Origin: the human T2T-CHM13v2.0 reference genome, Homo sapiens
NCBI RefSeq assembly: GCF_009914755.1
Contig: NC_060932.1
Length of the DNA stretch: 64,000 nt
Reading direction: 5' to 3' (one strand)
In this document: positions 1-64,000 of the stretch, one piece after another
Layout: each line of letters begins with the position of its first letter
Position numbering within the stretch: the first letter of the stretch is position 1
The notes under the pieces: model-generated
What the model was told of the DNA's origin: nothing
The model's database searches: none
What the model saw: only the letters and a program-made list of their open reading frames with translations
Program-made: the position numbers and the translations under genes

Positions 1-444
1 GTCAGGTTATTATAGTGATTTAAATTCATTTGTTGAATAGTTTTGTAATGACTGGGCCTTAAGTGAGACATTTATGTGGGAAATTTACTGTCTGGTTTGA
101 TTGACTCAATGCAGAGTTTTTCTGCTTTTGTGCTTCGGAGGGTCCATTTGAAGATCCCTCTTTGTCTTTGGTCTCATGAGGGAAGAACTAACAGAGCCAC
201 TAAGGCCAGATCACCTCTTATAGTCCTAGCATAAAAGAGAAGCCTCTTTTATGAGGACATGCACATTTTATAATTTAAGATCCCACAGAGGATTTCCGTG
301 CATCAAAAAATGCATGTCTGTGTTAAAAGTTTTAAAAGCTTTCTGGATTGTCCTAGGGATTGTGATCAGTAATAATGAGAGGGGTGGATTCCACCCTAGA
401 ACAGCCCCAGGTCAGCAGATAAGCAATGCATTCAAAGCTAACTG

Positions 445-575
445 GGGCCAAGCACAGTGGCATGCACCTGTAGTCTCAGCTACTTGGGGTGCCGAGGCAC
501 GAGGATCCCTGGAGCCCAGGAGCTCAAGTCTACCCTGGGCAACACAGTGAGACCTTGTTTATAATAACAACAAAT
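445..575 (+). mobile_element. Alu monomer (FLAM-like)
   Basis: ggcc..cagtggcatgcacctgtagtctcagctact..ctgggcaacacagtgagacc followed by an A-rich tail. Confidence 0.8.
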
Positions 576-616
576 ACTGACTCCTGGATTCCATCCTTTA
601 ATAAGAAAAACCATCT

Positions 617-790
617 TGGGTTCAAAGTCTGGCTCTATTATTTACCAGCTGTCTGAACTTTACTATGAGCCTCAGCTTTCTTAGCTGTAAAGATTGAGAA
701 AATTAAAGTATGTACCTCATGAGCTGTCGTAACCCTGAAATGAGATAGTATGTTCCAGGCACACAGATTCTAAGTGTTCAATAAATGTCA
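617..790 (+). mobile_element. MIR SINE
   Basis: tgggttcaaagtctggctct...gagcctcagctttc...ctgtaaa...gtacctcat...tcaataaatg, matching the MIR core and tail. Confidence 0.7.
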
Positions 791-968
791 GATTTTCGCT
801 TGAGCCATTACTCAGCAATAAACTGTTTTGACCATTCCCTGTTCCCATCTCCTTCTGGGCCCCAGGATGAGGGAAACGCCTCAAACTCAAAATACCTAAA
901 TATCTTAGTCAATTTTAACATCTAATCCTTAGGGGTTACACTTTTGGTAAATGTAAGAAAAAAGATGG

Positions 969-1270
969 GGCTGGGTGTGGTGGCTCATACCTGTAATCCC
1001 AGCACTTTGGAGTAGACGGACATCTTGAGCCCCAGAATTTGAGACCAGCCTGGGCAACACAATGAGACCCCGTCTCTACAAAAAATTTTTAAAATTTGCC
1101 AGGCATGGTGGTACCTACGTGTAGTCCTAGCTACTCAGGAGGCTGAGGAAATAGGATCCCTTGAGCCCAGGAGTTCAAGGTTGCAGTGAGCTATGATCAC
1201 GCCTTTGCATTCCAGCCTGGGCAACATAGGGAGTCCCTGTCTCTATAGAAAAAAGGAAAGAAAAGAAAAA
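969..1270 (+). mobile_element. AluJ
   Basis: Dimeric Alu with J-type ttgagcccaggagttcaaggttgcagtgagctatgat and a decayed A tail. Confidence 0.9.
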
Positions 1271-1387
1271 GGGAGGGAGGGGGGAAGAATAGAACCTCTA
1301 GCAACATACTCTTAACTACTTTATAAATGATTCTCCTGAAGAATTGGCCATGATGATGAATTTTCACAGGAGATTGTTTTAAAGATT

Positions 1388-1967
1388 TGAAATGGCTACG
1401 TTGTCTGGGGGTTTGTTGTCTCATGCTGAGAAAAAATTCAGGATATGGACACGTGTGGATGGGTTAAGGAGTAGAAAGTTTAATAGAAGAAAGGAGAGGA
1501 GCTCCTTGAGAGAGAGATACACGTCCAATAAAGTGGTGAGGCTGCGGACTGCAGCAGATTTTACAGGCAGGCTGGAGAAGGCGGTGTCTGATTTACAGAG
1601 GGCTCACAGATTGGTTCAATCAGGTATGACGTTTACATAGGGCCCAGGAAAGGCTGGTTGCTCCACCCTAATCTTATTATTCAAATAGGCTTTCCAGTTG
1701 ATTGGCACCATCTTATCAGTTCTTTACTGTACACGTGGCTGACAGAAGGGAAGATGGAGCCGCCTTCTTGAACATGTCTAGTCCCTAGTCCCTGCCAGCA
1801 TTCACCCGTGCAAACTCCCAGCTTGCTTATGTCTGCAGTTCGACTTTACAGGCTGCTCTTTGTTAGAAAATGATTTGGGGCTGCTTTTCGTTAAAGAGAA
1901 AGGCCTTACCGAGGACTCCCATACCCTTACTAGCTGTCTAAGTGATTTCTTCTTAACTCCTGTATCA
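1388..1967 (-). mobile_element. Solo ERV1 LTR, MER61-like
   Basis: Reverse complement begins TGATACAGGAGTTAAGAAGAAATCACTTAG and ends ..GCCATTTCA. Clearly homologous to the LTR at 16620. Confidence 0.8.
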
Positions 1968-2269
1968 CTTTCTGTAGTAAGGATAGGAGCTTCTAATTAA
2001 ATGCTCTTCATTTCTATCAACATAGTTTTTTCCTGAGTCTAGATGATCATGTTGCTCCTTCAGCAGTTCATTTTTCAACAGTTACAGAAAGCCTCCCCTG
2101 GGCAGGGCTTTGGTAGGATATCCTGAATACAGAGATGAATAGGATGCAACTCTTGCCCCCAAGAAGCTGCTATCTTGAGGGGAAGACAGACAAGAGAAGC
2201 AACCGGCAACTGCTCTGACTGTGGTAGTAACAAGCGTTGCTAATATGAACTGACTACCAGAACCAGTTC

Positions 2270-2585
2270 TGAAAGACTGAACATACAAACAGCAGTGGTC
2301 AGACCACACGTGACAATAAAGCTACAACCTCTGCAGCAACCAGCCCCAAACCATCAGAGCTTGGGCAATGACTGCAGGCTTCCCTAATATATGTTCCCCT
2401 AACTAATCACATATGACGGCCCCCTACTTAGCCTGCTTCCAGTTTCCCCACACGAGCACCTTTCAGTCAGAACACATCCAATGACTTCCCTTTTCTTGTA
2501 TCTTCCTCTCTACCTAAGTGATGGTAGCTCTAAATAAATAGCCTCTGTTTGTTCTTATCTTGGTGATCTTTGTTCATTTCCACAG
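2270..2585 (+). mobile_element. Degraded LTR (possibly ERVL class), family uncertain
   Basis: cagacca..caacctctgcagcaaccagccc motif, an AATAAA near the end and a terminal ..ccaca. Confidence 0.4.
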
Positions 2586-2869
2586 CACTAAACACTGAAT
2601 GTATACTAATTCATTTATCTGCTAAAACCCCCTGAAAAAATATATAATCAATCCCAATTTTATAGAGAAGGAAGCTGAGGCACAGCAAGCTTAAGTAACT
2701 TGCCTCATAGCACACAGCTAGTCAGGAAGGATGAGATTCAAACACAAGCAGTTCACTTCTACACTCTTGAGTCCTAACCACTGTGCCATACTTCATTTTC
2801 TGTCAAAGAGCCATAGAAACAGAAGGGACATCCAAACTGTCCTGGGGTTACCAGCCATCTTCACCACAG

Positions 2870-3636
2870 AGGTGAAGTCTGAGGTGATATTTCTGGGGGA
2901 AATACAATTTAAAACAAAGTCTCCCAACTCAAAAGCTAGTAAAGTTTTATCATTGAGTAGTCACTAAAAGCAACCCGTTAAGAGATTGCAAAGACAGAAA
3001 TTTCCTCCTTTTATATAGCTGAGCAGCAATCACCCATTACATACATATTTTCAGGAGAAAATATAACTAGTTCTCAGGAGGAATTCACAGCACCATTTGT
3101 CACACATTGTTCTAGATTCACATGGTCATCGAGATGACCATTTATGTTACTTGATTAGTTTTATCCAAAGGAAAAGCAAACTTCTCAAATCTTTATGCCA
3201 CCTGCCAGAGATTTTTTAAACATATTTATTTTTAAAGCTGTTATCAGTGCCCCCCCTCCCCTCCAGCAGTGTCGTTTAATCAGTCTTCTCAAATCTTTAT
3301 GACAGGAGGTAGTTGTGCAACTTGGAGCAAAGTGCTCACCAAAGTTAGCCTCCTACCCTCCCACAGAAACTGGGGTATAGGGTGCTATTCTCTCGATGTT
3401 TACATTTGAAGGAGATGGTTCTCAGATCCTTGAAAAAAACATTCCTGGGTGTTAAAGACAAAAGGCCTGTCAGCTTTCAAAACAATTTATATACGTTACA
3501 GAGAGAAGAGAAAGTACTTACAACTTTTCTAAAGTAAATGCTCTAAGAGAAAAGAAAAGGGGGAAGGAAATCTCTTCCCATTTTCAACAGGGAGAACTAA
3601 GCCTCTCATTTTTAATTTTTATTTGTTGCCCTTACA
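2870..3636 (-). mobile_element. Old solo ERV1-class LTR, family uncertain
   Basis: Reverse complement starts TGTAAGGGCAACAAATAAAAATTAAAAATGAGAGGCTTAG with LTR-like composition. Left boundary approximate. Confidence 0.55.
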
Positions 3637-3783
3637 CCTCCTAAAGGGAAAATAAGAATTGACTTCATCTTCATGCATACCAGTGGCCCATGGTCAGAGC
3701 CTTGGCTGAGCAGCGTGGAACCTGGTCCTGAAAGCCCTGCTTTGGCCTGCAGAAGGGATGTATTCCAGCTACCCTTGTCCTCT

Positions 3784-4325
3784 TGTTATAGGAAAGGGGT
3801 CCCAGCCCAGACCCCAAGAGAGGGCTCTTGCATCTTGGGCAAGAAGGAATTCAGGGCAAGTCTGTAAAGAGAAAGCAAGTTTATTAAGAAAGTAAAGGAA
3901 TAAAAGAATGGCTACTCCATAGACCGAGCAGCCCCAAGGGCTGCTAGTTGCTCATTTTTATGGTTATTTCTTGATGATATGCTAAACAGGGGTGGATTCA
4001 TGCCTTCTCTTTTTAGACCATATAGGGTAACTTCCTGACATTACCGTGGCATTTGTAAACTATCATGGCACTCGCCGGTGGGAGTGTAGCAGTGAGGATG
4101 ACCAGAGGTCACTCTTGTTCTCTGGTCGGTGGGTTTTGGCCGGCTTCTTTACTGCAACCTGTTTTATCAGGAAGGTCTTTATGACCTGTATCTTGTGCTG
4201 ACCTCCAATCTCATACTGTGACTTAGAATGCCTTAACCGTCGGGAATGCAGCCCAGTAGGTCTCAGCTCCATTGTACCCAGCTCCTATTCAAGATGGAGT
4301 TGCTCTGGTTCAAATGCCTCTGACA
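3784..4325 (-). mobile_element. Solo LTR MER41A
   Basis: Reverse complement starts TGTCAGAGGCATTTGAACCAGAGCAACTCCATCTTGAATAGG. TG..CA termini, 4-bp TSD CTCT on both sides, ~540 bp. Confidence 0.9.
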
Positions 4326-5549
4326 CTCTTTCCCCCTTAAGTAACCAATAACCATATTAAGAAAATAACTTTCTCCTAATAGGGTAGCAAGTTAGGTGGT
4401 CCAGAGTAAATGGTGTAATGGAAAACTCCTGCCATACCTGGGGGCACTTCTGTTTCCATGTGTATAAAATCACTAGGTTAGACTGGGTGCCTCCAACATG
4501 CATGTCCAGCCTAGACATTCTCTAATTCCAACTCCGTGTGCACTCTCCTCCCGTTCTTTGAAGCCAGCATTCAAACATGGCTGTCTGGTTTTAGTTGCTG
4601 GCAGGCGAGAGAGGGTTTGTTTATGGCCACTGCCACCTGCCAGATTTATTTTTAAAGCTGCTTATCAGTGTCCCCCCAGCAGTATCATTTAGACATTTAG
4701 ATCACACAGCTTCTAGTGTGGAATGTGGAATGTGGCTTTCCTCACAGTAAATGAAAAACAGCTCCACGGGATTGCTGAGGAATGGGGACCCTTGGGAGAA
4801 AGAAAGGGAATATCTACGACCATGTTCTTCGTGAAGCACATTGCACTATGCAATTTATATGCCTTATCCCAAGTCATCCTACTCAAAGCAACCTTTAAGA
4901 AATCACTCTTTTAAGAGACAAAGATTAAAACATTTATTTTACAAGTTAATCCCACAAATGGACAGGCAGCCAAGGTAAATTCTATCCCTGGTACATCAAC
5001 AACCAAAACTCTAAGGGAGGTTTCTATGCTTCCAGTTTGATGTGAAAAACAGCTGTCAGCATCTATTATGGCTACATACTTATATGTTATGTTCTAAAGT
5101 TTCAACAGTGAATAAGATAAATTCTTAGCATCCTGAAGTTCACAACTTAGCTGGGGATGGTGGTAGATAGATCATTTAAATAGTATTTAGCAAGATCAGA
5201 CAAGAGCAGACAAGGGAGATATTTTTATATAAAGATTTTTAAGATAGGGTGTATAATGTGAATGTATAGGAAATTTGAAAAGCACAAAAAGGTAGAAAAA
5301 ATAGCACACATATGTATACCATCTAAAGAAAACTTGCTAATGGTTTGGTTATTCCTAATATTTTCTCTATGCATAAATTTTAGTTCCCTTTACATAATAG
5401 TAATCATTCCATACTTAAAATAGTGCCTCTTCATTTTGTTCCACTCAGTTTTCTAATGAGCATTCCCCTACATTATACTAGCAATATTATTAACTCTTTA
5501 TATTCTCAAAATAAAAATGCCAGTTTAATTATTGTGTTTGTCCTCAACA

Positions 5550-6990
5550 TTTATTCATTTAAAAAATTTGAGCACACAGAAAAGTTGAAATGGAACAATG
5601 ATCAGCCATAGATCCACCACCAAGATTCAACACTTGCTAATATTTTGCCATATTTATTTTGTCAATATATTTGGGTATACTCCATTGATATATGAAGTAT
5701 ATTTGAGTATTTGTATGTATATATGCCTATTTTTTGACTGAACAATTTAAGCTGTAGACATTCTGTCACTCTACCCCTAAATACCTCAGCATGCATCTCT
5801 CAGGAATATAGACAGTGTCCTACATAACCACAATGCTGTCACCACATATAAGTAAATAATGATTCCCTAATATAATCTGATATCCACACCATATTCATGT
5901 CTCCATCTAGAAAAAGAATGCCCTATTGCCCCCAAAATGTCTTATATAGCTGTTTCCTTTTCAAAACAAGACTCAATCATGGTTTATGTACTGCTTTGCA
6001 TTATTATATCTCTTTGGTCTATGTTAAAACAATCTTCTGACATTTTCCCCTCATGTTGACTATTTGATGAGACTAGGCTTGCTTTATCTGGTTGTTTTCT
6101 CATCATATTGCTTATCTTATTCTCTATCCTCTGTATTTCCCGTGAAGTGTAAGTTAGATACAACAGCATTTATCAAGTTGTTTAATATGTGATACTGTTT
6201 ACTCCATAGCGGATCATGCCAGGAGGCACATGCTATCAGATGGCTCACTATTAGTGATGCTGTGTTTGCTCACTTGACTATGTTGGTAAATACAAGATTT
6301 CTTCACTGTAAAGGCACATTTTCCCCTCTGCCGTTAGCAAAGGGTAACGTGGTGGTGTGGGGAATTCCTGTTCTGCTCTACCCAAAGGCTTTAATAACTA
6401 CTGGCAATCTTAATTATTTCATTGGTTTTATAAAAATTTTTCTAACCCTTCCTTACATCTGTCTGTCTAAGCTATTGATCGATCTATTTACCTATCTACT
6501 ATCATTTTTTCTCCATTTATTGGTTGGCATTTATCTGTTAAAAAGAGCTTTCCCTCATCAGTTGGAAATAAATCAGTCACCCTCCTCCCCCACCCCCCAA
6601 AAAGATAGGACAAATACATAATTATATCACTTAATAACCAAATTTTAGAATTCAGAGTTGGTATAAGAGTCATCTCTAATGATTTTTCCCTTGCTTTTTT
6701 TGTTGTTATTGTTATCACTATAGATTCATGGATTTTTAACAAATATGTTGTAAGCTCCATCCACTGAAGAATCTAGAAGTAAAATCACCCAGTAGCAAAG
6801 AAGACTCCTAGCACGTAGATCCTGGTTTCTATACATCAGCTCCTACTAAAAACCAACCAACCAAAGAAACAAAAATCAGGGATTTTTGGGGAAATGGCTG
6901 ACTCCAGGTCTAGGGCAGATAAAATCCAAAATGAGTCTGGGATATCTCAGTGGGGCAAATAGGACAATTTGAACATCCAAAAGAAAAATG
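5550..6990. mobile_element. Old L1MC/ME-class 3' fragments
   Basis: L1M 3'UTR-like text (cacacagaaaagttgaaa.., cccctaaatacctcagcatgcatct.., cacccagtagcaa..cctagcac). Boundaries approximate. Confidence 0.55.
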
Positions 6991-7260
6991 ACTATGCTTT
7001 GTACATAAGACTTTTTCTGAGTTTTGAATTATTTCCTTAACTTAGCTATCCAGAAATGGAATTCCTACATTCAGCATATAAGATTATATATGACATACAA
7101 TACACACATGTAGTTGTATGCATGTATATATTTGTATATAACTACATGTGTATTTTTGTGGTCATACATGATCTTATATATGTATGTACATGCATGTATG
7201 TGGATGTAACTATATATACACTTAAATACATGTATACATATATATGCAGTGTGTGTGTGC

Positions 7261-7261
<1 letters not shown>

Positions 7262-7300
<39 letters not shown>
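7262..7300. repeat. (TA)n microsatellite within a TA/TG low-complexity region
   Basis: About 19 perfect TA units seen directly. Confidence 0.97.
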
Positions 7301-7302
<2 letters not shown>

Positions 7303-8610
7303 CTTTTCCTAAAAGATTTTGTCAGCATACTTTCCTCCATTAGCATATGAGAATGCCTCATGTAATTCCAGTCAGGGGTGTGTTTTAATAAGGAATAATC
7401 ATTGCTGAAGGCATGTCCATTCCAAATGCAATCACTTCTCAGCCTCTGAAGGCATCCCTTCTGTAGGCATGGTGCAGTTTGGCACATTATATATGTGGTA
7501 TGACAAATCCAGTCTTCTCAAGGAGCTTTTTTTATTGTCTCCCATCCACGGATATCATTAGGCTACTAGATAGTCTCTTGAACTGTCTATTTTTATTAGC
7601 TCTGATTTTAAATTACATTTAGAGGATATTATTAGCTTATGACCTCTCCTTGGTGCTGAGCTGAATGCTGATGGTTGAAACAGGACAGGAAACCTCTGTG
7701 AAGAACGATACCCAGAGCAGCGGCATTTATCGAAGCTGTCAGTAAACACCTTTCCCCTGCAGCCTTCCCAATGCCCGATAGATGCATTGCGACCGTTCTA
7801 GCAGGGTGGTGGAGCTGGCGCAAGGCTCTTCATGATGATAACAAATGACACCTATCTCTAGGACAGAAGTAATTTAATATTCTCTGCCTCCTTTTTCTTT
7901 GCATTGATTTTCCTATAGGAATCTGGGCCTGTGGGACTTTTCTGGTACTTTCTCTATGGGCAGAAGATGTTTTCTGTTAAACTGCATGTTTCTATTGATG
8001 AAACAGTGTTGAAGTTAACAACTACCATAGTTAAAGGCTTTCCTTTAACAGGCCCTAGGCTAAGCACTGCATATGTGTTATTTCATTTATTTTTCAAAGC
8101 AACCGTATAGGGTACATGCTGTTAATAGCCTCAGTACAGTGAGACTTAAAGAGAGCAGGTGACTTACCCAAGATCACACAGCTAGTAAATTGTAGAGCCT
8201 GGCTTCAAATGCAGATCTGTCTATTCACAAGTCCTATTCACTTGACTATTTGCTATATGTGTTGTGCTATGCTATGCCATGCCATGCTATGCTATAATAT
8301 TAAGCTATCCAAAGCCAACCCACAGATAGAGATCAAAAGCATATACTAATGCCAGAGCAATGACAGCAATTACAGGGTTCCTCTTGAATATTTCAGAAAC
8401 AGCACATTTATTCATTATTAAATAAGTAGCCTACTTTTTTTCTTCCAGAACAAGTTGTCACTTAGACATGTAAAGTAGCAGAGGAATGGAGTTTGGCATC
8501 AAAGGACCTTGGTGCAAATCCTGGTTTTGTAACATCAGTTAGCAAATATCACCAAGCCTTGGTTTCCTTGGCTGTAAAATGGTAATAAAAACGCCATCTA
8601 CTTTGTCAGC

Positions 8611-8946
8611 TAGCCAAAAAGGGCATGCATGAAACACCATGCAAGTTATAAAGTGCCATAGCCAAAAAGGGCATGCATGAAACACCATGCAAGTTATAAA
8701 GTGCGATAGCCAAAAAGGGTATGCATGAAACACCATGCAAGTTATAAAGTGCGATAGCCAAAAAGGGCATGCATGAAACACCATGCAAGTTATAAAGTGC
8801 CATAGCCAAAAAGGGCATGCATGAAACACCATGCAAGTTATAAAGTGCCATAGCCAAAAAGGGCGTGCATGAAACACCATGCAAGTTATAAAGTGCTATA
8901 GCCAAAAAGGGCATGCATGAAACACCATGCAAGTTATAAAGTGCCA
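8611..8946. repeat. Minisatellite, 7 x 48 bp
   Basis: Unit tagccaaaaagggcatgcatgaaacaccatgcaagttataaagtgcca at 8611, 8659, 8707, 8755, 8803, 8851 and 8899, with 0-2 substitutions per unit. Confidence 0.98.
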
Positions 8947-9469
8947 GAGCTGAGTTTATTAAGAGTAGAGAACAAAGGGGCAGCTGCAATCCTCTTACTG
9001 TGGCCCTAACTTATTCTCTGTTGATTTCTATTCTCTCTTCCAAGCATTCTGGATCCTAGCAATCGGTTAGCTCCTCTTAAGCTGACTCTACTTCAAATTA
9101 GAAGAACTGGATGAAGTTCTTAGTGTATAACATACTGCTCAGCAGAGCTTAAGTTACCTGTGAATGATCTCTGGAAATAAGACTGTTTTGTACATTGGAG
9201 ACCATTTTTCCATGAGTTTTGGACTTATTTCTTGAGTCTCTCCCAGCCATCAAGTCCTTAACTCTGCCTTTCATCAATGCCAGAAGTTAGAGCCAGATAG
9301 CCCTAGAAAACATCTGGCCATTTGACAGATGAGAAAACTGAGACTCAAGAAGACGAATACCATTGGATGGTGATTATGAAGACAATTATGGAATCATCTC
9401 ATGTTAGAGCTAGGCAGGCTCTTAAAAACCTTCTAGTCCAATTTTCTGGCAATTAGATGAATAAGTTGG

Positions 9470-9700
9470 GAGGCAGCCTGCTATAATGGAAAGAGTATGA
9501 GCTTTGGTATCATACAGACCTGGGTTCAAATTCCAGTTGGTTGGCTTGTTGCCTGTGTGACCTTGGAAAAGTTACTTGATCTCTGTGATTTCATTTCTTC
9601 ATCTACATAAGGGAGACCTACCTTGCTTATTGCTATGATTGATAGACTAATAGAATAAACAAACCTGGGACAAAGTGAGTGATCCGTAAAGCATTGCAAT
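9470..9700 (+). mobile_element. MIR SINE
   Basis: ggaaagagtatgagctttgg..cagacctgggttcaaattcc..tgtgtgaccttggaaaagttactt. Confidence 0.75.
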
Positions 9701-11089
9701 TACAGTTAGATATATTATTATCACTCCACTATTGATGGATGTGTAAAGGAAGAATTAAAATCAATAGAAGCTTTATATTTTTTCCCACAGTTTTCAAATA
9801 TTTTCTGAATGCCTATATGTGCAAGTCATTGCCTATGGGGCTAAGATTTCTCAATGGGAATGAAAGACTACATATATACATGTTTTCATGAAACATTTCT
9901 AGGTCATAGGACATTTAATGCTACTCTGAGTTGGGCCAGAGTTCCAGTTCAAAGGATGAATGAGACCATCTAGACTTTAACTCATGATTTTACCTGTAAT
10001 AAAAGTCCACTGCACTTCTTTACTAATTCAGACAGCCCTGCCACTCCCTCTCTATCCCTCAACCTTACCCCATGTATTCTATATATTTCTTATATCTCCC
10101 ATGATTATATTATAATGGCTGCCAGCAACCAAACCTACTTGTGAATGAGTCCTGATCTTTTTAGGGTGAATGGGTAAGTTAACACAAGACCACTGCCTCA
10201 GCAGAATCTCAGATTTTTGTATTGGGGTAAGAAATCAATCATACCTCCGAAGTCAAGTAATGCCCAGTCCATGTGTGATTCAGAGGAAGAAGCTTTATCA
10301 GCAATCGTGTGTAATAAAATGCTTCACTCCTACCAGCTCTGCCTCCCTCCTATCACCTTGAATTTCAATGCATAAAACCAAGAGGCAGGAGAAATGAGCG
10401 TCTCTGTCACCAAGAATAGGAGCTCCAGGAGATCAGAAATTCTGTTTTTCTTAATCAATCATTGTTAAGGCTCTAGTGCCTAGAACAGTGTGTGGCATAC
10501 AAAGGATCCCCAAAAGTGCCGAATGAAGGCGTGAACAAGAGAAAATGGCTCTTAACTTTTGCGGGGGTCCTATCTCACCCTTTGATAAATCAAGACATAC
10601 ATCCCTGACAGAAACTATGGCATAGTGCTCTAAAGAAACACATTACTCACAATTTTCAAATAAAATAGGCCATCTCTTATTGAGGGAACAGGAAGAGGGA
10701 GGGAGTGCTATAATAAAAGGATAACCCTACAATAACTAGTGGGGACAACCAAAAGAATGAAGAGTGACAGAAAAAAAGCCATTCAGCAAATGTGGGGCCA
10801 CTGTCACCAGTTTCCTCTTGAGAACTGACAGAGAAGACAGACTGTATCGGATTCAAAAGGGTCTGCCACCCAAGTAATCAGTCCCCTTTCTAATTACTGT
10901 AATATTTTTTCAGATGTCAAGTGTTTACAAGAAGAGTAGTACATGTGACGGAGCTTGTGTGTCTGTGTGGACACATGGGACCCTTTCCTTCCACAAATCT
11001 TGAAATAACATCATTCCTAGGCTTTTACTGTTCATCATAAAAATGGCTTCTCCCAGGACCAAAAAAAGCAACAACATTTATCAAAATAA

Positions 11090-11311
<222 letters not shown>

Positions 11312-11931
11312 TGAGTGGAGTTGCTAGTGGGAACATCAGAAATGGGAAGGGGCCTTTGCAGTCCTTGCTGGTGTCTGATAATGGCATTTCTTTAGAGCAG
11401 CCCTGTGGGAGAACTGGGAAGCCAGGAGGCAGTCAATTGGTGCTTTCCAACCTGTGTAGCTTTTCGAAGAAAAAGCTAAATATAAGACATATAAGACATA
11501 AAGTATGCCTTCCAGGAGCTTTCGATCTATTTGGGGAAAATAACACATTCATAAAATAGTTGTCAGAGCGTAGAAGACTCCGTAGTTTCAAAAGGGGGTG
11601 AGTCAAGCGATGAATGAGTTAGGAACTTGAAGTGAAGGGAATCATTGGGGCCTGAGGCTGTCAGGAAAGACTTCATAGAAAAGGTGGGATTTGAGCTGGC
11701 AGGTTGGACAGATGGAGGGTGGTGGGGCCTTGGGCTGGGTTCTAACTGGACTCTCGCTCTCTGCTCCACACCAACCTTTAACCATGATACAGGAATCCTC
11801 ATCATATAAATGTCAGGCTGCTCCTGCTTCAGGCAACATGCTCTTCTCCCATTTTCAGGGCTCTCCCTATGGGTCCTCAGAAAGTGGGAGTCGGAAACAC
11901 TTCCTGGGGTCTTAAGCATTCTGAGTGTTGA

Positions 11932-12156
<225 letters not shown>

Positions 12157-12493
12157 AGGATCATGGAGGACCCAGATCCTCGCCATATACTAATCCTCTC
12201 TTCCTTATCTGGGAGCATCTAAGAACATGTCCCATGCATGGCACTGTGCTGAGTGCTAAGGGGACAGATCAACCCTTCTTGGAAGAGATGGAAAAGAAAC
12301 ATTTCCTCCCTGCTCCAACCCCTGCCTCCAAGTTTCAAACTTGTAAGGCATGTTTTATTCCTTGGGCAGCATGAAATAAGGCACTTTCACCTCATGGTAA
12401 TCAACAATGACCTCAAATTGACTTAGATCAATGTTTTCTTTATGTAATTGGTTATATTCTGAGAAGTTTAGTTCTGGGTCAGAGATTTTATTA

Positions 12494-12800
<307 letters not shown>

Positions 12801-13317
12801 AGAGCAAACAAACTGAAAATATTATAGCAAATTACTAGATATTGAACCTGTCCCATATATCATAACCTTGTGTAATCCTTATAGTTTACAGAACACATTC
12901 ACTTAGGCTGTGAAACAGGCTTGCAGACAATGTCACATAAATCATCTAAAATACCTTATTGATGAAATTTCCATCTAGAGATGAGATGTTGTGGATTTTC
13001 TATTAAAGTCACCACTTGCAGAACATGTTCAATAGTAGTAGTTGGTTCTGGAGAAACCTATTTTGATTTACACTCTGTGGCAATTTCCAGATGGGAACTT
13101 TATAATGTGTTGTAAGATATATGAAATATAATTGTGTGGATGGGTCAGGGGCAGCTCCATGCCACCAGTAGGAATTCTCTTTCTTTTGTCAGATATACAA
13201 GCTCCACCAAGTATGGTGTTCCCATAGACCATGATACAAATGGCCATCCCTGGCACTATTCAGCACTTAGCCTGACCACCATATGTACCAGGTTTTATCA
13301 TGAATCTTAAGCACAAA

Positions 13318-13619
<302 letters not shown>

Positions 13620-14504
13620 CTTAAGCACAAACTAATTTCAAAACCAGTCTTAGAAATTATATCCTACGCACTTGTCAAACGGGGTCAGTTTTTCTTGAAA
13701 GTAAACCTCTGCTCTTCATCACACAATCTAAATCTGCCACCCTACCTAAGGCAGGGACTTAAAATGAGGGGCAGGTTTTCTCAGATAAAATAAGCAAACA
13801 GACGAATTGGAATATTTCGTCTCAATTCCCATGTACAATTTTCAGCCTCATATGCAAATCAATATGGCAACCATCTCTTTTTTCTATCAGCAAGAGCCAT
13901 GTGTTGGTATTAAGAGGCTAGGTTGTAGTTCCCCTCTTGACACCAGAAACACCAGGCCTACTGTTTTGTTTGATAGCCTAGCACAGATGTAACTTTTCTA
14001 AAGGGTAACATTTACTACTACACAGAAAGTCATTTTTAGAATGTTCCTAGTCCATCCAAGAAAGGCTAAAAAATGTTCTGTGTGATTCTGGACTTAAGAA
14101 GTCTTTTTCACTGAATTCTGGCCCTAGATGCTCACTCAACTAGTAACCATAATGCCCTGTTTTTCCCAAATGCTGAAATGGAACATTTACTGCATTGGCA
14201 ATGTTTTCTAGTGGGATTGGTTACAGAAACTGTCATTCATTCTTACTGTGCAATATTACACAGCCATAATTAATGATGTAGTTAAAAACATTTGATGGCA
14301 TATAATATATATATACATTGAATACATTGTAAGTAAGAAAATATACAGGTTAGAAAACTGTAGGTATAGCATATTGTAAAAAGAAAATATATATACACGC
14401 ATAGCGAAAAATGTCAGGAAGAATATACCAAAATGTTAACGATTATCTTTAAGTAGTATCATCTTTTTTACTTCTTGTCTTTCTGTTTCTCCTAAAACTT
14501 CTAA

Positions 14505-14543
14505 AATAAAAAGGTATTATTTTTCATGTAAAAGTTTAATAAA
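14505..14543 (+). terminator. Candidate distal polyadenylation signals
   Basis: AATAAA at 14505-14510 and 14538-14543. The second is preceded by TGTA (14527-14530) and followed by a GT-rich stretch. Confidence 0.3.
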
Positions 14544-15559
14544 CTTATGTGTCCATTTAAAAATATTCATCGAGTGTCTCCTATGTTCTGGGCAGTGGGG
14601 ATACGGCAGAGATAAGACAAACATGTCAGCCTACCTCCATGGATCTTTCACTCCAGTAGCTCCCCAAGATATTTTATCTTCAAATTATGGGTCATCCAAG
14701 AAAGGTACCAGATAAGGAATGTATTTCACGGATGAGGTTTAGGAAAAAGTATGAATACACCTCTGGTGATGTTGACAAGGAGAAGAGAATTATTTTAGGA
14801 TAAATTTGAAAGTAAGGTATTTATTATACTTTCTGCTGGATTGTGGACAGGAAGATGACAGGTAAACTCTTGACAAAATGTGCATTTTTCAAGTTCATAA
14901 TAAAAAGCTAAAGTTGAAAATCCTTCTTAGTCAAACAGAGCTCATTAACTCTCCTTTGATGTCAAAAGACATCCAAATGCTAAAAGCCTGGAGCAGTATT
15001 TGAAACACTTTTGGATCAGATGGCATCTTAAGAAATGTGTGAGAAGAAGTGGAAAGCAATGATAATTTTGGAATCAGCTATGTCTGGTATTCTATACATA
15101 GTATATTACATGCCTATCCTGCATGTAAAAATTAAATAAAATAATGTTCTGTGCCTAATTGTGCAGCCCTGGTGCTAAAGATATTAGTGTTTTTTTTTTT
15201 AAACCCATTTCCCGAGAAGTTGTCATGAGTTCCTACTTGTGTTCTTAAATAAGATTAATTTAAATTTATTCATTTGACAGCTTAGAGTTTTCTTACAGTT
15301 TAAATCTGTTTCAGAAAGGTTTTATTTATGTATTTTACAACATTTGAATCTTTTTCCCCCAAACAAAGCAAAACAAAATTAATACCAGCAATAACAACAA
15401 CAACAACAAAAACAACAAACAACCCACAGGATGGGATATCCAGTTCTGTAGGTTGAAACATTTGGTACCTCTCTTGCTCTCTCCTTTATAAGACACATAC
15501 ATGGAAATTACAAGATCTACTTAACAGCTGGGGCCATTTGGTGCTTTTTCATTTAACAG

Positions 15560-16170
15560 ATAATTATTGAGTTCCATCCATTCCAGGTGCTGTAATCGGC
15601 ACTGGGGATACAAAAGTGAACAGTTAAAGTCCTTGCTCAAACTCATGGAACACAGAGCTTGATGGAGAGAAGACATAAAACAATCACACACATAGATCAT
15701 TACAGACTGATGGACTAAACAGAAACAAAATACTGGAAGCAGAGAAAGAACACCTTCCAGGGGGCCTGTACCCAGTCTGGCATCAGAGAGGCATCCTGGG
15801 GAAGGGATGGCTTAACGGAGATGACAGAAGAAGAGATGGAGAGAAGGAAGAGCTCCCAGACAGAAGATGGCATGTGCAAAGGCCCCGTGGTGAGAGGGTG
15901 CAAGGCACATAGAGAAGTCTGAATGACGGCATCATAGTGAGAGTCAGAGGGTCCTGAGATGGAGCTGGAAAGTCACGCAGGGGCCATATCCTTAAGGGTT
16001 TGGGTCTTTATTTTAAGGGCAATGGATAGCTATTGAAGAATTTTAAGCAATGGAGAGGTAAACTTAGATTTCCATTCCATATGGAGAACAGATTAGTAGC
16101 CCTTCAGACAAGAGAGTGGCTATGTTCACTCAGTAATGGCAGTAGATGAGGGAAGCGGAGGGATCAGAGA
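15560..16170. mobile_element. L2 LINE fragments
   Basis: Degenerate L2 3' motifs (ccaggtgctgt..ggcactggggatacaaaagtgaac; ggcatgtgcaaaggccc; ttgaagaattttaagca). Confidence 0.6.
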
Positions 16171-16619
16171 TTCTATCTTTAAGGCTCCAGTGTGGTCTAA
16201 TGGGGAACTTGGATCTAGTGTTGACTCTGTTTCATACAAACTATGTGACCTAAGGTGGCTACCTTCTCATCTCTGATCCACAGTTTCCTAGTCATATGAG
16301 GAGGTTCATATAAATGGTGAGGAAAAGTCCATGGCATATTCTGGTGCAAGACTAACACGTTGATGGGTCTGTAGCATGGAGAGTTTGAAGGGGTGGATTG
16401 AACTCAGAGCTGGATTGTGAAGGGCTTTGAATGCCATGCTAAGAAGGTTGGATTTATGCAACATAAAGTGGTGAACGCTGGGAGGGTTTAAGCAGAGAAG
16501 TGGCAAGAACAGGTCTATGAATTCGACAAGTTGTTCAGCCTTCTGTGCAAAACAAATTGTCAGGGACAATTGAGGTGGGAGAGAGACATCCTAGGAATCA
16601 CAAGACATAACCCTGGCAG

Positions 16620-17243
16620 TGATAAAGGAGCCAAAAAGAAATTATTTAGGCAGATAGTGAGCGTAAGAGAGTTCTCAGTGGAAGTCGCTTTTAATAAAAA
16701 GCAGCCCCCAAAATAATTTTCTAACAGAAAGCAGCCTGAAGAATCAAGCTGCAAACATAGATAAGCAAGCTGGAAGCTTACATAGGTAAATGCCGGCAGC
16801 TATGCCAATAGAAAAGGACTACCTGGAAGCCAGGTATGTTCAACATGGAGGCTCCCACCTTTTCTTTGTCATCATGTGTGCAGTAAACAAGCAGGTAACA
16901 TGGCGCCAGCCAGGTAGAGAACCCATCTGCATAATAAGAGATTAGGGTGGAGCGGTCAGCTTCTTTGTGCACTATGTAAATGGAACATCTGGTCCAACCA
17001 ATCCTCTGTGCCCTATGTAAATCAGACACTGCCTCAAGCTCATCTATAAAACCAACCTCATCGCACTGGGAACCGGAAGATCCATTCCAAACCTCTTCCC
17101 TCTGCACAAAGGAGATTTTCTCTTTTGCCTATTAAACTTCTGCTCTTAAACTCACTCCTTGTGTGTCTGCATTCTTAATTTCCTTGGTATGAGGCAATGA
17201 ACCTCGGGTATTACCCCAGACAAACGACGTCGATGCCACTTCA
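16620..17243 (+). mobile_element. Solo ERV1 LTR, LTR9-like
   Basis: TGATAAAGGAGCCAAAAAGAAATTATTTAGGCAGATAGTGAG..CCACTTCA, with internal TATAAA and ATTAAA and a 4-bp TSD GCAG. Confidence 0.88.
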
Positions 17244-17686
17244 GCAGGATATAAGAACCTATGCCAGGACCATGGCTGCGAGGATGGAAAGGAAAAGCCA
17301 GATTCCAGAATCTTGATGACGTTCCTCCCAGAGGTGCCTGCCAGAGAGGACAAGGGAGTTTGGATGCTGGCTCCACCATTTCTACCTGGGCGGGTCACTT
17401 AGCCTCCCAGAGTCTCAATTTCCTCATTTGATAAAAAGAAGGTATTACCTGCTTGGCAAACGTTGGTGTAAAGATTGAAGAAAATGTATGGAAAGCGTAT
17501 AGCAAGAGCCTGGCACAAAGCCAGTCCTCATAGGTAGTAGCTTAGGTCACAGGTATCACTTCTACAGGCAGAATCAACAGGGTATGGGGCTTAATTGGAA
17601 ATGGACAGTGAGAAAAAAGGATCAGACCTTTTAGAAATGTTCTGCTACACAGACTAAGAAACTTTTCAACCAGTAATTATCCTGAA

Positions 17687-18570
<884 letters not shown>

Positions 18571-20639
18571 TTGAATATCTCCCAGGCATGGTAGTTCAGC
18601 TCAGTTTGGAAGTCAATTCAGCAGAGCTTTGAAAGTTGGTGGGATGATTATGGTATGTGAAAGGGAAGGCTCCACAGACACTTTTCTCTCAGAACAAGAT
18701 GTTTTCATTTGCTGTTCAACCTCTCAAGTGACAATTATCTCAGAAACAAAAGGACAGGATCCCTCCTGTCCTTCCCTGACTGATTAAATCCTGGAAAGCA
18801 CAGTGGATGAGGTGCTTTCTGAGCAGATGTGACAGGACTCTGCCACTTCTTCCCACATCCCAGCCTCAGGAGAGCCACATAAACTCTTAAGTTCAGCTTT
18901 TCTTTAACGCAGCAGTAGTTTCTTTACGTTCTTTGTTATCCCTAGTTTACAAAGGGCAATTTGAGAAAAGTACATTTTTCTGAAGCATTGTGTGGTTTCT
19001 GCATCATTGTACTAGCACAAAGAAAATGGGCTTTGGAAATGGAGAGAATGCCACTGAAACTTAGGCGTAGCCACTTACTAGCTGCATGACCTGGAGGGAG
19101 TTATTCAATGGCTCTGAATCTCATGTTCCTGATGCATAAAATGAAGATAACACCCATCTTACAGGATTGTGTGGGTTGGGCATGTGATGACTGGGGACAG
19201 AAGTAGAGGAACATTATTATATAAAGTGTCTAGTGTATTGTCTTCTATATCATAGGAATTTAAATTAATAATCGCTTACTATCTAAGCAACAAACTAATA
19301 TTCCTTCAGTGCTCTTATAGATTACAAAGTAATACATACAGTTCCTCAGGAATTCTCCCAAGAATCCCATTTTGTAGAGAGGAAACAGCTACAGGAACCT
19401 CCAGATCACCCGTTCATTTGGAACAGACCTAAGACCCAAGCCCAGGCCTCCTTTCTACTCCTTTGCGCTTTCCTTCCTAAGAGGCTGCCTGATGGTTTAT
19501 TTAAGGTGGGTAGGGTTGCCTCCAGGCAGAAAATTCCTCAGTGATTTTTTGAGGTTCATTCATGAGTTAGGGGTTGATCTAGCACCCCTGAAACATCTCA
19601 AATGTTTTACACAACACTATCATGTTTTGAGCCTCCCTTTTTACTTGAACCACATCATTTGATGGTTAGAGAATATAATGGGCATCTCTCATTCATGCTA
19701 CCCTAGACCTTTAAATACTTTTTTTTCCACATTTGACACATCTTCTAGTGAGAATCTCCCCATTCTCAGTGCAGAAAACAAACTCCGGAGTACAGACATT
19801 TAACTGAGCTCCCCACAGCCGGGCATACAACTTGGAAATTAGTTGTGTGAAGAAACAGACCAAGAAGGAGGTATCGATCACCCCAGACACTGCTAGCTGC
19901 AAAATAAACATCCATTTCTCCATCCTTCTTGGAAGTAGAATCCCAGCTGTAGTTGGGGGAGAATGTGCTAAACTAAAGGCACGTATTTCCAATCTCTTGC
20001 TATTAGGGGTAGCCAAGGTTATGTAAGCAGAGATCACTGGGGAGGGCTTTTAGGAAATCTCATTAAAGGGAGTTCACTCAGTGGCAGGCTCTCCATGCAT
20101 TTCTTCTTCCTCCTTCATCCCATCTGAATTGTGGTGTGATAGCTGGGGTCACATCGATTGTAAAGTCGCCAAGCCATTTCTAGTTGGTCTGTCTCTGGAT
20201 TTTTCTATGCAAAAGCCAAATAAACCCCTATCTTTCTAAAGCCAAAGTTATTTGGGGGTGTTGGTGTTATACACAGCTGAATCAAATCCCAGCTGACACA
20301 AAGAAGCTTTCCTTGACCTTACAGAAATGGAGTCACTTTCTTCCAGTACCTTGTCTGAGTTGCTTCACCTCAGCTCAATAAAGGACCAGGTAACACTAGG
20401 CCCCTTTGTGATGACATTTCTCTTCAAGTTAGAGCTAAAGCCCATGGAGAATTTCATGTCAGGAGGCACCTCTGCATTGATGGACCAAGCCAAGCAGTTA
20501 GAATCTTCAAGTAAAAGTTCTCTTTTATTTCCTGAGCTTCTCTTAAATTTCACCTTTAACTTTTTAAAATTTACTTTTAATTTTGGTATAATATACATAA
20601 CACAAAATTTACCAATTTAACTACTTTTACAAGTACAGT

Positions 20640-20786
20640 TTTGTTTTGTTTTTTCCTTTTCTTTTCATGGAGAATGGGGTCTCGCTATATTGCCTGGGCA
20701 GGTCTTGAATTCCTGGGCTCAGGCTATCCTCCTGACTCTGCGTCCCTAAGTGCTGGGATTACAGATGTGAGCCACTGTACTTGGCC
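20640..20786 (-). mobile_element. Alu monomer (FLAM_C-like)
   Basis: ggggtctcgctatattgcc..tcctgggctcaggc..gtgctgggattacag..ttggcc. Confidence 0.8.
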
Positions 20787-21190
20787 ATGTACAGTTCTGT
20801 GACATTAAGTACATTCACATTATCAGGCAACCATCATTGCCATCTATCTCTGGAACTTTTTTCATATTGTAAGACTGAAACTTTGTACCCATAACCCCCC
20901 ATTTCTCCCTCCCCCTAGCCCCTGGAAATCACCATTCTACTTTCTGTATGAATTCGACTAATACAGTATTTGTTCTTTTGTGATTGGTGTATTTCACTTA
21001 GTATACTGTCTTCAAAGGTTCATCTATGTTGTAGCATGTGTCAGAATTTCTCTCCTTTTAAAAGCTGAATAAAATAAAAACACCACATTTTGTTTATCCA
21101 TTCATGGGCACTTGAATTGCTTTCACCTTTTTGCCATTGTAATTAATGTGGCTATAAACATAGGTATACAAATATCTCCTCCAGACACTG

Positions 21191-24100
21191 TGTGATAGTC
21201 TGTTCTTGCATTACAATGAAGAAATTCCCGAGACTGGGTAACTTATAAAGAAAAGAAGTTTAGGGGAGTTGGGTCAAGATGGCAGACTAGAAGCAGCTCA
21301 TGTGTGCTGCTGTCATGGAGAGGAAACGAAAGGGCTAGTCAATGCTGACTCTGCAGGCTGATCATCTGACAAACACATCAGGATCCATCAAAGCAGCCAG
21401 GGAACACAGAGAGCAGAGAGGAGGGAAGCTGGGCACCAGCCTGTCTGGGCTCATTGCAGAACTGTAAGAACCTCTCCATCATGGGAAAGGGTGAGTGAGT
21501 GAGAGCCTCCTGAGGGATTCACATTCTTCACAGGGATCTATGAAAAACTGGGAATAGGAGAATCCCCCTGGCACCCTAACACAACCTCTCCAACCACACT
21601 TCTAAACTGAGACAGAGAGCCACTTGGATGTTTTGCAGGAGAAACTTTTGAGTCTAAGGGGACCTCTACAAGTCTTGACGTCTGCAGCAGACCAGCACTG
21701 GTGTCATGGCCCCAGTAGGGGCTGCAGTCACAGTGCCTGGGAGCAGTAGGATTGCTCTGCCCACTCTCACCAGACAAGGCTCAGCACCAACTTCCAGCCC
21801 AGCAGACTACTTCTGTGTGAACTCAGCCAGTGGGTGACCCTACCCACTCCTGCCACTGGTAGCCCAGGAGGGCAACGCCTGCTAGAGATTCCAGCCCAGT
21901 GATCTCACTTCCACTTGAACTCAGTTGCAGGCACAGCCTCTTGTCATTCTAGGAAGCACCCGGATGGCAGAGTGGGTGGCCTCACCTACCCCTGGTGGCC
22001 AGGCAGGCAATGGCTGTTAGGACTTCTAGCCCAGTGGTCCCACTTCTGTGTGAACTCAGCTGGCAGGTGCAGCCTCCTGTTGTCCTGGGAAGCACCTGGA
22101 TGGCAGGATGGGCCACCCCTGCCATTGGTAGCCAGGTGGGCAAGGGCTGCTAGAGCTTCCAACCAAGTGGTATTGCTTCTGTCTGAATGTAGCCAGCAGA
22201 TACAGCCTCCTGTTGTTCTGGGAGGCAGCCAAACAGTGGGTTCAGTGACTCCACCTACCTCTACCTCTCATAGCCAGGTGAACCACACCTGCTAGTGCTC
22301 CCAGCTCAGGAGTCCTACTTCTGACTGAATTTCCTGAGAGGAACAGCCTCCTGTTATCCCAGAAATACCTAAATGACAAGACAGGCAACTCCAGCTATCC
22401 CCACCTATTGCAGCCAGACAGGCCACACTCACTACAGCTTGCAGCCCACAGTCCCACTTCTGTCTGAACTCTGCAGGTGGGTGCAACACTGTGTTTCCCT
22501 GGGAAGCACTCAGACAGACAATTAGGGCTGACCCAGCAGGCATACAGCCTGTCTGCCAATTGCAGCCTCTACTTGAGGGAGCCCCATGGACCAGAACCCC
22601 CCAAAAAAGAAACGTGACACTAATTAGAGGGGGTTCCAAGACTCAGCAGTGGACTAGACTCAAAACCAATTGACTGAACCCACCTTATACCACAATCAAA
22701 CCCCCAAAGGCATCAAAGAACATTAAAAAAACCCATACAAAGGACAGCAACTTCAAAGATAGAAGCATCAGCCCATGCAGATAAGAAAGAACCAGTGCAA
22801 GAACTCTGGCAACTCAAAAAGCCATGGTGTCTTCTTGCCTCCAAATAGCAGTAGTTCCCCAGCAATGGTTCTTAACCAGGTTGAAATGGCTGAAATGTCA
22901 GAAATTGAAGAAGATGGATAGGAAGGAAGATGGACATTCAGGAGAAAGTAAAAAACCAATCCAAGGAATCTAAGGAATACAATAAAACAATACAGGAGAT
23001 AAAAGACAAAATGGCCATTTTAAGAAAGAACAACTTGAATTACTAGAGCTGAAAAACTCAGTTCAAGAACTTTATCATACAGTTGCAAGTATTAACAGCA
23101 GACTTGACCAAGCTGAAGAAAGAATCTCAGAGCTCAAAGATGAATTCTCCAAAATAACTCAGTCAGACAAAATTAAGGGAAAACCAATAAAGAATAAACA
23201 AATCCTACTAGATATATGGGATTACATAAAGAGACCAAATCTATGATTCATTGGTATCCCTGAAAAAGAGGGTGAGAAAGCAAGCAACTTGGAAAACATA
23301 TCTGAGGATAGCATCCATGAAAATGTCCCTAACCTTGCTAGAGAGGCCAACATTCAGGAAATGCAGAGAACCCCTGTGAGATGCTATACAATATGGCCAT
23401 CCCCAAGATACATGGACATCAGATTATTCAAGGTTGAAGTGAAAGAAAAAAATATTAAAGGAAGCTAGAGAAAAGGGACAAGTCACCTACAGAGGAAATC
23501 CCATCGAGCTAACAGCAGACCTTTCAGTAAAAATCCTATAAGCCAGATGAGATTAGGGGCCTATATGCAGCATTGTTACAGAAAAGAAATTCCAACAAAA
23601 AATTTCATATCTGGCCAAACTAAGCTTCATAAGAAAAGGAGAAATAAGATCACTCTCAGACAAGCAAATACTAAGAGAATTTGTTACCACCAGATTTGTC
23701 TTACAAGAGGTCCTTAAGGGAGTTCTAAATATGGAAAGCAAAGATTGTTACTGGCTACCAAGAAAACACACTTAAGTACATAGACCATTGACACTATAAA
23801 GCAACCACACAAGCAAGTTGATATAATAACCAGCTAACAACATGATGACAGAATAAAACCTGTACATATCAATATTAACCTTGACTATAAACAAGCTATT
23901 AATAAATGCCCCAATTAAAAGGCATGGAGTAGCGAGTTGGATAAAGAAGCAGGACCCAATTCTATGCTATCTATAAGAGACTCACAACACATGCAACACA
24001 ACCCATAGGCTCAAGGTAAAGGGATGGAGAAAAATGCACCAAGCAAACAGAAAACAGAAAAAAAAAAGCAGGAGTTGCTATTCTAATTTCAGACCAAACA

Positions 24101-27100
24101 GATTAAACCAACAATGATCAAAAAAGACAAAGACATTACATAGTGGTGAAGGGTTCAATTCAACAAGACCACCTAACTATGCTAAGTATATATGCACCCA
24201 ACACAGGAGCCCCTATATTCATAAAGCAAATTCTTAGAGATGTATGAAGAAACCTAAATAACCATACAATAATAGTGAGAGACTTCAACCCATCACTGAG
24301 AGTATTTGACAGATTGTTGAGGCATCAAACAAAGATATTCAGGACCTGAACTCAACATTTGACCAAATGGGCCTAACAGACATCTACAGAACTCTTTTCC
24401 CAAAACCAACAGAATATACATTCTTGTACTCTGCATATAGAACACACTCTAAAATTGACCACACAACAGCCATAAAACAATCTCAGAAAATTCAAAAAAA
24501 CCCAAAATCATACCGAACACTCTCAGACCACAGCACAACAAAAATAGAAATCAATACTAAGAAAATCACACAGAACCATACAATTTCATGGAAAGTAAAC
24601 AATCTGCTCCCAAACGACTTTTGGTTAAACAATGAAATTAAGGTAGAAATCAAGAAATTCTTTGAAACTAGTGAGAGCAAAGATAAAACATACCAGAATC
24701 TCTAGGACATAGCTAAGGCAATGTTAAGAAGGATGTTTATAATGTTAAATGTCCACATCAAAAAGTTAGAAAGATCTCAAATTAACAACCAACATTTCAC
24801 CTAAAGGAACTAGAAAAACAAGAGCAAAACAACCCTGAAACTGTGAGAAGACAATAAGTAACCAAAATTAGAGCTGAACTATAGAAAACTGAGACATGAA
24901 AAACCATACAAATGATCAACAAATCCAGGAGTTTGTTTCTGGAAAGAATAAATAAGATTTACAGACCACTAGCTAGACTAACAAAGAAAGTAAAGATCTA
25001 AATAAACATAATCAGAAATGACAAAGGAGACATTTGCAACCAACCCCACAAAAATACAAAAAAACTCTGAGACTACTACAAATACCTCTATGCATACAAA
25101 CTAGAAAACCTAGAAAAAATGGATAAATTCCCAGAAACATATAATCTCCCAAGATTGAAGCAGGAAGAAATTGAATTATTGTACAGACCAATGAGTTCCA
25201 AAATTGAATCAGTAATAAAAAGCCTACCAACCAGAAAAAGCCCAGGACCAGAAGGATTTACAGACAAATTTTACCAGATATATAAACAAGACCTGGTACC
25301 ATTTCTACTAAAACTATTCCAAAAAATTGAGAAGGGACTCCTTCCTAACACATTTCATGAGGCCAGCATCATCTTGATACCCAAACCTGGCAGAAATGCA
25401 ACAAAAAAAGAAAAATTCAGGCCCATAACCCCAATGAACATAGATGCAAAAATCCTCAACAAAATACTAGCAAACTGAATCCAGCAGCATATCAAAAAGC
25501 TAACCCACCACATACAAATAAGCTTTATCCCTGGAATGCAAGGTTGGTCCAATACATGCAAATCAATAAATGTAATTCATCACATAAACAGATCTAAAAA
25601 CAAAAACCACATGATCATATCAATAGATGCAGGAAAAGCTTAAATAAAATTCAACATCCCTGTATGCTAAAAACATTCAAACTAGGCATTGAAGGAACAT
25701 ACCTCAAAATAAGAGCCATTTATGAAAAATTCACAGCTGAAATCATACCCCGGGGAAAAGTTGGAAGCATTCCCCTTGAGAACTAGAACAAGACGAGGAT
25801 TTCCACTCTCACAACTCCTATTCAACATAGTACCGGAAGTCCTAGCCAGAGCAATCAGACAAGAGGAAGAAATAAAAGTCATCCAAATAGGAACAGAGGA
25901 AGTCAAACTATCTCTGCTTGCAGATGACATGATTCTTACTTAAAATACCCCATAGTTTCTGCCCAAAAGCTCCTAGATTTAATAAGTTCAGCTAAGTTTT
26001 AGGATACAAAGTCAACATACAAAAATTAGTAACACGTCTATATACCAACAACATTCAAGCTGATAGCCAGATCAAGAATGCAATCTCATTCACAATAGCC
26101 ACATAAAGAATAAAATACCTTGGAATACAGCTAACCAGGGAGGGTGAAAGATATCTGCAATAAGAATTATAAAATACTGCTCAAAGAAATCAGGGATGAC
26201 ACAAACAAATGGAAAAATACTTCATGCTCATGGACAGGAAGAAGCAATATTGTAAGAATAGCCATATGGCCCACAGCAATATACAGATTCAATGCTATTC
26301 CTATCAAACTACCAGTGACATTCTTTACAGAGTTAGAAAAATAATCTTAAAATTCATATGGAACCAAAAAAGAGCTTGTATTCAAGGGAATCCTAAGCAA
26401 AAAGAACATAGCTAGAGGCATCACATTACCTGACTTCAAACTATACTACAAGCCTACAGTAACCAAACAGCATGGTACTGGTACAAAAAACAGACACACG
26501 GACCAATGGAGCAGAATATAGAGACCAGAAACAAAGCCACACACCTACAACCATTTGATCCTCAACAAAGTTGACAATAATATGCAACAGGGAAAAGATT
26601 CTCTATTCAATGAATCGTGCTGGGAAAACTGGCTAGACATATGCAGCAGACTGAAGTTGGACTCCTTCCTTACAACATATACAAAAATCAAAGACTTAAG
26701 TGTAAAACCTACAACTATAAAAACCCTGCAAGATAACCTAGGATATATCATTCTGGACATAGGCCTTGGCAAAGATTTTATAACAAAGATGCCAAAGCAA
26801 TTGCAACAAAAACAAAAATTGACAAATGGGACCTAATCAAACTAAGGAGTTTCTGCACCTTAGTTTCCTTTTATTCTGTTGAAAGGAAACTATCAACGGA
26901 GTAAAGAGACAACCTACGGAATCAGAGAAAATATTTGCAAACCATGCATCTGACAAAGGGCGAATACTCAGAATCTATTAGGAGCTTAAATTTATAAGAG
27001 AAAACCCCATTAAAAAGTGGACATAGGACATGAACAGAAACTTTTCAAAAGAAGACATACACAAGGCCAACCAGCATATGAAAAATAATGCTCAACATCA

Positions 27101-28222
27101 TTAACCGTTATAGAAATGCAAATCAAAACCACAATGAGATACTATCTCACACCAGTCAGACTGGCAATTATGAAAAAGGCAAAAAATGACAGACATTGGC
27201 ATGGTTGCAAAGAAAAGGGATGCTTATACACTGCTGGTGAAAATGTAAGTTAGTTCAGCCATTGTGGAAAGTAGTGTGACGATTTCTCAAAGAACTTAAA
27301 GCAGAAGTACCATACGACCTAGCAATCCCGTAATTGGGTATATACTCAAAGGAATATAAATCATTCTATCATGAAGACACATGTATGCGTATGTTCACTG
27401 CAGCACTATTCACAATAGCAAAAACATGGAATCAACATTAATGCCCATCAATTGTAGACTGGATAAAGAAAATATGGTACACATACACCACGGAATACTA
27501 TGCAGCCATAAAAAAAATGTGATCACGTCATTCGCAGCAACATGGATGGAGCTGGAATCCATTATCATAAGTGAACTAGCACAGGAACAGAAAACCAAAT
27601 ACCGCATGTTCTCATTTATAAGTGGGAGCTAAACATTGAATACACATGGACGCTAAGAAGGGAATAACAGACACTGGGGCCTACTTGAGTGGGGAGGAGG
27701 GAGAGAATTTAAAAAACTACCTATTGGGTATTATGCTTATTACTGGGGTGATGAAATAATCTGTACACCAAACCCTTGTGACACACAATTTACCTATATA
27801 ACAAACCTGCACATGTACCCCTGAACCTAAAAAAAATTTAAAAAATCCAACCCCACTGGAAACAAGAAAAAAAAAATGTAAAGAGGTTTAATTAGCTCAT
27901 GGTTTTGTGGGCTATACCTGAAGTATGGCGCTAGCATGTTCTTAGCTTCTGTGAGGCCTTGAGCTGCTTACAATCATGGCGGAAGGTGAAGCAGGAGCAG
28001 GCATCTCACATGGCAAGAACAGGAGCAAGAGAGAATGATGGGGACGATGTCACACACTTTCAACCAACCAGATCTCAGGAGAACTCACTATCTTGAAGAC
28101 AGCCCTAAGTCATGAGGGATTCGCCCCTATGACCCAAACTCTTCCCACCAGACCCCACCTCCAAAATTGGGGATTACATTTCAACATGAGATTTAGAGGG
28201 GACAACATCCCATCTATTATCA
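21191..28222 (-). mobile_element. MSTA-like MaLR LTR split by an L1 (pieces 21191-21262 and 27880-28222)
   Basis: tgtgatagtctgttcttgcatt..ataaagaaaagaagttta resumes as aaagaggtttaattagctcatgg..acaatcatggcggaaggtgaag..tatca. Degenerate 5-bp TSD cactg/ccttg. Confidence 0.85.
21263..27879 (+). mobile_element. Full-length inactive LINE-1, L1PA15/16-like
   Basis: 5' caagatggcagactagaagcagc. Disrupted ORF1 (~22780-23760) and ORF2 remnants ([49 protein letters not shown]), 3'UTR and A tail. TSD aaagaagttta / aaagaggttta. Confidence 0.95.
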
Positions 28223-31200
28223 CCTTGCTTTCAATTCTTTTGGGTACATTTCCAGAAGTGTATTTGCTGAGCCATATGGTAATTTGATTTTTAACTTTTT
28301 GAGAAACTATCATACTGTTTTCCATAGTGGCTACACTACTTTATATTCCAACCAGCAGTGCTCCAATCCAGAAGTGTTCCAATTTATCCAATCCTTACCA
28401 ATATTTGTTATTTTTGGAGTTTTTTTTTGATACAACTTTTTCAGTAGGTGGTGGGTGTGAAGTGCTATCTTGTGGTTTTGAATTTGCTCTCCCTAATGGT
28501 TAGTGGCATTGAGTGTCTTTTCATGTACTTATTGGCCATTTGTATATCTTCTTCGGATAAATTCCTGTTTGTCTTTTGTCTATTTTTAATCAGATTTTTA
28601 TTGTTGCTGCTGTTGAGTTTAGGAGTTTTCTGTATATTCTGGATATTAATCCCTTATCAGACAGGTGACTTGCAAATATTTTCTCTCATTCCATGGTTGT
28701 CTGTTTACTCTGTTGATAGTCATTTTATATACCAATTTAAAATTTTCATGAACTCCAATTTGTCTATTTCTTCTTTTGTTGCTTGGGCCTTCAGTGTCAT
28801 ATCCAAAAAATCATTACCAAATCTAATGTCATGAAGCTTTTCTCCTAAGTTTTCTTCTAAGAGTTTTATAGTTTTAGCTGTTACGTTTCGGTCTTTGATT
28901 TTGAGTTAATTTTTGTATAGAGTGTTGGATAAGAGCCCAACTTCATTCCTTTGCTTTTGACCATCTATTTTTTTTTCCCAGCACCTTTTGCTAATATCCT
29001 TACTAAGTGTTTTTCTGTACTTCATTAATACATAATACTAATATTGTCAGATCTTTATTGCAGCAGGTATACTATTTTTCTAGATAATTTCCTATGGGAG
29101 ATCTTCTATAATGTTAATCTCTGTGATGTCTATAGTCAGAATAGGCTAGGATATACTGTAGTAACAAGCCATACTGTAGTAATAAACATCCCCCCCTCGA
29201 ATCTTAGAGGTTTTTCCTTTTCTTAGCAGTTTATTTCTTACTCAGAGATTTGGCTCTGAGTCTGAGGAACACTCTACATGTTGGCTGGGATTCTAGGCTG
29301 TTTTGATCATATGGACCCTCCCTATCAACACTAATTCCACAATTCCTGGGTCAGGGAAAATAGTGTGATAAGACTACAACACTATTAAATCCTTCTACTT
29401 GGAAGACTTGGCATTTCATTGGCCAGAACAAGTTAGATGGACATGCCCAACTTCAAGTGAGCAGGGAACTACAGTGACCCCTGTGCTCAGAGCAGAGGAG
29501 AACCGGATGTTGGTGAATAACAATAATGCTTTCTACATGTGGCTATAATTATTCCCAATGTACAGATCAAGAAATTAGGGCTCCACAGCTAATTATAAGA
29601 AAGTTCTATTTGGTTTTAAAACCATCTTCTCTCTTTGTTCCCAATAGCTATTGCATTGTAACTGGAAATAGACTATTTTCTCCCTAAAGAACTATCCAAT
29701 TTTCTGCCTGCGCTAGTCTTTGTGATGTTTATGATGATTTAACAATACTGCTTGCTAACTGTAAGCCAACTGATTTTCAGTAAAATAACAAAAATCAGAT
29801 TGTGGTGAATCTTTCTTATGGTTTTTCTGAGTCACTTACTGCTCCTAAGAGCCCACCTGGGGCTGTCAGGAAATACTCAAGGGGCTTTTTTCTTCCTTTG
29901 GCATTCAGGAAGCTCAGCTAGAGGCTTAGGAATTAGAATCCAGGCATGTAGAGGTAGCAAAGGTGACCACTAAATAGAAATAAATCTGCAGTGATGTAAA
30001 TTTTAAAAATAAGCATTAGAGGTACATGACACTCTGCTCATGTTAACCCTCTACACCAGGAGGGGCTTCCTTTCTTTCTTCCAAACCCTAGTACACCTTG
30101 TTTGATCTCTGCTGTAATCCAGAACACATTTTATCTGGCTCTAGAATTCATGCTTATCATGTCTTATTCACCTCTGTATACTGAGTTTCCTCAGACCTCA
30201 TCAACTGATGGGTAGAAATGAGATTACAGTGACAGTAATAACCCCATTTCATAGACTCCTATGACCCAATGTGTTCTATAGATTTCAGCTGCTTAAAAAG
30301 TCCTATTCTCTCACTCAGGGAGTAAAACATTGCTTTTAAATAAAACCTTAAACCAGGCCTTGGGTAGTTCACCCAACATCATTTCACCTCCAGATACAGC
30401 AGTGGGGATAGGTATGTGGGCAGAAGCACAGACTGGGGTGACAAGTGTTGGCCAGTGATAGCCAGTAAGAAGTATGCTGGCTGGGGCTTTGAAAAGCTCT
30501 GGTTTCTCTGACATGAGGAGTAGTCGGGCTCTTGCTTGCCCTTTGTCCTGTCCCTTGATTCCTGCCTGGAATATAGATGTGATGCGTGGAGGTGCAGCAG
30601 CCACCTTTCCACATGAGGGCTGAAGCCAAGGTCAATGACAGCACACCAAGAAGTATGAGAAAGCTTTAGCTCTGCACTGCTTCATTCAGACTTCTAGTTA
30701 CAAGGAAAAAAAAAACCTTCTAACTTGTTAGTCCGGTTTTTTGTGGCTTGCAGCCAACAGCAATCCTAACTTTACAGAATGCCAAAGCACATACCTACAA
30801 AAATACAGAAGAGATTAAATTGCTTTTAAAGGAAAATATCCTCATTTGAGTCAAAATAGTAGATAAGAGGCAGAGACTGGCCAGATTCAGGAGCTGAGGC
30901 AGGATAGACGTCTACAAAAATAGAGACTGCAGTAGCCTACGTTTAAGAACATTCCCCTCTCCCCCAGCACATCAGCACCACTCATATATAATCTGATTTA
31001 TGCAGAGGCAGGGCAGAGGCAGGCACAATGACACAAAAGCCTCATAAAAACTCCTAAATAATTCAACAACTAGGTCATTTGGTGAATGGGCTTTTAGTAA
31101 ATTAGCTTTCAGCAGATTGATTTTCAGCAAAGTGACTTAAAGCCTGTGTTTTCAGCTGGAACCGTTGCCATTTCCCAAGGCTGCCACACTTTCTACAATA

Positions 31201-31502
31201 GCTAAGCACTCCTCTGTGCCAGAGCCAGGCTGGGAACCAGCTAGGGTGACAAGGCCTCTCTCCACACTCACTGTGTGCTCCGGGAGGGCCCCGGGAGAGG
31301 CCTGCTTCATCCCATGGTCCTGAAGAGATTTCAAGTGGAACAGCTCTTTGACATTCCCACGCTCCCTGGAGGATTCAGCATAGTCAATCACTGGGGTTGG
31401 GCACAGAGACAAACCCACGGGGACGCCTGAGCTTTACTCACACCCGGCCTTCCCTGCTGGGGACTGACCCTTTGATACTGGTCAAACTTTTGGTGCCCAC
31501 CC

Positions 31503-31800
<298 letters not shown>

Positions 31801-31893
31801 CCCTCCTTGTTTTTAGAAACACTCCCCAGGTGTGACTACTGCTGCTGATTGGAAGACCATTTTTGAGAGATTCTCCTATACCATGCTGCCTTG

Positions 31894-32271
31894 TGTATGA
31901 TTTAGTAGGACTGCCACAGCAAAATACCACAGACTTGGGGGCTTAAACAACAGATGTATATCCTCACAGCTCTGGAGGCTGAAGTCCAAGATCAAGGTAT
32001 TGTCAGAGTTGGTTTCTCCTGAGGCCTCTCTCCTTAGCTGGTGGATGGTCGTCTTCTGTGTCTTTATACCATCTTCCCTCTATGCGTCTCTGTGACCAAA
32101 TCTCTTTTTATAAGGACAGCAGTCAGACTGGACAGGGCCCACCCTAACAACCCCACTTTAACTTAATTTCCTATTTAAAAGCCCCATCTCCAAATACAGT
32201 CACATCCTCAGGTACATGGGGTTAGGGCTTCAAAGCATGAACCTTTTTGCGGGGGACACAAGCCTATAACA
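31894..32271 (-). mobile_element. MaLR LTR (MLT1A-like)
   Basis: aaataccacagact..ggcttaaacaacag..ctggaggctgaagtccaagatcaagg..ctccaaatacagtcacat..cctataaca. Confidence 0.85.
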
Positions 32272-33149
32272 GGCATAGAGTAGGCCCTCAAAGCAAATTT
32301 TAAATTACTCCAGTGATCTTATCCCAAAATTATCCAAAGTCTGCCTTCTCTGCTTTATATGTATCAAAGCAACTGTCCATTGAAGGTTTGACCTCCCAAG
32401 TGAGTTGTTGACAGGAGCAAACAGACTAGTCATGCTAATGCAAGCATTCTGCTCCATGTGACAGAACTATTTTTCACTGTAAAGTAAATCAAGCAGGATT
32501 CTGGTGTTTGCCTCACTCGGGTGTACATTTTACTCAGCTTGAGACAGTCTGGAAGGTCTCATCACCTGAGCACTGACAATTGTGCATCTCTGGGCTTTCC
32601 AAGGCAAGAATCAGATCCTGGGATATGATGGATGATGGTGGTATCACTGGTGCAGTCTTCCTCGGCACAGGCCCCTCCTCCCTAATTATTCCTATTTTAC
32701 AGATGGTCAGAGAGGTTAGGTAAATTTTACAAAGTCACACAGCTAATAAGTGGTGGCAGAGCCAGAATCCACCCCCGTTCTCTGATGACAAAGCCCAAGA
32801 TTTGTCACTGTCCTGACATTCTTTCTTCTATGAATAGATATGCAAAAACAAGTGGCAACTGACTCTTCAATTCCCTGGTGTTGTCTGTGTCATTCCTTAT
32901 GGGGAAATGCTGCTTTGGAAAAAATGAAGGATAATGGCAAGGGTGACATCCAAGCAGCCTAACTGACAAGATAGTGCTGTGGAACTGTGGTCGAGCTTTA
33001 GCTCAAATCACTCTCATCAGATTGGGGTTCTGGCTCACAGACTCCCAGCATTGGCAGCCATATTTTGGCACTTGATTCAAGCCTGGATCTTTTAAACCAG
33101 GGACTGCAGAAAAGAATGTATCAGGAACAAGCACACAGGAAGGAGGAAG

Positions 33150-33452
33150 GGCCAGGCCCAGTGACTCACACCTGTAATCCCAGAGCTTTGGGAGGCTTAG
33201 GCAGGAGGATCGCTTGAGGCCAGGAAGTTTGAGAGCAGTCTGGGCAGCACTGCAAGACCCCATCTCTACAAAAAAAAAAAAAAAAATTGCCAGGGGTGGT
33301 GGTGTGAGCACTTGCAGTCCCAGCTCTTTAGGAGGCTGAGGCAGGAGGATTGCTTGAGCCTATGAATTTGAGACTGCAGTGAGCTATGATTGCACCACTG
33401 CACTGTGGCCTGGGCAACTGAGTGAGACTCTATTTAAAAAAAAAAAAAAAAA
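33150..33452 (+). mobile_element. AluJ
   Basis: J-type arms with middle and terminal A tracts. Confidence 0.92.
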
Positions 33453-34059
33453 GAAAAAGGAAGGTCAGGAGTGTGTCCTCCCCAGGGTCAAATCCTACCA
33501 AAGCTGCTTTTTCCACTTCCCCTAGGCCTCCTGTCTCCACCTGTAACACCAGGTTTCTGCCTCTTTCCAAGTTTAGTATTATTTTCCTGCTTTGTATCAC
33601 AACCCCTGCAAGGACTAGAGCATGTGAGCCATAAGGAGAGGCCATGCACAGTGATTAAGAACAAGCCATTAACATCGCAGAACTGGATTTAAATCCAAGT
33701 TCAAACATTTAACCTTCCTTCTGAGATAGAAAGATGGGGGTAATAGCCCCAAACTTATAGGTGAACCATGAAGAATGTGATAATAAAGTTAAATTCTTGG
33801 CATACAGTGAGTGCTCAATAAAGGATATTAAAACCTAGACCTGTGGCTTGGGTATGGCATGATAATCTTCTGGAAACTGACAGCTATTTTCAGAAGCTTA
33901 AGACACATAGTTTCCTCTCTCCCTTCCTCTTTTATGGTTGTAAGACATCAGTAGGCAGTGTTTGAGTTCCAGCTTAGCTACGATTTGGCCATATGACCTT
34001 GTACAAATGACTCACATGTTAAGGATTCAGTTTCTTTATCTGAAATATAGTGGTAACAC

Positions 34060-36337
34060 TTCAGTGATCCCACACAGCACAACCGCACTCCTCTGCCCCC
34101 CTACCCCTGGCTGTATGTGGGACCAGGTGCTGCAGAGCAGGAGGTGGCGCCTGTCGGGGAGGGGGATGGGGGGTGTGTGTAGGGGCAGGAGATGGCGCCC
34201 CTCGGGCATGGCAGGCGGCAGGACCTGAGCCCTGCCCCACAGGGAGGCAGCTGCTAGCCAGCTATGGGAACGGAACAGCGCCGCCGCAGCCTCAGCCCCT
34301 CGCGAAGCGCCGGGCAGCTAGGGAACATGGCCCTGGAGGGGCTCTGCTCGGCCCTCAAAGATGGACAAAATGTTGGAATCAAGCACATTCCTGCAATCCA
34401 GTATGACATTTGGATTCAAACCAGCAATGAGGTCATTTTGCTTCACCAAATTATCCTGTCTCATATCCACCAAACAAGGAGCGTATCTACATTTTGGAAG
34501 CTGCTCCACGTGAAAGAATCGAGCTTCGATGAACATTATTATATAGAGCCATCATTTGAGTGTTGGTTTGATCCCTTGGAAGTTCCAGATGGGCCATTTG
34601 GTTTCTCTCCCCTTATAGATTATTACTGCGGCATGAAAAACCCTCCATTAATCAGATCAACAAGGAGATTCATGTGGATTAAGTTTAGTTCTGATGAAAA
34701 GAACTAATATTCATTTATTTCAGATCCAGACTTTACTTACCTAGGAGATTGTGGGTTTCAGCTCTTGGGAGCCGATGGAATAGTGCACTCTAGTCAGGTA
34801 CAACAAGAAGAGAAAACAAAACCTGGCCAAGCCATTGATTGCATCTGGACCATGAAAGCCACTCCAAAAGCTAGGATTTGAGGTTCCTAGATTATCCAAT
34901 GGAGCACTCAAATGAATCCAAGAGAGACATTGTTGCAGTCTACGATGAAAGCAGTTCTATTGAAAACCTGAAGGCCAAGTTTCGCAGCACTGTGGCCAAT
35001 GATGGAATGCTTAAAACAGGAATAGGCGTGATACAAATGTGGGCAGATGAAGGTAGTCGGCTTAGCTCAAATTCTCTTTACTTCCTTTGTTGAGCATAAC
35101 ACATACTGTTTATCCACCCACCCATCAAAAGGCATTTTGTCTGTTCCCACCTTCTGGCTATTGTGCGTAATGCTGCTGTGAACTTTGGTGTGCAAGTAAC
35201 TGAATTCCTGCTTTCCATTCTTTGGAGTATATAGCTAAAAGTAAAATTGCTGGATCATCAGCTCCCTGCACAGGCAGCACTGTCTTTTGCCATAGCAACA
35301 TGTGCATCAATAATCCTTTAGTCTGTAATGGTGTCCAAAATTGTGTATACCCTTGGGATGAAAATCATTGTAAAGAAAAGAGAAAAGGCAGGACTATTTG
35401 AACAAATCACTGAAACTCATGGGACAGTTATTGGCATTACTTCAGAGATTGTCTTGGTCTTTCTCATTATTTCTGTTTTAGTACAAGTGAAACAGCCTCA
35501 AGAAAAAGTCATGGCTTGCAAAACTGCTTTTCATAAAACCGGGTTCCAAGAAATGTTTGATCCTCCTTATTATGAACTGTTTTCGCTAAGGGACAAAGAC
35601 ATTTCTGCAGATCTGACAGACTTGTCAGAAGAACTGAACAACCACTAGAAGACGCGGCACTCCTCCACCACCTCCCAGTGCATCCATGACCACCACTGTG
35701 GGTCGCTGACCTCCAGCGTCAAACAAAGCAGGACCAACCTCAGTTCCACGGAGCTTCCTTTCCAAAATGACTTTGCACAACCACAGCCAATGAAAACATT
35801 TAATAGCACCTTCAAGAAAAGTAGTTACACTTTCAAACAGGGACACAAGTGCGCTGAACAGCCCCTAGAAGATCAAGTAATGGAGGAGATTCCTTGTGAA
35901 ATTTATGTCAGGGGGAGAGAAGATTCTGCATAAGCATTCATATCCATTGAATTCTAATCTTCTGCTAAAGGTGATGTGAATTCTTAAGTGTGTACATATG
36001 CAGCCTCCAGGGTACCATACTGTTTCCAGCAGCCAACCCTTTTCTCCCGCCACAACTATGAAGACCTTAATTCACCATTAACCTATTATATGGTGATGTT
36101 TTTATTCTCTCAGGCAGTCTATGTATGTTAAACCAATCAAGGAACTTACTGTATTCAGTGGAAACAATAATCATCATCTATTGCTTGGTGTCATAAAGCA
36201 CCACCAGTTAAAGAGCATTGGAAGAGGTGGTTGGATGGAGCCAGGCTTGGGCTGCCTATTAGTTTTAGCAAGGGGAATACTGCTCTTAACGATACAGCTC
36301 TGTCAATATTCTGATCCCACAATAAACTTTAAAAAAA
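34060..36337 (+). pseudogene. NETO2: Processed pseudogene of neuropilin and tolloid-like 2 (CUB-CUB-LDLa-TM kainate receptor auxiliary subunit)
   Basis: GC-rich 5'UTR and ATG at 34327 ([11 protein letters not shown]). Intronless peptides [71 protein letters not shown], ending at TAA 35955-35957, with frameshifts and stops. AATAAA 36321 plus A tract. Degenerate TSD atatagtggtaacac (34045-34059) / acacagtagtaacac (36339-36353) splitting a MIR. Confidence 0.95.
35096..35261 (-). mobile_element. 166-bp antisense L1M 3'UTR fragment inside the NETO2 retrocopy
   Basis: gtttatcc..ggctattgtg..taatgctgctgtgaac..ttctttggagtatata..aattgctggatca resembles the other antisense L1M segments in this window (21090-21180, 28230-28280). 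Confidence 0.85.
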
Positions 36338-39300
36338 GACACAGTAGTAACACCTATTATTTAATAGGCCACATTCCCTGATGAGTGTATTAATGCATTA
36401 TATAATTTAATCTTCCTAACCCTGTGAGAAAGGCATTTTCCTCAATTTAGATGAGAGGTTTAGTAGCTGTCCAAGGTTACTCTGCTAGTGACTCACTGGG
36501 TCAGAATTTGAAGCCTGAACAGCCAGGCTTCACAGCTGATGCTCTTTTGCCTGCATCAGCCTCCTGCCCATGGCTGTCCCTCCCATAGGTCTTTGGTGTG
36601 AGCATAGAGATTATGGCTGTGAAACTGCTTTCTGTGTTGCAGAGAGACAGAACAAATTCCAGTCATTGTGTGATCTAATATGCTGGCTCCATATCTAACC
36701 TCCCTTTGGGGCCCATCTCTTAAGCCACAAGAACCCCAGTGAAAGGAATCAGTAGAGAAACCCATTGCTCTGTCACTGAACAGCTTCCCCCTCTAGATCT
36801 GTGATGGTTGTCTTGGGAACCAAGCAAATTCCTTGCTCTCTGCTCTGAGTATGGGCCGGCTGGTACGGCTGCCAGAGATGGGCTTCTGCTGGTTTCTCAG
36901 GTGCTGTTGGCCTTGGTGGTTTAGAACGCTTGAAGATTGGGCAGGAATCAAGAGATGTGGGGTAGTTTAAAAAAATAAATAAATAAAAAATAAAACTCAT
37001 AGAAATTTGGGTAGAGACCAAAACCAGTCAGGAAGACCATCCAACTCAACCTTGACTCTGAAGTTCCCAGGCAGAGAAGGAGACAGGATAGAACGTGGGA
37101 AAATCAGAACGAGGAAGAAGAGACAAAGTGAAGATGGGAGTCAGAACGCAGTAAAACTCCTATTCAGAAAGTATCAGTGCCAGGCTCTTAGAGGAGGGTG
37201 GGGACCTTGGGCATAGGCAGAAGGAGCTGCCAAGACACTAAATTCACCCAGATGGGCAGGCTCGATTCGTCATTGCTGTTTGTACCACCCCCTGAGGGAA
37301 GGGACCTCAGGACGGTCAGTTTTGATGGGAAGCATGGTTAGGGCTTGAAGAGTTCCTCAAGGGCTGGTGCCGGGTGTCTAGATAAAGTGTGGGAAAAGGG
37401 AGGATGGTGGAGCTACAGAGGCAAAAGCGAGCAGAGGGAAGATAGTACACTAGCACACCTGCTCCATGACTGCCAAAGCTGGTTCCAGTGAGAGGCCTCA
37501 TCTTTGTTTGACCTTGATTCAGCCTTCACTGAGCCAGAGCCACCAACTCAAGTCATACCCTGCCCTTAGGAAATCCACCAGCTTGTTGCAAGAATCACAA
37601 GCCATTACTACCCAAATTCACTGATTTTCTAATCAGTCTCCCCAGCAAATAAAAATTTCTCTCATATGTTTCAATTCACAATATACAAAGCATTCAGCTC
37701 ATGTCTGATAATACTACAATGAGCTATATTACACTAGAACTCAACCTAGCATCCACATCAAAAACCCTTAGTTTTCTCATTGCTTTAAAGGGATCTGCGC
37801 ATCAAGGCACTTGCATGTTGGAGATGGGACGACAAATACCCATTCCCCTTGCCTCCAGGTTGTAATCAGCTGGCAACAGGCTTGATGAGCCAAACAGGGA
37901 CCAGAGAATTTATTTTCTCAATATCAGCAAAGACCCTATCATTCTCAAGGTCATGGTTTTCTAGTCAACTGTCTCCCTCTCCTGCCCTGAATGGAAGGTA
38001 GATGGACCAGCATAGCAGGACTAACTTATTAACCAATCCACTGCTTTGCCTTTTTGCTTTAGGTGCTGCTGAGGCAGGCAGGGAATGGTGAGCTCAGGAG
38101 ACTCACTGTGCCTGGGCACAGACCCAACAGGAAGCAAGAGCCCTGAGAAGAATGAGCAGTGACCTTAGCACATTAGCCTTGTTCAACAGAGCAACATGGC
38201 CGCCAAGTGCCAGCCTCCCACCAGCTCTCCAGGACCGAATCAGTCTTGCTTTCTGCTGATGCGGTGGGAGGAGGAGTTAGAGGTAAACTTGCCATCCCAG
38301 TTTGCCTAGAACTGAGGTGTTCCCAAGGTGTAGAGTTTTTCATGCTAAAACCAGAAAGTCCCTAGCAAATCAGGATGCACTGTTCACCACCTTCCTTAAG
38401 CCTTGGCAATGTGTCCCTCCAAAGAGAGGACAGGGTATAAAGAGAAGAAAAGAAAGACTTCTCCCTAATGTGGCTTTAGTAGCCACCCTAGGCTGATGAG
38501 AACTGGGATAATTAGCGGATTGTGTATGGGTGTGGGGATGAAATTTTAGATGTAAATACAATACCACCTTAATATTACTGCTGTTCGCGTGGTAGAACTA
38601 CAGGTGATTTTTACATTCTTTATGCTCTTCTGTTTTTTCCAAACTTTCTGCAATAAACATCTGTAGCATGGTAATCAGAAAAAAAGATCTCAGCTGTTTT
38701 CAAACAATAGTAATAAAAAGAGAAGACCAGTCATTTAAATAATAAAAACCATTTTTAAAATGTGATCCTTTGATCACTTTCTCCTGTACCCCAGATGGGG
38801 GTGAGAGGCAAAGTTATATTTATTAACCAGTGTAGAACAACTAGTAAGGAAAATGAAAAACGGATTCCAAATTTACCCTGTGTAGCCTTTGGATACCCAG
38901 TGGTAGCATCGCAATTTTCCAGAAGTAACTATTTCACTACTCTCTCCTTCTTTATCATAATCAACAGTGACTATTTAATCTTGATTCACCCCAAACCCAC
39001 ACTACATTATCCTTTTCCTCTCCAGGTACTTTCATCGAATTGTAATTGTGATTTAATGTTATGCCCTTGATTTAAATAGCGTTACTTTTTGAGCAAGCAT
39101 GGCTGAAAATACAATTTTCTCTATTGTATTCAGACCCCTTTCAAGGAATTAATGTTGGAGACTGAGATGACAAATTCTTTATTCCCCTTGCCTCCAGGTT
39201 GTTACCAGTTGGTAATGACACAAGGGGCCAAGCAGGGACCAGATAATTCATTCTCTCCATAGCAGCAAGGACCTTATCACTCTCATGGTGATGGTTTTCT

Positions 39301-40583
39301 AGTAAACTCTCTCCTTCCCCTGCCCTGAATGGAAGGTAGATGAATTTGCTCCATTACCTGCCTAAGTGAGGAGAAAATCTAAAGAGACAGACTCTTGGTC
39401 CAGATTCAGCACCTTCCTGAATGTATACTTTTAAACATTCCCAAGATTCAGCTTCTTTGTCCCAAAGGCGGAACTGGGTGACACTTTTTATCCAAGTTTC
39501 AGAGTGCCCCTGGGAGGCTCAGTCAAAAACAGTGAGCATAGAAGCGCTCTGCATGCTATAGGATGCTATACAAAGATTTTAAAGTATTTATCAAGGGACT
39601 GATCATTTTGCCTTAGGTGCCAGGAAACAGAAACCAAATCAACCAGAAAATAAGAACACTTATTCATTCGTCCCTGCATCCAAAACGCATTTCTTTGTCA
39701 GATGAGTAAGACAATCTAACCTCGGACTGAGCCCAAGGCACAGTACACAGTGATGCTGCAGGCTTCCAGACCATCTTCCACCCACTCCTCTTAGTTCCGG
39801 GCTCTGGGTCCCTATGAGACAACTCTGATCACCACTGTGTTTGAAAAGCAAAGCTTCAAACCACTTCTCCACTGCTAACTGATAGAAAGTCACATTTTTT
39901 CTTCACTTTTACCCAAAGGGAAAAATAAACACTTCAAAAATGACAAAAGTCCTTCAGGCAGAAAACTGGACTCAGAGCTAGAAAAGCCAGACAGTAAATA
40001 CCTGAACTAGCTGGCAGGAAAGATCTCTAAAGAGTTTCTTCAGGGCATCTCCCAGAAAGAATGAAAATAAACCTTTTGAAAACCAAGCAAGTAGGTCTCA
40101 CGCCCTTTATATACATTTATTGTAAACTTTCTTTCAACCTCTGGCTTGGTGCAAAGAAATCATTAAACACACAGACACACGCTCAGCCAGAGAAGCCTCC
40201 ACTTCTAGAGTACTGGGGCTGAGGGAAGATGAGGATGACTCACTTCCCCACAGACCAAGTCTGTTTCCCAAGTAAGCGACATCCCATATAATGTAGGTGG
40301 CTGCTGGAAAGCCATCTGGATCCCCAAATAACGCCTCTTATCTCAGCCCCTCCTTGTCCCACTCCAACCTACCTTACGAATGTCTGAAACTCAACCCCCT
40401 TGTGATTTCACTCGTTTAGGTTAAGATATATCCCTGTTATGCCACCCACTCCAGGTGTTGGCAAAAGTGAGCAGAATTTGGCAAGCCAAGTTCCAGGCAT
40501 TTGCAGGAGCAAAGGAGTTAGTAGTGAGTCATTGAGAATGGAAAAGTCCTCCCTTAGATGTCTGTGGAGAGCATGCTGCAGCC

Positions 40584-40650
40584 TAGTGGTTCTCAAACTT
40601 CAGCATGCCTCAGGATCTCCTAGAAGGCTTGTTAAAACACAGACTTGGCT
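40584..40650. mobile_element. MER5A-like hAT DNA transposon fragment
   Basis: agtggttctcaaacttcagcatgc..ggcttgttaaaacacaga. Confidence 0.65.
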
Positions 40651-43600
40651 AGATATGGAATTTCAGCTTCAAAGATACATATCTTCAGCACTTTGAGGCT
40701 GGTTCTTTATTGTCTCATGGCATCTGATGTGGCTCCTGAGAAGTTGATGGCACTGATTGTACCCCTTTGGAGGTAATCTGCTTTTCCTCTATGGTAGCTG
40801 TTAGGTTTCCCTTTCGGAGCTTATTCTGAAGCAGTGCTACATTGTGCCCAGGTTTGATTTTGTTTTGTTTTGTTTTGAATTCCATTTTGTAGATCTTTTT
40901 TTTTGTTCTGAGAGCTCAAGTCTTTCCTCAGTTCTGGGAATATCTCAGGCAGTAAATTTTCACATGTCATTTTCCAGCACCTTATTTTATCTTTTTTAAC
41001 CCCTATGTTGTATCTTCTTGCTCTGTCCCCTCTACTTATCTTTACTTTCAACTTTTCTACCTCTTTATCTTTTAATAATTAACCTTAGAGTTTACAGATT
41101 TACTCTTCTATAATCTTCAGAATGTTGCACTTGTTAAAATAACAAATTAACTGCTTGTTCTTGCTTCATAATCACTGTCCTTGTTCAAAAATCAATGAAT
41201 TTTATTCATTCTTTTATCTCATATAGACTATTAAATATATTCATTTAAGTGTCTGTCCCTAATATACACACTGCTGATGGTTTACTGTTTTCTTTCTCTG
41301 TTTCTAGCCTATAGAGATGCCCCTATATTATTTTAGAAGGCTGTTAAATATTTAGTAATATAGTTATTATTTCTATGTGCTTTTGAAATAATGCCATTTA
41401 TCCCATGCTCAACCCATCATTTTGGGAGTATCATTATATACTCTCAATCCTTTTCAGTTCCCAGCAGCTGCCACCAGCATCCTCCAACCAACGTTATCTC
41501 CTAAAGCCCAGAGAACACTTTGCAAAATACATATGGCTGTCCCTTAGAGAGACCTCACAGTTCCCATCTCTGCTATCTCTCTGTATTCAGGAAGCATAGT
41601 GGGCAAATGGGTGGTCTAGATGCTTTTTTATTCTCTGAGTTCAATTTAATATAAAAAGAAGAGGAGGATAGAAAATAAAGCCATTTATTCAGGCTCCTGT
41701 CTGAGGTGAATAACAGTATCTATTTCTCACTTCTCACCCACACTGTAACATTTATCCCAGGAAAATCAAATCCATAGCTTACCAACTGATCTATGTTCCA
41801 TGGGGCAGACTCAGTTTCATTCACAGCTCTATCCCTTGTAACTAACACGGCTCTAACCTATAGATCGAATGAACCACTTTAAGGAGGGAGCAAAATATGT
41901 TTTATTAAATCTATTTCTTGGTTGAGCAAACTGAAGGTCAGTGTCACAGCCAAATATTACAGGAACTAGGACTAGGACCCAGAATTTCTTGACCCAATTC
42001 AACACATCCCAGGAGAACCAATACAACTTCTGTTGACGATGTGTTGACTAACCATTCCTCAAAGGCATGAACTGCATCTTATTCATCTATGTGCCCATAT
42101 GAACACTCAGAAGCTATTCAATAAGATGCTTGTTAGAGTATTATAATTAAATTACTAAGATTAATTTTCCATTGGTTTCTTCATATTTTTGCAGTCATGG
42201 AACATACTGGAACCTAATGATGACATTAAGAACCCTCTCCCCAGAAAAATGCACATCTGTATGCACACATGACACACAACATTTTGCATCAATTTCAAAG
42301 GTCCTCCAAACTTCTAAAGCTGGGTAAGATCTTAAAATCTCCTTTCAAAGTCTTGAAATTCTGGGGCTTATAAGAGGCCTTAAAGATTACTGATTTCAAT
42401 TTCCTTATTTTATACATGCAGAAACTGAGGGCTAGAGATAGGAAGTTACTGGTAGATTGATCCTAGAGTACATGCAAGGAAGGCCTGGGATATCTACTGT
42501 TTGGAAACCCTCAGAATTAACTGGGTAAAGAGACCCTCCACCTCCCTTGGACATGGACTTTGCTCAGAACTGCTCTCTCTACCCTTACCTTCCTGAGCTT
42601 CCCATTGGCAGAAGTGACCTATCCAAAGTCTGACAGCCAGAAGCCCTGAGACTAGGACCCAGGTCTTCTAGCTCCCAGCCCGTTGCCCTTTCCATGACAA
42701 ACTTGATCTCCCAAAGTTTTTCGACATCTTCTCTCTCTCAGCCAGCTTCTCCCACCTCACCCTTCCTTCTGGGTTCTGCTTTCATTGGGTGCTTTCTTAC
42801 ATGACATTCCCCGCTTTTTTATTAAAAAGGAATCAAAATCTCAGTTCATCGAGTGAAAAACAGATCAGGATGCTTGAAACCAAATTTACTTGTATATTTC
42901 CAATGCAATGCTCCCTAAACCAAACTCTTTACAAATAAATAAATCAATCATGACGTGTCACTTGTTCCAATCCTGAGGAAACAACAACATAAATAAGACA
43001 AAGTGATGGGACTGGATAACAGGTGTCATTTAAAATCATGTCCTGAAAATGTCACTAGAGGGTTGGGTAAATCTCTGTTAAGCTAAAATAAGTTAAATGC
43101 AAATAAATAATATTTAGGGAGAAATATGGGCACAAAGCAAAATTAAGTTTTGCTATTGATAACACGCTGTGATTACATCAAACGAATTGACCCTTCCGGT
43201 TAATAAAAATTGTTACCTGCCTCAGAACTTTAATTACATAATCACTAATAATGCAGGTTAATTTCATAGAATTAAAAAAAAAAACAACTACCAAAACAAA
43301 ATTATTTTTGGAGTTAACCCCTGCAAGATCCCAAAAAACATACAAAAGACCAAATGTTTGTGAGTGTTTGGCCAGTGTTGGAACTCAGGTCTCAGGGCAG
43401 GGCAATGACTTATCCAAGTTATATAGCAGTTAAGTTATACAGGCTAGATTACCAGATGAGGCCATGACATCTATGAATTGTTTTTTCTGTAAATAATAAC
43501 ATATGATAATGATGAGTTTTGCTTCCAGCAATACTGACTAGGTTGTTTTGGACCAACCATCCTGCTGAAGATGATAAAAAAAAAAAAAAAAAAAAAAAAA

Positions 43601-45237
43601 ATCTAAACAAAATATGAAGAATGCCCATGAAAGCATTAGAAAGTTACCAAGGCAAAGAGCTTACAGGACAAGATCCAGTAAAGCCAGGGAAGTGCAGCTC
43701 CTTTACTGCTCAATTTGGCTGCTGATTCCAAAAGCAAAAGCTGAGCTTCCGGGAAGCTGAGTAGAGTTTTGGGGATTCTCACAGGACTGGAGAGAAATAA
43801 AATAAGGCTCACGGCTCTCCAAAAAGGAGCAGCTTGGGAAAATATTCAAGACTGTTAATTGGAAAACATGAAAGGCTGATACTTAGGTGTAACAGCAACT
43901 AGGAACTAGAACATCCCTCCCAAGGACTGAGGCTTCTAATAATTTAATCCCTGATTTGATTAAGGTGATCCTCTCTTTGCTTAGTTTTGGAAGGTCCAAC
44001 AATGAAACAAAAAACAAATGTGACAAAGAGAAAACAAATTGCAAAACGTTAAACTTAAACTCGGCCATGTGACTAATTATATTAAATAAAAATGGACCAA
44101 ACAACACTGTAATTAAAAGGCAGATATTGTCAAACTAGATTTTAAAAGGCCAAGATCCAATTATATGCTGTCTATAAGAGATGCGCTTTAAACACAAGAG
44201 CACAGATAATTTGAAAGCAAAAGGATAGAAAAGATTTTATGAAAAAATAAGCATAAGAGAACTGTTGTGTTTCTATTAAGACCAAAGTAGGGAGCGGAAC
44301 CAATGCCTGGCTGGGGGAGCTGCCACTGAGGTGTCCCTGGCCAGTGTCCTTCCACCCACTCGCAAGCATGGGGGACATCTTCACCAACTTCTTAAAGGGC
44401 TTTTTTGGCACAAAAGAAGTGCCCATCATCATGGTGGGCCTGGATGCTGCAAGGAAGACGCCAATCCTGTACAAGCTGAAGTTGGGCGAGATTATGACCA
44501 CCGTCCCCACCTTAGACTTCAGCGTGGAGAATGCGGAGTACAAGAACATCAGCTTCAGCCTGTGGGATGTGGGTGGCCAGGACAAGGCCACTACTTCCAG
44601 TGCACACAAGGCCTGATCCTCGTGGTGGACTGCAATGACAGAGAGCTCATGGACGAGGCCCAGGAGGGGCTCATGAGGATGCTAGCTGGGGTCAATCTTG
44701 GGATGCAGTCCTCCAACAAGCGGGGCCTCCCCAACACCAAGAATGCAGCCGGGATCACAGACACGTTGGGGCTCACTCCCTACACCACAGGAACTGGTAT
44801 ATTCAGGCTACCCGCACCATCAGCGGCGACGGGCTCTGTGAAGGACTGGACTGCTGTCCCAGCAGCTCCCAAACCAGAAGTGAACACGAACCCCGATCCT
44901 CTCACTCCTCCTCTTGCCTTCCACTTTACTCTCATGTAGCAAATGTGTAGTTCATGGTGTGAGTGCCAGAAGCTGCCTCCGTGGTTGAGTCACCATGTGC
45001 ATCTCACCGTGCTGTAAATGTGGAAGACACAGACTTCGGCCAGTCTTTTTATTTAATGTAAATAGTTTTTATTTCCAATATGGCAGTTTCTGGTACTCCT
45101 ATGCAATATTACTCAGCTTTTATTGTAAAAAGTAAAATCAACTCACTGTTCAGAGCTGGGGAGTGATGTAGGCCCATGGGCATCTGGCCTCCAGGAGTCA
45201 CTGTGTGGGGAGCGCAGGGTGTGCCCCTGGCTTTTGA

Positions 45238-45577
<340 letters not shown>

Positions 45578-46382
45578 GGTGGGTGGTTTTTAACCAGAAC
45601 TCAGTGCATTTTAAAAAAAAAAACAGTTAAAAATCCAAGCCAAGAAAATCTGACCACATGGGAAGGAGAGAGACCTGCCTAGCCTAGGTATGCAGTTTGA
45701 GTTGCCAGCTCAGTCGTTCCCCTCAGGAATGTGAGGAAGTGGAGTGGCAGCCCACAGTCAGTTCCGCATGGTCACAATAGAGATCCCCACAACTCACTTG
45801 TCCATGGGTCACCCTGTGTTCCACAGCCTTGTGCTTGTCCCTGTGCTCCCAAGGTTACTAGGTGCTGGGCTTGGAGCTCATGGCCATCTCACTCTCCCCC
45901 AGGCCGACAACCCCACCTGCCCACCTGCTGTGGCCAGCTCGGGGGATGCAGGGCCCCACTGTCCCTTAGTCAGCATGAGGCCAAAATGGGCCCTTCATCC
46001 CCAGCATTCACACTTGCTCAGACACACGAGCGAGGTGTCTGGGGCCTCAATGGCAGTAACACGTGCAAGCTGGGCAAGCTGCCCATCTAAACCCACATCC
46101 CCTCAGGAGCACCCCATCTCCATGTGTGATGTAACTTGCTCTCTCTCAGCCTGCAGGGGGTCTGATCTGCCATCAATAAAGACGACTTCTACTTTGTTCT
46201 TTTGTATTTTGATAAACACTGAAGAAGCTAGAGCTGCTAAATTTATCTTAGGGAAAACATTAGAACTAGTCTATTTGGTGTTATGGAACCTCTTACTACT
46301 TTTAATACATGATTGATAATCAACAGTTTTGTTATTTTTCTTCTGTTTTCATTTTGACAAACAAGCACTGTAATTATAGCTA

Positions 46383-46670
<288 letters not shown>

Positions 46671-46758
46671 TTAATTATTGAAAAAAATGATCAAAGTAGG
46701 TATCAAGATAAAGAGTATTACTAGAGATAAAGGGGGACTTTATTTTCTAACTTTTTAA

Positions 46759-47042
<284 letters not shown>

Positions 47043-48458
47043 TAAAAACTAATTTTCTAATTCCTAAATACTGAAAGTGTCAATTCATCAAAAAAAGAAC
47101 AATTCAAAATAAATATGCACACAAATCACAAAGGTTCATTAAGCAAAAACTGACCAAAACTAAAAGAAAAAATAGAGAAATGACAATAATAGTTGAAAAC
47201 TATAACCTCCTCTTTTGGTAGTTAGTGGAAGAATGAGCAACTACTATCGATACTATCAACCAATTTTAATTAATTGACATTTGCATAATTTATACCCAAC
47301 TGACAACAGCTGAATACAGATTATTTTCCAAGGTATGAGGAATAGTCACCAAGATACACCACATGCTTTTTCATAAAATAAGTCTCAATACATATTAAAA
47401 GATTAAAATGTTACTATGCTCTTGGCCAAATTGAAATTGAAATTAATAACAATCAGTCTTCTAGAAAATCCTCCAAGTACTTGGCAATAGGAAACATACT
47501 TCCAAACAAGCCATGTGTTAATAGTAAAATATAAGATGTTTTTGACTGACTGATTTAAAAAACATGTCAAAATGTGTGGGATACAGCTAAAAAGGAAATT
47601 TACAGCTTTAAATACTGATATGAGAAAAAAGGGAAGCTTTTAAAATCAATGATCTAAATTTCTACCTTAAAAAAATAGGAAAAGAAAACTCAATCTACAA
47701 GGAAGGAAATAAAGAGATGATCAGAGATCATTGAAATGAAAGCAATAGAAAAGTGAACAAGGCCAAAAGTAATAAAGAAAATACAGAGAAAACAAAATTG
47801 TTAATGTTAGAAATAAAAGAGGAGATATAAGTTCCCATTGTACAGACAGTGAATAAGGCAATGTAATAAACTACTTTACACCAGTAACTTCAACTGGACA
47901 AATTCTTTGGAAAACACAACTGACTGAAAGCAACAAGAGAAGAAATGGATGACTCAAATACTGCTATTAGTTATTTAAGAAATCGAATCCATAACTAAAA
48001 ATGTTCCCACAAAGAACAGATGATTTCACTGGTAAATTCCACCAAACATTTAAGGAAGGGAAAGCAGCAATCTTACACAGGCTCTTCATTTTATGAGCCT
48101 AGTCTTTGTCCTGAGAAGGGGTTGATGATGTCTGGAAGAGTGGCTGATTGTCTGGATAAATGAATCTAGGGGAAGTACCTGAAACAAACAATAAGATTAC
48201 CTATAACTTTATTTTCCTGAGCAAGAATTGTTTGGAATGATAAAATCACCTTAATGCAGACAGTGTACTGTGATTGCAGGTTTCAGTTCTCAATATAGTG
48301 TTCTAATACATTGGACTAATCTCTGGTGTGACTGCCTTGGGGAGAAGTAGAGGGTAGTGTTTGGGAAGGGGGACAAAGAGGGCTTCTGGGGGGGCTAGAA
48401 ATATTCCCTTTCTTGACCTCAGTAGTGGTTACACAAGTATGCTCACTTTGGTATAATT

Positions 48459-50477
48459 TTTTTCCCAACTGTTTAGGTTCATGCGGTACATGTATAAGTT
48501 TGTTACATGGGTAAGTAAATTGCACATCACTGAGGTTTGGTATGCAAATGACGCTGTCACCCAGGTAGTGAGCATATACCAGGTAGGTAGTTTTTCAACC
48601 CTCACTCCCATCCTACCCTCCTCCCTCTAGTAGTCCCCAGTGTCTGCTGTTCCCATCTTTATGTCCATGAGTACGCAATATTCAGCTCCCACTTATAAGT
48701 GAGAAAATGGGGTATTTGGTTTTTTCTTTCTGCATTAATTTGCTTAGGATAACGGCCTCTAGCTGCATCCACGTTGCTGCAAGAGACATGATTTCATTCA
48801 TTTTTATGGCTGCATAGTATTCCATGGTGTATATGTACCACATTTTCTTTATCCAGTCCACTGCTGATGGGCATGTAGGTTGATTCCATGTCTTTGCTAT
48901 TGTAAATAGTGCTGCAATGAAAGATGAGTGCATGTATCTTTTTGGTAGAATGATTTATTTTCCTTTGGGTTTATACCTAGTAGTGGGATTGCTGGATTGA
49001 ATGGCACTTCTGCTTTAAGTTCTTTGAGAAATCTCCAAACTGCTTTCTACATTGGCTGAACTAATTTACATTCCCACCCACAGTTTCTAAGTGCTCCCTC
49101 TTCTCTGCAGTCTTGCCAACATCTTAGTTTTTAAAAAAATACCAGCCATACTGACTGGTGTGAGATGGTAAACTCACTGTGGTTTTGATTTGCATTTCTA
49201 TAATGATTAATGCTGTTGAGCATTTTTTCATATATTTGTTGGCCAAATATGTCTTCTTTTGAGAAGTATCTGTTCATGTCTTTTGCCCACTTTTTAAAGG
49301 GATTGTTTCTTTCTTGTTGAATTGTTTAAGTTCCTTATAGATTCTGGATAGACCTTTGTCAGATGCATAGTTTGTGAATATTTTCTTCTATTCTGTAGGT
49401 TGTCTGTTTACTCTGTTGATAGTTTATTTTGCTGTGCAGAAGCTATGTAGTTTAATTAGGTCCTATTTGTCAATTTTTGTTTTTGTTGCTATTGCTTTTG
49501 ATATCTTCATTATAAAATCTTTGCTGGGACATATGTCCGGAATGTTATTTCCTAGTTTATCTTGCAGGGTTTTTACAGTTGTAGGTGTTACACTTAAGTC
49601 TTTAATCCATCTTAAGTTAATTTTAAAATATGGTGAAAGGTAGAGGTTCAGTTTCATTCTTCTGCTAGCCAGCTATCCCAGAACCATTTATGGAATAGGG
49701 AGTCCTTTCCTTACTTCTTGGTATTGTCAACTTTGTTAAAGAGCAGATGGTTGTAGGTATGCAAATTTGGGGTTCTCTATTCTGTTCCATTAGTTTATGT
49801 GTCTACTTTTGTACCAGCACCATGCCGTTTTGGTTTCTGTAGTCTTGTAGGATAGTTTGAAGTCAGGTAGTGTGATGCTTCCAGCTTTGTTCTTCTTGCT
49901 TAAAATTGCTTGGCTAGTCAGGCTCCTTTTTGATCCCATATGAGTTTTAGAATAGTTTTTTCTAATTCTGTGAAAAATGATGTTGGTGGTCATTTTCTGA
50001 TAGAAATAGCTGATAGGAATAGCACTGAATCTATAAATTGCTTTGGGCAGTATGGCCATTTTAATGATATTTATTCTTCTAATCCATGAGTGTGGGATGT
50101 TTTTCCACTTGTTTGTGTCATCTATGACTTCCTTCAGCAGTGTTTTGTACTTCTCCTTGTAGAGATCTTTCACCTCCTTGGTTAGATGTATTCCAAGATA
50201 TTTTATGTGTGTGTGGCTATTGTAAATTGGGTTATATCCCTGATTTTTCTCTCAGCTTGAATATTATTGGTGTATAGAAATGCTAATGATTTTTATACAT
50301 TGTTGTATCCTGAAACTTTACTGAGGTCATTTCTCACCTCTAGGAGCCTTTTTGTGGAGTTGTTAGGGTTTTCCACATATAGAATTATATCATCAGTGAA
50401 GAGAGATAATTTGACTTCTTTTCCTATTTGGATGCCTTTTATTTCTTTCTCTTGCCTGATTGCTCTGGCTAGGACTT
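48459..50477 (-). mobile_element. 5'-truncated LINE-1 (L1PA15/16-like) inserted in an L1ME 3' end
   Basis: ORF2 C-terminal remnants ([29 protein letters not shown]). 17-bp TSD ctcactttggtataatt (48442-48458) / ctcactttgggataatt (50478-50494). Confidence 0.93.
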
Positions 50478-53400
50478 CTCACTTTGGGATAATTCATTAA
50501 GTTCTCACTTAGGATTTGTGTGGCTTTATGTGTATTATACTTTAGTAAAAATTTCATTAAATATATTAAACATAATAAGTGGGCTAAAATAATAATGGTT
50601 GTTAATTTCTAGAGTATTAAGAGTCATTACAGCTTTCTGGCCTTACAAGACAAGAAAACAAGTTGGATCATTGAAAATATGAAGGCAGGATTCAGGAAAA
50701 CAAATTCAATTGCTATTTAGTTGATAATTATGCTGTAAAAAGCTTAAGATTACTACTTCTGTCTTTATTTAGTAGTAATCAATAACGACAGAAATAGAAA
50801 ACTTGGCATCTAGCAGATGACTGCAATTATATTTATATGTATAATGTATATTTACATATATATGAGAGAGATGTTTAAGAATTAAGTCTGAAAAAGATAC
50901 AGGAAAATGAATAAAGCTATCATGTTTTCTATTGAATTTATTAAAATGAGTAAAAACAGTCTGGTTAATAAGAAGGGTGAGAGAAAGGGGGCAGTTTTCC
51001 TCCCTAAATTCAGTTTATTTCTCATTTCTTCCTTTCTTATTTTTTATTGATATATAACAAACACAAGAGCAATAACATGCACAAATCTTAAGTACACAAC
51101 TCAACAAATTTTTACAAAGTAAATATTCCTGTGTAGCCAGCATTCAAATCAAGGTACAGAATATCACCAGTATCTCAGAAACGTCCCTTTGTGCCTTCTC
51201 CCCTTCCCCTCACGAAGGTAACAACTGGACTTCTATTATCATAGTAAAGTTTGGCTAGTTTTTGAACTTAAAAACATACAGTATATGCTCTTTTGTGCCT
51301 GGATTTTATCACTCAAAGCTAATCTGTGAGCATACTTCTTATTTTTAGTTGCACTGTAAAGGTGGGTCATGATGCTACCAGTAAACAAGGCTCAGAGTGC
51401 AATGGCAAGAGCAGGGACTTTGCAAGCAAACTGAGCAGCATTTGGGTTCTAGTTCTGTTACTCTGCCTTGGGGTGAATTTTGAATCTCTGAGCTCTTCAT
51501 CTGATCCTTAGAATGAGAAAATAGTTACATGGCAGGATTGCTGGAAGGATTATAAAGAATATCAATAATAATAAAGTAAACCTTTATCGAATATTTTGCA
51601 TGTGTCAAGTGGTTGAGTAAACTCAACAATGTTTTGCTGGCCTTTGTTGGCAGCACAGCTATATGTGTGAATCCCAGTCTTTGCTTCTCTCTTCCAAAGT
51701 CCAAATTCCAGAAAAGAAATTCAATTGTCTCAGCATGGGTCAGGTAGACACTCTTGGAAAAATTATATTACCTAATGGGAAAAGGGAGCCTTGGCATTTA
51801 CATAGTATTGACCAGGGCACAGGGACCTATGCATAAGGACTGAGCATGCGCCTGGAGAGGAGGGATTACCCCCAGACAATTACCTTAAGAGCACCTGCTA
51901 TACTCTCAGGAGCCTGGCCAGAGAAACACACAACTCCTGCAACTGGATAAGCATAGTCTAGCAAAGAAAAACCAGAATCCAAAGTCCCTGCATATGTGGA
52001 GTATCTGATTTATATAGAAAACCAGCCCCTGTCACAATGAGGTTTAAAGTACAACAAAAGAGATAACACGTTGATTGACCTAGTAACACACTGGGAAGGT
52101 CAACCAGCCTCCAAACTCAAGATAAGAGAGCCTTTCCGTGGTCAATTGGGAACCCTCATCTTGTTGTCTTAACCATGTCCCCAACCTCATGGGATCCTAA
52201 ACCAACCAACCTCCTTACCAAAAATCAGACGAACTGAACAGTGGCACATTGAGGTCACTTGAGCAGGTTCTGTATTATTATCCCCACTTTCCAGATGGAA
52301 AAGTTCAGTTAGGAATCAGCAAAGGGACCTGCCCTGTCTGCGTATAGACCCAGGGTGTCTTACACTGTATGACTCCTGCCTGCATAGTTTTCTTCCTTTA
52401 AAAGATTGTTTTGAACCAGCTTTGATGCCAGGTGGTCTAACTTGGGTGCCAACTGGATTAGGAAAGGAGGGGTGTGGCCATCAGCAAAGGGGCTCCTGCT
52501 TTTCTTTTGCTCTTACAGCCTGGCTTCCCTGACCTTTCCAGCACTGCTTTACCTGCTTCCCCACGTTGTTGAGATCTGTTATGTCTACCAATGCTGAAAA
52601 AAGAACGCAGATCATATAGCAGAACTGCTATTCAGCTTGCAAAAGATGGGAGAAGAGGGTAAAAAGACATACTTAAAGAGGCTCATTTTTTAAAAAGCTG
52701 AGTGATTATTTCCTCTCAGAATAAAATTATGTTAATGCATTCACTGCAGGGAGGGGGAAAGATGCCCTTTGGAGAATGAAGCTAAACTAATTTTAGCATT
52801 TGCATTTGCAGGACAGAGCTATGCTTGCTAATGCTGACGTGGGGCATGACAGGGTATGCTTTGGGTCACGTGAGACTCAGGCAGATGACATCCCTCCCAT
52901 CCCCATCCCATCTCCCCATTCTCCCCTCCAACGCCCCTTCACGGGCAGCCAACCTTTCATTTGGTTCCCATGAAGAGTCACAAGAGGCAGCCTAATCCAG
53001 TGGACAGAGTGAGGAGATAGCCTCTGGAGACTCCTGTTCTGTGAAATGGGAACTATCCATGGTTCCTGTAAGAATTCCAGGTAGTTGTGTACATAAAGCA
53101 CCTGGCACAGGTAGACTCTCAAGAAGGGTGGTTAGTGTGGCTCAGCCTCACTCCCTTATTATTCATCTATCTATCCACCCATTTATTCACTCATTCAACA
53201 GACTTTCATTCATATCAGATGCTGGCACAGTAGAGGAGATGGAACCTCAAAGACAAATAGAATAGGGCACAGCCTCTTCCTGAGAGGCTCACTCTCAGCA
53301 GGGAAGGCTGAGAGCAGACAGCTAACTCCAGTACAAGCAGTAGGTGGGAAGGTGCTGAGTGGCTGTGCACAGGGAGCTCTGTAGAAGATGCCATTTGTTT

Positions 53401-54657
53401 TTATGGGGGGCAAGTAAAAGCTTCATGGAGACAGGAATGTTCATGCCTGGAAGAGTAGGATTTCATCAGGCAAAGCTGGGGATGGGAAGGAACTCCAGGG
53501 CTAGGGTGGCATAGTGGGGCAGTGGGTGGGTGAGAGCAGGCTTGGTTGGGAAGTTGGGCTAGCTCCAGAGCCCCCACTGAAGACAACAGAGCAGCAAACC
53601 AAGGCATGTCTTTTTCAGATATTAGGGCAAGTGTCGAGTGATAGTTCTCACCCAAGCAATAGAAAATAGAAAAGCAAAATCATGGTTAAGTAGGAAAGGG
53701 TGGAAAACTTAGTACAGCTCCTCCAATTTCCTTTGGGCATGCTTTTGGCCAGGAGATTGTCATTCATACAAAGTTTAGTGAAATTGATTACAGGTAAACG
53801 CTGAGATTCTAGAAATTGATGGAATCCTAAAAAGTCCTTCTACCTTCCAAGTTGTGTAAATTAAATGAAATGCAAAATTCACTTGGTACTCTTGTTATTT
53901 ATAAATAAAGCCTGCAGTGAATTATTTGCTAAAGCAGACTCAGCTCTTTATTTCTCTGACTTAGAAGTTTAAATTTTCATGTAGAATGATAGACTCTTGG
54001 GATGGAAGGGGCCCAGTGCTATGTACTGTCCTGGGGTGTGCAGGTACAGAGGGAAAAATATACTCTTGTGTAGTTTCATACAAATAAAATACTCCTGGCT
54101 TTTTGGGAAAAAAGTTACTTCTACCTTTTAAATAAACTGTCAAAGTGGTCTAAAAGTATCGACAATATCTAAAATAAATTATTAGAAAAACTTATTTTTC
54201 CTTCTTAAAAATCTGTTTCTTTCTCATTTCTAATCTTTAGCATAACCTTTACTCTTTTTGGTGCAATAACCAAAAGTAGGGTGGCATACTGCAGACTTAA
54301 AAGACAAACCTGAATCTGATTTCCAGCTCCACTATTTAATTTCTCTAACCTTTATTTTCCCATCTATAAAATGGGGAAAATAATCCCCATGTAGTTGGTG
54401 GTGCTGTTAATGTAACTGGTTATTGAACAAGCATGATGGTGCATTGGGCTGAAACACGCTTTAGTTTTTACGCTTACGTCCCTTGAAACTTTATTCCTGT
54501 GGTGGAGATGAGAACGGAGAGACTATATGGGGAAGGGGGTAGTCTCCCAGTGTCTGTGAATGACAAATGCACCAGCCTGTTCTGCTCAGACTTGGGCAGT
54601 TGACAGCCTTTAGGTTGCAAACACAGTCACAATCCAGCAATTTAAAATTTCATTTCT

Positions 54658-55021
<364 letters not shown>

Positions 55022-55484
55022 TTAGCTTTAAGCCTTCCCACCTCCAAGCTCAGGCCTGCTTTGGTGAATGGGCAGGGGGGAAGAGGAGGTCCGTCTTTCT
55101 GCTCCCTACTCTCACTGTTCATTGTCCTCTGACTGGGGCTGCTATTTAGGCTCTGCCTGGCTAGGAGGAGAACATGGGAGCAGAGGTGGAAGTATGGAAA
55201 TAGGACAGTTTTTGCTTAGTAATGACCACACCCTCTGGCCCTGGCTGATGGTCAAGGCTACAGGGAAGACATGGCAAGGTCTAGGCAAGTCTCCCAAAGC
55301 ACTCCTCACTCGGCTTGAGGCAGGAAGGTAGCATCCCTACTCTCTCCACCAATCTTCTCTCCACCTATCATGACGTTAAACCAGGTAAAGGCGCCAAAAG
55401 ACAAAACACATTCTTCTTCATTGTCGTTGTAAAGCCTGCATGAGGGAGGTCTTGCTCACATTCACCATCCTCAAAAACCAGCCT

Positions 55485-55608
55485 ACTGGGCTTAATACCT
55501 ATGTAATGGGTTGATAGGTGCAGTAAACCATGATGGCACGTTTGCCTATGTCACAAACCTGCACATCCTATACATGTACCCCAGAACTAAAAATAATAAA
55601 GAAAAAAG
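55485..55608 (+). mobile_element. Short L1PA 3' end
   Basis: gggcttaatacct..ttgataggtgcag..acaaacctgcacatcc..gtaccccagaactaaaa plus A tail. Confidence 0.85.
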
Positions 55609-55660
55609 AATCACTCAAAACAAAACAAAAAACCATAATACTGATGCTTTAGTAGAAAAA

Positions 55661-55960
55661 CAGGCAGTGGCTCATGCCTGTAATCCCAGCACTGTGGGAG
55701 GCCAAGGCAGGCAGATCACCTGAGGTCAGGAGCTCGAGACTAGCCCGGCCAACATGGTGAAACCCCTCCTCTACTAAAAATACAAACATTAGCAGGGCAT
55801 GGTGGTGCATGCCTGTAATCCCAGCTACTCAGGAGGCTGAGGCAGAAGAATCGCTTGAACCCAGGAGGCAGAGGTTACAGTGAGCTGAGATGGTGCCACT
55901 GCACTCCAGCCGGGGTGACAGAACAAGACTCCGTCTCAAAAAGAAAAAAGAAAAAAAGAA
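55661..55960 (+). mobile_element. AluSx-like
   Basis: Dimeric Alu with gatcacctgaggtcaggag and an A tail. Confidence 0.92.
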
Positions 55961-57659
55961 ACTCGCTTAAAAAGCCTCCTTTTAACATCCTATCACATAA
56001 AGATTATAAATAATAATCCTCAAGTGCTTGGCTTATAGTAGGTGCAAATTCTATAAATTACTGATATAGTATTGTCTTATTAATAATTTTTTTCTTCCAC
56101 CTGGCAGAGGAGAGGGGATTTTCCCAATCCCAGCAGGTGCCTGTTTAAATGCATCAGGATTCTTTTCTAAAAATGTTCTGCAGTCAACACATTTAGGTTT
56201 CCCAAAACTAAATTCTTGTTCATTATTCAACATTTTTAGATCTGCCACAAGTAGAACCACATGCTTCAGAACTAAAAACTCCTTTCAAAAAAAAAATCCT
56301 TGGGTTGGCACATCCAGTGGTTGTTGGTGATGTGCCAGAATTAGAATTAAAACAAGAGACTCCAATTTGGGTTTGAGGTTTTTTAAAAAACACTGTCACT
56401 CTCTCAGGAGTGAATGCACTTCTTCTACAGCTCCAAGTAAAAGTCTAAAATATGAATTTAAAAATTGGTTCAGAAATCTTACTGAAAATCCATTTCCATC
56501 ACTTCTTTGAAAAATACGGATGGCATGCTAATTCTGTTTCTACCACCCCTGAGTTTGGCAAAGAAAGATTTGGACTATTTCCCAGACAACCAACTGAATC
56601 AAAAAGCATGAACCTTCCAGGAAACCTGAGACTACTAATTACCCAGACTCTGCGTTTACCTATATACTATGTAGATATGGTATGTTTGCGTCCTGCCCCT
56701 CCATTACTATGTGGGTGCTGAGGTCCCCCTGCTGAGAGAGCTGAATATTTTGTTTTTCTCCTGGCAATGTCATGGAATCGCAACTGGTCCGAACCCACTG
56801 TGATTTTGCCCACTCCCACGGAAAACACCTTTTCCAAAGCTGGAGGTAGCTTTGGTGCTTCAGAGGAAACTGAGGAGCAAACGCTTTATTCTCATCTGAG
56901 CATGACCCTTTTGTATACCCACTGAGGGCTGGAGTAATTATTTTAAACTACTTGGCTCCAAAACCCTCCTCCCTTTGTTAATTCAACTTCAGTTTCCTAG
57001 CCCCTTGCTGTACTCCCATTCCCAGTGGTACTCACTGCTCCTTGTCATGACAGCCATCAGCCTTCTTGGCCTCTGTTGTTTTCACTGCTCCGTCCAGCAA
57101 TGCCACTGCACCACCAATGCTAGAGACAGCTTACTGAATTCCTAGGGAGGCCTCACCTTCCCCTCACTGCCTGTCACTGCAGGCATCAGGCAGAGGCCAG
57201 GGCTCCCTTAAGGAGAATGTTACATATACATGCTGTTACCAGTGCATCACAGAGTTTGTGCATTGAGAAATGAAAACCTGCTCAATAAGCCTCAGATACG
57301 TGAATTAATTTATCCCAAGGCACCATGCTCAAAGCCTTCAGACTCAGCCTTCCTGCCTTGATCACAGTTCTATTCATCCTCTGCCTCACCCAATCCTGAA
57401 CCTCTGAAGAGTGGAGGGCATCCTCCTCTACTGGTAGTTTGTGTTTTCCTAGAATTGTTTTTCTCTGGCTATGTGTAGCCATCAATACTGTTCCAGGGCA
57501 ACCTCCTAGCTGGACTAGGTGTCCCCACATCCTTCCATCAGAACCTACTCAGAAATTGACCTACATAGAAGAATGTCCCTAATAATGTTGAGTGAAGAAA
57601 AATAAGGCGGGCACAAAAAATGTATGGAGTGGTTCCATCCTTTAATTTTATTATTAAAT

Positions 57660-58295
57660 CTTGTCGTTTGGTAGGCCTGTGTCCCTGGCTGTGACCTTCA
57701 CAAGTATCTTAGCTCCCCCTCCTCCCACTACCTTGAGTAAAACAGGAAGGCTGAAGGGTTCTGGGCTCTGGCAAATGCCCTTCTCTCCAGTGGAATAAGG
57801 GTCTGGTGAAGTCTTTTCTTTTGCTGGTTAGGTTTTTGTTATGGAGGATAATCCGTGAACTTTTCAAAATGGTTATTTTCCCTTAGCCCCACCGAAGCCA
57901 CAGGGGATAATTCCTGGGTCCTCATCATGAGATGCTGGTAGGGTTCCTGGAAGTAAAACCCATGAAAATGTATCTCCCACAAGACTGTGGCCCCCAGGAA
58001 TTTATGACTCTCAAGCTAGTCCACACCCAGCCTCCAGAAATTAGTCAGTACTATCATTTAAGGGTTCTTTCAGCTTATCATTCCAGACGCATCTGTTCCA
58101 GGTAAACAAATTTTTGCTGTGACTCTCTGGATGTACCTATCTCTCCAGATTTCAGAGTGGCTGTTTGCTTTGTGACCTCAATCTCCTGGTAAGCCTGATA
58201 AAAGGTACTGATTTTCAGTTTGTTTAGCTTTTTTCTTGTAAGAACTAGAGTGATGACTTCCAAGCTCTTACATGTTAGAGCTAAGACTGGAAATA
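57660..58295 (-). mobile_element. Old L1M 5'-end fragment
   Basis: tgattttcagtttgtttagcttttttcttg..gagtgatgacttccaagctcttacatg, recalled as an L1MD-type 5' terminus. Confidence 0.55.
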
Positions 58296-60482
58296 TATTA
58301 TTTATTTTACAAAGAGTTTTATTATTTTAATTAAAAGAAAAGCTTTTAAAAAAAGATATCCCTCATAGTAATCTATCTTTGGTCCTTAAGTAAAATGGCT
58401 AATATCATCTTACTTTAGCAAGGAGCTACACCTGTAAACCTAATAGGAATTACCAACAGAATTAACCTCTCCCATAAAGAGGCAGAGTTGCTACGCCCTG
58501 GAGCAGTCCTCCTCCTGCCTTAAATAGCTTTCTGAATTCACTTGGCAGCTAGTTCCCTTGAACCAGGGCAATCTAGGAGCAAGTGATTCTAGAAATTCAA
58601 GAAGTACCACCTCAATCTGCTCCTCCTCTCTCTGCACATCCCAACACCTATAATGAAAGGCACAGTCCTCCATAATACAAGCATAATCATGGTTTCCTTT
58701 CCAGATACCCATGGATGAGAAAACTTAGTGACAAATACACACTGAGGTATACGCAATTGATAGTGGTTATCTTACTGAAAGCAATCTCTTCTATGTGAGA
58801 AGAAGAGCTATGTGGGCACAGAGGACCATAAACAGGGAATGATTCATTCATGCTGGGAGAGAAAGCTGTGGAAATGTGCAAAGCCTTTTTCTCCAGCCCC
58901 ACCCTGCTGCTACCTCTGAAGACTTCACTCCTCTCTCCCTGAGAAACTCAGCAAAGGCCAGCAAAATAGTACAGGCTTCACCACAGCGCACAGAGAAAGG
59001 GGGTTTAGCAGCACAGAAATTGTACCTGCTGTGAGACTTGGTAGTTGCTGTGAAGAATCAAACTTCTTCATGCTTTTTAGTTTTGGTATCCTTAACTATA
59101 AAGTGGAAACAAAACCTCCTACTTGGGCTTTTCTGACACCATCCTGGTGGGGCTGTTGGGGCACCTGTATTGAATTTGGTTAGTGTGGAACTCTAGGCTC
59201 CTCACCTGGACTTTGCTGATGAGGTTGGATTTGCAGTTTATTTTGTGTTGTTCAGCTGAGGTAGAGGAGTTATTGTCTAAGTTTTCTGTCTTGCTAGGTT
59301 GCTGCTGTTTGGATAGAGCAGGTTTCTCTTGGGGCTTTTAATGTCTCTGCCCAGTGATATTTCCGAATTGCTGTCTTTATCAGCTCAACTCTGGGATAAA
59401 ACAAAGGCAAAACAAAGAAAGCCAAACAAAATAACAAAAAGAGGGACTCATCATGGTGTTATTCTTTGGGTCCTGAGTTCCTCTCCAGCCTGCCATCTTC
59501 TCTCTACCTTCCAGGGTCTTCTAATATTTGTTTTATATATTACGTCCAGGGTATTTGGTTATACTCAATGGAAAAAATAGAAACACAGCTCCATTTTCCT
59601 GGAAGCAAAACTGCCATCTTGTTTTACAACCTGCTTTCAGTGGAATGCCTTTTCATGCAAATATAGCTCATATTATCATTTTAATGGTTGTACATCATTC
59701 CATTACACTGATATGCATTGCTTTGACTAAATCAGTTATCTGATTAGATGTACAGAGTCCTCCCTACCTCCAACAGATTTCTTCTACTATGAATAACACT
59801 GAAGTGAATATCTCAGTAGCTAAATATTTGTCATATTCTTAATTATTTCCTTAGGCTAAGTTTCTGGACACAACGCTGCTGGATATGTACATTTTAAAGC
59901 TTCTAAAAAAATGCAACCAATTGCTCTTCAGAGATCCAGAAAAATTATAGCAAATTATGCTATACCAGCAGCGCTCTGTGCCTTCAATATTAATATTAAT
60001 ATTAAAAATCCGGCGAGGTAATAGTGGCATATCACTTTTCAAAAATTACCATTATTTTGTTACTTGTGAGACTCATTTTGAGGGCAATTAATTATATTAG
60101 TATTAAATTCCTAAGCAGTAGGAGGGGCAGTGGGAAAAGCTAAAAATGGAGGCTTGAAAGAGTCCACCCCATGTAGACGAGAGACATGGTAGGTGTGATA
60201 TATCATTGTAATGTGGTAGACAGTGGCCAGGGCCTGGAGTACCAGGTGAAATCAGAGGCACAGGATTGGAGAGTTGGAAGAGCAGCTCTAACACCAGGTT
60301 TCTTCTGTCATTCAAGAGCTCATTTAATTTTTCTGGAATTCTTGGGCTTGTTTCCTAAAGAAGCATCTGTCACCCATCAGAAATTGATAGTTTCTAATCA
60401 AAGTGAATAGATTGAAAGCATTATTTGTTGTTTCATTAACTACTGGTCTTATGTAGATACAGGAATACAAGCACACACATGT

Positions 60483-60486
<4 letters not shown>

Positions 60487-60520
<34 letters not shown>
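60487..60520. repeat. (CA)n microsatellite
   Basis: About 16 CA units seen directly. Confidence 0.97.
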
Positions 60521-60524
<4 letters not shown>

Positions 60525-62487
60525 ACTTAGCCCCGTCCTTATTTATTCCTGGTCTTCTGTTCCATGCCACAATTAGTGTCAAACTATAATGAGCTCAGGT
60601 CACAGTTGGGCTGCAATGACAGTCACACAGAGTGAGTGCAGGATAACAGGGGTTGAGCCTGGTTAGGAGAGAGAGGGCTTTCTTCACAGCATTTCTCAGC
60701 ACCCTCTTAGATTTCACCACCGACTATCTTGCTGCACAACAAGCTAACAAAAACAACAGTGACTTGCATTTGTTTCCAAAGCATTTCAGTCCAGGTCCCT
60801 GAAGTCAGGAACTCTCCAGGTGCCTTATTCCCTAATTCTGAACTAGTGACCACCCTACATTATTGCTCTATTTCACATTGGCTGAACTGGAATACATTGA
60901 ATTATATTTCATCACATTGAGTTGTCTAAACTCTCAAAATAAAGGGGACCCTTAGTAGCGATGGTGGGCATCTCAGGATAACCAGTACCCAATCCCTTAA
61001 ACATGCACTTGTTGCTTCAGGATATTTTATCTGAAATTATTAGATTTCCTCGGAACATGTTGTGTCAGATATGCTAAAGGCTAATCTGGTATTTTGGAGT
61101 ACATAAAACATGAGACTTCATGCCAAAATGGACTCATTCCTTGAAGTACTATTGTAGATTTGGGTCCTACAAACAGAAAATTTCATAATTTTTTGTCCAA
61201 TTCTCATCAGTAAAAGGAAAAAGTAAGGTGCATTTAAAATTGTATACATTTAGTTATATAATTTATTCCTGACAGCAGAATACTTCCATTTTGACTAGAT
61301 ATTAATGAAAACCAAATATACCACTTACAATTTTATACATTTAATGGCTAGAATAATTTTACCCAGAGTAACTTCTGGTTGCTCCTGGCCTTGTTTCAAA
61401 CTGTTTCTCCTTCACCGCTCACACACCTACAGTGCCAAGCACAGGAAGATGTGCGCATACAGTAATGCAACCTCCAGCTCTGCCACTGCGTTGCTGCAGC
61501 TGAGCTGCCACAGTGAAGACTTGGAGGGATTTCTGGAAATCAGCATGACCTCCTGGTCACATCGGGTGTCCAGGTGCAATGCTAGCTCACATTTCCTGAT
61601 TCCTGCATCCACAAGGCCAGCTACTCTCTAGCTCTTCCACCTGAAGTTGCCCAGCTCTGGGACTGGGTGTATTCATTTCTGGAAGAGAGGTATGGAGCCC
61701 CACCCCATTCTCCAACCTAGAATTTTCCAGGGAGAGCTCTGCACTTGGGGTTCTTGATCACTTTTCAGCTGGCACTTTCAAAATTGCCACTGAATCCCAT
61801 CTGGTTTCTTGGACTGCACTTTAATAGTTAGAATCCAGATGCAAAGGAAATAGATTCTTCATCCCATGACCACCTCCCCCACCAGGTTTTGATCATTTTA
61901 TAGATGAAAACACTACAGTTCAGAGGAATCTGGCTCACATTGGCACAATTAACAAATGTCAACAGAGAGACTGGGCATATACATTTGCCATCATGGCCCC
62001 CAAACCTCTCAACCCCTTGTCTACCCTTTGGTAATGTTTCACATTATGAGCCCTGCCATTCCCAGAACTCACAATCCTAGATTGCTTTACAGGTCATTGC
62101 ACACGTGACTTAGTTCACACCAGTTAGATTCACACAAGATCTGATGAAAAATGAATTATCTAAGGAGGTGCCCTCACGCTGGGAAAGCAAGTATATTAGC
62201 AGAGGTATCCACTTTTGTGGGCACTGCAATGGTGGATACTCAGTCTGGTCCCAGTGAGGCTTGTGTCAGGGTAGTGATAATGGTGATGGTGGCAGTGCCG
62301 CAACAGCTCCCATGGCACCTATCCTGACTATATCACTTCAGAGCTCTCTGAGCTTCCTCAGATTGGGACCTACTGAATATCTCTAAATAAATCCCTTTAT
62401 TGCTTGAAATAGCAAGGGTTTATTTTGTTGTTTGCAAAACAAAGCCTGCCCAATGTTAACTGGAGCTCAGAATTTCAGATTACCTGA

Positions 62488-62810
<323 letters not shown>

Positions 62811-63349
62811 TCAGAACTCTTCCCCTGCCATGCTCAGGGATTAGCTTTAAACCCACAGCTTCCTTTCCTCCAGATGAGTAACTGAAGATAAAAAACTGAG
62901 GACACCTGGAAAGAGAACTTGGGACTCGGGGACTCAGTCCAAATGGACAGCCTTGGATAGGGTGACACAGAGGAAAACTGAGGTCACTGCACCCCACTAG
63001 GGAAAGCAGAGGGAGAGGCAGGAAGCAAAAGAATTATTAGAAAAGGAGAAGAGAACTCAGATTACTGAGTATTGGATTCGTGCCAGGCACAATATTAGGC
63101 ACTTTATAAACAGCAAGTAAAAAAAAAAAAAAAAAAGTATATAAGATAGATAGATATTCCCAGCCTTTCTCATGTTCCCACTTGGTAAGGAGGATTTTTA
63201 ACTAGGTATATATATATTTGTTTTACAAAAATAGCATCACACTCTGCCCTAAGTTGTGTCTTTGAGTATGCCTGTCATGTCTAATGTTAAGTCATGCTGT
63301 TCTTTTCACATTTCTGCTGGTGGCAAGGCATTCTATTTGTGTGGATGTA

Positions 63350-63654
63350 CAGTCTGCCCTCCATATCTGAGAGTTCTGTATCTATGGAATCAATACTGGA
63401 AAATATTTGAAAAAAAAATGCAACAATAAAAATACAAATTTTAAAATATAGTGTTAACAACTATTTACATAGCATTTACATTGAATTATGTATTACAAGT
63501 AATCTAGAGACGATTTAAGGTATGGGAAACTGTGTGTAGTAGGTTATATGCAAATATTGTGCCATTTTATATAAAGGAACTGAGCATCCTCAGATTTTCG
63601 CTTCTGTTGGGGGGTCCTGGCACCAATTCCCTCCATGAATAGTAAGGGACAGAT
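63350..63654. mobile_element. Tigger3/MER7-like non-autonomous DNA transposon
   Basis: cagtctgccctccatatctg..caactatttacatagcatttacattg..aagtaatctagag..aagggacagatg, with degenerate TIRs and a TA at the left end. Confidence 0.8.
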
Positions 63655-63797
63655 GACTATACCATAATTTAAATGATCCTATATTGGTTGGCTTTTATAT
63701 TGTTTACAGTTTCTAACCAACATAATCACTATTATAAATACTATGATATAAAGACCTTTACGTATATTAATTTGCTCACTTGGCTGAATACTTCTTC

Positions 63798-64000
63798 TGT
63801 ATTAGTCCGTTTTCACATTGCTATAAAGAGTACCACCTAACACTAGCTAATTATAAAGCAAAGAGGTTTAATTGACTCACAGTTCCACAGGCTTAACAGG
63901 AAGCAGGGTAGCCGGCTTCAGGAAACTTAGAATCACAGCGGAAGGTGAAACAGAAGCGTACACGTCTCACGTAGCAGCAGGCAAGAGCGAGCTGGGGAAA
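63798..64000 (-). mobile_element. THE1-like MaLR LTR (runs off the window)
   Basis: tgtattagtccgttttcacattgctataaag..aaagaggtttaattgactcacagttccacagg..aggaaactta..gcggaaggtgaa. Confidence 0.9.

What the first reader, a model, noticed from the sequence alone, without database searches (positions are those of the whole stretch)
35096..35261. Fossil L1-derived cassette ('poison') exon captured in the NETO2 retrocopy
Seen: a 166-bp antisense L1M fragment interrupts the retrocopy exactly between ..TTTGTTGAG C and CT CCC TGC ACA (FVE P|PCT). No NETO2 bases are lost, and there is no TSD or poly(A/T) tail. It ends in ..gctggatcatCAG, and homologous L1M text continues with GGTAA (compare gagccatatggtaat near 28270), so it stops at a latent splice donor. 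In the NETO2 frame it reaches TGA after 28 codons (35179-35181), and 166 is not a multiple of 3. Established: CUB and LDLa modules are typically bounded by phase-1 introns, and this site is the phase-1 CUB2/LDLa boundary. Inference: this is not a later transposon insertion but an exonised intronic L1 already spliced into the ancestral NETO2 mRNA. It would give an NMD-sensitive or transmembrane-less isoform, possibly still produced today.
Basis: partly seen in the sequence, partly recalled or inferred. Interest (0 to 1): 0.8.

Follow-up and report, generated by a model that had tools for sequence, protein, structure and literature searches.

The report
Fossil L1 exon in NETO2 pseudogene
A dead, reverse-transcribed copy of the NETO2 gene on chromosome 8 preserves a 166-base exon made from an old LINE-1 fragment that still sits in the matching NETO2 intron, so it records an ancient frame-breaking splice form; it is a neat example of a known phenomenon.

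Summary
The 166 bp at 35096-35261 sit exactly between NETO2 exon 6 (end of CUB2) and exon 7 (LDLa). No NETO2 base is lost, and the insert has no target-site duplication or A/T tail.

Read in reverse, the insert encodes a relic of LINE-1 ORF2p, so it is antisense L1.

Its best match in the genome outside itself is 89% over 152 nt, against 83% or less for other L1 copies. That match lies in NETO2 intron 6 on chr16, on the gene's strand, 422 nt upstream of exon 7.

The parental copy reads GT(AATT) immediately after the last insert base. Insert and intronic copy share 14 derived states and form a clade with 99/98 support. Their divergence (K2P 0.115) resembles the rest of the retrocopy.

In the NETO2 frame the exon gives 28 codons and then TGA, and it shifts the frame.

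Caveats:
- Today's human intron has no AG at the collinear acceptor.
- The first 13 and last 3 exon bases are locally scrambled.
- Changes since retroposition are balanced between the two lineages, so there is no sign of constraint.

I read this as a fossil of an exonised L1, probably extinct in that form. It is a new example of a known kind.

The parts
34049..34059 (.). 5' target-site duplication of the whole retrocopy (AGTGGTAACAC)
   Evidence: Matches 36343-36353 at 10 of 11 bases. 15 of 2000 shuffles reach this. Sequence read.
34060..35095 (+). NETO2 retrocopy, exons 1-6 (5'UTR, signal peptide, CUB1, CUB2). It starts about 220 bp upstream of the annotated pseudogene start (34282), uses the short donor of exon 4, and carries internal deletions and many stops.
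   Evidence: Exon-by-exon matches to chr16 at 90-93%. The 5'UTR alignment reaches about 34068, and by eye about 34058. Exon 4 short donor. Exon 3 end with a deletion. Stops.
35096..35261 (+). 166-bp exon derived from an antisense L1 fragment of NETO2 intron 6. The parental copy is T2T chr16:52883587-52883750, minus strand.
   Evidence: 89% over 152 nt; other L1 copies 83% or less. (parent sequence and GT donor). (14 shared derived states). (clade support 99/98). (ORF2p relic on the reverse strand).
35179..35181 (+). TGA in the NETO2 reading frame, after 28 codons of the L1 exon and 80 nt before the exon's 3' junction
35262..35375 (+). NETO2 exon 7 (LDLa module, phase 1-1, 114 nt)
   Evidence: 96.5% identity to chr16:52883051-52883164. 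(Ldl_recept_a).
35376..36329 (+). NETO2 last exon (TM, cytoplasmic tail, proximal 3'UTR), ending just after AATAAA at 36321-36326
   Evidence: contiguous 965-column alignment, 90.7%..
36331..36339 (+). Poly(A) remnant of the retrocopy
   Evidence: The parent continues with unrelated 3'UTR sequence.
36343..36353 (.). 3' target-site duplication (AGTAGTAACAC)

Best explanation
LOC392268 is an L1-mediated processed pseudogene of NETO2, spanning window positions about 34060-36339. It was made from one mature NETO2 mRNA molecule that carried an extra 166-nt exon between exon 6 (end of CUB2) and exon 7 (LDLa).

That exon was spliced out of an old antisense LINE-1 fragment, a relic of the ORF2 C-terminal region. 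The fragment still lies in NETO2 intron 6, 22.6 kb downstream of exon 6 and 422 nt upstream of exon 7.

The exon's 3' end is the latent L1 donor (..N N G|GTAATT). Its 5' end must have used an acceptor that the present human intron no longer has.

Inclusion puts a TGA in frame after 28 codons and shifts the frame. The mRNA would therefore be an NMD candidate, or would encode a secreted CUB1-CUB2 protein lacking LDLa, the transmembrane segment and the tail.

Shown: the origin of the insert, its exact exon-junction placement, the GT donor, the frame consequences, and the retrocopy hallmarks.

Inferred: that splicing produced it; that an AG existed at the time; an age of roughly 40-55 Myr (K2P 0.115 with a recalled primate neutral rate of about 1-1.5e-9 per site per year); and that the exon was low-level or neutral rather than a selected regulatory exon.
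For: Placement in the parental gene:
- the insert's best non-self hit is chr16:52883590-52883741, minus strand, 89% over 152 nt and 203 bits. The next best L1 copy scores 83% over 117 nt and 123 bits.
- that hit is collinear with all NETO2 exons on the same strand, between the exon 6 and exon 7 hits (chr16:52906304-532 and 52883051-167).
- the parent reads ..gctggatcatacg|gtaattc. The GT starts at the base after the insert's last collinear base, and the L1 continues on both sides in the parent but not in the retrocopy.
- the junctions fall exactly at the exon 6 end and the exon 7 start.

Common descent of insert and intronic copy:
- there are 14 states shared by insert and intronic copy that occur in at most 1 of 8 other L1 copies. 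Identity is 140/166 to the intronic copy against 73-76% to those 8 copies.
- insert plus NETO2 intron copy form a clade with 99 (UFboot) / 98 (SH-aLRT) support among 10 rows.
- K2P is 0.115 for the L1 exon, against 0.087 for the 3'UTR and 0.036-0.101 for the exons.

Identity and consequences:
- ORF2p relic on the reverse strand.
- 28 codons, then TGA.
- CUB / LDLa boundary.

Retrocopy hallmarks:
- poly(A) remnant after AATAAA, and a 10/11 target-site duplication.

Literature context:
- (Attig 2018, passages): antisense L1 supplies many cryptic and alternative exons, with a splice-site hotspot near the ORF2/3'UTR boundary.
Against: - No AG lies at the collinear acceptor position in the T2T human intron (..cttgtgg|atgct..). 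The nearest upstream AG ends 82 nt before the inferred exon start.
- The first 13 insert bases align to the parent only with 3 substitutions plus a 2-nt gap.
- The last 3 bases are CAG in the retrocopy, ACG in the parent and ATG in most L1 copies. These same 3 bases also equal the last 3 bases of intron 6 (cag|ctccc), so BLAST assigns them to either place.
- No RNA evidence and no other primate genome could be consulted.
- Only one retrocopy covers this junction in the genome, so there is no independent replicate.
- Changes outside the first 11 columns are balanced: 8 retro-derived, 8 parent-derived and 2 ambiguous. This argues against a conserved function for the exon.
Confidence: 0.87

Rival explanations
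1. Same origin by splicing, but the mRNA captured was a one-off. It came either from splicing noise or from a rare, never-fixed allele that carried a new AG. On this view the exon was never a regular NETO2 isoform.
For: The acceptor AG is absent today, and L1 copies at that site read AT or GG, so the AG would have had to be gained and then lost. There is no constraint on the parental copy (8 versus 8 changes). A retrocopy samples a single molecule.
Against: An NMD-prone noise transcript is a rare template, so its capture suggests non-trivial inclusion in the germ line. The donor context is good (N-N-G|GTAATT). The long AG-free stretch of 82 nt upstream would favour a newly arisen AG.
Confidence: 0.3
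2. An independent L1 fragment inserted, or was copied by DNA repair, into the already formed retrocopy. It only happens to sit at the exon 6/7 junction.
For: L1 fragments are everywhere. The window holds others, for example around 28150-28400.
Against: There is no TSD and no A/T tail. The insert is a 166-bp internal ORF2 piece. It is placed exactly at the junction with no base lost. It is specifically related to the NETO2 intron 6 copy (14 shared derived states, clade 99/98). It ends exactly at that copy's GT.
Confidence: 0.02
3. The retrocopy was made from an intron-6-retaining pre-mRNA, or by template switching or gene conversion with the parental locus. Later deletions then left 166 bp of intron.
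For: The last three insert bases (cag) equal the 3' end of intron 6.
Against: This needs a 23.1-kb intron to be copied, followed by two deletions (22,557 nt and about 420 nt) that each end exactly at an exon edge and at a GT. The alternative junction (..gatcat|cagctccc) has no canonical sites either. All other introns are cleanly removed.
Confidence: 0.03

Closest known systems
[quoted passage not shown] 2006, PNAS)
   Same: A retrocopy preserves a splice form of its parent that differs from the reference mRNA. Carelli et al. 2016 (PMC4772013, passage seen) state that retrocopies served as archives of transcript isoforms and cite this work.
   Different: The Shemesh paper itself is not held. 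I saw only its title in reference lists, and its content is recalled. Whether NETO2/LOC392268 is in its lists is unknown. Here the preserved exon is TE-derived and its acceptor is no longer present in the parent.
LINE-derived (antisense L1) cryptic and alternative exons repressed by MATR3/PTBP1 (Attig et al. 2018, Cell, PMC6108849)
   Same: An antisense L1 in a long intron provides the splice sites. The paper reports a splice-site hotspot near the ORF2/3'UTR boundary and says older LINEs exonise more often (passages). Our fragment is a relic of ORF2p residues about 1192-1223 of 1275, in a 23-kb intron.
   Different: [quoted passage not shown] Here the evidence for inclusion is a genomic fossil, not RNA-seq, and the exon sits only 422 nt from a constitutive exon.
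Poison exons / regulated unproductive splicing coupled to NMD
   Same: Inclusion introduces an in-frame stop 80 nt upstream of an exon junction, with one more junction downstream.
   Different: Classical poison exons are conserved and regulated. This one shows balanced neutral change in the parent and a lost acceptor. NMD sensitivity was not testable.
Annotated alternative cassette exon of human NETO2 (Sanford et al. 2008, PLoS One, PMC2556390)
   Same: The paper lists NETO2 'exon position 9' as a constitutive exon just downstream of an alternative cassette exon (AceView/FAST-DB numbering). It shows the cassette's skipping rises on SF2/ASF over-expression in HEK293T cells (passages).
   Different: I cannot tell whether that cassette is this L1 exon, the LDLa exon or another one.

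Membership tests
Processed pseudogene (L1-mediated retrocopy) | All parental introns are removed at exact exon-exon junctions | tested here: met
   Eight parental exons are collinear on chr16 minus strand. Junctions were read at exons 3/4/5 and at 6/insert/7. The exon 7/8 junction follows from abutting BLAST alignments.
Processed pseudogene (L1-mediated retrocopy) | Poly(A) tract at the 3' end after a polyadenylation signal, absent from the parent | tested here: met
   AATAAA at 36321-36326 is followed by an A7 remnant at 36331-36337. The parent continues with other 3'UTR sequence.
Processed pseudogene (L1-mediated retrocopy) | Flanking target-site duplication | tested here: met
   34049-34059 matches 36343-36353 at 10/11. 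15 of 2000 shuffles reach this.
TE-derived (exonised antisense L1) cassette exon | The sequence derives from a TE copy lying in the corresponding intron of the host gene, on the transcribed strand | tested here: met
TE-derived (exonised antisense L1) cassette exon | GT donor immediately after the exon in the gene | tested here: met
   ..catacg|gtaattct in the parent
TE-derived (exonised antisense L1) cassette exon | AG acceptor immediately before the exon in the gene | tested here: not met
   The present human sequence reads ..attgtcttgtgg|atgct.. The nearest upstream AG ends 82 nt away. The ancestral state is not testable without other primate genomes.
TE-derived (exonised antisense L1) cassette exon | Presence in mature RNA | tested here: inconclusive
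   Only indirect: the retrocopy itself is a DNA copy of a spliced RNA. No RNA-seq, EST or transcript annotation for chr16 was available.
Poison exon (NMD-coupled regulated exon) | In-frame premature stop more than 50-55 nt upstream of a downstream exon junction | tested here: met
   TGA at 35179-35181 lies 80 nt before the junction at 35261/35262, and a further junction lies at 35375/35376. The 50-55-nt rule is established knowledge.
Poison exon (NMD-coupled regulated exon) | Evolutionary conservation or regulated inclusion | tested here: not met
   8 retro-derived versus 8 parent-derived changes outside the first 11 columns, and the acceptor is absent today. Regulation itself was not testable.
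Poison exon (NMD-coupled regulated exon) | The transcript rises when NMD is blocked | not testable with these tools
   No expression data

The most novel reading that the evidence does not exclude
The L1 exon is not extinct. Human NETO2 may still splice to the conserved L1 donor (chr16:52883586/7) from another acceptor. One candidate is the parent-derived AG 44 nt upstream of the donor (..tggtttcag|ttctttgg..). This could be the SF2/ASF-responsive 'alternative cassette exon' seen in HEK293T cells (PMC2556390). If so, an L1-derived unproductive-splicing or soluble CUB-only switch for a kainate-receptor auxiliary subunit would have persisted for about 40-55 Myr while changing its acceptor.
Probability: 0.1. 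Interest if true: 0.55.

Novelty: new member of a known kind. Interest (0 to 1): 0.35.

Why it matters
This is a clean, datable case of exon birth from an antisense L1, and probably of exon death as well. The retrocopy fixes what the mRNA looked like roughly 40-55 Myr ago, and the living gene shows what happened to the splice sites since: the donor is kept and the acceptor is gone.

It also has a practical use. The curated pseudogene LOC392268 is annotated as two blocks with a gap, and its real extent is about 220 bp longer at the 5' end and about 180 bp longer at the 3' end.

Biologically it points to a specific junction to look for in NETO2 RNA data. Beyond that it does not change what is known about retrocopies or LINE exonisation.

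Tried and rejected
- Earlier findings of the scan were not open.
- Shemesh et al. 2006 is not held.
- Literature searches found no description of this pseudogene or exon:
  - NETO2 + pseudogene: 49 papers held both terms, 15 were listed, and none of those 15 titles and abstract starts concerns LOC392268.
  - NETO2 + 'cryptic exon': 0 papers.
  - NETO2 + 'nonsense-mediated decay' + exon: 6 papers, of which only Sanford 2008 is relevant.
  - NETO2 + 'cassette exon': 3 papers held both terms and 2 were listed.
- Attig 2018 has no NETO2 in the main text or in the 3 held supplementary files.
- I searched for a second NETO2 retrocopy covering the exon 6/7 junction as an independent replicate. None exists; only the parent and NETO1 on chr18 match. 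The chr2 and chrY fragments cover only the first ~90 nt of exon 2, plus part of exon 1 in the chrY one.
- A first TSD search used the wrong upstream interval (34080-34300) and found nothing. Once the 5'UTR was shown to extend to about 34060, the TSD was found.
- An alternative 5' alignment of the insert to parental ..aaatcacat.., 27 nt further upstream, matches 7/9. I rejected it because it needs a 24-nt deletion and gives no AG either (read).
- No splice-site scoring (MaxEnt) was done, because no such tool was available.
- The L1 subfamily was not determined.

Full report
**What is there.** The window is human chr8 (T2T-CHM13). At 35096-35261 the NETO2 processed pseudogene LOC392268 is interrupted by 166 bp.
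- The left edge follows ..cctttgttgagC. Parental NETO2 exon 6 ends ..tggagc|gtaagt.
- The right edge precedes CTccctgcaca. Parental exon 7 begins cag|ctccctgcaca.
- So the interruption sits exactly at the exon 6/7 junction and no NETO2 base is lost. No direct repeat or A/T run bounds it.

The junction is a domain boundary. The exon 6 translation hits Pfam CUB (profile 39-108 of 110, E=1.9e-5). The exon 7 translation hits Ldl_recept_a (3-37 of 37, E=7.9e-9). The codon is split C|CT, so the junction is in phase 1. Exon 7 is 114 nt and phase 1-1.

**The insert is antisense L1.** Translated on the reverse strand, it matches LINE-1 ORF2p residues 1192-1223 of 1275 (8uw3_A, E=3.6e-4). The only four distinct PDB sequences found at E<=1 are all ORF2p. 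It is also a high-copy repeat: the genome search gave 472 first-look candidates, of which 40 were scored and all 40 matched. I could not assign an L1 subfamily. Identity of 73-76% to eight other copies fits an old family.

**Where it came from.** The best non-self genome hit is chr16:52883590-52883741, minus strand, at 89% over 152 nt (203 bits). The next best L1 copy reaches 83% over 117 nt (123 bits).

Searching with the whole retrocopy puts that hit in line with the NETO2 exons, all on the chr16 minus strand. The exon 6 hit is at 52906304-52906532. The exon 7 hit is at 52883051-52883167, and 52883051-52883164.

By reading the loci I place:
- exon 6 at 52906308-52906536;
- the L1-derived stretch at 52883587-52883750;
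- exon 7 at 52883051-52883164.

That puts the L1 piece 22,557 nt downstream of exon 6 and 422 nt upstream of exon 7, inside a 23,143-nt intron.

In the parent the L1 continues on both sides of the 164 collinear bases. Immediately after the last collinear base it reads GTAATT (..gctggatcatacg|gtaattct). The retrocopy therefore holds just the part of the intronic L1 that ends at a donor-like GT.

**Specific relationship.** I aligned the insert with the intronic copy and eight other L1 copies.
- Insert and intronic copy share 14 states seen in at most 1 of the 8 others.
- Identity is 140/166 to the intronic copy, against 73-76% to the others.
- A maximum-likelihood tree of the 10 rows joins insert and intronic copy with 99/98 support. 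The bootstrap had not fully settled, so these values are rough.
- K2P distance is 0.115 for the L1 exon core. It is 0.087 for the 3'UTR and 0.036-0.101 for the other exons.

The insert is therefore as old as the rest of the retrocopy. With a recalled primate neutral rate of about 1-1.5e-9 per site per year, 0.115/2 per lineage gives roughly 40-55 Myr. This age is an inference.

**The retrocopy as a whole.** It is longer than annotated (34282-36154).
- The 5'UTR aligns back to about 34068, and by eye to about 34058.
- The 3' end runs to 36329, just after AATAAA (36321-36326), followed by an A7 remnant. The parent continues with unrelated 3'UTR sequence.
- An 11-bp direct repeat flanks it: 34049-34059 and 36343-36353, 10/11 identical, reached by 15 of 2000 shuffles.
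- The captured mRNA used the short donor of exon 4, so the 21 nt of the long form are absent.
- The copy has decayed, with many stops, a deletion at the end of exon 3 and deletions in the 5'UTR.
- No second retrocopy covers the exon 6/7 junction.

**Consequences of inclusion.** In the NETO2 frame the exon adds 28 codons and then TGA at 35179-35181. That stop is 80 nt before the next junction, and another junction lies 114 nt further on.
- By the established 50-55-nt rule the mRNA would be an NMD candidate.
- If translated, it would give a secreted CUB1-CUB2 protein without LDLa, transmembrane segment or tail.
- 166 is not a multiple of three, so the frame is lost in any case.
- The present parental version is 164 nt and has stops in all three frames.

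**What does not fit.**
- *The acceptor.* At the collinear position today's human intron reads ..attgtcttgtgg|atgctacattg.. There is no AG, and the nearest upstream AG ends 82 nt away.
- *The first 13 bases.* They align to the parent only with three substitutions and a 2-nt gap. They match other L1 copies better than the parent does, so most of that change is on the parental lineage.
- *The last three bases.* They are CAG in the retrocopy, ACG in the parent and ATG in most L1 copies. CAG also equals the last three bases of intron 6, which is why BLAST attached them to exon 7. The alternative junction this suggests has no canonical sites, so I keep the GT donor reading.
- *No constraint.* Outside the first 11 columns there are 8 retro-derived, 8 parent-derived and 2 ambiguous differences. 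With those columns included the counts are 9, 14 and 3.

My reading is that an AG existed when the mRNA was made. One transition away from today's ..tgtgg| would do, and the long AG-free stretch upstream would have favoured it. It was later lost along with small indels. The alternative is that a rare allele or a noise transcript was captured. Only other primate genomes can decide, and none was available here.

One lead remains open. The parental lineage has gained an AG 44 nt upstream of the donor (..tggtttcag|ttctttgg..; column 208). This could serve as a new acceptor. It is untested.

**Rivals.**
- A separate L1 insertion into the retrocopy is excluded. The insert is specifically related to the NETO2 copy, sits exactly at the junction, and has no insertion hallmarks.
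- Intron retention followed by deletions, or conversion from the parent, would need two deletions ending exactly at exon edges and at a GT.

**Comparison with what is known.**
- Retrocopies as archives of transcript isoforms is an established idea (Carelli et al. 2016, passage, citing Shemesh et al. 2006). The Shemesh paper is not held, so what I say of its content is recalled.
- Antisense L1 is a known source of cryptic and alternative exons. Splice sites concentrate near the ORF2/3'UTR boundary and older LINEs exonise more often (Attig et al. 2018, passages). NETO2 is not mentioned in that text or in the three held supplement files.
- Sanford et al. 2008 report an annotated alternative cassette exon just upstream of NETO2 'exon 9', responsive to SF2/ASF in HEK293T cells (passages).
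- My searches found no description of this particular fossil exon.

**Verdict.** This is a new example of a known kind and is of moderate interest. The 'poison exon' label is justified only in the structural sense. The evidence points to a neutral exon that is probably extinct in that form.

Noticed in passing
window 34049-36353: The NETO2 retrocopy is longer than the curated LOC392268 span (34282-36154). The 5'UTR homology starts at about 34060 and the 3' end runs to 36329 plus an A-rich remnant. An 11-bp TSD flanks it (10/11 identical).
   Followed up: yes
window 34724-34753; L017:1731-1756: The retrocopy derives from the NETO2 form that uses the proximal donor of exon 4, so the 21 nt gtattttaaatcccattccag of the long form are absent. 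It also derives from an mRNA ending at a proximal AATAAA about 390 nt after the stop codon. The captured mRNA therefore combined several alternative choices.
   Followed up: partly
L025 (chr2:53482476-53482566) and L026 (chrY:6915849-6915938): Two further loci carry about 90 nt of NETO2 exon 2 (87% and 83%). The chrY locus also carries 5'UTR-like sequence (66% over 268 columns). The two loci resemble each other over repeated blocks. They end inside exon 2, so they say nothing about the exon 6/7 junction. Their origin (truncated retrocopies or part of a larger duplicated unit) was not worked out.
   Followed up: partly
L002:1542-1544 (chr16, NETO2 intron 6): The parental L1 piece has a lineage-specific A-to-G change that creates ..tggtttcag|tt.., an acceptor-like site 44 nt upstream of the conserved L1 donor. 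This is a possible replacement acceptor for a shorter exon.
   Followed up: no
window 28120-28400: Another antisense L1 fragment keeps the same ..catatg|gtaat donor-like motif (28274-28284). It is only 55% identical to the insert over the aligned columns.
   Followed up: partly
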